This document shows positions 1 through 64,000 of a DNA stretch of 64,000 nucleotides, piece after piece (position 1 is the stretch's first letter; each line of letters begins with the position of its first letter). The notes below the pieces were generated by a model. It searched no databases. It was not told the origin of the DNA and saw only the letters and a program-made list of their open reading frames with translations. The translations under genes were made by a program, and so were the position numbers. Source of the stretch: Podarcis pityusensis (lineage: Eukaryota). Location: NCBI GenBank assembly GCA_964106645.2, contig OZ067043.1; one strand, written 5' to 3'.

Positions 1-879
1 TGGATTTTTTTACTGAGTCTTTTTGTGATCACTCAGTGTGGCTCATGCCCACTAGACCTGGTAGGGTGCTAGGCAGTCATGGGGACATAGCCAATGAGAT
101 CATGGGGGCATGGCCAGTTTTTCTGGTCCCCCCATCCTCCTTCGCAATGGTACTGTAGACAATTAAGCATTGTAGGATGAAGAGTCACTCAGGTAAGGTG
201 TCAGTGGTGGAGAGCGAGAGATGGAAGGGTAGTGGTTAATGGAAGAAAGCATGAGATACTTTCAGTCCTCTGGTGATGGGTGGCAGGGAGGGTCAGAGAA
301 GGAATAGAAAGGGGGTGGGTGGAAATGCCTGGGTGGAAAGGGGGCATTTGGAGGGAATAGAGAGAAAAGGAGATAAGTCAGAGTGTGCGAGAAAGAGAGG
401 CAGAGAGACAGAGAAGGAGGGAGGGAGTTTTATGCCTCTGGTGACAATCAAGAAACAAGCTACATGCACTCGACCAACTCCATCATGTCAAGAGCAGCAT
501 CCTCAACTTCAGAGTTGCCACAGAAGTAGGGTGCCCAGGGAAACCAGCACCAGCTACACCCCAGAACTGTAAGTGGAGATCTTCAATATATTTTCAATTG
601 TCAACCTAGATTTTGGCTCAAAGCTTTCTTTGACCTGTAGGGTATCACTGTTTGTGCCTGACAAAGCAGCTAGTTTTTCATGTTATTTTTCATCTCCTTG
701 TGTTTGAACAAATGCATTTGTTTTTGTGTGTTTCAGGTGTGTGATAAAGAAAGTATTTACCCAGATCTTAAAAAATGGGGTCCACTTTTTTTTTTTTTTG
801 CGGCGGCAGCAGGAGGGGGCTTGAGTTAGTAGGGTTAGCAAGAAGTAACTTCTTGATCTTTGAACACAGTCCTTGGTAC

Positions 880-1340
880 TAATACAAAGTTTGCAACTAA
901 GTCTTCAAAAGCAAAAACATTTCCAAGAATGTTAAACTTCAATTATTATAATTTGAACACTGTGCCTTTCTCTAAAGTGCGTGACAATGACAAAAAGGGA
1001 AGAAAAACAAATTAATGGGAAATGGTGAGGAGAATTTATGGACCAGAAAGATTGAGGAATTTTATTGGCTGTATGAAGAACAGATATTGTTGCAAAGACT
1101 AAATCAAAGTGATTAAGATGGATTGGCTGCATTTTAGGAATGCCTGCTGAAAGAAAACCATGACAAATTTTTAGATGCATTGCTATAAGGTAGAACTTCA
1201 GGATGGCCTTGACTAAGATGCATAGATAAGATAGAAAGTGGTTTTTAAATGAGTAGTGTGTTTACAAACTGGAAGAGAACATGCCTGGAAAAAGAATGGA
1301 GGAAAATTGCTACCGTGGCAGCAAAGAGCCTATATTGAGA
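880..1340 (+). mobile_element. Decayed RTE-clade LINE, ORF2 C-terminal fragment
   Basis: Frameshifted translation gives, in order, KSKNISKNVKLQL, MTKREEKQI, EMVRRIYGP, TDIVAKTKSK*LRWIGCILGMPAERKP*QI, GRTSGWP*LRCID and NWKRT..EWRKI..AK. These match the RTE ORF2 tail motifs (RRIYGP; RLRWxGHxxRM; GRPRxRW; NWR..WR). Confidence 0.8.
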
Positions 1341-1428
1341 GATGTTCTTTATGCAGAAAAACCTCTTATAATCCCATTAGTCAAGATGTATGGAGTAGCA
1401 ACTAGACGCGACAGTGGGAGATCTGTTT

Positions 1429-1520
1429 TGGGCTGTAATCTTATACTCACTTTCATGAGAATAAGCTCTATTGAACTCAGTGCAACTGATTTTGGAGCAG
1501 GGGTATATAGGATTGTGCTG
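1429..1520. mobile_element. Short palindromic non-autonomous DNA element (PIF/Harbinger 'Chompy'-like), degenerate
   Basis: Ends gggctgtaatc...ggattgtgct with internal dyad symmetry. Similar copies lie at about 9100-9190, 42871-42990, 54280-54362 and 62027-62105. Confidence 0.5.
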
Positions 1521-1555
1521 TTTAAAATGTACCATAACAGGACCTCTGTCTATCT

Positions 1556-1683
1556 CAGCCTCCCCCAATTTGGTGGTCTCCAAATATTGTTGAACTACAG
1601 CTACTAGAATCTCTGACTGCGGCTGATGTGAGTTGTAGTACAAAACACTGGGAGCAGGGAGGGCACCAGGTTGGGGAAGACTG
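1556..1683. mobile_element. hAT-type hairpin MITE (~130 bp family)
   Basis: TIRs cagcctcccccaa / ttggggaagactg and an internal actacagct...agttgtagt dyad. Confidence 0.75.
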
Positions 1684-1922
1684 GCCCATGCTTCCTCCCC
1701 ATGGGGCAAATTGCAGTTATGGGATGAAAGTGGTGTGGTATGGGGGTGAATCTCCATTTTACTAGCACCATGACCCCAAACTGAATAATGACCTTATGCT
1801 TGATTATACTTTTGAAAAACTGTGGAAAAGAAGATCATGGATCTTTCACTTAGTACAATATAGTATTTTGGCTCAGATAGTCCAGTCCTGTGGGCGATGA
1901 TGTCTACACGGCAATGCATAGG

Positions 1923-2068
1923 ACAGGGGTCAGCAAACTTTTTCAGCAGGGGGCCGGTCCACTGTCCCTCAAACCTTGTGAGGGGGGGCGGACTATATTT
2001 TAAAGGGAAAAAATGAACAAATTCCTATACGCCACAAATAACCCAGAGATGCATTTTAAATAAAAGCA
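1923..2068 (+). mobile_element. hAT non-autonomous element, 5' fragment
   Basis: Begins caggggtcagcaaactttttcagcagggggccggtccactgtccctca, nearly identical to the left end of the element at 21998. Confidence 0.75.
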
Positions 2069-2947
2069 GCTACGGCCACCCCAAAACTATCCGTGGTAAT
2101 TTGGGGGCGCTGGGCGGATATTTGCACCCCGGCATCACATCTGCTAAAGATGGCCCTGGCCTTCCTCTCTCAATTAGCCTTTTAAGTTGATATCTTTCCC
2201 TGTCTGCATACAAATTAGAATTTTTTCAAATAAAAATAAATAAATATATATATATGGCTTTCTTAAATTTCATTTATGTTCCCATTATTTGTCTGCTTTG
2301 ATTTAACTAAATCATTCAAATGTATTCTACTTTTGATTTGATTCTGGATCTTTTTTAAAATTACCATTACTTTGCTGCAGGAGGTTCAGCAAAGCTAAAA
2401 ACATCTATTTTCAGTCACTTAACTTTCCTGGCACTGAAGAAACTCTCCTTTGGTTTTTCTGAATGTACGAGCTTTCAGGAATGCTGTGACAGAATCTGAA
2501 GAAGCTTGGAAGCTGAATGAGCTCCACAGAATACAAAGGCTCTTGTGGGATTTTGTAACTTGAATTGTGATCTATTTACCATTGTTAATAGCACATGCAA
2601 ACTCTTTCCTTCCCTCTCTCTGGGAAGCCTTTTGTACTGTGCTTTACGGGTCAAATTGTGTTATTAGCAAAGGGCCTCTAGAAGGAGCTGTTGCTCTTTC
2701 CAAGTGACCTCCAGAGAAAAAAGAAAAGAGAAAAGTGCTCCCTATTGAGAGATGCTGGCTGGCTTTGTCAGACAACATAGCCCCAATTGGAAAGACAAAA
2801 CGTGAAGATGAGAGAGACGTTGGTCCTGGAGGTTGGGTTTGAAATTTGACTCATGTTATTATATTTGAAGCCTCATTTCAATAGCAACTGGTTGCCACAG
2901 TCAAGAGTTTCAGATTTATGGTTTGAAACAGACTTATGAAAAGGCAA

Positions 2948-3025
2948 AATCAACAAGGACTCTGGTGGCACCTTAAAAAATGAACAGATTTCTATTTTCC
3001 AAGGCTAGAGCCAACTTTTCATGCA
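2948..3025 (-). mobile_element. Penelope-like element terminal fragment (very degenerate)
   Basis: caacaaggactctggtggcaccttaaaa matches the family seen at 13090 and 25500. Confidence 0.5.
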
Positions 3026-6000
3026 GTTCTTCAGCGTGGTGAGCCTGTCTCCTTCCAGGTGTTATTGAACTAGTAACTCCCATTGGACTTGCGGACTGAG
3101 GCCGATGTGGAGGTAACAACATCTGCAGGGCACCAGGTTGGAGAAGATTCATATAATTAAACTAGACCATATGAATGTCTGGAGGCAAATGAGTTCCAGA
3201 GATAAGGAGCCACAGAAGAAAGTGCATGGAGTTGTGAGACAATAGATGCTGGTTTTTGTTCTAAGGGCTAAAGCAGATATGATCTGGTAGGAGAGCCAGG
3301 AGTGCCTTTCCTTAGAAAGATGCCCTGTGCAGATTTATAGAGATGGGCTTGATCCTAGTCTCAAACCCCTTGTATGGAAAATTATAGATTTAGTTTAGAA
3401 GTGCCATTTGCATTCAACCACAAAAGACAAATCCCTCCTCTGAAGAGCTTACAACCTAATTTTAGATAGATGGGAAGCCTACAGAGGGCAAGATGGAAGA
3501 AGAGACATGAGAAGGACCACATTCCTGGGACTGAATGTCCAGTGTTGGTACCTGCTCTGCAGAAAATCCTGGCGATTAGGCCGATTCCACTGTGCACTCA
3601 CTATACATATTAATAAGAACCTAACAAGACATGGGTTGTTGTTTCTCGTTTAATAGAAGCCACAGGGACCCTTGAATTGAATCAGGACCATAGCACTGAA
3701 GAATGAGATTAATCCTTTATTCCAATTAGCCCTCACTGCCGTCTGTAGTTTACTGGTACCGAGGTATCCATGCAAGATCTGTAAGTTTTACTCTGCGTGG
3801 TGCAAATAGAAGATATGGGCAAGAGAATTTTAATCAGAAAACTAATATGGAGCTAACCCTACCTATTCTAGTGTCATATTCCTAATCTAACCAGTATCTC
3901 CTCCTTGCACCTATCTTTTTAATGCAAGAGAATCATAACTATCCCACACTGCATCTAATTTGGGCCTAAAAGTCTGACTTTAAAAGTTAGTAGCAGAAAA
4001 ACACTGGGCAGAGGAAAATGTCTCCTGTTAAAAAATAATTCAAGGTTAGGTAAGACATCTATGGAGGAAATCAGCAGGTAGCGGGCCTTGCATATGCCTT
4101 GCTAGAAAACTGGCACATCAGGAAACTTGAATCTTGTGGCTAGAATGAAAAGTGAAATTGTCAAGAATGGGATGACATCAAAATCCTCCACCTAGTGCAC
4201 TTCCACAGTGTGCATAGTGTATAAACTATATGTCAGGACTGGAAATATTGGTGGCAGAAAGGAAGGTGGGACTACCACCTTTCTTAGTTTGATTTCCTGT
4301 GGGGTTTATTTTGGGAAGCACGTTCTCACTTGTCCCACATTACATTGCTCCCTATGATGCCAGACTCCTGCAATGATTTAAAAAAATTATAGGGAGTAAT
4401 TTACTGCAGGACATATACAGACAAAGGCATCTGAAGCAGGCGACCCTTGCAGTAATAATTCCCTCAGTAAATCTGGTCGCAGCTGTTCCTGCTGATGCAC
4501 TGACTCGTGGGTGAGATCAGAGTGCAGTAGAGCAGGGCTGCTCTGTGACTTCCTGAGTCATCAATCAGACTAGAAAGCATGTTGACACTACTAAGCTAAA
4601 GGACAAGAATCAGCGACACCTTGGCGCCTCTGCACGGCACAGGCTTGTTCTGCTAGCAGTCCCGGGGGGTTCTGGTGTCTCTGTCTCTCCTAGCTGTTGT
4701 CAGTCTGCCTGGCACCTGGCACCCTTTTCTCTGGCATTGGCTTCCACTGCTAGGCCTTCTGGCATGGTATGCCGAGCCTTCTTTTCCCAGATCCAATTGC
4801 TGTCTCATGCTCTTTCCAAGCCAAGGTGTCGCTAACTAGCCCCTAAAAACAGCACATACCATCTCTGACGGTTCTTTTATCAGCTTCTGTTTCCATGTCC
4901 AGTGCCCATCTTGCAAATGCGTCTGTTTGCACGGTTATGTTCCAGACCTGTTCCTGAAAGTAAAATCCTGCCCTCCTTTTCCATCACCTTATTCATAGAA
5001 TGGTTTGACCCTGTGAACCCCCCTGATGCCCGTGGAGAGGAGCGTTGGGCTGGAGTGCCATGCTGGGGTTGCCCCTTGCCCACCTCCCTCCATCCCTGCC
5101 CACTCACTGTCTAGGGAGCATGCCAAGCGAGGAGAGAGTGAGCCATTCAGCAAGGGGGCTGGGGACACGGCGGGGAGGCCAAGCTGGGCTTCGGGGTCCA
5201 GAGACCCCCCAGGGCAGACAGGGAAGGATGGGGAGCCAGAGACAGGGTCCACCAAAATGCACCTGGGTGGGACGATGATCCCCACAGAAGCCAGTGTCTG
5301 CGTGGGGGTGCCTAGTTTGTGCCCCCTCAAAATTATGCATCCAGGGCCATGGCCCTCCTGGTCTTCCTGCGTTACGCCTCTTGGGTACATGTGGCTCATG
5401 CAACCACATGACAGGATGTATTGAGGATTTTTGTGCCAGCTATATACTGCATGGTTGCATTGGGCGTCTGGAGCCATCAGCCATGCGGGATCATGTTATG
5501 GAAAAGGGTCTCTTGTAAGTCTGCTGCTTGCATTTGAAGGGCGTCTCAGGGCAAGATGTATTGACGAAAGACACCCTTATTCAAATGCAGGGTGCTATTT
5601 AGCTCCTCTTATTGCTGTGATGGTTAGAGTACCAGAACACAGTCCTCTGCTGCACTACATTCTCTCCCCATCCCCCGGCCTCTCTGCTTCCCTTGAGTTT
5701 TACAAGCTGTGCCCTGGGTCTGCATTCAGCTTCTTTTCACTTCTGCAAATCTCGGCCTCAAGGCAGAACAGGAACAGGAGCTATGTGAAATAGCTTCAGG
5801 CACCTGCCAAGGCTTGGCTCTTAATTTTGGATTTCCCTGTGCATCAGTTTCTCCAGATCATTTTTCGTTGCTCAGGAGGAAAACTGATCCATCAAGCTCT
5901 TTTCTTGTATCGCCTGTGGCACTGTCTAATTTCACACCCCCTTGTCCTACTCACAGCATGCTAGACGGATCTGTCCCTCTTTGATTTCACATCTGCTGAG

Positions 6001-9000
6001 TCTTGGATCTTTTTTGCATTAGAGGTGTTGAGGACTTGATGCACTTCCTGCTCCTCTTGTTGGAATAACCCCCAGCACAGGCAGCCTCCCCTTTAGGATG
6101 CTGTCACTGAAGCTGCTTGATAGGGGAGTGAGCTAGATGGTTTTGTGGCTGCCCTCTGTTTACACATGTCCTTTGAGTGCAAGTCTGCTCTTGGTTAATT
6201 GCAGCAGGGCTCATGTCAGAGGCACTTTTTAATTGGCTTATGGTGTGAAAAACCGTGAAATCTGGGCCATGTTTTATTATAGTTCCTATCGCTCTGAACA
6301 AGATGGGAGTAATTAAACTCATGCTGTCATTTTAGCTCAGCTCAGCTCTGTTCAAAGCAGGGTTTATTTTTAAGCATTATAGATACGGCGTAGCCTTCTG
6401 ATAGCAAAGTCAGGGATTTTGTGTGTGCACATTTCTATTCTCTGCCATAACCTGGTTGGTCCTGCCGTCTGTGCGCTAAAACAAATGGGAGCTTTAGCCG
6501 TCCTACGAGTTTTGTAAGAGAAGAATTTGCTGCTAAGCCGGTCCCTTCTAGTGCGTGGAGTTGCTTTGCAGCTGCTAAGTGGACTTACCTTCCAGACACT
6601 ATAATGTTTTTGTTCTGATCACTAAGCCTGTGAGGAGTAGGCACTTAGGAATGCAGTTTTGAAGGGTAAGAATTTCATTTCCTACTCAGCGTCACAGAAG
6701 ATGCCAATCCCATTTTCAGGGCATACTTTTGAGCCAAGGCTCATCAGCATTAAGCCCCTGAATCTGCTTTGAATGTCAGGGAATGTCAGCGTAAAGTAAT
6801 GGCAGTGGGTGCCTCTGAGTACATGCAGAGTGTCTCCCCCCCAAGGGATTTCCCCCTTCTCCTCCACCCATGTGTGCCTAGCATCATCCCCAAATCTGCA
6901 CCAGAGGGTTGGGGGAACCCCAGAATGGATTTAGGGGACACTCAGGGGGAGAAGAGAGGGAGAACTTTCTGCTGTGCAAGGAGAACTCTTTGTGTTGACA
7001 GAACATTTTGCTTGGTGCTGCATTCAATATAATTCATTGGCTTCCACCCTTTCTGCCTCCCTGCCCCTTATGCCTGGAACTGCCCTCCAAAACACATCTA
7101 TGTGACCACTACCCTCTCCTCAGAGCTGATCTTTTCCAGGATATTTTTGGAACAACTTCCTGGTCCCAATACTATATCACAACTAAGCCAAAATACCTGT
7201 ATTTAAAATAATTGTATATTCTTTCCCTGTTTATTCCTGTCTCCATTTCACCCCTTTCCTCTTTGTTTTCCACATGCCTTTTTAATGTTCGTAAGTCCTC
7301 TGCGACATGGATTTGTCAAACATATTCTTCGTAAAGCATTATGTATATAGATGGTGGCATCCTCATCGGTGATGGACTTGTATCCAGAAGATTTGGGCGG
7401 CCTTGGAAAAGTCACTTTCTCTCAGTGTAGCCTACCTTGCATGGGAGCTGTGAGGGTAACTCTGGAGTCCCTTGAGAAAGTATGGAAAACAAATATGCTA
7501 AAAATCACATCTCTATTCCATGGAAGCATCTTCTGCGTAAGAATTTGGCAATGTGTGAATTGGTCCTGACAACAGACTCTGATTCCACAGTAGGTCAGAG
7601 GATCTTGCTTTAGGCAAAATGTTGTGTCTTAGGTTTTTTTTTGAAAAGTGGATTTAATTAAAAATTAATTGGAAACAAGTTTAACTATTAAAATGGCACT
7701 GCCCTATGAATAATGGATGGGATTTTAAAACACTGCCTTCTAACTGCCCAGCAAGAGCATACGTCTGCAAACTGGGGTTTTATGGGTCATGCATTAATTA
7801 TTATTGTATCTGCTTCCTTTCACCCCCCCTCCCATTCTCACAGAGAGCAGCCACTCTAGGATGTTTCGTCAGTGGGTTAGCAGTGGCACAGTAGAAGGTC
7901 AGCCGCAAACCCCATGGTGTGGGATGGATTTTCTCTCCTTGAGCACAATGTGGTAGATCTAGAGGATGTATGAAACCCAGGCTGGTGGATGGGACAATGT
8001 TATCTGTTCAAATAAATGAATGCTTTGATGCAGGGCTTGAGCTGAAGGGGGGAAGGATTTGTTCCGACCCCTCTGACAAAGACTCAACCTCCAGCAGAGA
8101 AAAAAAGCAGGCACTATGACCCACAAGTGACCTGGAGTAAGCTGAAGGTTGGGTGTACTGGAAGAAGGCTATGTCTACTGCCTTCTCTTCCATAACACTG
8201 GACAGGGTGGCTGGAGGCTGCTGTTTGAGCAAACCCAAGAGCAAAGTGGCCCTTCACAATTGATGGAGCTTCTCAGAGCATTACTTTGCCAAACCAACCA
8301 TGTGAGAAGCGGACCTCTGAATCGAGCCATCAAATGCTAACCCATTTGGTCACTAGAGGGAGATAGAGCCATTTTTGTCTTTCAAAGGCTCTTAAACTGT
8401 AGAAGAGTGGTTTTCTTTAGTGGTCAGCCAAAGGGTCTCAGAAAAGAATTATCTGGATAATTTTTGAAAATTTAATTTCTTGAATGTTGGAGAATTTCAG
8501 CTCTCCCCAGGAGAATGTTCAGCAAAATGTCCCCTGAATCTTGCCACCCACAAACAATGCAGAGAACGTTGGCAGGCCATTTCCGCCCAGTCCATGTTTT
8601 ATTGCTGCAAAGAGAGGATTATTATCTCCTCGGCGTGGTCGAGGGGAACTAGACTGCAAAAGCAGAATCAGGCAGCTGCTCTTTGGGTGTAGGGAAAAGC
8701 ATTGTGCTGTTTTCATTCCTGAAGCACACCCCATCCACCTGACAAGCTAAATCGATACTGAACATAATGACTTGAACAAAGGAAAATCCATGCTAGCCTT
8801 GAATGTTCAGCCATGCTCCAAGGAAGAATATGTTTCTTACTAAGCATCATCAGGGCATAAATATTTGATGGCTGAGAGGAGGCCACTGTATGAATTATGG
8901 AAAAGTTCCAAAAGAAACACAAGCCATTATTGCTGGAAGGCCATATTGCTGCTGACTTGAGGAACAAACACCTGCTGGGCAACCCCCTCTTTTCTCTGCA

Positions 9001-9894
9001 AGGATGTGTCAGGGGAGCCATGGTCCATGTTAGAGCAGAATCTGTGTGGTGCTTATTGTTGCTATCTTGGGAGAGGGAGTCTCTGCCCCATCGAAGCGTA
9101 CACTCCTAAGCATGTTTATTGAGAAGCAGCTCTGATGGAGTCCAATTGGGGCTTACTCCCTGCCAAATATGCTTACGGCTGCAGCCTTAGCAGCTAAGTT
9201 TTGCTTGCCTCAGAGCCATTTGATGCAATCGGCTATTGGTACAATAGTGGCAAGTTTCACACAGACCATATGCCTTCCCTCAAAGATCCATTTCTGTGGC
9301 GAGAGCATCGATTCTTCCCAGCGATCCAACTGCAATTGTATCTGGGAAAATACAAGACTTCCTGCAGCTAGCACGTTTATTTGTGATTCTGTTAATGATA
9401 GCACACCTCCCTCCCCATGTCTGTGACCTCATTTTTATAGTCTCTCTCTTAAACTGCTATTCTTCACAGTCTCTCTTCCCACTTGCAACTTCAGCACTTA
9501 AAGGCTCATCCCAATATTTTAAAAAAGATTTGAAAGGCAGCAGCATTAACCCTCTGCAGCAACACCCTGCCATTTTTTAAACCTTTAATTCCAGGTGTTT
9601 ATGTATAACATTTCTCAGTGGCCTTGACAGTAATTCACATTCTGATTGGTGTTTTTCACTTTTTTATGTTTTGCGCTGCAATATGATGACTTTGCAGTTC
9701 ATGTTCTGTGCATAGTCCTCTCTTGCACATGAAATATCCTTGTTGTCAAGATGGTAAAACATGGGGTGGACAGTACCACTGTTTGGTGGACCAACAGCTG
9801 GTTGGACAGCCATACCCAATGAATGCTCATTAAAGGCTCTGCATCTTTGGTGGAGTGCTGCTGCTCTGTCCTGCAACTATTCAGTGACAAGGTG

Positions 9895-9968
9895 GGGGTC
9901 CATAGCTCAGTGGTCTAGCACATTTCTTGCATGTATCAGGTCCCAGTTTCAATCCATAACTTACCTCA
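9895..9968 (+). mobile_element. tRNA-Ala-like SINE head (Squam3-type), truncated
   Basis: ggggtccatagctcagtggt (A box) followed by gtttcaatcc (B box). Confidence 0.6.
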
Positions 9969-10211
9969 GTTACACGGAGAGAGAAAAATGACCAAACTCT
10001 GAGGATGGACAAAGTAGTAAGGATTATCTTCCTTACTTTTCCTGCCAGGGAAAGCAGGGGATATGACCTCACAGAGTATTCTCTCTAGGAATTTACAGGG
10101 GAGAACTCCACGTGTCTTAACTCTTTGCTTGTCTAGCAAAGCTTGAAGTTTTATTTTGGCTGTGAGATTATTTCTCACAAGATGGGGTATAAATGTAAAA
10201 ACTTACAAACA

Positions 10212-10375
10212 AACATAAGAAGAAGCTGCTGGATCAGGCCAAAGGGCATCTCACAGTGGTGAACCAGATGTCTGTGGGAAGCCTGTAAGCAGAAACTGAG
10301 TGATAACAGCACTCTCCCTACCTGCGATTTCCAGCAACTGGTATTCAGAGACATACTGCCTCTGAGGTGTTCAGA
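10212..10375 (-). mobile_element. CR1 LINE 3' end
   Basis: aacataagaagaagctgctggatcaggcc...ccagcaactggtattcagag is the reverse complement of the squamate CR1 3' UTR and tail. Confidence 0.75.
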
Positions 10376-10384
10376 GACTTAACA

Positions 10385-10550
10385 AATGTGCTTTGCATGC
10401 AGAAGGCCCCAAATTCAATCCCTGGCAGCTCCAGGTGAAGGCCCAGGAAGAGGAGGAGATGTGAAAAAGACCTCTGCCTTGGATAACCCCTTACAGACAT
10501 ACTACGGCTAAATGGACAAATAGCCTGAGGCAGCTTCCTATGTTCTTAAA
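10385..10550 (+). mobile_element. tRNA-derived SINE (Squam3-type)
   Basis: gctttgcatgcagaaggccccaaattcaatccctggcagctccagg head and gcagcttcctatgttct tail. Confidence 0.65.
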
Positions 10551-11206
10551 TAAACCAGGATTCTTGTTGCGTTGTGACCATTTTTTGTTTTCTCCAGGCA
10601 AGGTGAGCTGATATGGTGTTGTTTTGTGTGCGCACATGTGCCCTTGAAGTTTTCATCTTATGTGAAGATAGGTGTATTGACTTCATTATTACATAATAGA
10701 TACAAGAAACATGACTGTGCTTCTTTAGGAGCCAGGTCTGTGTGACACCATTGCTTCATCAATAGGCAAAGTACTCACATGGGTCCATGCCTTATTCTCA
10801 TGGTCCTACTGAACGGATCAGTGAGGACGTAGCAATTAAAGCTAATTGGATTTCAGTTGCTGGCAACATGCAGTAGCTTTCCTGTGCGGATCTGAACAAT
10901 TTTGCAAATGGGCAGACACCAGGGAAAAGCTGCCGGAGATAGTGAAAGATTAGTTTTATCTGCTGCATCTTCTTTCTGACAACACGGCTTCCGACAATCG
11001 AGGAAATGAGGTCAAGGTAGCTCAGCAGGTAGGCTTCACACATGTGCCCTGCTAGCCCATTAGATGAGTTTAGTGGTGAAGGCCATTTTTAAATAAACCA
11101 GTGAAAGTGGCAGATCTTCAGGCAACAGTATGAGAACCATCCAGTGCTTTGGAAACGTTTGTGCTGTCCATTGTACTCCAAGATTGCAAAGGGCCCATGC
11201 TATGTG

Positions 11207-11508
11207 CATAGGTGCCAACTCCTAGGGGTGGGGGTGTCTTTGGTTCCCTGAATATTTGTTGGCAGGGGGCTGAGCCCCCACAATGTTGAGGGGGTGAGCA
11301 TGGAGCCATGCATTGTGCAGCATCAGTGGCTGGCTCCTCCTGAGCACAAGAGACGAGGAGCCACTGGACACTGAAGCTGCACAAGTGCTGGACTGCATGC
11401 TCAGCCTCCTCTTGATGATGTGCACGTGTGATGTCACAGGTATGTGACGCTGCTCATACACGCAACACTGGGCCCCTTCAATATTGGATGCAGTACTGGT
11501 TGTGTATG
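11207..11508. mobile_element. Degenerate hAT-like non-autonomous element
   Basis: Ends cataggtgccaact / ggttgtgtatg. Internal motifs (aatatt, gtgatgtcaca) are shared with the element at about 48235-48640. Confidence 0.45.
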
Positions 11509-12019
11509 TCATTAGTGAGGCAGGAAGTTGTGAGATAGTGGAACACAACTTTCAACTATATGTACCTCCGCAGCCACATGTATAAACAGTGAATGTGGAA
11601 CTGCAGCATAAAAACTCTGGTGACTGAGAATCTACTATGGACCAATGCTTGCTAATACAAGATTTAATGAAAACATACTATTAAAATACAGAAGGTACAT
11701 GTAAATGTTGCTTGCTTCATTGAAACGATCTTATTATGCTGTTCAGATAATGACTGCAGTAGTTTATCAAACACAGTGGGAGTTGACCTTTTAAAATATC
11801 TATCATAATGGGACTCATTCAAGTGTTTCACTGTTTTTAGGAAGATTCATGTAATGCATAGTGGGAGATAAGGGATGGAGACAGGGCAAATCAGGATCCT
11901 GAAGGGTTTCAGAGAGAAGCAAGAGGATAGCTGCTGTGGCTAAGACAAGATGTCCAAAACTGAAGTCTTCAAAAAAGCAAGATGTCTATGCTATTCAATA
12001 ACCTGCTGCAAAAGATTTG

Positions 12020-12180
12020 TGAAACGCTTTGAGGTCAAAAATTGCTCAGATATGTGCTGAACCTGATGCTACAACTAGTCCGGGTCTGTTGGAGGTCCCT
12101 GGAGTAATGTTGATTTTCAACCTGTGGGATCAGTTTCAATTGTCCAGCCCAATGACATGGACAGGACACTAATTCCCCAG
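12020..12180 (+). mobile_element. L2 LINE ORF2 internal fragment
   Basis: Translates with a frameshift to FEVK-IAQICAE.DAT and LWDQFQLSSP / VQPNDMDRTL, resembling the L2 linker upstream of RT (FxDKIAQI...LWDQFQLV). Confidence 0.6.
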
Positions 12181-13084
12181 CCATGGCTGTTTCTGGACCA
12201 GAAAAAGCTGCCCTTAGTAGGTCTGCCTTCACTTCTCCAGCCTCTAAATGCTGCAAAGCTATAAAGAAGTGAGGTTCATTGTAATAACATTTGAAAAATG
12301 TAGGGACTGGAATATGAGTGATTAGACCTCTCCTTGGTAGCATTTGCTCTTGCTAATATGTGAAAGATTTTTCTCTAATCGTCATGTCAGGAGCAGAGAG
12401 AGCATGTGCTTACTATCTGTCACAGTTAATTTCACCACCAAACACTTTCATAAAGGAGTGAAAAATAGAGATGGCTTAGTATTACCAAATGATTTTGGAA
12501 GTTTAAAAAACCCTCAACACATTTCAAAATGTGAGCTCTAAGAATGTGTCTATTTCTTCCTCCCCTCTGGAAATCATTATATCTGGCATTTGCAAACATG
12601 ATCACATTTCTGGAGTGCTGTATGTCAGTAGAAGGAACCAGGGCACATTTTTTCTTTTTCAACTTACCCTCCAGCTACATGTAGAATAACAGATGGGGCT
12701 GCAGTGAGATGCATGGAGGAAAAGGAATTTCCTGGCTCAATAATTTGCTCACTCTCTCATATAAGAGCATTTTATATGATGTAAAGGACTCCAAGGCCCC
12801 AGCTTATCCTGTGGTCTAACGCAGGCAGGGCTTCCAAATGTGTTTATAATGCAAAAGATAAACTATGCTTTAAGCTCCATTTTACAGATGGGAAACTCTT
12901 TGATTCATCCAAAATTATATGGAACGAAAAGGCAGGAATTGCATCAAGCTCACTTCAAGACCTCAATCCGCAGCCTTAGAAATATGTCCTTGGAAAAACA
13001 TAATCACAGAGCCTCTTGAGAAGACTGTGTGTACACCATTCTTCTGCAACAAAGCAAAATGGAATAAGTCAAAGGCTTTTCTTT

Positions 13085-25610: not shown

Positions 25611-26997
25611 GAGGGAAAATCCTGCAGAAACCCTCTCATTCAGTCATCATTTGTAGGGCTTTTTGGAGGAAGTATGCAATTTTCAAAAAGTGTATCTGCT
25701 AACTTTTTAACCTCTTGTCATTTTGCCTGTTATTGTAAACTGCTTTGAGGCTTTATTACAACCCAGCGGTGTATAAATCTTTTGAAACAAACAAACAAAT
25801 TGTCCGCAGTGAAAGCATGTGACTTGGCCTGATTTCATGAGTGCCGATCTTTGTGCTTGTAAAGAAGATAACCCCCAACTTGAGCAGATGAATGAGCTAT
25901 GCAAGGCTCATCAGGTGCTAGTGCAAGGCAACCACAGTTGTATTATTTTCCGAATTCTCATTCCTACTATCTGGCTTTTGATTGCCTGTGCCCTTTGGGA
26001 AGCTGCAGCTCTCTTTCATTCCATTTTCCTTCCTCCTGTTCCCCAGTGGCAGAAATGAATCAGTTCACTGGGATGGCTTTGGAAAATATAGATTGTGCAC
26101 CAGCATTTCGTAAGATTCTCCCCCCTCCCCAAATGAAAACATCTGCTGGGGGAACAGCTGCAGAGGATGTCTGTGTCTATGTGGGCTCTCCTCGCTTCAG
26201 GTGATGTGCTTGCTCGAGTGAGCCAGCCGCCCAGCCAGCCAGCCAAGCAGGCGTTGCTTCAGCACTAGACGGCGCCTCAGTCCACCAAAGGAGATCTTTG
26301 CTCAGCATGCTCCAGTGAGCTTTGGCAGCATCCGGATATTGCAAAGTAACATAAGCCCATGTAGTCGAGGAAAATAAAACCTCCCCAGAGTTCTCTGCAT
26401 GGCCCCTTGCACTTGCTTGGCGGAATGTTGGCACAGCAGTTTGCAGCTAGCATCTCCAGAACAGAAGGCGTCCCTGCCTAATAGGAGACTGTCATGTCAC
26501 CCCTCTGTGTTGTTAATTCCTTCTTACACATCCCCATGCCTTTTCACAGAGCGCAGTTGTAGGCAGGAGACATATAATGAGGTGGTGCGTGATATACAGT
26601 ATAAAAGGCCTGACAAACAGCATCTGACTTCTTCCGGGGAAGCATCCTTTCCCATTTTGACTCGCTGAAATTTCATGCCTATTATTGGCAACAAGCAGCT
26701 GGCTGGTGTGTAGGAGGGTTTCTGCACTGCAGCCTTGCAAAGAACAATTTTAAGAGGGCACCCACAGCCTGCTCCTCTCACCTGTGGGGCTCCTCCTCCT
26801 CCTCTTCCTCCCTTGCTGTTCCCTCACCTTGCTGTTGTGAGTCATTTCCCCCCTTCTAAAATATCCATGCTTGCTTCTAAAATATCCCTGTGTGCAGCTT
26901 CTGCAACTCCTGTAGTATTAAAGGGCTTCTAGCTTTGGGGGCTAGGATAACTGTACAGAAGCCACCATGGTGCTGCCCTCCTCTTGCAGCCTAAAAA

Positions 26998-27137
26998 GAG
27001 GGATGGGGGAACCTTTGGCCCTGCAGATGCCATTTGACATGATTTCCCCACTATCTCTGCCCATTGGTCATGCTGGCTGGGACTGCTGGGAGCTGGAGTC
27101 CAACCCCATGTGTTGAGCCACAGGCTCCTCATCTCTG
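26998..27137. mobile_element. hAT-type hairpin MITE, degenerate
   Basis: gggatgggggaacctttggccctgcagatg ... ccacaggctcctcatctctg. Confidence 0.65.
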
Positions 27138-27273
27138 CCTTTAAAGAGCAGCTGTTGCAGCCATATGGGCAGCTACAAAACAATTGCATCTATACAGAAG
27201 AAGGAGCTGTGGAAGGCATATTAAGTTTGCCATTGAGGTGCTTTGGGGGAATCAATTGCTTTTCAGCCCAGCT

Positions 27274-27625
27274 GAAGAGCATAAGAAGAGCCTGATGCCC
27301 CTGTGGGAAATCGTCAAGCAGGACCCAAGCACAAGAGTGCTCTCCCCTCCTGTAGTTTCCAGTAACTGGCATTCAGAAAGATTACTGCCTCCAACTGTGG
27401 AGGCGGAGCATAGCCATCATGGCTTGTATACGATAGCATTAGCCTCCACAAATTAGTCCAGTCCTCTTCTAAAGCCATCCAAGTCAGTGGCCTCCTGTGT
27501 GAAGGAGCAAATTCCATAGTTTACCTATGCACTGCACAAAGAAGTACTTTCTTTCACCTGTTCTGAATCATCCAAGAGCCAGCTTTGTTGGGTGTCCAGA
27601 AGTTCTAATATTACAAGACAGGGAG
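27274..27625 (-). mobile_element. CR1 LINE 3' end
   Basis: aagagcataagaagagcctg...aagccatccaag...aattccatagtttacctatgcactgcacaaagaagtactt, covering the ORF2 end and 3' UTR in reverse. Confidence 0.8.
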
Positions 27626-27649
27626 ACAGTGCTATGAGAGAGGGAGGCA

Positions 27650-28240
27650 GCCGTCTAGCCCAGCATCCTGTTTATAGCAACAACCAACTAGATGCCCCTT
27701 GGAAGCCCACAAGCAGAGCTTGAAGGCGATAGTCCTCCTATACTGTTGCTCTGGGGATGCGGGTGGCGCTGTGGGTTAAACCACAGAGCCTAGGGCTTGC
27801 TGATCGGAAGGTTGGTGGTTCGAATCCCTGTCACGGGGTGAGCTCCCATTGCTCAGTCCCTGCTCCTGCCAACCTGGCAGTTCGAAAGCATGTCAAAGTG
27901 CAAGTAGATAAATAGGTACCGCTCTGGCGGGAAGGTAAACACCGTTTCCATGTGCTGCTCTAGTTCACCAGAAGCGGCTTAGTCATTCTGGCCACATGAC
28001 CCAGAAGCTGCACGCTGGCTCCCTCGGCCAGTAAAGTGAGATGAGCGCCGCAACCCCAGAGTCGGTCACAACTGGACCTAATGGTCAGGGGTTCCCTTAC
28101 CTTTATTGTTGCTCTGAGTGACACTGAGGTTTCCAGTGGCCACTGAATATTAGTGTTCCAATAGCAATTGATAGATATGTCTTCCATGGATTTGTTTAAT
28201 CCCCTTTCAGAGCCATCTAAATTAATGGCCACCATCACAT
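27650..28240 (-). mobile_element. CR1 LINE 3' fragment interrupted by a Sauria SINE
   Basis: ccgtctagcccagcatcctg...gaagcccacaagcag before the SINE, and ttccatggatttgtttaatcccctttcagagccatctaa after it. Confidence 0.7.
27754..28103 (+). mobile_element. Sauria SINE (POM/Squam1-type), full length
   Basis: gggatgcgggtggcgctgtgggttaaacc head, B box ggttcgaatcc, the characteristic gtgcaagtagataaataggtacc core and an accttt tail. TSD tactgttgctctg (27741-27753) / tattgttgctctg (28104-28116). Confidence 0.95.
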
Positions 28241-28249
28241 TTCATAAAT

Positions 28250-28406
28250 AAAGAAATCTGTCTTCATTTAAGACCATTGGTTTATGTAGATCAATGTCCT
28301 CAAAACAGATCGGCAATGGCTGTCTAGTGTTCCAGGCACAAACGTTTCCCAGTCCTAACTGGAAATGCTCGGCATTAAACCCAAATGTATGCTTTCTACC
28401 ACTGAG
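28250..28406 (-). mobile_element. tRNA-derived SINE (Squam3-type), degenerate
   Basis: aagaccattgg...tttcccagtcctaactggaaatgctcggcattaaaccc...ctaccactgag. Confidence 0.55.
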
Positions 28407-29022
28407 TGTCATGAACTGGCAGGATGATGGGGAGGAGGAAGAGGGGTGTATCCAGGACTGGAACACATTGGGGCAAGTCATGGATGGGGAAGGAAGTACT
28501 GACAGGGTGACCGAGAATGGCAAGGGGATGGGGGTCAGTGCACAGGAACCAGAGCAGCAGGACCCATCACTGGAGCCAGAGAGGCCCTTGTCTCCACAAA
28601 CATGGTAGGCTCTGAGACATAGGGAGCAGTGGGAGTGGTGCTCTAGGAGGCTAAGGCAGGCAAGGACCCACAGCCCAACTCCCTAGCTGGCCAGGTGGGG
28701 CTCACTAGCTCTGGGAGAAGGTGTGTGATTCCTCAGCTGGAGAAGGCTTGGAACAGGTGAGGGTTGCATGCCTCATCAAGCCCAGATGCTGCAGTCAGCA
28801 TGCAAAAGGGAAGCAGAGCTGAGGTGCTGTGTCTGCTCAACTGCTCATGTTGATGGGCCTTGACTTGGATGCACCTGGACCTCTAGGGGACTGTGCTTCA
28901 GGTTTGACTCTGAACTGTATCCTGACTGCTGGTCTTCAGACTTGGCTACTTGGTTCGTCCCTGGACTGCATTTTCTGACTTTTGCACTTTGGACTTGACA
29001 CACTGCCTTGCTGCCAGGTAGG
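28407..29022 (+). mobile_element. Solo LTR-like element, 3' terminus missing
   Basis: Starts TGtcatgaactggcaggatga and is colinear with the inverted copy at 62571-63059 up to cttgctgccaggtagg. Confidence 0.7.
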
Positions 29023-32000
29023 TTCTACCAGTTTTCTATATCTTTGTGATACTTTCATTATGCAATCTGTTCATGACTGCCACTGTTTTAAATATAGAGC
29101 TGCATCTTCCTGGAAACTTCTTTAATTTCTGGTTTGGCATTCTAATGATTTACCAGGTATATGTGAGGCTATCCCTGAAAAAAGAAATCACCCCAGAATC
29201 CTAGGTGTATCCTGGTGCCTACAAGCACCTAACAATGACAATTCAGTCTGCAGTCTCCATCTTTAGATTGAGTCAAAATGCAGATCTCAATGCTTCAAGA
29301 TTCAGGCCAATCTTTTAATTTCACCTCCACATCCCCACAACACTTGCTTTGTGTAACATCTCACCTGAGCTTGCATATTATTTTGCAACATGTTGTTTGC
29401 CCAACTATGGAATTTGGAGTGTGTTTCCTTCTTATGGACTAACATGGTTATCTTTGCTTTTTATGAAAAAAATAAAAAGGATGTGGGTTTGCAGAACATC
29501 ATGGTTACATCATACCAAGATTATGCTGCCAGAACAACATGCTCTGCTTTTATCATGCTTGTCTTCTAGGGGAATACACAGCTTGTGCAAATCAAACCAC
29601 AGAGCTTTTGTATAGGTGTATAGGACATATGAAAAATGCCCCTATTCAGTCATCCTCTGTCCCATCTGAAGAGCTTCTTTATTATTCTATCATATGGGGT
29701 GGTAAGTATATGCATGGACATCACCTGATTCATATCCCATTAGTCAATGATGCTCATCTGAATGTGTGAATGGCATCCATTGATACTGAATTTGAGAACC
29801 AACATCAGATGTGATGTGTGAGATGCAAGGTGTCTCTTCTGGCTTTTTTAAAAATTGAAAAGCAATTGTGGAGGTTGTGAATTGGATCACAGCAGCAGTG
29901 TGACCCCCTCCCCATGGGCTATTTTGCAATCAAGTAGTTTTCCCACCTGCAAGGGGGAAAAAAAAAGATGAGATTCCTGTACTTTCCACCCCAGGGCGGA
30001 GAAGTAGTTTGGGGGAATGTTTTTTTATTTGAAAAAACAGCCTTCAGGGAACAGGTTAAGCACTTCCTCTTCCAATACCACCACCATAATCAAATCTGAA
30101 GTGCTGCAAAGCTTTATATTACAGTAAAAAAGAAAGAGAGAAGTCAGAAGACTCATCAGTCTCTCTTGTTATGTGTAGTTTAGACCTAATGGTAACATGA
30201 AATGATATGAGAATTCTGCTTTTGGTGTTTCAATCTGTAGCGCAGTGGTGGTTGGAGCCCATTGGTCTCCTTGTCTTCTGCCTACCAGTCCCAAGAGTAG
30301 ATGGAGCTGGAGCCAATGGCAAGCAGATCCACCCCCAAATGCTTGTAAGTAAGAAGCCAGGCAGCTGTATGCTATCTGAGGGAAGACTGAGGATGGTGGG
30401 GCAACATTCCATTCATTATGGACCAGCCTCCACTGCTGTAGTGGCTGTTTTGCACATAAAACTCATCCATCAATGTTGTTGTCACTACGTCTTACCCAGG
30501 TGAACTCAACCTAAATCTTCCGGTGCCAGCCAGCAGCACCTCCGTAATGTAACGACTGCAGTACAGCCTTGCAAACAAAAACGTTTCTGCAGTTTGGAAG
30601 AAAGCTGTGCTGGTGCACATGCTTAGGACTGTGAATGTGCTATCTGTACCTTATCTGAATCTATTTGTACCTTGGAGGATGAATACATTGGAATGCAGCG
30701 AACAGCATACCATGGTAATGGGGCCATATAAAACTGATAGAGCTCTGTGTGTTGAAGTATGTCAGCTGAGGATTCTGTTGGGGAATTTCATTATACTTCC
30801 TAGAGTTGTGAATTGTTGCAGCTTTAGTGGTTTATAATAGCTGAAGATCTATTCTCTCTTTATTTTCTCTCTTAAATGGAGAACAGGACAGAAGAGCCTT
30901 TTTCTCTCTTAGTAATCTTTTTTCCCTTCTCTTTGGGAAGAGGCCCTTTGAAGCCTGCTTCTTCATTGTTGTGCAACATGGGCTTTGAGCAGAACAATAC
31001 CACTTCTTCCTCATTTCTTAGTTATGATTTTTGGGACCTTGAAGATGTGATGCTTTCGGATTTTTTTGTGTGCATGCTGGTCTAGAAACAGGGTGCTACA
31101 AAAGGCGTTTCTACTTTTTTTTGTCTGTCTATCATTTGTGGTGTCTTCTTTTTTGTCTCCTCCAGCTGAACTTTTTATGGATTTAGTTCTATAGACATTA
31201 CAGCTCATTAGAGTTTACAGATATTTCAGTTTGATGAGTTAAAGATGCCCAGCCTAACACCTTTCCTTTAGCACAAAGAGGAAATTTCAGCTTGTACCAG
31301 ATCAATTTTATCTTTAAAAAAGCATTGTACCAATAAAACCACAAGTGCTTTGTTAAATACATGTGGTGGCTTTCTTGTGCAGAATATGTTGTCTTAGTGT
31401 TTGTTTGTTTCAGTAAAGGCATCTGTATTGCCTTCTTCTCACCCCCACTGCTATAGCAATTCTGGCCAATAGAGAAAATGACCTTCGTGACTGGAAAAAG
31501 GCCAACAAACTGGAGTCTTTAAGAGGATGGCTATTTTCTTTAAAAAGGACCAAGAGGAGCTATTGGCAGTTAATCTGCACATTGTAAGGAAGGGGGAAAT
31601 GATCTGATGGAGGAAGTTTTGAGGCCAGCAGCTCTATGAGAGATTGCCCTGTGTCATTTCTGGCTGAAATAAATAACAGAGCTCTCTTAGTTTTGCATGT
31701 TATGGAGGAAGAGCTGGTCTTTATGTGACTTTCAATTTGTGCCTTTCCGAGTTTCTAGTTGGGAACTTCTGTATTTCCACCATATAGCCCCTGCATGCTT
31801 AAGGATTCTAGGATGTGTTCTAAGGAGTACACTCGGTTCAAATGGGGCACTGGGCAGACCTGTTGGACCTCGCTGTTGCTCAGCTTGAACTGGTGGTGTG
31901 ATCAAGAGCCAGGGCCAGCTAAAGACATTTGGGTGGTTGAGTTGACAGACAAAGATGGCACCCTCCATTCTGCATACCGAAGCTGGCTGGACTGGCAGCT

Positions 32001-32819
32001 GAATCTTATTTCAACACTGGTGATGGGAGAGCATTCTCACGAGGGCAGAAATCTATTTTAAGCAGTGCTGAACAGACTGCCACTCTCTCTTCCTTCCCCC
32101 AGTATCCTTGCCTAGAGCCCACCCAATATTAACCTGGAGTGTCTGGGGAAGATTAATTGTGGTGGACAAGTGGGTCTTCAGAGAAACATGTTTGCTATTG
32201 AAGACTGAAGAAGTCTTGATGAGCTTCCAACCCACCACCCCCAGGATTCCCTGGTGACCACTGCAGCATCCCCTCCCACTTGTTAGCCCTGAAATCATTC
32301 CTGCCTCTGTTGTATCCATCAATAGCTTGCAAGGTCTCTGAGTTGTAACTATGTCACGTCTATGTGCTGCTTAGCTTCAAGCCATACTGCCAATAAAGAA
32401 ATAAATAGCATCAATATTAGTTGCATGGATTACGTAATGTGGAAAAAAAATGGCTCCAAATCTCCACCTAGGATTTAGACCTGTCATAATCTGTTAGTCC
32501 AGTAGTGGAGAACCTCTGGTCCATGTGTTGAATGCATTTAAGATCCGTTTTTTTAAAAGCAAGCAATGTAAGATTTGCCCCAATGGATCAGGGCAAGACT
32601 CAACTAGTCCGGCATTCTGTTTCCAGGAGTGACCAGATATAGTTCCCTCTGGTTGCTTACAAGCAAGGCAAAATATGATGGCTTCCCTTTGTCATTTGCC
32701 CCTTGTACCTGGTTTTTAGAGGTATGCAGCCTCCGATTTCAGTGGAGGATTTCTGCGCATGCAGTTCCTTCCCCAGTGAAATCATTTGGACTTGTGAGTA
32801 CTTTAGCTGGGTCCTGTCT

Positions 32820-32975
32820 AATAGGTTTAAACTACAAGGAGGAAGATTTAGGAAGGGACATTCTAATTAAAAGAGCAATTCACCAGTGGCATAAGGTGCC
32901 TAATGAGACTGTGGAATCTTCTGTTGTGGAGCCTTTCAGGAAAAGATTGGACAAGCATCTGGCCAGAATTCTTTT
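32820..32975 (+). mobile_element. CR1 (L3-like) ORF2 3' fragment
   Basis: Translates to RAIHQWHKVPNETVESSVVEPFRKRLDKHL, matching the CR1 C-terminus (WNxLPxEVV..S...FKxRLDxHL). Confidence 0.75.
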
Positions 32976-35900
32976 TGGCATAGCATGACCCATTTCTGGG
33001 CAATTGGTATGTCTATATAATTCACAGGATCATGTCACTTATGTGATTTCAAGGCTTGTCTAGCACCCACAGCCTAAGTAAAAACATTGCAAATGATTAT
33101 TGCAACTTTTGCAAGTAACCAAGCCATGCCCAGGCCTTGCTTTCATCCACAGCATATGGCTACAGTCACGAAGGTCAACAGAATTCTGCACCTGTGCAGA
33201 TGGCTCTCCAGGTAAATGGTCTAATTCAATATAAGGCAGATTCCCTACCTTGAGCAAGTTGATATTGCTCAACTGCCACACACAATTTTGATACTGTATT
33301 CAGCAGTGCTGGGAAGCTGTTTCTTAGATATTTTAAAGGCTTCCAGTGACTGCTCCTCTCTTTTATGTGATGAGGGCAAGAGGTGAGTTGTTCAAATCCC
33401 TCTTGTTTGTCTATGATGAAGCTGTATTGATTCCTGTGAATGATAAATATTGCATTATGTGCTGCTTATGGCGAGCCATTTGCTGACGGGACTGAATTAT
33501 CTTTGAGTATTTCATCCTGTCTCCCCATCCTTCCTCCACCCCACCGATGACCAGCTGTCTAAAAAACCAGATCCCCCACCCTGACAGTCTTCTCCAGCAG
33601 GCATCTTTGCATTATTTGATAAATGTCTGCAGTTTGCTGCAAACAGTGGAGGAGACAAGCACAGCCTGCAGAACGAAGGACAATCGTGATCTTCAGGCGT
33701 CTCTCCTCTCAAACTGCTAGAGTTGGCCCTAATGAAGCAAATGCATTTCATTGTTACAGCCAATTTTCCCTCTCCTCCTTCCCCTGCCAGTCACTCTGGT
33801 AGCTAAACACAATTCCCTCTTTGATTGTCACACACAGGTCTCTGCTGGGGAGGCAGAATGCCATTCAACAGCACAGCGTTGGCTGGGTTGAGCTGGGTTT
33901 TTAAAAGTTAATTGTATTTTGACATTCCTGGTTGTGACACACATTTTGATAATGTTTGGCTCCTGGGCTGACAGTGAGAGGCACATGGAGAGAAGGATAA
34001 GTCGCACAGTTATTGTAAAGGCAGCCACCCTGACCAGGAGTTTGGGAGAAAACAAGGAAGTGACGCTCATCTATTCAGCTACAGAGTCACAAGGGCTTCT
34101 AATTATAAGCAATTCTGTTCTTAGGAAACTAAGAGACTAAATCAACACCTGCATGGCTCCATAGCTGCAGCTAGAGGTACAGTCGCTTGGCTTTCTCAGA
34201 GAATTGGGCCCAAAGTGAAATCTCAGACTAAGAGCTGTTCCTTTGTCACCCACTCTGTGCAGAATGAACAAGCTGCACAGTTTGGGGTGAAAAGAGGCTA
34301 GGAAGGTTGATGACTGAAAGGGAGAAGAAATTAAGGCTGTGGCTGACAATCCTCTGCATGCTCCTTTGGACTTCAGTGAGGTTTAAGTGTATGTTGCCAG
34401 TAAAACTGTCTACACTCTTCGAAGATGACATGTTTAGGTTCACTGTTCCTTTACCCAGAAAGCTAGGCGCAAACAATTGTAGGATTTTCTGTATGCTTGA
34501 TTGTCTGATTCAGAGGTGCCTTAATTCTGGCTGCATCTGCTTCTTTGAGAAAAGTTAACTATTCCCCTTACACTGTGACTGACTAATCCTCAGTGAAATG
34601 GAAAACCTCTTTCTCGTCTCCCCCCCCCCCCCCCAGGTACTGATGCAGGTTTTCATAATCACCTAGGGTTATTTTTAATGGGTGGAGATGCTATTTCACA
34701 TGCACACAAAATGAACTCATCAATAATTGTAAATAAACTTGGCCGCCCCATTTCATAGTGATAGGGAGGCTAAAGCAAAATATTTTTAGTGGTCTTAAAG
34801 TGACAACCAGCTGATGTTTATTATGGTGGAGTACCCAATTGCTCTGAATGAATGGATTTAGTTGGCACCTAGCTAGGTATTAGATTCTTGATCACAGGTG
34901 ACCATGGTGCCAAGAGATCTCTTGCTAACCTTTCTTTTGCAAGCATGAGGGAAATCTCAATCCTACAAATGACATTCATATGATAGATGCCTGTACAATT
35001 CAAAGGGCTGATTTATACATGCATGGCCAACAATATGAAGACTACTATGCTAACAGTATGAAGAATTCAACATGTATAGTTCAGTCATTTTGCTGAACCT
35101 TATCAAGTAATGTGCACACACTTGAGAATCAGCCATTGTATGCTATCCCAAAGGGCTGGTTACTTTTCCATACCGGATATTTACTACCTTGATGTATTTT
35201 CTTTTTTAAAAAGTTTGGCAGAATAGAAATATTTGCAAATAAATAAAACATAAACATTAAAGTTATTTTTATCAAAGCAGCAACTGATTAACCTTTGGTG
35301 ATGAAATAAAGTCAACCTTGGTTCACCAGAAGTGATTCTAATCTAATTGGAGCTCATGGAATCACTTTTTTTTTTTAAAAAGCTATCGTATATATGGAAA
35401 AATCATGCTTGCTAGAATTGGTTAGATTGATTAGATGGTTTGATTGATCTTACATCATTTTTCTAGAGATGTTCCTGTGAGCAGAATCAATATTAGTTTC
35501 TTTTTAGCTAGTCATACCTTAAAGATTTGTCACCAGATAAATTATGCAACTTTCCCCTGCTCATTTTGATAATTTCAAAGCAATCCCACAAAGTGCAAAG
35601 CACTCATCTGGAGTAGAGCCAAATAAAGAAAATGCAATTTTACCTCGCTGTAGTGACAGCAAAGTCGAGTCCTTTGGAAGGGAGCAGATGCAAGCCCTTG
35701 AAGGTTGTGGCCAGATGTTGCAAAGATTCCTGACTGCTCTCATAATATAACTCTGGTGACTGATTAAAATAAAGTAAAATCAAATAAAGGTATGTTCCCA
35801 GTTGCAGACAGTTACTGCCTTTGTATGTTGAGAGCTGAGCCATTATGTCTCTTAAGTTTCTTATTATATCCCAGTCTTTTCACTTAGTTATATGCACCCT

Positions 35901-37128
35901 CATGTTTTGTTGAATCAATATAATTAAGATCGAGAGGAAGGCAGTGGTTACAGCTTATGCTAAATCCAGTGTATTGTCAAAATACCACAATTTTCCATTT
36001 CAAATATGGGTTCATTCATGCATCTTTGCAATTCGTTAGTCTTGGAAACCAATAGTATAGTATAGGTCTCATATATTAAACAATTACCTCTCTCTGAGTC
36101 AGGGTCTTCTTTTACCTTTATGGGAGGGAACAATATTGAGGACCCATGTATCAATGTAGTACAAATGCCAAGTTCCTTGGGGAAACGAGGCTGTGTACGC
36201 ACCTTAGAAAGATACCACCTTTGATATTCCTTTCTCATTGGGTTTCCTGGCTTAGGAATGGGTAATAATGCTTAGCTCTTTTGTATCCTATGTGACCTAT
36301 CTAAAATGGTCCTCAGTCAGCTTGCTGGATGTCAAGCAAGCACACGAAAAAGTGCCCTGTTGATGGTTTTCTGCAGACATGTCAGTGGATGGATGGGAGT
36401 GAACAGGGAATTATCCACTGACCTTTAGAGGAGTTCTGCATCTGCATGGCAGTAATGGTCACACTGCACAGCAACATTGGAGGACTAAATCATATTCTCT
36501 GCCACAGGTTCAGATCAATAGAGATGAACCCCACTCTGAGCCAGGTGTGAAGGTTGGGCTTCTTCAAGTGAGGATGTTGGTGTTTTAGCATAGGGGGTCT
36601 TGAACAGTATGTGTTTTGTACCTTGCATGTCTTACAGACAAATATTGTCCTTGAGGCTCTGTAGCTGTCAATCAAACCCCAGTATGGCTTTTATAGCAGC
36701 TGCTTCTATATTTAATTCAACTGAAGGAAAGGACCAGTCATCTCTCATAAAACATATTTTAAACTTAGAGCTGCTGTTGTTTTTGTGCTATCCTTTCCAT
36801 CCTGCCAAGACTCAGCATATTTTAGAAAGGCTGCTGAAAACCATGATGAGAAGCAATTGGAGAAACTGAGGGGTGGCTGGTTTGGGGGACTGAACTCAAT
36901 GCTTACACAGTGCTTGCTTATATGTACTCTAGCTACAAAGGCTGAATGTGCCTAGAGACCCTCTAGCTGGGAGTCCTGCCAGGCCTGGTCCCTGCTCTCT
37001 GTCTAGGCCATTTCCACCTGGGAAGTGGGATGCTCTGAATGACTTTAGCAACAGAGGTTGCTGCCACCCAGAATGTATTGCATATATTTAGGGAAATGTT
37101 GATATGAATGTTTTCTTTTCAATTTGCT

Positions 37129-37294
37129 AAATGTGGAAATACTGTAAGAAAGAAATGTATCTAGGCCTATGTTTTTGATGTAACTATATACAGTGTTACC
37201 TCGGTTTATGAACTTAATCCGTTCCGGAAGTCCGTTCTTAAACCAAGATCGTTCTTAAACTGAGGGACACATTCCCTAATGAGGCCTCCCACTG
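37129..37294 (-). repeat. Inverted duplicate of 37841-38006 (166 bp, 1 mismatch)
   Basis: Base-by-base reverse-complement match including the MITE right half and about 60 bp of unique flank. Confidence 0.95.
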
Positions 37295-37703
37295 GGTAAT
37301 GGGAGAGCTAGGTGCTGCTCCTGGGGGATGGGTTGGTGGTTGGAGGAAGTTAGCATCCAGCAGACATTCCCTTCTATCAGTCTCTGTATGCAGAGGCACT
37401 CCACCGCCATGAAGCCCCCCCCCCTCGGCAGCCATGGAAAGTATGATAGAGGCAAGACCGCTGCTGGTACTGGACCCCAAAAACACATGTTTCAGGGGTA
37501 GGGTGAAGTTGGGCTTATTTTGCTCTCAAAGAAGAGCCCAACCCAGACTTCCTTGCTGCACCAACCTGGAGCTTGTGCAGCAAAAAAGTGGGGAACTGCC
37601 ACCTCCCTTTTCCCTGGCCAGCAGAATTTCACATGCTCCACTGCTCCCCTCCACCCTGCTGCTCCCCAACCACAGATAGGATTACTCTGCAAACAAGTCA
37701 GTA

Positions 37704-37944
37704 CAGTGGTACCTCAGTTTAAGAACAGTCCTTTTTACAAATGATTCAGTTTACGAACTCCGCAAAACCGGAAGTAGTGTCCCAGTTTGAGAACTTTACC
37801 TCAGTCTAAGAATGGAATCCAAATGGTGGAAGGGCACCGGCAGTGGGAGGCCTCATTAGGGAATGTGTCCCTCAGTTTAAGAACGATCTTGGTTTAAGAA
37901 CGGACTTCCGGAACGGATTAAGTTCATAAACCGAGGTAACACTG
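37704..37944. mobile_element. Tc1/mariner (Tigger/pogo-like) MITE
   Basis: TA-cagtggtacctcagttta ... taaaccgaggtaacactg-TA, i.e. TIRs with a TA TSD. Confidence 0.9.
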
Positions 37945-39568
37945 TATATAGTTACATCAAAAACATAGGCCTAGATACATTTCTTACTTACAGTATTTCC
38001 ACATTTCCCTGGCTTCCATATGGCATGACTGTTCTAATCAAAGTGCCCCAATAGAAAGGGGAATGGAAGAGGCAGAACCTGTCATTTGGCAATCCGTCAT
38101 CTGGCATTTGGTAATTCTTCTCAGGGTAAACCTAACCCAATAGGTAGTACAGGCAGTTGTCTGGGATAGCAGAATCTCAGGGGCTCTAACCTAATTGGAA
38201 AAATAATCTTGGGTGAACAGCATCCTCCCTCTTAGACCTATGGGGCAATATGCTTTAATGTATTGGAAGTCAACTATGCATTCATTTCCCAGTTGCAGAC
38301 CTTCCCCTTCATTCTGTGCAGACGATGGAGTAAGAGTCCTTTACTTTTGTTTCTTTGTGTAGAAAGCTAACAAGGCTGCAATGAAGAAAATCCTTGAAGA
38401 GGAAACACAATCCCCCCTCTTCACTACATAAAACAAAATGTTGGGGGAGGGGGAATTAATTTTTGCCTAAGGCAGCAAAATAGCCGGAGCCAGCTCTGAC
38501 TCAAACAAGTACAGTAATAACCTTGATGATGCAGAATTTATCTTGCCCATCTGCATCTACTCACTGCATGCAGCTAGTTGTTAATTTCCCAGGGAATTCC
38601 TTGCCTTTCGATCACAGCTGAAATAACCAATCTTGATGATGTACCATGTTTCTACAGGAGTGCTATAATGTGAACAGTTGAGAGAAATCCTGAGGGGACA
38701 ATCAATACCATTAATCTACTGTTGGTGGGGGGGGGGGAATGACTGTGTGGAGGAGGATTGTGATTACTCCAAGCTTTTCAAAAGTAGAAGCTAACTCTGC
38801 CTTGTTCTGTTGAACTGTGTGAATGATCATTCAGGGGCTAGGATCCTGCTCCCTCTCCCTAAGGTCATTTCATGAGCTGCAGATTTCCCCGCATATGTGT
38901 GTGTGGCTGCAACCCATTTCCATGCATCAGTGGAATTTTGCCACTGATTTTAGGGTGGTGGTGGGAGAAGGAGTGGCTTGCATCCAAAGATTATGGGACC
39001 CCTCTGCTTAAAATTGGGATTTGAGCTTTCCAAAGGTTCAGATATGCAGCCCTCTTGGAATGTAAAACAAAAACAGAATATGAAACTGGATTATTTGTAC
39101 ACAAGGAACACTTTGCAAATTAGGTGTAGCTGCGCCAGCCTCAATCTATCAGCCCCAAGAAGGTGACAGTGTACAATGCTCTTCAGATAGATTTTCATGA
39201 CCAATTTATCTATCAATCATTATCTTGATGGATTGGAGTAGTTAATTGTGTCAATGGTGATTTCTAGAGGGCCCAGTTTTGGATTAATTAATTGACTGGC
39301 CGCAGTGACTACTTCAGCACCACTAGGGTCTGCCAGTGAGTCTGCTCATTAGCACAAGATGAGTTACAAATTGAGAACAATGCTGACTATGTGTGGGAGA
39401 AGCATATTTATTCTTGATTGTATTATGCACAGTGTAGCTCTGCTGTGAGCTTCATGTCATACAATGGTATACAAGGTCACAGTCTAGCACACATATATTC
39501 TTTGGTGCCCACTAAAGTTAAGTGAAAATCCTATTAAACATTACAGTGTAGGAAGACAGCATTGTAGA

Positions 39569-39571
<3 letters not shown>

Positions 39572-39603
<32 letters not shown>
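39572..39603. repeat. (GT)16 microsatellite
   Basis: Direct reading. Confidence 0.95.
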
Positions 39604-39606
<3 letters not shown>

Positions 39607-40866
39607 GGCACTACTTTTTTGTTTGGACTGTTTCTTGGAATATTTATATTCATGATTTTGCTACACATAACAGCTGCTAATGATTATGATAATTTGACCA
39701 CCATTCATCTGAATATTTCAGAGCCTAACAACGCGTTGCAGTTCCCTGAGCCTTATCTAGTCCTGTTTTATAGATGGTGAAACAAATATATAATTAGGAG
39801 AAGCAAATTTGCCAATGCTGTTCATTTTCAGCAATGAAAAGGTCATGCATGGAAGAAACCATTTTTTATTATCCTTAATACTAGCAACACTGTATGTTTC
39901 TTAAAAGGTAAGATTACAGAGGGTAACTGAATGGGTGATAGATGTCATGATAAAAAGTCAATCAGTTCCATAGTCCTTATCCATTATGTTTATATCACAG
40001 TGTTAAACACATAATAGGGCTAACATCTATAATGTCGTCTGTGCCTATAAATACATCCATCATGTCATCGTGTCACATCTGATCTCAATATTCATTCTGC
40101 TGCTTTCTACATTTCCAAGGTTTGCATTTTAAAACATTCATTAAAAAAGTAGGTGGAGGGTCTCTCTCCGCCCCCCCGCCAAGCCACATTGTTCATTGTG
40201 TTTTCCACTCCAGTATATGCAGGGAAGCCAAGAATGGCCCTATATAGAATTGCATGAGTTCCTAGGATCATTTTCATCTTCCTTTGCCACCCTACCAAGG
40301 TGTACTAGTTCTTTAAAAGGCTGGCAGAAATCAAAGCCTTGAGCTTCGCAGCAGCTCTTAATGCAAAACTTCCAAGCCTCCCTCCTTTCTGGCTGCTGTG
40401 CATGCTGTTCAGCAGATGTTATCAGATTGAATTTAGTTTAGCGTGACTGTAGATTCCCCCCCCCCGCCCTTTCACTCTGCTTCCTCTCCATATATATCTT
40501 TCCGTCCAAGGACCATTCTCCTCCTGCTGATATCCCCAAACGCCGAAAGAACAAGAGAGGACTTTTTGGGGAGGGGGCTTTTCTATCTCCCCTGAGTGAC
40601 AAGAAGGATCGCGTTTTATTCAATACCGCACGTTCAGGCTCTCTCCCGGCAGGAATTTCGCTGCTTAATGTGTTAAAAGATTATAGGATTTCTTTGAAAT
40701 TGAAAAGGGGGGGGGCAACTGGATGGTGTGTACTGTCGAAGCCTGTTTCAGCTTCGTTGACCCTGGAATACAGCTTTTCTTCGGCAAGATCCGAGGAGGA
40801 TAAGAGTCCCCGTCCCCCCGCAGCCTCTAGAGCTTTTTAACGGCTGGCTCTGGAACGGACGACTTT

Positions 40867-40894
40867 TTCAGCACCATTCCGAGCGGACAGCTCC
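40867..40894 (+). promoter_or_regulatory. Non-canonical RE1/NRSE (REST-binding) element
   Basis: TTCAGCACC-attccgagc-GGACAGCTCC: consensus-like left and right half-sites with a 9-nt rather than 2-nt spacer. Confidence 0.65.
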
Positions 40895-40938
40895 TTGGGG
40901 CTAGCATTGCTTATCTAAGGCACTTCGAAAGAAGCATT

Positions 40939-40959
40939 TGTGTGTGTGTGTGTGTGTGT
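40939..40959. repeat. (TG)n microsatellite within the putative promoter/5' exon
   Basis: Direct reading. Confidence 0.9.
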
Positions 40960-42589
40960 CGGAGGAGGAGGACTCAGACCGCTAGATAGCCTGGTTAGAG
41001 CCAACAATATCCATTAATTATATCAGGAGGTGAAAGAGGGAAGCAGGAAACCTGCAACAGTCACAGGCTTGCCGTATCCCACACAGAAGGAGAGGGGCTG
41101 CACAACCTTCCGGCTATGTTTAGGTGAAAGACAGGAGGGAAAAGAAAGAGCGAGAGTTGCCATCACGAACTGCCTTCTAAACTATGCAAGACCCATCCTG
41201 ATTTTGGACAGAGGAAATAGACGCGTCCAACCACCGTGTGATCTATTCGGCTACTAGGCGGAAGGCAAGGGAGAGCGAGTTTTAAAAGCACAACACCCGA
41301 AGGAGTTTTGCAGCACAAGCACTGGGAATAGCTTCGTGCTCAGCTCCTCAGGAAAGTGAAGCTTGCAGGGAGTAGGGAAAACGTGGATTTAAAAAACGCA
41401 GGGATGGGAGGATCTCGCCCAACTTCGCCTGGTTTCTGAGGGTGAGTCCTGCGATCTGCCTTGATAGCGGTGAATGGGGTTTGAGGTGATCTCCCTCGTA
41501 TTGGCTGGGGGTTTATGTTCTACCCCTGCTTTCTTTTAGCCTTCCCAAGCAAAAACTTGAAAAGCAGACAATTGCCCTATATTCCAGGGCTGGAGAAATG
41601 CACTCCCCACCCCCTCTTTGAGAAAACACCGGATCCCCAAGATTGCAGCTAACAAGGGGCGTGTAGCTCTGCATTTGTGTGTCTCCGTGGCGAGCTATTA
41701 GCCCAGCTTTCTTACTATAGCGAGGGAAGAACTCGCCACATGTGAGGAACTTTGCTGTGGGTTGAGGGCTTTGATGTTGGAGGATATGCTAATGAACGTC
41801 TCAGCACTGCCAGGGGGATTGGATGGGGCGATGAAGGATGAGCGCCGGGGTCCTGCTAATGGTTTGCAATGAATCACTGGGATTGTAGGGCTGAACTGGG
41901 AAGGCGAGACGGGAAAGCATTCCCTAGATGCCGTGGTCAATATAACAGGACTCCGTTATCATGGAGGGCAGCCGGAGAAAGAGCTGCAGCAGAAAACAGG
42001 GATATTCTATCAAATGATCAGGCACCGTTGCATTTCCCCCATTCATTTCTGTAATGCATCCGCATGCACATTTTAGTTGTTATTTTGTTTTAAAGCGGGA
42101 GCGGTTCATCGGCGCCGAGAAAGGACACCTGCAGCAATTTGGGCTGCAGCATTTCAGAAGGCATTTAAACATAACAGTTTTTTTTTTAAAAAAAATATTA
42201 TTATTATTAAATGAAGCCAGAACAGCGGAGCGTGATGCTTTTCGCTGCTTGGTGAGCAAAGGAAATAAGATGGGTGGGGGATGGGGAGGAAGAGGGAGAT
42301 TATGAAGAGAGACCCAGACAGCACCTGGGCGACCGAGTGCTGTGTGATGCTTATTCATCATGGTTTAAATTCCTGGCGAGCTGTTTCAATTCCTTTACGC
42401 TCCTCTGTTTTTGAGTTAATTGCATTAATAGTTTTCGTTTGCAAACCCTAGATCACGGTGGATGGATCGCTTCTTGGTGCTCTGCTAATCTTTCCCATGA
42501 TAAGCTTTCTTTCTCCACCCCTTTTACTATATGCCACCCCTCAGAATGGGAAGATGGTCCTGATGTTATGCTGCCTTCTCGAAGATAAT

Positions 42590-42590
<1 letters not shown>

Positions 42591-42662
<72 letters not shown>
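42591..42662. repeat. Compound microsatellite (CT)20(CA)16
   Basis: Direct reading. Confidence 0.95.
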
Positions 42663-42665
<3 letters not shown>

Positions 42666-42870
42666 ACACTTCTACCTCTAAGCTACAACCTTTGGCTCTT
42701 TTGCTTCGGAGATTGAACAACAAAAGCGTCTCTTTAACTCCTGTCCACCGAGCTCAGGATGGAATTGTTTTGCCGCTTTGGGGAGGGGATGCATTTTTAA
42801 TACCTTCTGCAGAAAAGATAACAAGTCGCGGGGTGAGAATACACCTGAAAAGCAAAGAGCTATATGCAAT

Positions 42871-42990
42871 GGTTTGCAGCCAGCTCCTTTCTACTCAGAG
42901 TAGACCCACTGAAATAAATGGACTTGAACCAGTCATGTCTATGGATTTCAATGGGTCTACTCTGAGTAGAACTCATGTTGGAGACTACCC
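42871..42990. mobile_element. Palindromic non-autonomous DNA element (Harbinger/Chompy-like)
   Basis: Arms ttctactcagagtagacccactgaaat (42889-42915) / atttcaatgggtctactctgagtagaa (42945-42971). Confidence 0.7.
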
Positions 42991-44604
42991 AATACTGTAA
43001 TAATAGCCCACGCAGGGAGCTGTACAAGGTAGCTATATCCATTTAGTCACTTGTTCTGGCTAGATTTTTCCGTGAGTTCACTACATTGCTACAATGGTCT
43101 CTTTAGCCCTCCTGGCTTCTCAGGAGGAGGAGGTACTAATAGCTGGCAGTGGGAAGGACTAACAAACTTCTATCTGTATCTGGCTTCACTAGCAGCACAA
43201 GACCAAAGGTCTGTGTGTCCACTGCAGGCAGTAAATAATGGCTGCCTATGCTGGGGCAGCCTGTGTGCTCTAATTTGACTGTAAACTGATGAGGGAGAGA
43301 GGAAGAAGCCTCTCAGCTTGGTGGCATTTTGAGGTTAAGGGCAAAATGAGGAAGGCCAGGCCACCTTCCCTCCTTCACATTTGTTTAAAGTGTTGTTGCT
43401 CTTGAAACACATCTCAGGACACCAGGCTGAGGCATTGTTTGTGCGGTGTAGTCAAGCATAATTGGTTGTGTATTTCCCTTTAGGACAGCTCTCGGAGCAG
43501 TTCTTTTGTAAAAACGGATCAGGGATTTCTGCATATAAGGAAAGCTGATGGGACATAAAGTCTAAACAACAGTTTCTAGTCCCCTCTGAATCTAAGCTTC
43601 CACACTCATTTGTTTTGCTGTAATAAATTTGCCATGCCCATTTCAGCCCTGGCGGGGAGCCACTTCCTTTCAGAAAACCACCACCATCAATTTGATTATA
43701 TCAGCACTTATGAGGCTCAAGGATGAGTCATTGCTGTTGTTGACTCACCTTTGGCTTGAAGAGTTGAAGAGGATATTACAAGGTAGCACTCAAACAAACA
43801 GGAGGCTTCATAGCATAATGGATTATCTTAAACACAACCTGTGGATAAAAGACCTATCTGGTACCTCAGCATTAGGACATCCCTAATTCAGCTTTGAGGT
43901 TTTTTCCTACCATCAAGCGGTATATAATTTTTATGAAATAAATAAAATGTCATAATTTCGACCTTTTCCTACCTAAATTCCAGAGGTAATCTCCAGATCT
44001 ATTTATCTGTTTTGCCACTGTGTTCAATGGCAATGCAGAGGAGCTCAAGATTTCCTTTCTTCAGGACCTCCTGATGTTCTGAAGGAGGAAGAAGCCCAGA
44101 AGATACCTCCTGAATGATAGAATCATCACATTTGTTTCCCAATATTTGTGTCCCAATCCAAGCTGTTCTAGAAGAAGGGTAGTGTAAATGCCAAATCCTA
44201 CCCCACAGTTTCAAGGCTTCTGGCTACCAAATAGCTTCACGGATAAGATAAAGCTACAATCACTCTTCTTCTTCCACCAGGACACACAAAGCATAATGCT
44301 CATGACCATAGCATTTATTTTTGTTCACCATTTAGCTGGTTTCTGAAGGAGTCCAGAGGATGTGATTTATAGGATGTAGCATTTAGCTGTCCATATTGGC
44401 CATCTGGCCATTCTAGGCCCACAACCTGTAGGGACACCATCAGCACCATTAACTGTGTGGGAAGTATAGGGAAGCCAAATCAGAATGATGCTTCTTTGAA
44501 GTCATATTGTTTCCAAAGTGGCTGTTAGCGTGCACACACACACACAAACACAAATATTAACATGATAAATGTATATTAGCACCACTGGTTGTGTCGTATT
44601 AATA

Positions 44605-44832
44605 CAGTGGTACCTCGGGTTACATGTGCTTCAGGTTACATATGCTTCAGGTTACAGACTCTGCTAACCCAGAAATAGTGCTTCAGGTTAAGAACTTTGC
44701 TTCAGGGTGATAACACAAATCATGCAGTGGTGGCGCAGCGGCAGCAGCAGGAGGCCCCATTAGCTAAAGTGGTGCTTCAGGTTAAGAACAGACCTCCAGA
44801 ACAAATTAACTTCTTAACCCGAAGTACCACTG
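44605..44832. mobile_element. Tc1/mariner (Tigger/pogo-like) MITE
   Basis: TA-cagtggtacctcgggtta ... taacccgaagtaccactg-TA, with internal gcttcaggtta repeats. Confidence 0.9.
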
Positions 44833-47583
44833 TATAAGTCTGGCATTTTTAAGCTCCTATCAAACCCTGACAATATTTACAGACAATTTCTTTATACCAT
44901 TCTTGGGCTGGCTTCTGGTCAGTGCTGGAAAACAACCAAGGACTAATTTTTGGTATCTCTCCCACTGGCAAAACCCCAAAACTGTTGCCACTGAGCACCA
45001 GAAAGATGCATAGCTTTGTAACTTTTCTGTCGAGTGGCCCAAGAACTCTTTGTGCCCCTTTTTCAAATATGTCAGGAGAGAACTGCTGAAGAACAAACAG
45101 CCATTTGCAAGCCTTCCACCTCCATCTCCATTTCCACTTGTGTAATCTTTGCTGCCCAGCTGAGCATGCTCATTGCTGCTTTGCTCATCTAGTCTCCTTT
45201 GCTTATTGTTATCTTGTAGCAATAAGAAAATCTTCCCACTGAAATTAATGACTTAACATGCACATGCATTACGCATCATGGCCTGGGAAGAAACTACTCT
45301 GGGGATATCAAGAGCTGCTCCACTGAAAATACTTTGCATATATCTCAGCCCTAAAGATTCTTAACATTGGCTGGTTTGAAAAGAAGGGGTGCCAGGTGTT
45401 CCACATGCTGCTATCCTGGTACACAGATATATTGAAGCCAAATGCAAGCTTTGTTTGAAGATCCTGGGCACCTATTTTTACTTTGTGCCTCCTTACAACA
45501 TGGGCATCACTGTCATTTGGAAACTGTGCTGCCCTAGTTAGAAAGAGGCTATCAAAAATTCATTTCAAGATTTCATTGCGTTTGGCAAGCTCAGGAATAA
45601 AGATGGACTTTCCCCCCTCTTCCTTCCTCCCTCTCCTGACTGAGATGTGCTGGGTGAGTTGGTTTACTAGCACATGTTTGCTGCCAGGACAAATCCGTTG
45701 CTCTGCTTGCCTTTCCACCTGTCACTCTCGTTGTAGAATCCTGTGATCTGTCTATCATGGTCGCCCAATTCACAGCGCTCTTAATTTTCAATGTGAGAAA
45801 AAAATGGTTTTGCTTTAGAAGATTGTGGCAGAAGGCTGAGTGGAAATGCTGAATAGAGCAGGCAGTGACAGTCAGGCTGTGATCAGTGCCACCACTAGAG
45901 GCATGTCAGCCGTTTCTTCCAAAACTCTGTGGAGCTTTGAGCCAAAGTCTTTGCTAACCACCTGGATTTAGTTAAGCAGACCCTGCTCTAGGCAATGAAA
46001 ATGTTCTTCTTTAAAAGTCTGCACTGTGAGGTCAATTGTTATTAATTGGCAGGCTTATGATTGGTTACAGGCTACCCTCCCCCCCCCCCGGCCTTGAGCT
46101 TTCATGAGAGATAGGAACATCGGGAGCATCAGGAGATAACTGTCATTAGCTGGACCACATTCAGTGGTGATAACTGTTAACTGGCTTTTAATTGGGCCAT
46201 GATTATATAAGAGTTCATGCTAATTCATATAGGCACCAGTGAATTAAGGCTGTATTTTAATCATTTTATAATGTTCAGGCTGTTAACTTGCTGCTAAGAA
46301 AACCATCCATAGCCAGCGGATTAAAGGTTTTTAAAGGAGACAAACAATGTGAGCTTTATTTTTTGTGAGGTGATTTAAAACCAGCTCCCCTTCTTTTTTG
46401 TTCTGCTGTGCTTAAACACAGTCTTTGCAATAAAATCCACAGCCAAAGCAAGGTCCCCTATAATAACCTCTCAAGTGTGCATGTGTGTGGAAACCAGTGT
46501 AAGCTAACCGGAGTATTATGCTGATATAAGACTGCCCTTGCTCTCCAGAGGATTAGTGCAGGTGGAGGAAATGGTCCTGAATTAAAGGGGAAGAATAGAC
46601 AGAGCAGCAGAAGCAAGGTGGTAGTTCTGTCCATTTGAGCTTATCAACATGGGAAATCAGGTTATTTAGGATTAATGGGTTTTAATCACTTTATTGGCAG
46701 GTTCTGTTTTCTGGGTGGAGAAAAGGGACTGAGAAAGAGAAATTACAGCTGGTTGGTTAAGGCTGTAGACAGAAAAATAGGATTTCTAGATTTATGCCAC
46801 ATTTGAAGAGGAAGGGGAAAACATAAAATGGGGAGGGGTTCTGTAATGGCTCGTCTACACATAATATAATTCATATGTATTACATCACTTTCATACATAT
46901 TTTGCCACAGGCACATATCACGCCAGGCCAAATGTGGAGGCAGGTCTGTCCAGCAGATTTGGATAGCAAAACACAGGTTCATTACACACACCAGTGTACA
47001 TGTGGGTGCATGCAAATTTTCTGCATTGAAGTGACATCTGTGCAGAAAACCCTGCACATGTGAACTCAGCCCTCTGTTGAACAGCAAATTGCATATATCT
47101 TTTGCAACAACTTTGTGCCGCCTTTTACTCAACTATAAAATGGGCAGGTATTCTTTATGCACCATGTGGATTTTCAAGAGCTTCTGTGATTCATTGTTAC
47201 ATCATTTCAATCCTGCTGTTCTTCAGACTAACATTTGGGGAGTCTAAAGACATTTTAATAGTGGGGTTAAGAAGTGAAGCTGTGTTGTGCAGCAGGAAAT
47301 GAGACCGCCTAATCTACAGTAAATACCACGTACGATAGCATTTTCAAAGTATGCAAAACAAATATGCATTCTGTAGAAAACTTTTGTCTTGGTACCTTCT
47401 TTGGCCCGTCATTTGCATGCTCTTAATGATACCTCTTAATCAGGGAATGCAATCAATTTATTGTAGTGTCACTGTGAGTATTTACACAAAAAAGCTAGAT
47501 CTTTAGGGGACATACACATATGTTTGGGCAATAGTTCTCAGAATACTATTAAAACAGTATCTGGGCACAACACATGTCTAATA

Positions 47584-47584
<1 letters not shown>

Positions 47585-47620
<36 letters not shown>
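47585..47620. repeat. (ATT)12 microsatellite
   Basis: Direct reading. Confidence 0.95.
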
Positions 47621-47623
<3 letters not shown>

Positions 47624-48235
47624 ATTATACAGTATTTAAGAAAAACAACTAGGAGTGATTTTTCCCTTTGTGACACTTTAGGTACCATTTTGCCATGGAA
47701 TCAATGCTGGAATGAATAAACAGACTAATATTTTATTTCTCTACTTTCCCCCTTCATCTGTGGGGTAATGAAGTTATATTCTCTCCTTGCCTACAGTGAG
47801 GCTGCTTGAAGTTGTTTAGCTTTGACTTCAGCAGCATTTATTAATGAGTTCCATTTGTATTCCATGTTCTCATCAAGGAGGTCAGGGTGGGAGGCATTGA
47901 GATTATCTCACAACAAGCAAAGGAGGTAGATTAAGTGGAAATATTATGATGGGCCAAAGCTTACTGGTGGGAACCTAGGTCTCCTTGGATCAATTCTGAC
48001 TCTCTCCCAAGTTGGTCTCTTCCATGGTTATGGTCATAAGTGGATAAACTTGCAACAACATACCATGTCCAACCGAGCTTTTTTGAGGACTTATTTTAGA
48101 TGTTCATAGTAGCACAAGAAATGAATTGTGTCTCTCCTAGGGCTTTATGCTTTGTTTTGCTAGGCTTTCTTTTCTTCTGAACTCTCTTTCTCTGCTTCAG
48201 TTCTATTGGGGCTTATAGAACTTTTCTTCTATATC

Positions 48236-48640
48236 AGGGGAACTTTCTCAGACTGAGAGCCATTCTTCCCTCCAGGCAACCTTCTGGGGGCCACATGACA
48301 GTGGTCACCAGAGGCGCTAGCTTGAGAGGGCAAAGGGGGAGGGTGACGTCACACATGCACAATGTCCCAATGTTGTGCACGCAACAACAGGATGTCAGGG
48401 GTGGAGCCGAATGTGGCGGCAGCATGGTTTCAATGGCCAGTGGCCCCCTCTCCTTGTCCTCCTGCCACTACCAATGGCAGGGGGCTCCTTTGACCCTCCT
48501 TCCCCATACCTTTTGTACCCTTCCTCTCTCCTTTTGTACTTGGCTCCACACTTAGTCCCCTCCACCCCCTTATTTTTTTGGCCCAGCTCTCCCCAAAATA
48601 TTGAGGAGCCCAGTGGGGTCAGAGGCAAAAGTGAGCAGAG
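48236..48640. mobile_element. Degenerate hAT non-autonomous fragments
   Basis: caggggaactttctcag...ggcaaccttctgggggccacatg left end, plus internal motifs shared with 11207-11508. Confidence 0.5.
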
Positions 48641-49726
48641 CAACTCCTGCTTTTTTTTAACTGAATACTTAGGATAAAAAACCCCAAGTCAACAAACTAT
48701 GAAAAGGCAATATCCTCTTTTTTCTGTGGCTCAAGTATGTGTGTGTTGTGTGGGGCACTGTGGTTGGGAAACAGGAGGTTCTTTGAAGAGCTGTGGTTGC
48801 AGTGTGTGGTTTGCACTCTGAAAAGTGACGCAGTTAAGGCAGATACTGTGGCATAATATTTCTTCTTTTCCGCACCTCTCAGATCATTCCATTAACATGT
48901 CAAAAGCAGGCCACAACTCCACCTGACACCTGAATAACCCACCAGAGAGTTTCCTGACTAGTACATAAACACCAGTATTAAAGATGCTGCAGTTAGAATT
49001 TGGCTAGCATTTGATGGATGGCCCTCTTCTGCAAGAACCGCGATCCAGGTTTGCTCTTTATGGCTCTACTGGCTCAGTGGGGCTAATGAGTAAAGTATGT
49101 GAGAATATTCAGGAGATGAGGCCAAATCATTTTATAGTCCTATACTTTATGTTCCAGGTGCTGATGTAACACGGTACAGTTATATGGAAGTCAATAGAGC
49201 TATAGTAGTTTAATGGATTTTTCTCTTACCCCATCCCGCCAGCATCTGAGTTGCATTTTTCTGCTGGGTGAAAGCAGGTTCTTTTGGTTTATGAACAGCC
49301 TAAAATTACTGCTGTGCCAAAATCTGTCCTCCAATTTCTCTCATGTTTTCTTCTCCTGTGAAAGAGGCTTCCATTTTTCTTCTTCACTCCTGAGGCGCTT
49401 TAGAATTTCAGGGGTTTCTTAGACACCCTAACATTGTGAGGTGGCTGAGGGTGGTATGCTTGTTTTCCTTTTCCAGCAAATATTTCTCCAGAAAACTGTA
49501 GCCTCCCTGGCTGCCCACACTCCCTGATCTGAAAAAGTCTCATGGGAAAAAGTCTCATGGGCAGGAATTTGGTAAAACCTAGCCACAAGTTTACCACTGC
49601 ACATGCTGTTTGTGAGAAGCCACCTTAGGCTTGTGGTTCTTTAGATCTGAGGATATGATAAAGAGCAGAAGGTTGTTCATTTGGTGCCTTTTTCTTTTCA
49701 TCCAGCCCAACTTTAGGACTTCATAT

Positions 49727-50015
49727 CTATACCTGAAGGAGCGTCTCCACCCCCATCGTTTTGCCTGGACACTGAGGGCCAGCGTCGAGGGCCTTCTGTT
49801 GGTTCCCTCACTGTGAGAAGCGAAGTTACAGGGAACCAGGCAGAGGGCCTTCTCGGTAGTGGCGCCCACCCTGGGGAACGTCCTCCCATCAGATGTCAAA
49901 GAAATCAACAACTATATGACATTTAGGAGACATCTGAAGGCAGCCCTGTTTAGGGAAGTTTTTAACATTTGATGTTTTAATGTATTTTTAATTTTTTGCT
50001 GGAAGCCACTCAGAG
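49727..50015 (+). mobile_element. L2 LINE 3' end
   Basis: Translates to YLKERLHPH...GTRQRAFSVVAPTLGNVLPSDVKEINNYMTFRRHLKAALFREVF (L2 C-terminal motif RAFSxxAPxLWNxLP...LKTxLF), followed by a T-rich UTR. Confidence 0.85.
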
Positions 50016-50440
50016 TTATCCAGATTCCTAATGGACAGCTTTCTCCATCATATTGTCTACTTAGGCCAGACACTACAATAAGGTTTTAAAAAATATATCT
50101 AATGAAGTATGAGCTGGATAGATACCAGCCCCTTCTGGGTGCTAGGACAGGTAGCAGGACTGCTTGCAAGAACAAGAAGTTGGTGATCTTTCCAGAAGCA
50201 GTGGGTGGCATGCTGGGGTTCAGCAGCTCAACTGATGGTCACCTGGCTGCATCCCTGAAGCATACTAGGACAGAGAGAGGGAGGTTGGCATGGTGCAGTC
50301 TGGTGTTCCTGCCAGTGCATTGCACTGCACTGACCTCATTGCTGCACCCCTCCCCTTCTCAGTCCCAGTGTGCTACCATTTCTACAGAAGTCAAGTGACT
50401 GGCATAGCCTCACCACGCTATCTGCTGTTGCTATCTATTC

Positions 50441-51366
50441 TGAACAAAATAACACAACATGATGGCCAATAACAATGACACTAAACACTATTTATAGATT
50501 AATACACATGATCAGAAATTGCAACCAAAGTCTCTAAATCTTCTTCACCAGTCGTGGTAGAATAATTCAAAAGTTCAATATATACATAATCTGTCACCAA
50601 ATATCACCGGAACAGAGTTTCCGGATAATCAATCTGTTTCGTTCAATGCTTCATCAGCCAATCTTGATCAATTCTTCATCAGCCAGACTTGTAAGAATTA
50701 ATATGAGAAGGATGCAGTTCAATTTCTTAACAAGCTGAAATTACAATATACATGCGATGAAACCTGCGTCTGTATAAAATAAATTGCATAATACAATATA
50801 TACAACTAAGATTCATACCCAGTCTTACATGTAAGTAAATATAAATGCTGTAGAAAGCAATGATCCACTGACTGGACGGGGTACTGTTTTCATCTGGTTG
50901 TCAGGCATTCTTGCTGTTAATGTTGTGCTGTGTCTTTAATTTCCCTTACTGTATATTAGTTTCACCTGTGGCTAACTATATTATGTTCTTTACAATTTGT
51001 TACCAGCATCAGTTACTACAGTATCATATGAGTACTGATCCAGAGCATATTTTCTGCAGTATTTATATTTACTTACATGTAAGATTGGGTATGTATCTTA
51101 GTTGGGTATGTATCTTAGCACTGAACAAAACAGATTGGTTATCCGGAACTCTGTTCCGGTGATATTTGGTGGCAGATTATGTATATATCGAACTTTTGAA
51201 TTATTCTACCGCGACTGGTGAAGAAGTTTTAGAGACCTTGGTTGCAATTTCTGATCATTTGTATTAGTCTATAAATAGTGTTTAGTGCCATTGTTATTGG
51301 CCATCGTGTTGTGTTATTTTGTTCAGCTTGTCTATATTGCAACACAGGGTTCTGTTTATGGATTAT
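50441..51366. mobile_element. Penelope-like retroelement insertion with inverted arms and 15-bp TSD
   Basis: Identical tgttgctatctattc at 50426-50440 and 51367-51381. Arms 50440-50650 / 51118-51326 and 50803-50856 / 51051-51104 are reverse complements. The left arm contains a hammerhead motif. Confidence 0.8.
50606..50662 (-). ncRNA. Type I hammerhead ribozyme motif (PLE-associated, minimal stem II)
   Basis: Minus strand: attgg-CTGATGA-ag cattgaa c-GAAA-caga[ttgattatccggaaac]tctg-T-T-ccggt. Stem III is ACAGA/UCUGU, stem I is AUUGG/CCGGU with two G:U pairs, and the predicted cleavage triplet is GUU. Confidence 0.7.
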
Positions 51367-51619
51367 TGTTGCTATCTATTCAGCAAATCAGATTGGGAGG
51401 AAGTCTGAAAAAAGGAAACCTCATTTTAATATATCTAATTTTCTTTGTAGATCTTGCCAGGTAAAATGGCAATGGTCCTTGCAAGGTGAATTTGTGTGTA
51501 TGTGGTGCCCCTCTAGTCTCACTGATAAATCCCAGTGGCTTTTGAGATGTTTGGATGAAAGCTGTGATGCAAGATGCTCTAGTAGCAAACAATTTGAACA
51601 TGATAATTAAAAGGCTAAT

Positions 51620-52135
51620 ATGGACCAATGAACTTACTCCCCCAAACACCCTGCAAATTAGAGCTATAGCCCAAGGCTGTGTAAAATAATCAACATAAGG
51701 CTGATTTAATTATATAAACAAATTCAGGCTAAACAATTATCTTTAATATAATAATAATAATCCATATGCAAACATTCAATTAAATTCTAGTAAATCTGAG
51801 CAAGTCAGTAGAAAAATTCCAAATGTAACCAATTTTACTTGTTAGCTAACAGCCACTGATGAAAAGAGGAGTCAAAATGCATGTGGCACTTTTGATTGGA
51901 CTGAGCTGATTTGCTTCTAAGATTGCATGAACTTGGGACTCTTTGATTGCTTTGAAAACGATTGCCTCTAAGATTGGTTACATTTGGAATTTTTCTACTG
52001 ACTTGATAGGCTTAGATTTAATTGTACGTTTGCTTATGACATATTATTATATTTAAGACAGTTGATTAGACAGAATTTGTTTATATAATTCGATAAACAT
52101 TAATTATTGGGCAGTGGGTTCATTTAGTTCAGTCT
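51620..52135. mobile_element. Older Penelope-like fold-back remnant with degenerate hammerhead motif
   Basis: Inverted arms 51708-51833 / 51973-52090, with the inner 33 bp perfect. The spacer contains gcca-CTGATGA-aaagaggagtc-AAAA-tgcatg-tggc (51852-51887). Confidence 0.65.
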
Positions 52136-52604
52136 CTGAAGGAGGATTCTTTGATTGTAGTTAGCTCTCTCAACAGTACTATGCTGAAAGTAGACAGTGC
52201 CTCTCAACTCTTGTCATTGGAATGCAAGGCTGGACTGAAGCTCAAATTCACAGTCATTTATAGGGCTACCACAGCTTCCTGTGCTTGGCAATTTTGTGGA
52301 GTGGGGATGACAGAGGCAAAATTCTTCCCTGTCTTACTAGAAATAGGGTGCAGAAGGTGAGGAAGTGCCTGCGTTGGGTGGTAGGCAGTAGCCCAGGTGT
52401 TGACAATAACCATGTAGGCATTCCACCTCTTCCTGTTCTTGTAGGCAAGAACAATCCTATTGCTCACCCCTTGCCCACTCAGAGTGAGGGTAATGTCCCC
52501 TCACTCTGAATTGGCGTCATCCACCCTCTGTAAGGTTACAGTGCCAAATATAATGAGCTATTTTGTATTGTGATCCACAACATAAATCCATGATGTAAGA
52601 AAGA

Positions 52605-52968
52605 AGGAACCCTGATATCATTTATCTGAGGCCCTTCTTTGTGTGCCTCCTCCAGGAGAGGCCCAGAGGGTGGCAACACAAGAACAGGCCTTTTCTGCAC
52701 TGGCTCCCTGTTTGTGGAATGTTCTCCCCAGGGAGATTCAGCTGGCCTTCGTTATACACCTTTAAGTGCCAGGTGAATGACTTTCTCTTCAACCAGGCCT
52801 TTGGCTGATTGATATCGAATGCCCTTTTAAATGTGTTGTGGGAGGGGGTATTATTGGTTTGTTTTTTATCTTATTTTTATTATGTATTTTGTCTTTTTTA
52901 TATTATAATTTTATGTTGCGAACCACGCTGAGGTCTACAGATATATACAAATTTTAACAACAACAAAT
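52605..52968 (+). mobile_element. L2 LINE 3' end
   Basis: Translates to ATQEQAFSALAPCLWNVLPREIQLA, followed by ...ctcttcaaccaggcctttggctga, a T-rich UTR and an (aac)n tail. Confidence 0.8.
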
Positions 52969-55540
52969 AGCACTGAAGCAGCAAAGTAGGTGTGTAAAGG
53001 TCATTGTTAATTATACTTTATTTAACTAGATTCCCTCCCCCTTTTGTATAAAGTGACTAAGTGACATTTAATTGGGGTCTGCATCAACTCTGTGTGTACC
53101 TCAACTAATTTAGGTGCAATGGGGGTGATTTATGATAGCCTCTCATGTAACCAAGTCAGATCAAAGCATGTCATAGTAGGTGGACGTGTGCCAACCTTCC
53201 ATGTAGATCTGCTGCTTTGTTTTCCTCCCCATAAAGTTAAACACACAACCATTTTCTTTCTTTCCCCACATTTCTTTTCCAATAGATTGGCTCCTCTTAG
53301 TTTAGGTCAAAAACATGCAAGCAGAGAAACAAAAACAAGCTCACTGGGGAAATGCCCAGAGTTTGGGTGGAGAGTGGTAGGGTTTCCTACACAAAAACTG
53401 CAGGTTGGATCTGTCCAAAATATAGCATACTTGATCCACTCTGGAGGAGCTCCTTTGCCTGTAAATGCCACCCACTTGTGTGAAAAGGGGAACAAAGTTA
53501 CAGCCACTTTTAGATTCCCCATTACAGTTATTGAAGGGGGCATACCAGGGCTTCAGATTTAACCCATCAAACTTGGACCTGAATAGCAAATCTACCGGTA
53601 ACTGAAACAAGACAAAGTGGATCTGAAGCAGACCGGGCTGCTTCCAAATCCTTCTGTTTCAGTTAAAAAGAGAAACTTGTGGCCATTGCATACCCATAGT
53701 ATTTACATAACAATGCTGTTTTAATTTTCCTATTGTCTAACACCACTATAGGCAAGATTCTTAGTACTCAGTTGGGTTTACAGAAAGAATAGTAATCAAG
53801 GCTAATGTGCAGATTGGCTAACGATTACTTCCTTCAAATAAATCTCTGTAGGGGTAGCAACTACAATAAAATCAGCAGGATGGATAATGGCTTATCTAAA
53901 ACAAATTGTTTCAGATAACCATAGGCCACATCCCATTTGTCCTTATTGAGCAAATGGCATTGGATTGTAAGAGCTCGGCCCTATCATCTGGGTGGGCCTG
54001 GCTGCTAAAGACTTCAGAAATGTTGGCATAAGCACTTTGGACAGCATGAATAAATTTGGTCCCAGGGATAGGCTAAGTGAACTTGATAATTTAGAAGAGC
54101 AATTGGGAGAATTGGGAGAACAATTCACCTGCAGTTCAAATCAATGGCAAATTAGATCATATCCCTGCTCTAGGTATCTATATAAATTCTACTACTGTAG
54201 CCAGATTTTCCTGGAAACCCTAAACTCAAGCCACACCATGTGGTCCCTCCCCCAGAGGAAATGAACTCTAATGGTTAACAGGGCAATCCTATACAATTCT
54301 ACTCAGAAGATAGCCACAGTAAGACTTATTCCCAGATAAGTGTGTGTATAGGATTGCAACCCACATATTTTTTTGATGGGAAACTTTCCTGTTCCTATTT
54401 GTTAAAAAGCAAAATGTATCCATGGGAAAATAAATTGAACCATAGTTACTTTCATCATTAGTTATCGCTTGGCCGAGTGAGACTTACTTGAGAATTAGTT
54501 ATTTCTTTAAAAGTGTGTGCATAAGATATCTGCATCTATATCTATCTGGTTCAATATATTGTATTTTTCTATTTTACCCAGGACAGATTTTATAAAATTT
54601 ACTTGTCCAATTTTAGACAGGACATCCTATTGTCAAACACGGTCTCCTTATTCTGGTACTTGTTACACATGGTTTACTCAGTGCACACTCTTCTGAACAA
54701 CTGTACTGATCAGGGTTACCAAGTTTTGCTACATAAGAGAAAAGCTGGAGAACGATAAAATATGTGTTGTTAGCTGGAAAACTTCAATGAAACAATTGGT
54801 AGTTTCTTCTTGTTCTCCTTCTTGAAAACCTTATTCACTGTTTTTTCATCTTTAATTTCATTTTCCTCAATCAATCTGAGTGAATGTGTTTGTTCCAGAA
54901 GATCTACCACATCAATGTTTTTCTCCATTTATAAGTAGAAATCCTAGCATGTATTAGTTTCTGATGCCCCTTCATGAGAATCAACACTGCTGTTCTTACA
55001 CAGCTTACACAGTTCTTACACTAGTGCTAACAGGGACACTTTGTGCTTGCTTTTCTTCTTCTTACAGTACTTTGGCACCTTCATGATTAGATGGGCAACT
55101 TCCTTCCCCTTCACTGCTCATGCTGGATTGAAAATATGGTGAGGTATTTTCTCCCAAATTCAGTTTTTCCAAACTGCCCTGAAGGGCAGAAGATATATGT
55201 ATCAGATAGGTTTGAAAGCTAACTTCGGAAGGAAGATGAGCCACCTCTAAGCCCCCAGCCCTTTCCCCCTATGTTTCCATGAGTCCTCCAATCCCTTTCC
55301 CTCTTTACCATTCATCCCACATGCTGGTAGTTGATGGTTGCACTCCAGCATCAGCAAATCATGGGGAAAGGAAAGGAATGGAAGTGTTTCCATTCCGCAC
55401 GCTATATCTCAAGGCCTTGCTGTAGCCCAATTCCCAACAGTCCCAGCAAGCATGGCCAATGTCCAGGGATGATGAAAGTTGTCATTCAACAATATCTGGC
55501 ACGTCAGAGGTTTCCTATACCTGCTGTAGCCTCTTGAAAG

Positions 55541-56650
55541 TGTAGCTTTCCCAATGGCTTACTGGCATTGCTACTTAAGTAGCCCTTGCATCCAGATAGG
55601 CAAATAAAGAGGCAGACACACAAGTTGGGGTTGAACTTATATTTATTTAGAACTTATATTAAAATCAGCAGAGGGAGATGACTATGGGGTGGGAACTAAC
55701 TTAATTGGATAACTATAGCCATTGGGTGACCCACCCTTGCCTAAGGAATTAGGGCACAGCTCTCTAGCCTGCCCTGTTTCCTGGCCCATACTCTGAAGGT
55801 GAGAACAGAGACTTTGCCTCATCATGTCCCTGGGACTGCAGAGCTCCTAGTGGATGAGGAAGTTTGGCCTCAAAGGAGGCCCCTATCCCACCCACTGAAC
55901 TGTGGAGTCTGAGAAGTGAGCCTCAGGGCTGACCCATCACCTGAAAGGTGCCTAAAGGGTGTCACTAGCCTAAACCGAACTATTTCTTTTCCTGCACCCA
56001 CACTGCCCAAAGCAGGCATAGGCAAACTACACTTCCCATCATCCCTGACCACTGGTCCTGTTAGCTAGGGACAATGGGAACTGTAGTCCCAAACATCTGG
56101 AGGGCTGGAGTTTGCCTATGCCTGGTCCAAAGTGACCAAATCAAGAAGATTAACCTACTGAAACAACACAATAGACCATCTAGCACTCTGTCCCGCTATT
56201 CAGTGCGAAGTAGGCAAAGAGCCAATTTGCAATCCAAAATGCAGTTTGGGGGAAAATCCTATGTGGTAACCCCAAAGCACACTGGGAGGGAGGGAGGGCA
56301 CTGCTGGAGAGAAGACAGACCATCCTTTAAGTAGGGATCAAGCCCTGCCTTCCTCCTCAGACCATCTTAGGAATATACCAAATGGCACCAAGGATTTCCT
56401 CGCACTGCCTCTCTTGCTCCAGTGGCCCAGAACAGTGCACCTCCGTCTCAGTTCCATCTAGCCTATTTCGTGGAATGTTCTTGGGGAAAATGCACTTCCC
56501 AGGGGCTGGGCACATTGCCTTGCACATCACTATGCACCAGCCAAAGGGGGGGGGGAGACCTTCTTCCATCTCCTTGCATGCTCTTGGGGTAATCTGAGTG
56601 CTTGCTCTTTGTCTTGCTGTCATGTGCCAAGCACTGGCTATGGAGTATGC
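55541..56650 (-). mobile_element. Probable ERV-like LTR remnant (right boundary uncertain)
   Basis: Minus strand ends ...gggaaagctaCA, with an AATAAA about 100 bp upstream and a TATA-like cctacttaaagg near 56330. It is interrupted by a MITE. Confidence 0.4.
56013..56124. mobile_element. hAT-type MITE, internally deleted
   Basis: Perfect 16-bp TIR caggcataggcaaact / agtttgcctatgcctg; 8-bp TSD gcccaaag / gtccaaag. Confidence 0.9.
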
Positions 56651-57271
56651 CAAATTATGTTTCCCATCTCATGCTCCAGATCCAAGCTGGCAGAGTCTTT
56701 GCTCTATGAAGCATGCCGGATTATATTTTTACATGCTCTAGAAATCCCACTGGACAGAAGAAACACTCCTATCCTACCTTGTCCCCTCCCCACTCCAAAG
56801 TTTCTCTCTCCCTGAAAAAAAAGTGGGGGGCTTCTCCTCACATTACATCCCCCTCTGCATGCCCTGAGCTGGTGAATTAACAGCTGATTGAATTAACAAT
56901 TTTATCAACTGTCACAGTTATTTAATGTGGAGAAAACGGAACACAATCTTTTCTTCATGCTACTCTCCCAAAAGGACAATCTGCAATTTGTTTCGTCACT
57001 TGCCTAATATTGCTGGTAGGTTATTTTAATTAATATTTAACTAAACTCTACTTTTCTCAGTGTTCTCTTTTACTGTTCTCCGTCTTTTTTATTTGAGCCT
57101 GTTAAATATTTGATGGTTATTCTTCTTTTCCCAGACTTGCCAGCCAAATTCAGAATAAATTGGGCTTTGGGTTGATTTTGACACTTTAGACAATTCAGAA
57201 TCCTGTTTTGATAATGTTGCAGCCACAGCAAAATCTGCTATTCTTTTGATGCTACATGTTTGTCAGGACCT

Positions 57272-57665
57272 TAAGAACATAAGAAGAGTGTTTCTGGATC
57301 AGACCAAAAGTTCAGCTAATCAAAGCATTACATTAGGCAACACAATGCTTATGGGAAACCCATAAGCAGAACTTGAGTGCAGCAGCAGAGTCACAGCAAA
57401 ACTCTCCCAACTTGTGCTCCGCAACTACTGGCTCCCATCCTGGTAGTGAGACACAGCTTTTGTGGTTTGTTACCATCACTTCATCTTGCAGAAGCAAATT
57501 CTATAGTTTATTATGCACAGTATGAAGAAGTACTTTTGTCTGCTGTGAATCTCCCAACGTGCATTGTCATTGGATGGCCCCCATGTTCCAGCTTTAAGAG
57601 AGAGCAATAAAAACTATTTACCTTGTCTACACAAGACATAATCTTATACACCTTTATCATACCTT
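57272..57665 (-). mobile_element. CR1 LINE 3' end
   Basis: taagaacataagaagag tail. The minus-strand translation contains MIKVYKIM..VDKV...GGHPMTMHVGRFTADKSTS, matching CR1 ORF2 MIEVYKIM...RGHPMKL..RF.TDKRKYFF. Confidence 0.85.
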
Positions 57666-59758
57666 CCAATACAAAGTGTCCCCAAACCAGGGTGCTATCT
57701 TCTGGGCTCTCACTCCCATGTGTGTCATGTGACCCACACGAGATTGTGGCACAAGGTTTTTTTGGGAGGAGGAATCTTGCACATGTTTTGGGGTGGTGTG
57801 CAAGATTGTTGCCCCCAAAAAGCACTTTTTTCAGGGCAAGAGTGCAGTCTGAAATAGCATAAGATTGCTGCAGGCATTTTGGCCCCCATCTGCTTGTGAG
57901 AAAAATTGGGACGTCCCATTTTCCAGGACAGTTGTTGGGTATGCTGTAGTATACTCCCCTAAAGGCTGTAACCATTTCTCACAGGGAAAAGTTATATTGT
58001 TGACACAGTAGTATGAATGATGACTATATATTCTCATTGTATTTTTCTTTCCACATTACCTAACCTGCCCCCTAAATTATAAGCATGTTCATTATATTTT
58101 AGCTTCTGAGACCAAGCATGAGTATGACCTAAAAGCCAAATCTGCACTCTTGGACGACAAAATGTTTTCAAAATAGGTATAATTTTTTATGTTAAGGTTA
58201 ATTTTTTGTGTGTTGATTCCAAGCCAAATATGCAAGCAGAACAGCAAAGTATTTATGCCCTCTTGTGACTACAAAATCATGATGCAGTATGACTGCATTG
58301 AAAAACATGCAGACAATGTATTTCTGCAACAGAACCCACAGAAAGACTTACCTCTGCAGCAGCAAGGAACATTGCAGAGGAACAAAGCTACGGGTACAGT
58401 AAAAGGATTTAACGAAAAACCATAGTCTGGGCTCACCTCCTTTTCACGAGCAGAAATCTACATAGGGGCTCAACTTTACATGACACTAATTGCAACCTCA
58501 CAGGGAAACAATAAGACGATAGGCTAGCCACAAGGCTGGGTGAATGGCCGCCACATTTATTGATTTAAACAGCCACAGATCGGCAGTGGTGACAACTGTG
58601 TGGGATTCTAACTAACTGTGGGTGAGCTCACTCCGGTAAGAGAGGGAGGCGGCTGGGTGGGGTGCTATTTTCTGTTTTGCCTCCAGCAGCAAAATGGCTT
58701 GGGATGGCTCTGCGTACTGCCTCCAAGCATGGCCTCCTGCCGCAGTCACAATGTAAATTGCCCCCCTTCCACCATGTCACAGTTAGGTTTAGGAAAAATA
58801 GTCCTGCTAATGCCATATTCTAACAGTTTTCCCTAGAAATGCTCTCCTCCTGTATTGGAGAAGAATTTTCTAATAGTTCTTTGAATGGAGTAAGGCCATA
58901 CCTTTTAGATGGCAGCTTCTCAGACTCCCAACTGTGTGGCGAATTTCATTGTTGGTTTTGCTGCAGTGGAGTAATGCTGTTGCAGCCTGTGGAAATTCTG
59001 CCCTTTCTCCTTTTTTAAAACCTCAGTGTTTCCATCAGGAACATGTCTGTGTCTGCATACATGCCTTTTTTCCTAGGAGCTCCTGTCTTCATCCAGCAAA
59101 ACACTCTTTGCTCAAGCAGAACAAATAAGCAGAATAAATAAAAATGATGGATCTATATACCCTGGGGTTGGCTTCCACACGCTCAAACAAAAGACACACA
59201 GGCATTCTTTGCCATCTTTGTATCAGGCTAGTATCAGGTTACTCTATGAGCCTGACTGATGTCATACAGACCCTTTTGTGGCCATCACTCCAACCCTCCA
59301 ACTCTAAATTAGTTATTTGTACATGTACAATAAATCCTCTAGTTTTGATTGGACTCAATTAGAAGGATGCTAATTATGTGTGTCGCTAGCTCTCATCATG
59401 CGACTGAAGGTATTTTAGGTAGTAAGTTAATTATTGTCTAAATCTATTGGGTACAAAAGTGTCAAGGGCCTTGACGAAAGAGGAGTCACTGGCGTTCATC
59501 ACCAGTGAAAAGATTTTCATGCTGCTGAAATTACGGATGTTGTGTCATCCTTTTTCCTGGAAACGGCTCAGTGACAGTGATTTTGGTAATTAGGCTTATT
59601 TCTGTAAACTCTTTTGCTTTTTTTTAATTTGAAAAAACCCACTGCTGATTTACACAGCAGTGCACATAGCTGTGTTCCATGTGCTCTTTTCAGCAACTTC
59701 CCTTGCAATCTGGATCCTCAGGAATGTGCCATATCTTGGGGAAATGCTATGTGTAGAA

Positions 59759-60290
59759 CAGCAGTGGGGAACCTTTGGGTTTGTGGGTCCAATCTGGTGC
59801 ACCAGGCTTTCTCATCTGGCCTGTGAGGCCACTTTGGCAAAGCCATGCCCATCTGCCCTATAGCCAGTGCTCCCCCCCCACCTAAAAAATGCTTAGGGGT
59901 ACTCTTATTTTCCTACTCATATTTGAAACACTGCCTCTCAATGAGGCCAAACTTAGATTCACAAAATGTTTAGGGGTATGTGTACCCCTGCATCCCCCCA
60001 GAATAAAAGCACTGCCTATAGCCGATGTCATATATAATGTCAGGTGTGGGGCAGGCAAAGAGCTGACTGGCACTGACATATTCTAGCACTGCCAAACAGC
60101 TGATCATCAATGTTTGCAAAGTGCTGTGCCTTTGCGCAGTTTGATTTCAAAGGAAAAATGGGTCACTGGAAGTTGCTGTTTTTTCAAGTAATTGACAGGT
60201 GGGGCCCACTTGCCCACCTGCCAAACTTGTCCAATGGGGGTGGAGGATGGGAAGGCAAGGCAAGGGTCTATATCCAGTTCTCCATGCCTG
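59759..60290. mobile_element. hAT non-autonomous element, host of a nested insertion
   Basis: Ends cagcagtggggaac / gttctccatgcctg; degenerate TSD gtgtagaa / gtgcagag. Confidence 0.65.
59865..60014. mobile_element. hAT MITE nested in another hAT element
   Basis: TIR cagtgct / agcactg; perfect 8-bp TSD cctatagc (59857-59864 and 60015-60022). Confidence 0.85.
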
Positions 60291-60539
60291 GTGCAGAGGC
60301 TGAACCCACCTGGAGCACTTAGTTACCCTGAAGCAGAGGTGCAGGAAGGTCAGGTGGTACCCGGAGCAAAAAATTTCTTGTCATCCCCCCCACATTGATT
60401 TTTTTTTTTGCCTGCAAAAATGGTTTTATGTTATTTCCTATTTTCTTACAAAGGAATGTGGATTCTGAGCCTCTGATAACAAGTAGGTGACTATGGACAG
60501 ATACTTAAATCTACAGGATGGATCGTGTTTTGGCTTGTG

Positions 60540-60770
60540 TTATTTTATTTATATTTATTTTATTTATTTTAAAAAACCTGCAAAAACAAAAAACAAAAAA
60601 AAACCAACACCACAGCAGTAAAATCAAGAAAAATTAACAATCCTACTTTAAAACATACAAAGCTAAAATAGTAAGATTAAAATTACTTCAACTTCCTAAG
60701 CATCTAGGTATGCTTGCCTACAGAAGAATGCTTTTAGCAGGTGCCTGAAAAGAGTCTAGCAAAGGCCTGT
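60540..60770 (-). mobile_element. L2 LINE 3' fragment
   Basis: A-rich reversed UTR followed by gcttgcctacagaagaatgcttttagcaggtgcctgaaa, whose reverse strand encodes FRHLLKAFFCRQA. Confidence 0.6.
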
Positions 60771-62570
60771 GCTTTGTTGAAATTTCAGCCTTCACGACAT
60801 AGGAAAGTGGCCAAGTAAACAGCTATTTTCATGGAGGAGGGTCAAGATATTAACTGATATGCATGAAATTTCATATGTAGCTATATAATCCCTAGTGTAG
60901 TAAGATAAGACCTTTGGAGCAGGCATTTTTTTAAAAAAGTTTTTTATGAACCGCCCTAGTAGGGCAGTAATTATTCCTTGATAATTTGTCAACCTCTCCA
61001 TGATGGCACTGGGGCGGCCCACCCCCCTTCCCCCTTTCCTATGTCCCTGCCCTGAAGAGCTGAGACTTAAAGCAATGCAGTGCCTTTTTCTGATTGGCTG
61101 GCATTACCCTATTCTTAGAAGGAAGAGGAACGTAACAGGGCCTTCCTGAGGTCTCAGCAATGAAGAAAGACAAAACTGGCACCAGGATAGTGTGTTCCTT
61201 GCATTCAGCATCTCATGCAATGTACCAAACTTCATGATTCTCTTTCTCTCTCTCTCTCTTCCTTGCCTGTGCTCTTCTCCAGCATTGTTTCATAGGAAGG
61301 ATGCAAATGCCTGAGGATAATCGTGTTTGCAGCACAATGCAGTTTACAAGTATGAGCTCAGCAGCAGGTTCCCCATGCAACGGATTGGCCTGTGCTAATG
61401 TGAATGTGCTCACCTCCCCTGCTGGAGCTGAGAGACAGTCACAGCTCCTAGATCTTCATTTAAAAACTGTCAACATTTTGCATGCACTTTCCAACGGGTT
61501 GTTTACAGCACTGCCTGCAGAAAACACCAAATTGTACACTGGAGGGAACCAAAACTGCATCCAGGGGGCTGTTTTACTGAGCATTTAATGAGAGACGTTA
61601 AAAAAACCATAAGCTGATGTATCCACCTCCCTCACTTTGAGGGTATAGCCATCTCCCACTCCTGGCAGTCAAGCACCATTCACCTACTACTGTGCCCAAC
61701 ACATGGAGTGTAGCCTTTGTTACATGGAGTGCTCTCAAGGAACAGGCAGAGCAAATGGATTTGGTTCAGCGTTTAACTCTTGCTGGCTGGGGTTGATGAG
61801 AGTTGTGGTGCAAAATATGTGGAAGGTACCAGATTGGTGAAGGATGGAGTAGTAAGACAATGTGATGGGAATTAGGGAAGATAGGCAGCACATTGCATTT
61901 CTTGTGGCACTTTTGATCACTTGCAAGGCTGGTAGATTTATTTCTCTTTGTTTGGCTACTCCAGTTGAGGATGAAGGATAATAATTAGCTTCCTTGTAAA
62001 GTGCAAGCCTTCAAAGGGAAATTAGAGTGGCAATCCTATTCTTGCTTACCTGGGAATCAGTACTATTGATCCTAACAGGTTGGCATGCATAGGGTTTAGG
62101 AACAGTAGAGGTATTTCTATTAATTCTGATATGAACTGATCAGATTGGTTTCTCCTAACTAATGTGGAGATTGGAATGTAATTATCCTTCAGATTTTGCA
62201 GTTTGCTGTATTTTGCAATACACTTTGGTCTCAAAGTTTTAATAAAATGCAGCTGAAATGCATATTTTAGGGGGAAAATGGGTGAGATTCGCCTAAGGAG
62301 CTCCATCATAGACATCTGCTTGTACAATGTGCCTTCTCCTTCCCCTGCATGATCCATTCCTGAAGTTGTTTGTATGTGTGTATGTAGAGTCATGGCAGCA
62401 GGTCCCTCCCCTGATCAGCTCTTCTGCACAAAGCCCGCTGTCAAGATCCTGCTCCCCTTTCTATGTTTAGTATCTCCCCTCTGATCATAAGAACAGGGCT
62501 CATGATGTAGAAATCAAAACCACATTTGGTCATAGGGGTCTCACTAACTGGCTTTGCTTATGATCTCCAT

Positions 62571-63059
62571 AGTCCTGAACCCCTGGCCTACCTGGCAGCA
62601 AGTCACTATGTCAGGTCCAAAATTCAAAGCCCAAGTTCCAAAGGTCAGGAAACATGCTAGCTGCATCATCTGGTCTCGATGAAGCATGTGACCCTCACCT
62701 GTTCCAAGCCTACTCCAGCTGAGGAATCACACCCCTCCTTCAGAGCTAGCGAACCCCACCTGGCCAGCTAGGGAGCTGAGCTGTGGGCCCTTGCCTGTCT
62801 CAGTCTCCTAGACCGCTCCTCCCACTGTTGCCTACAGCTCAGAGCCCACCATGTTCATGGAGACAGGGGCCCCTCTGTCTCTAGTGATGGATCCTGTTGC
62901 TCTGGTTCCTGTGCATTGACTCCCATCCCCTCACCATCCTCCATCATCCTGTGAATACTTCCTTCCACATTCCCTGCTTGCCCTGGTGTGTCCCAGTCCT
63001 GGTTACTCCGCTTGCTGGGATCCTCTTCCTCCTTCCTGTCATCCTGCCAGTTCATGGCA
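62571..63059 (-). mobile_element. Solo LTR with 5-bp TSD (Gypsy- or class III ERV-like)
   Basis: tccat at 62566-62570 and 63060-63064; imperfect terminal IR agtcctgaac / gttcatggca; homologous to 28407-29022. Confidence 0.75.
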
Positions 63060-63199
63060 TCCATGCACTCAGCTGAAGGCATGAACAGGGTTGCAAATGT
63101 ACAGTGTATTGTTCTGTATGAGCAATTTGGGTCTGTGTCTTCAGTGGGGTTCCAAAGGCATGGAGAACTTACGGATCGACAATGCCACACAACGGGCTC

Positions 63200-63203
<4 letters not shown>

Positions 63204-63245
<42 letters not shown>
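63204..63245. repeat. (GA)21 microsatellite
   Basis: Direct reading. Confidence 0.95.
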
Positions 63246-63247
<2 letters not shown>

Positions 63248-64000
63248 TGCTGGCAGCAGTATCCAGAACCGAATGCTAGAGGTAACTATGTAGGCAGCAA
63301 TACAAGAGAGGTTGGCTGTGAGAAGGAGGGCTGGTTTGATGGGCAAGGAGGTTGTGTTTGTGGTGCTGAGTTAGTGAGGAAGTGGAGGTTGTGCCCTGAA
63401 GTGAGGAAATCCTCGTCTCTCTCGTAGGGTCCCTATTTCATCAGAATGCATTCCCTTTTGCATCTAGGCAGGCAGCCACAGTTTCTTCCGTTGTACTTCC
63501 CAGAAGGAAAAGAAACACGATTCTATCACCCGCTTCCAGGGAACATAAATAAGTCTGTAAAGGTGGCCTGGTTTTACAGGGGCCATATATCTGACTCCAA
63601 CGCTACCTCATTAGCTAAAGCATTTTATGTTGCTATCAATAATGCAGGTTGCTAGTCAGGTACTAAACCAAAGTGCTGGAGGAGGATGGCATGGGAGTGT
63701 GCTGAGAGAGTGTATTTAATGCTTTAGAGATATCAGATCAGAAACAACAGGCCTGGGAGATCCCTGGCTAGTTTCATTTCAGCCTCTAGTCTGAATTGTT
63801 ATAGCTGTTGACTGGCTCTCGAAGCAACCATCCTCCAGGGCCTCTAGACAGGTTGGTCTCTCCAGGCAGCTTCAGTAGCTGGTTATAAGAATTTGGGAAA
63901 GAGAGATTATAGTGGAATGGTACCACAGATCCAGCGAGAAGACTTTCCCCCCAGAAGCTGGGGAAGACAGGGGTGAAGTGGGTTATGGTGGTGACAACCT

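What the first reader, a model, noticed from the sequence alone, without database searches (positions are those of the whole stretch)
50426..51381. Non-coding fold-back retroelement insertion (Penelope-like) with ribozyme, inverted arms and clean 15-bp TSD
Seen: a 926-bp insert flanked by identical 15-mers. It consists of two oppositely oriented copies of the same AT-rich unit (about 210-bp and 54-bp arm pairs, roughly 90-95% identical by eye) and has no ORF. The right copy lacks about 150 bp, including the CUGAUGA half of the hammerhead, and carries a gggtatgtatcttag tandem duplication. Known: Penelope-like elements carry minimal hammerheads in their pseudo-LTRs and often insert as inverted, truncated pairs. 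Inference: this is a PLE-derived or non-autonomous ribozyme-bearing retroelement inserted in a single event. Any transcript through it would form long dsRNA next to a self-cleavage site.
Basis: partly seen in the sequence, partly recalled or inferred. Interest (0 to 1): 0.75.

Follow-up and report, generated by a model that had tools for sequence, protein, structure and literature searches.

The report
Old inverted Penelope-type retrotransposon remnant
This is a decayed, protein-free scrap of a known kind of jumping element, inserted as two back-to-back copies, and its built-in self-cutting RNA motif is probably no longer able to cut.

Summary
A 926-bp insert lies between identical 15-mers and is made of two oppositely oriented copies of one unit (16 substitutions in 263 aligned bp). 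The copies are head-to-head, and only the right one carries an extra 41-bp 3' end. Inverted truncated copy plus one-sided 30-40-bp 'tail' plus TSD is the published signature of endonuclease-bearing Penelope-like elements (PLEs). A PLE-style hammerhead core lies on the minus strand of the left copy (unique in the window; 1 of 5000 shuffles). It is atypical: helix II has 1 bp, a rival hairpin covers the cut site, and the active fold costs 12 kcal/mol locally. In a read-through RNA the site is inside the duplex (+61 kcal/mol), so 'dsRNA next to a self-cleavage site' is not supported. 'Non-autonomous family' is unproven; a 5'-truncated UTR-only copy suffices. Other copies, the RT-endonuclease partner, the empty site and the host could not be tested. 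One post-hoc lead: both target nick sites and the tail boundary share CAGC. Verdict: new member of a known kind, modest interest.

The parts
50426..50440 (.). Left target-site duplication (15 bp; the last base can also be read as 1-nt microhomology with the element)
50441..50856 (-). Left copy: inverted, 5'-truncated, tail-less pLTR-like unit (416 bp); 3' end abuts the left TSD
50606..50662 (-). Type I hammerhead-like motif: helix I 50662-50658/50610-50606, CUGAUGA 50657-50651, extra A, G10.1-C11.1 (50649/50641), GAAA 50640-50637, helix III 50637-50633/50616-50612, predicted GUU cut after 50611
50643..50691 (-). 25-bp tandem duplication (87%) giving a second CUGAUGAAG at 50682-50674
50651..50802 (-). 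152 nt present only in the left copy (deleted from the right copy)
50857..51050 (+). 194-nt unpaired middle; most likely further upstream UTR of the right copy (T-rich on plus like the unit's sense strand); assignment only suggestive
51051..51325 (+). Right copy, part shared with the left copy (arms 51051-51104 and 51117-51325); ribozyme core deleted and GAAA changed at 51127
51085..51118 (+). 17-bp tandem duplication at the deletion junction; 12 templated new nt between 3-nt (TTG) and 2-nt (AG) microhomologies
51326..51366 (+). 41-bp one-sided 3' extension (PLE 'tail')
   Evidence: definition
51367..51381 (.). Right target-site duplication

Best explanation
A single old insertion made by the RT/GIY-YIG machinery of an endonuclease-bearing Penelope-like element, consisting only of 3'-UTR/pLTR sequence. 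Shown: TSD, head-to-head copies with both 3' ends at the target, one-sided 41-bp tail, hammerhead core, deletion with templated junction, transition-rich decay. Inferred mechanism: the protein nicked both target strands 14-15 nt apart, leaving two 3' overhangs. One primed cDNA at the end of the tail (right copy, about 650 nt before the deletion). The other primed 41 nt further inside (left copy, 416 nt). The two truncated cDNAs were joined head-to-head, and fill-in made the TSD. A microhomology-mediated deletion, before or after insertion, removed 152 nt from the right copy. Today it is most likely inert: no ORF, one ribozyme deleted, the other misfolded and, in a read-through RNA, buried in a 210-bp duplex. 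Its only likely activity is passive dsRNA/hairpin formation if the region is transcribed.
For: Architecture matches Craig 2021 (inverted 5'-truncated copy; 30-40-bp tail at one end) and Arkhipova 2013 (inverted pLTRs, 31-bp tail, 8-10-bp TSDs, head-to-head, microhomology deletions). Frangieh 2024 showed that an Anolis PLE protein nicks and extends both strands and starts RT at two sites that delimit the tail, without target homology; here left-junction homology is at most 1 nt. The core CUGANGAH-G..C-GAAA has the PLE-typical extra base and G10.1-C11.1, is the only such match in 64 kb, and occurs in 1 of 5000 shuffles of the insert. Helices I and III of 5 bp each at a GUU site arise in 242 of 20000 shuffles. 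An intact TSD is compatible with 6.1% arm divergence (P = 0.39).
Against: No RT or GIY-YIG sequence links it to any PLE clade, and no second copy exists in the window. No Rfam hammerhead hit. Helix II is 1 bp, against 3-8 bp as I read the 56-row alignment of Cervera 2014; helix III is longer than in those metazoan motifs and not palindromic. With a looser criterion the helix test is weak (1002 of 20000). The 15-bp TSD is longer than the 8-10 bp seen in the rotifer paper, and the tail is 1 nt over the quoted range. No clear palindrome sits at the inversion junction, unlike the A. vaga cases. The middle's strand assignment is matched or exceeded by 28-48 of 642 background windows.
Confidence: 0.8

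Rival explanations
1. A copy of a dedicated non-autonomous PLE-dependent family (retrozyme-like or SINE-like), about 650 nt long, mobilised in trans.
For: About 650 nt of unit with no coding remnant; vertebrate retrozymes derive from pLTRs and range from 51 to 972 bp. The degenerate ribozyme was already so in the donor, since both arms share the short helix II.
Against: Retrozymes are defined as head-to-tail tandems with a hammerhead in each unit; this is head-to-head with one motif. 5' truncation alone explains the lack of an ORF.
Confidence: 0.3
2. Same element, but the inversion arose by self-priming on an antisense template (Arkhipova 2013 model), or by a later fold-back duplication of a single inserted copy.
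For: The self-priming model is published for head-to-head PLE pairs. A recent 166-bp inverted duplication at 99.4% exists elsewhere in this window, so fold-back duplications occur in this genome.
Against: No clear palindrome at the inversion junction. The left arm ends exactly at the TSD and exactly one tail-length short of the right end, which a later duplication would not be expected to produce.
Confidence: 0.15
3. A non-autonomous DNA transposon (MITE or fold-back) with long terminal inverted repeats.
For: Long inverted arms, no ORF; MITE-like palindromic elements occur nearby.
Against: The inverted repeat is not terminal on the right (41-bp offset). A 15-bp TSD exceeds DDE transposase TSD lengths (recalled, 2-11 bp). 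The hammerhead core would be unexplained.
Confidence: 0.04
4. An L1-type twin-priming inversion of a LINE or SINE 3' end.
For: A 15-bp TSD and an inverted 5' part are typical of L1 twin priming (recalled).
Against: No poly(A) or microsatellite 3' end, and the halves repeat the same 264+ bp instead of being adjacent segments of one RNA.
Confidence: 0.03

Closest known systems
EN+ Penelope-like elements (Penelope/Poseidon, Neptune clades): inverted-pLTR insertions (Arkhipova 2013 PMC3846280; Craig 2021 PMC8557442)
   Same: Head-to-head inverted 5'-truncated copy, one-sided tail, TSD around the whole, microhomology deletion, hammerhead core in the repeat.
   Different: No ORF sequence at all in this copy; TSD 15 bp versus the 8-10 bp seen in those passages; tail 41 bp; no junction palindrome; clade unassigned.
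Poseidon of Anolis carolinensis, PAc (Frangieh 2024 PMC11167929)
   Same: Two 3' ends one tail-length apart; both strands primed; no target homology; ribozyme that does not fold or cut alone.
   Different: In PAc the ORF starts inside the hammerhead and runs through the tail; here the equivalent ATG is followed by a stop after 3 codons and nothing downstream is open. PAc prefers ATT/AT-rich targets; this site is 57% AT with CAGC at both nicks.
Minimal PLE hammerheads (Cervera and de la Pena 2014 PMC4209133)
   Same: Type I, CUGANGAH, extra base after A9, G10.1-C11.1, GUU triplet, short helix I.
   Different: Helix II 1 bp rather than 3-8; helix III 5 bp with a 16-nt non-palindromic loop rather than minimal/palindromic; duplicated 5' core; rival 15-bp hairpin over the cut site in both arms.
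Non-LTR retrozymes (Li et al. bioRxiv 10.64898/2026.07.22.740005)
   Same: Non-coding, pLTR-like, type I hammerhead, size in range.
   Different: Not a head-to-tail tandem; only one complete motif.

Membership tests
EN+ Penelope-like element insertion | Inverted 5'-truncated copy head-to-head with a direct copy | tested here: met
   definition
EN+ Penelope-like element insertion | 30-40-bp tail at only one end | tested here: met
   41 bp (40 if the shared base is given to the arm), 51326-51366
EN+ Penelope-like element insertion | Variable-length TSD around the whole compound | tested here: met
   15 bp; variability across copies and empty site not testable
EN+ Penelope-like element insertion | Hammerhead core within the pLTR | tested here: met
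   core 1 of 5000 shuffles, unique in window; helices atypical (next rows)
EN+ Penelope-like element insertion | Unit is the terminal repeat of an RT + GIY-YIG ORF somewhere in the genome; many dispersed copies | not testable with these tools
   no eukaryotic DNA collection available; none in the window
Autonomous full-length PLE | RT + GIY-YIG ORF inside this copy | tested here: not met
   longest open frame 96 codons, no Pfam or phmmer hit; not filed as autonomous
Active type I hammerhead ribozyme | Conserved core, NUH triplet, helices I and III | tested here: met
   (242 of 20000 shuffles at the strict criterion, 1002 at the loose one)
Active type I hammerhead ribozyme | Stable helix II and an accessible active fold | tested here: not met
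   1-bp helix II; pair probabilities <=0.005; +12, +21, +61 kcal/mol in 69-nt, left-copy and read-through contexts; no Rfam hit
Active type I hammerhead ribozyme | Self-cleavage in vitro | not testable with these tools
   needs a bench assay
Non-LTR retrozyme | Head-to-tail tandem units each with a complete hammerhead | tested here: not met
   definition
MITE / TIR DNA transposon | Inverted repeats at both termini and a short fixed TSD | tested here: not met
   41-bp offset on the right, 15-bp TSD; TSD ranges recalled
L1-type twin-primed inversion | Poly(A)/simple-repeat 3' end and non-overlapping halves | tested here: not met
   definition recalled

The most novel reading that the evidence does not exclude
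This family's endonuclease cuts as a dimer at a pseudo-palindromic site (CAGC at both nicks, 14-15 nt apart) and cuts the same motif at its own tail boundary. That would mean the one-sided tail is set by endonuclease cleavage rather than only by RT start sites, with long TSDs, and would give a genomic test between the two published tail models. In addition, the 1-bp-helix-II hammerhead with a rival hairpin over its cut site could be a family-conserved, protein-gated ribozyme variant rather than decay. Basis: 218 of 200000 random junction triples share a 4-mer, 753 of 63723 mock sites are as symmetric; both were noticed after looking at one insertion.
Probability: 0.15. Interest if true: 0.6.

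Novelty: new member of a known kind. Interest (0 to 1): 0.33.

Why it matters
As it stands it is a clean example of a published PLE insertion geometry that repeat-annotation tools often mislabel, and one more dispersed inverted repeat able to yield dsRNA if transcribed. It would matter more if family-wide data confirmed the junction motif: how PLEs make the inverted copy and the one-sided tail is still open (endonuclease resolution, Craig 2021; two RT start sites, Frangieh 2024; antisense self-priming, Arkhipova 2013), and a family with long TSDs and a defined nick motif would let these be compared from genome sequence alone.

Tried and rejected
Rfam at gathering (whole window) and E<=10 (50300-51500): no hammerhead; 4 sub-threshold chance hits. 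Other copies in the window: none beyond the arms (best other hit E 0.6). GTDB scans with two 21-nt stretches: 0 hits and 4 hits; the four extend to only 21-30 nt and lie in open frames of 353-461 codons, so chance. phmmer with the 96-codon frame, hoping to catch spurious ORFs of sister copies: 0 hits. Host exons or RT fragments: Pfam on 99 of 104 frames of >=85 aa (5 crossing the N run left out) and 148 of 266 frames of 58-84 aa (those beyond position 30000) gave 3 hits, all below cut-off; a rough splice scan gave 6 unconvincing candidates. So intronic versus intergenic is unknown. Deletion as a spliced intron: rejected, because the junction has 12 extra templated nt and no pyrimidine tract. 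Alternative hammerhead topologies using the second core or second GAAA: 3 arrangements passed the filter, all with 1-bp helix II and the same cut site. Middle segment as the end of a GIY-YIG ORF: no resemblance in translation, no Pfam hit. A first divergence count (18 of 265) included 2 edge mismatches and was replaced by 16 of 263. Lunse et al. (PMC5785218) was not held.

Full report
OBSERVATION. The window has identical 15-mers at 50426-50440 and 51367-51381, the only two copies in 64 kb. They enclose 926 bp at 34% GC, against 47% in the 500 bp upstream and 40% in the 300 bp downstream. The insert holds two inverted arm pairs, 50441-50650/51117-51325 and 50803-50856/51051-51104, differing at 16 of 263 aligned positions, 13 transitions, plus one gap; 4 of the changes are CpG-type. 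The minus-strand RNA folds at -452.7 kcal/mol, z = -25, with 0 of 20 shuffles as stable. No other copy of the unit is in the window. The longest stop-free frame is 96 codons, reached by 45 of 500 shuffles, with no Pfam or phmmer hit.

ANATOMY. Taking the strand that carries the hammerhead core as sense, the left copy runs 50856 to 50441 on minus and the right copy runs to 51366 on plus. The copies are head-to-head and both 3' ends touch a TSD. The right copy has 41 more nt at its 3' end (51326-51366) than the left. It lacks the 152 nt found at 50651-50802 in the left copy; at the junction 12 nt were copied from just upstream between TTG and AG microhomologies, which makes the 17-bp tandem at 51085-51118. 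This looks like template slippage or microhomology-mediated repair (inference); whether it happened in the donor or after insertion cannot be told. The 194-nt middle has the T-over-A skew of the right copy (+0.27 versus +0.26; left copy -0.16), so it is probably upstream UTR of the right copy. That is only suggestive: 28-48 of 642 background windows score as high.

THE RIBOZYME. On minus, CUGAUGA (50657-50651), an extra A, G, seven nt, C and GAAA (50640-50637) match the PLE consensus CUGANGAH-G..C-GAAAN of Cervera 2014. The pattern occurs once in the window and in 1 of 5000 dinucleotide shuffles of the insert. A 5-bp helix III and a 5-bp helix I (two G-U pairs) close around GUU at 50613-50611; 242 of 20000 shuffles of the downstream 80 nt do as well, and 1002 under a looser rule. 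So the motif is very probably of hammerhead descent. It is not a typical minimal PLE hammerhead. Helix II is one pair, against 3-8 as I read the 56 motifs of that paper's Figure S3. Helix III has a 16-nt non-palindromic loop. A 15-bp rival hairpin covers the cut site in both arms (-11.9 and -14.1 kcal/mol). The 5' core is duplicated 25 nt upstream. Rfam gives no hit. Forcing the active fold costs 12.2 kcal/mol in 69 nt, 21.0 in the left copy, and 61.5 in a minus-strand read-through, where 50600-50649 is 96% paired with the right arm. A plus-strand transcript has no core at all, and its GAAA is changed at 51127. The cut site is thus inside the duplex, not beside it. Nearest-neighbour energies ignore tertiary contacts and protein help; the Anolis PLE ribozyme cuts only with its protein. 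Activity in the donor element is therefore not excluded.

MECHANISM. Craig 2021 describes PLE insertions as often having an inverted 5'-truncated copy and a 30-40-bp tail at one end. Arkhipova 2013 shows such units inside 8-10-bp TSDs, mostly head-to-head, with microhomology deletions. Frangieh 2024 found that a purified Anolis PLE protein nicks and extends both strands and starts reverse transcription at two sites that delimit the tail, without homology to the target. The simplest reading of this locus follows. Two staggered nicks left 3' overhangs; one primed at the tail end and the other 41 nt inside; both cDNAs stopped early within the UTR and were joined. The geometry is shown; the enzymatic steps are inferred. 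An intact TSD is compatible with 6.1% arm divergence (P = 0.39), so a single old event suffices. The antisense self-priming model predicts a palindrome at the inner junction, and I see none that is clear.

A LEAD. Both nick positions of the pre-insertion site and the tail boundary in the element share CAGC within one base of register; the top-strand site and the tail boundary share TTCAGC. Controls: 218 of 200000 random triples share a 4-mer; 1127 of 200000 pairs share 6 nt; 753 of 63723 mock 15-bp sites are as symmetric (7 of 8). These tests were designed after I saw the pattern, on one insertion, so they overstate the case. If it held across the family it would favour endonuclease cutting as the source of the tail boundary.

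CONTEXT. No host exon or RT fragment was found: 99 of 104 long frames and 148 of 266 shorter frames gave only 3 sub-threshold Pfam hits, and a rough splice scan found nothing convincing. Whether the locus is transcribed is unknown. The neighbouring repeats resemble squamate elements to my memory only; no call identifies the host. Bacterial matches to one 21-mer were chance; the other 21-mer had none.

MEMBERSHIP AND NOVELTY. It works like an EN+ PLE insertion and meets the structural criteria. The protein criterion is not met inside this copy and cannot be tested outside it, so I file it as a truncated PLE-type pLTR insertion of unassigned clade, not as an autonomous element, an active ribozyme or a retrozyme. 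The architecture is published. I found no description of this particular family, of a 1-bp-helix-II PLE hammerhead, or of a CAGC nick motif in nine literature searches, but Repbase, Dfam and most subscription papers were out of reach.

PAPERS SEEN. PMC11167929: parts 1-2 of 4 and the scant text of two figure supplements; its GenBank supplement was unreadable. bioRxiv 10.64898/2026.07.22.740005: parts 1-3 of 5, supplements closed. PMC4209133: parts 1-2 of 4 and supplement parts 1-2 of 3. PMC3846280: passages and Discussion. PMC8557442, PMC9977147, PMC8969392, PMC6765202, PMC2377424: passages only. PMC5785218: not held. DNA-transposon TSD lengths and L1 twin priming are recalled.

VERDICT. Observation confirmed; interpretation partly supported; new member of a known kind; interest 0.33.

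Noticed in passing
window 51696-52102: Old ~407-bp fold-back, MITE-like element 315 bp downstream of the finding (arms 82-97% in parts; 69% self-palindromic overall).
   Followed up: no
window 37129-37294 and 37841-38006: 166-bp inverted duplication at 99.4% identity that covers the end of a MITE-like repeat plus about 64 bp of its flank; looks like a very recent fold-back duplication.
   Followed up: partly
window 18955-19024 (-): tRNA-like match (Rfam 47.6 bits); possibly a SINE head or tRNA pseudogene.
   Followed up: no
window 28407-28802 and 62653-63059: Dispersed repeat pair in opposite orientation, 82% over 409 bp.
   Followed up: no
window 24643-24778, 42889-42971, 24302-24361: Short self-palindromic elements at about 82%; 56026-56102 resembles the first.
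   Followed up: no
window 51307-51366 (+): The tail boundary coincides with a splice-acceptor-like site (rough score 5.0), a donor-like site lies at 51079/50828, and an ATG sits 9 nt before the tail end; could mark a pLTR intron and the ORF start, as in other PLEs. Untested.
   Followed up: partly
window 50824-50835 and 51072-51083: Perfect 12-bp palindrome kept in both copies, about 20 bp from the inversion junction; pLTR 5' palindromes are described in A. vaga.
   Followed up: no
window 50441-51366: CpG observed/expected is 0.48 in the insert versus 0.20 for the window, so the insert is less CpG-depleted than its surroundings.
   Followed up: no
window 22052-22180: Assembly gap of 129 N; 21998-22051 just before it matches 1924-1977 at 91%.
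   Followed up: no

Follow-up and report, generated by a model that had tools for sequence, protein, structure and literature searches.

A hammerhead ribozyme motif with a one-pair helix II in the terminal repeat of a likely Penelope-like element (PLE) insertion

A complete hammerhead core lies on the minus strand

We analyzed a 64-kb stretch of DNA (hereafter the window) and identified a type I hammerhead motif that can be read directly in the sequence on the minus strand, from 50662 to 50606. The core elements CUGANGA, GAAA and UH are present in the right order, and helices I and III are pairable around them with 5 bp each (Table 1) – helix I having 4 bp when the letters of the wider family described below are substituted. 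In place of a canonical helix II with a loop-loop contact there is a lone G-C pair, to which folding assigns a probability of P <= 0.002.

Table 1. Coordinates of the hammerhead motif, the insertion that carries it and associated features.
Feature	Position	Strand	Comment
Type I hammerhead motif	50606..50662	-	Complete core, one-pair helix II, 5-bp helix III, GUU site
Stem I 5' strand AUUGG	50662-50658	-	
Core box CUGAUGA	50657-50651	-	
One extra A after A9	50650	-	
G10.1 and C11.1	50649 and 50641	-	Single helix II pair around a 7-nt loop
Core box GAAA	50640-50637	-	
Stem III, ACAGA with UCUGU	50637-50633 with 50616-50612	-	
Inside of helix III	50617..50632	-	In the family: 4-bp extension, 4-nt loop, 4-nt bulge
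Palindrome UCCGGA in loop III	50625-50620	-	
U17	50611	-	Predicted cleavage between 50611 and 50610
Stem I 3' strand CCGGU	50610-50606	-	
Upstream unit of the 25-nt tandem duplication of the ribozyme 5' half	50661..50686	-	
84-nt GT-AG intron	50735..50818	-	Retained in this copy, spliced out in other family copies
94-nt alternative intron	50735..50828	-	Upstream donor, same acceptor; one run (X4)
Target-site duplication, left copy	50426..50440	+	15 nt, exact
Inverted 5'-truncated pLTR-like arm	50441..50856	-	Tail-less end; holds the hammerhead and the retained intron
Filler between the two arms	50857..50859		Three bases at the point of inversion; family sequence diverges on both sides (loose ends at 50856 and 50860)
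Forward arm	50860..51326	+	3' part of the preceding unit, then a pLTR copy with a 152-nt deletion
Tail	51327..51366	+	40 nt, this end only; in other copies, loose ends at 50440 lead into it
Target-site duplication, right copy	51367..51381	+	15 nt

An earlier note on this DNA had reported a complete-core hammerhead here, and every sequence element that it listed is present. We built a structural descriptor from the core boxes, the G10.1-C11.1 pair, a stem III of at least 4 or at least 5 bp and a stem I of at least 4 bp, with G:U pairs allowed. Within the window it matched this locus only, once from each CUGAUGA box, and it matched none of 150 dinucleotide-shuffled windows – a significance somewhat overstated, since the descriptor was composed with the motif already seen. 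The bare CUGANGA..GAAA pattern showed no enrichment (11 matches versus 6.9 expected; 15 of 100 shuffles reached 11). Rfam hammerhead models, which the earlier note had pointed to as a check, returned no match over the window at gathering thresholds or over 50300-51500 at E<=10. The 57-mer folds no better than its shuffles (z = -0.50), and its minimum-energy fold differs from the hammerhead. The helix layout explains why Rfam and minimal-hammerhead descriptors would overlook such families. We conclude that the hammerhead motif at 50662-50606, with its complete core, is real.

The 5' half of the ribozyme is duplicated in tandem, and family contigs show that this 25-nt duplication is common to the family. 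The two units are identical at 20 of 26 positions; in the upstream unit CUGAUGA is intact (50682-50676), the GAAA box has decayed and an alternative stem I is on offer. The second partial copy noticed earlier is one half of a family-wide duplication and not a separate remnant. A 10-bp hairpin (50703-50668, minus strand) is predicted to place the upstream box in its loop in longer contexts and could govern which of the two boxes is available. Two other placements of the core were rejected: taking a second GAAA-like run (50621-50618) as the core would put a G at position 11.1 and leave no helix II, and a permuted type II or III hammerhead using the upstream box lacks GAAA in the required place.

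The motif sits in an insertion with inverted arms

The segment that carries the motif is 926 nt long (50441-51366) and is flanked by an exact 15-nt direct repeat, for which the chance expectation is roughly 7e-7. Its two inverted arms are 94% identical over 211 nt and 93% identical over 54 nt. A 152-nt deletion in the forward arm takes out CUGAUGA, and G12 has changed to A, leaving a dead second ribozyme. Where the forward arm lost these 152 nt there is an exact 17-nt tandem duplication (51085-51118) with a template-switch-like appearance.

Nine letters, UUCAG followed by CUUG, are common to the intron acceptor (50734-50741) and the boundary between arm and tail (51319-51330); the tail-less end therefore falls on a site that resembles a splice acceptor. 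We considered a further spliced intron with its end at 50441 and rejected it, as none of the loose ends listed supports such a junction.

The window contains 20 reading frames of at least 120 aa, the longest of 218. A Pfam scan of 300 frames (all 259 of at least 66 aa in the window and 41 of the 50 shorter ones near the locus) gave no match, and thus neither RT nor GIY-YIG sequence in the truncated copy nor a host exon. No long frame follows the ribozyme, and the 205 nt after it hold no open frame even with family letters. The window looks like non-coding vertebrate DNA, with nearby repeat motifs of a reptile-like kind.

Several other features lie in the window. Near the insertion lies a second, older inverted-arm element (51696-52102; arms 69% identical over about 400 nt) with no similarity to the first. 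It carries a decayed motif of the classic PLE minimal layout (51852-51887, plus strand), with a 4-bp stem I, CUGAUGA plus A and a palindromic helix III, in which G12 of the GAAA box has become A and position 17 is a G. A recent inverted repeat of 166 nt (37129-37294 and 37841-38006, 546 nt apart) is 99.4% identical. A roughly 400-nt repeat occurs in two copies of opposite orientation (28407-28802 and 62653-63059, 82% identical). A tRNA-like sequence (18955-19024, minus strand; anticodon CUU (Lys); Rfam 47.6 bits; damaged acceptor stem) is likely a pseudogene or SINE head, and 22052-22180 is an assembly gap of 129 N.

The element belongs to a dispersed family

Parts of the stretch are present in 20 of the 24 sequencing runs listed; these 20 come from 10 studies, and none is listed as RNA. 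We compared family members in contigs of four of them, from four studies: the DNA runs X1, X4 and X10, and X15, which is by our guess probably RNA. Run X1 may be close to the source of the window, so independent weight rests on X4, X10 and X15. Variants, loose ends and contig pieces are those listed, and short diverged unitigs are under-counted in a way that favours the consensus.

Summed contig depth over 50612-50689, relative to the unique flank at 50378-50429, was 64-191 versus 5 in X1, 1223-1932 versus 32-43 in X4 and 606-922 versus 8 in X10, contig depth not being the same as copy number. Depth climbs toward the 50441 end of the element, as expected from 5' truncation. The contigs reveal a dispersed family in several related organisms.

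Contig ends clarify the organization of the family. Loose ends at 50440 continue into the tail sequence, which identifies the tail as family sequence, and a few copies terminate at 50440 with other flanks. Contigs of all four runs join 51050 (plus) to 50856 (minus), giving the order of the master unit. Ten of the 15 joints listed for other copies map to 51006-51019, eight of them clean skips and two with filler of unknown sequence; the pLTR in the forward arm likely starts near these positions. Loose ends in X1 and X4 show that family sequence extends upstream of 50860.

The left junction of the insertion is covered by contigs from three organisms, with a reach into the element of only 29, 29 and 11 letters – short of the 31-letter bridging rule. 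An X4 loose end agrees at 30 of 30 letters with the state that is private to the forward arm. These observations suggest that the insertion is shared among related organisms. Exact-pattern scans for related loci found none in metagenome contigs and none in viral contigs, and short-motif searches of readable literature supplements gave no match to the family, of which an earlier description elsewhere is possible.

A pLTR intron and the overall architecture point to a PLE

Loose ends of other family copies, behind 50735 and 50734, correspond to splice junctions of the intron that this copy retains. The predicted 84-nt junction agrees with loose ends in X1 (16/16 letters), X10 (8/8) and X15 (12/13), and X4 contains a matching 84-nt skip; the predicted 94-nt junction agrees with an X4 loose end at 17 of 17 letters. 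One X10 contig with the 84-nt junction appears one base shorter. Depth in X15 is 4-5 over the intron, compared with 29 and 50-69 over the neighbouring exon parts, which is a weak hint of spliced transcripts; with zero depth on the unique flank (50300-50429), this run is uninformative on expression of the present copy. No position at which many molecules start or stop was listed in the contigs.

Craig et al. 2021 (PMC8557442) describe a PLE layout that consists of an inverted 5'-truncated copy, a one-ended tail of 30-40 bp and a pLTR hammerhead, and name as further PLE traits that the pLTR can hold a short intron in the 5' UTR and that introns are retained. Frangieh et al. 2024 (PMC11167929) worked on a lizard PLE and linked its tail to a pair of internal RT start sites. 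The present element has an inverted 5'-truncated copy beside a pLTR, a 40-nt one-sided tail, a retained pLTR intron and a 3'-biased dispersed family, and its match to these two descriptions supports the PLE reading. The intron is the strongest independent support for this identity. As described in PMC8557442 and PMC4209133, Penelope of Drosophila virilis likewise has a 5' UTR pLTR intron (75 bp) that lies upstream of the hammerhead and is retained in genomic copies. The intron described here differs in having 84 or 94 nt and two donors, and its acceptor lies 73 nt upstream of stem I, not at stem I. Unlike a non-LTR retrozyme, in which head-to-tail units each carry a canonical hammerhead, the present element has inverted arms and has lost one ribozyme to deletion. 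The target-site duplication, inverted arms, tail, pLTR intron and dispersed family thus agree with the PLE link at which the earlier note had hinted. As the scans found no RT or GIY-YIG frame, we assign PLE membership from architecture, and on that basis regard a PLE origin of the family as very likely.

A possible history of the insertion can be outlined from PLE biology. The element RNA would begin near 51006-51019. Reverse transcription, once started at the tail site, would read back across the pLTR and enter the unit before it, to be truncated at 50860. A second, inverted pLTR copy would then be added from unspliced RNA.

This copy has lost a helix III pair that the family keeps

Relative to the family majority, this copy differs at 2 of 57 sites in the motif, 5 of 165 downstream and 0 of 73 upstream. 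At this divergence of about 3%, motif included, chance alone would be expected to leave the 17-nt core intact (P about 0.66), with no need to invoke selection.

One of the two changes in the motif is private. Position 50629 is G on the RNA strand in 98-100% of the depth in all four runs; in the family majority this G extends helix III by four pairs, and its replacement in the window drops the closing G:C pair of the extension and weakens helix III. The other concerns 50606, where the window has U but C makes up 65-83% of the depth in the four runs; the majority thus lacks the fifth pair of stem I. Both arms of this copy have the U, which either came from the source element or reflects parallel CpG loss.

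This closing pair is also the one decayed stem I base. The earlier note had explained the G:U pairs of stem I by C-to-T decay from ACCGG, which needs changes at 50660 and 50661. A contig of X1 with a depth of 62 of about 65 differs from the window over 50610-50721 at one position, evidently 50629 (where all X1 depth differs), and in neither X4 nor X10 does more than one unlisted A>G site reach 8%. The G:U pairs are therefore the family state, and decay from ACCGG is rejected.

Across the family, the pairs of helices I and III are nearly invariant. Among the variants listed, the one exception is a one-sided change at 50609 from G:C to G:U, which accounts for 21-47% of the depth in X1, X4 and X10, and there is no compensatory pair change, within what is a homogeneous family. 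A diverged X15 contig has both C3 and C11.1 changed, so dead copies exist.

Folding was modelled with ViennaRNA, which carries no tertiary energy for the core, and no active control was included, so that gaps of 8-15 kcal/mol overstate inactivity by an unknown amount and the energies are informative only as comparisons between forms. In the 57-mer of this copy, UCCGGA is predicted to pair with the 3' strand of stem I (P = 0.91-0.94) and helix III is rarely formed (P = 0.06); with family letters the two are nearly balanced, at 0.49 for the sequestering pairing versus 0.51 for helix III. Loss of the G:C pair at 50629 would thus favour a hairpin in which the strand with the cleavage site is sequestered. 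The energy needed to force the hammerhead is 12.5-14.6 kcal/mol in this copy and 11.0-12.5 kcal/mol with family letters; through the upstream box, it is 12.2-12.3 and 8.0-8.6 kcal/mol, respectively. This copy is therefore predicted to fold mostly into an inactive shape.

The models also speak against the dimer through the palindromic loop that the earlier note had envisaged. The palindrome is off-centre in loop III, it contributes to the 4-bp helix III extension in the family, and in this copy UCCGGA is predicted to trap the stem I 3' strand. A double hammerhead with a palindrome duplex reaches -11.3 kcal/mol (forced pairs only), compared with -27.5 kcal/mol for the best dimer fold, which is inactive. 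The interrupted 9-bp helix III of the family would make a dimer unnecessary, but a helix II of one pair and a 4-bp helix I rich in wobble pairs suggest that the family form would be slow. The family form may be an active variant, at odds ranging from doubtful to roughly even.

The helix layout differs from that of published PLE hammerheads

In Cervera & de la Pena 2014 (PMC4209133), PLE minimal hammerheads are defined as combining a long helix II with a helix III that is minimal and palindromic, together with one additional base following A9, and are described as weakly active even as dimers. Among the 56 representative metazoan motifs in Fig. S3 of that paper, we counted helix II lengths of 3-8 bp with none below 3 bp, and U17 in 24 rows; in the PLE consensus, A9 and G10.1 are separated by an extra nucleotide. 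The single G-C pair had previously been likened to stem II of these minimal hammerheads, a comparison that this count contradicts: there it is helix III that is reduced.

The family shares with the metazoan minimal hammerheads, as presented in that source, the type I topology, a short helix I, CUGANGA with an extra nucleotide, G10.1-C11.1, the common U17 and the pLTR position, as well as opposite-strand copies 100-700 bp apart in truncated insertions. In the metazoan motifs, helix III is tiny and palindromic and depends on dimerization. The present family instead combines a single-pair helix II with a helix III of 5+4 bp and has its CUGAUGA strand in duplicate, a layout unlike that of all 56 motifs of the published set. 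Long helix III forms do occur among the fungal and protist PLEs described in the same paper.

A structural likeness is found outside animal elements, with no sequence relationship implied. The chrysovirus and fusarivirus type I hammerheads described in PMC13725137 also have a long helix III, a helix II of 1-2 bp and no evident loop-loop contact. They lie in RNA-virus UTRs and are backed by covariation, cleavage at about 0.01 per min and RNA ends in vivo, whereas the present family is known from sequence alone. In the full-text literature searched we found the combination of one-pair helix II and long helix III described only in these viruses and in no animal PLE.

Two further PLE groups bear comparison. 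Poseidon of Anolis carolinensis (PAc), as described in PMC11167929, also has a pLTR ribozyme upstream of an optional 30-40 nt tail, which some copies have at their end and others lack. By the same description its ORF starts at stem II, which is formed, whereas at this locus the ribozyme is not continued by a frame and the tail is found 165-205 nt past stem I. The HHR_core motifs of Naiads (PMC8557442) have CUGANGA and GAAA 7-17 nt apart (10 nt here) and, as here, no canonical helix II; they fit no relaxed stem descriptors, in contrast to the well-formed helices I and III at this locus. The account of Naiads in that source reports them among vertebrates from fish only.

A terminal-repeat ribozyme in a probably decaying copy of a likely PLE

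We consider it probable that the motif is the terminal-repeat hammerhead of a likely PLE family, carried by a truncated inverted insertion that is likely decaying neutrally and would cleave itself poorly or not at all. The ribozyme would then serve the RNA cycle of the element rather than the host locus, by cutting slowly, or with protein assistance, at a site downstream from the intron of the 5' UTR.

Under the most serious competing reading, the ribozyme of the family as a whole is a dead relic. A normal long-helix-II PLE hammerhead would have been wrecked in the master by the tandem duplication and the loss of helix II, and the element would have spread since then with no need for cleavage. 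Naiad PLEs spread without canonical hammerheads, some keeping core boxes without fitting stems (10 HHR_core entries in PMC8557442), and in the PMC11167929 experiments the PAc hammerhead, which cleaved with its protein and not alone, was dispensable for insertion in vitro, where hammerhead mutants had no effect. The missing compensatory changes among the variants listed, and an active fold that models place 8-12.5 kcal/mol above the ensemble even with family letters, are also in keeping with a relic. Against this, the family retains all core bases, G10.1-C11.1, the extra A, the 5-bp helix III with its 4-bp extension and a pairable stem I; decay of GAAA is confined to the upstream duplicate; and the viral hammerheads of like design do cleave. 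On balance we regard a relic as a realistic possibility, though one that falls short of even odds.

We give somewhat less credence to a non-autonomous PLE derivative, retrozyme-like or SINE-like, that has no coding partner in cis. The frameless 205 nt past the ribozyme would fit such a derivative, as would the account in preprint 10.64898/2026.07.22.740005 that animal retrozymes derive from pLTRs. The family nevertheless continues upstream of 50860, there is no head-to-tail array here and a frame could start beyond the tail, so this reading appears unlikely.

That this very copy would cleave itself measurably if transcribed, as monomer or dimer and possibly via the upstream CUGAUGA with its better stem I, seems improbable. 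Its core is intact, and the upstream box matches the descriptor and narrows the modelled energy gap both in this copy and with family letters. Yet the competing hairpin is predicted to take up 91-94% of the 57-mer ensemble, the forced double hammerhead lies about 16 kcal/mol above the best dimer fold, and inversion of the arms with deletion of the second ribozyme leaves no tandem partner in cis. The same preprint describes eight of nine genomic Xenopus retrozyme dimers as showing no cleavage.

Finally, a host-domesticated single-copy ribozyme, comparable to the conserved intronic hammerheads of amniotes, could draw on the left junction, which contigs of three organisms cover with the short reach given above, but is highly improbable given a many-copy family, a motif whose divergence keeps pace with the remainder of the arm, a private change that harms the fold and the lack of a host exon in the Pfam scan.

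Implications for PLE hammerheads

Because hammerheads in PLE pLTRs are already known, reptiles included, the terminal-repeat hammerhead at this locus is best viewed as a fossil copy of an ordinary kind. More can be learned from the family than from this one member. Genomic copies in spliced form, by either of two donors, and in unspliced form open a way to study how PLE introns are retained in a vertebrate.

We tentatively propose that a vertebrate PLE family may have swapped a dimer-dependent minimal hammerhead for a chrysovirus-type, monomer-competent ribozyme with a one-pair helix II and a long helix III. Such a ribozyme would have two interchangeable CUGAUGA strands and a CCGG palindrome that could toggle between active and cleavage-blocked folds, a short way downstream from an alternatively spliced pLTR intron. 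As a young, homogeneous family with a dimer-free ribozyme design, it would provide a clean construct for testing selection on low, switchable or protein-assisted cleavage.
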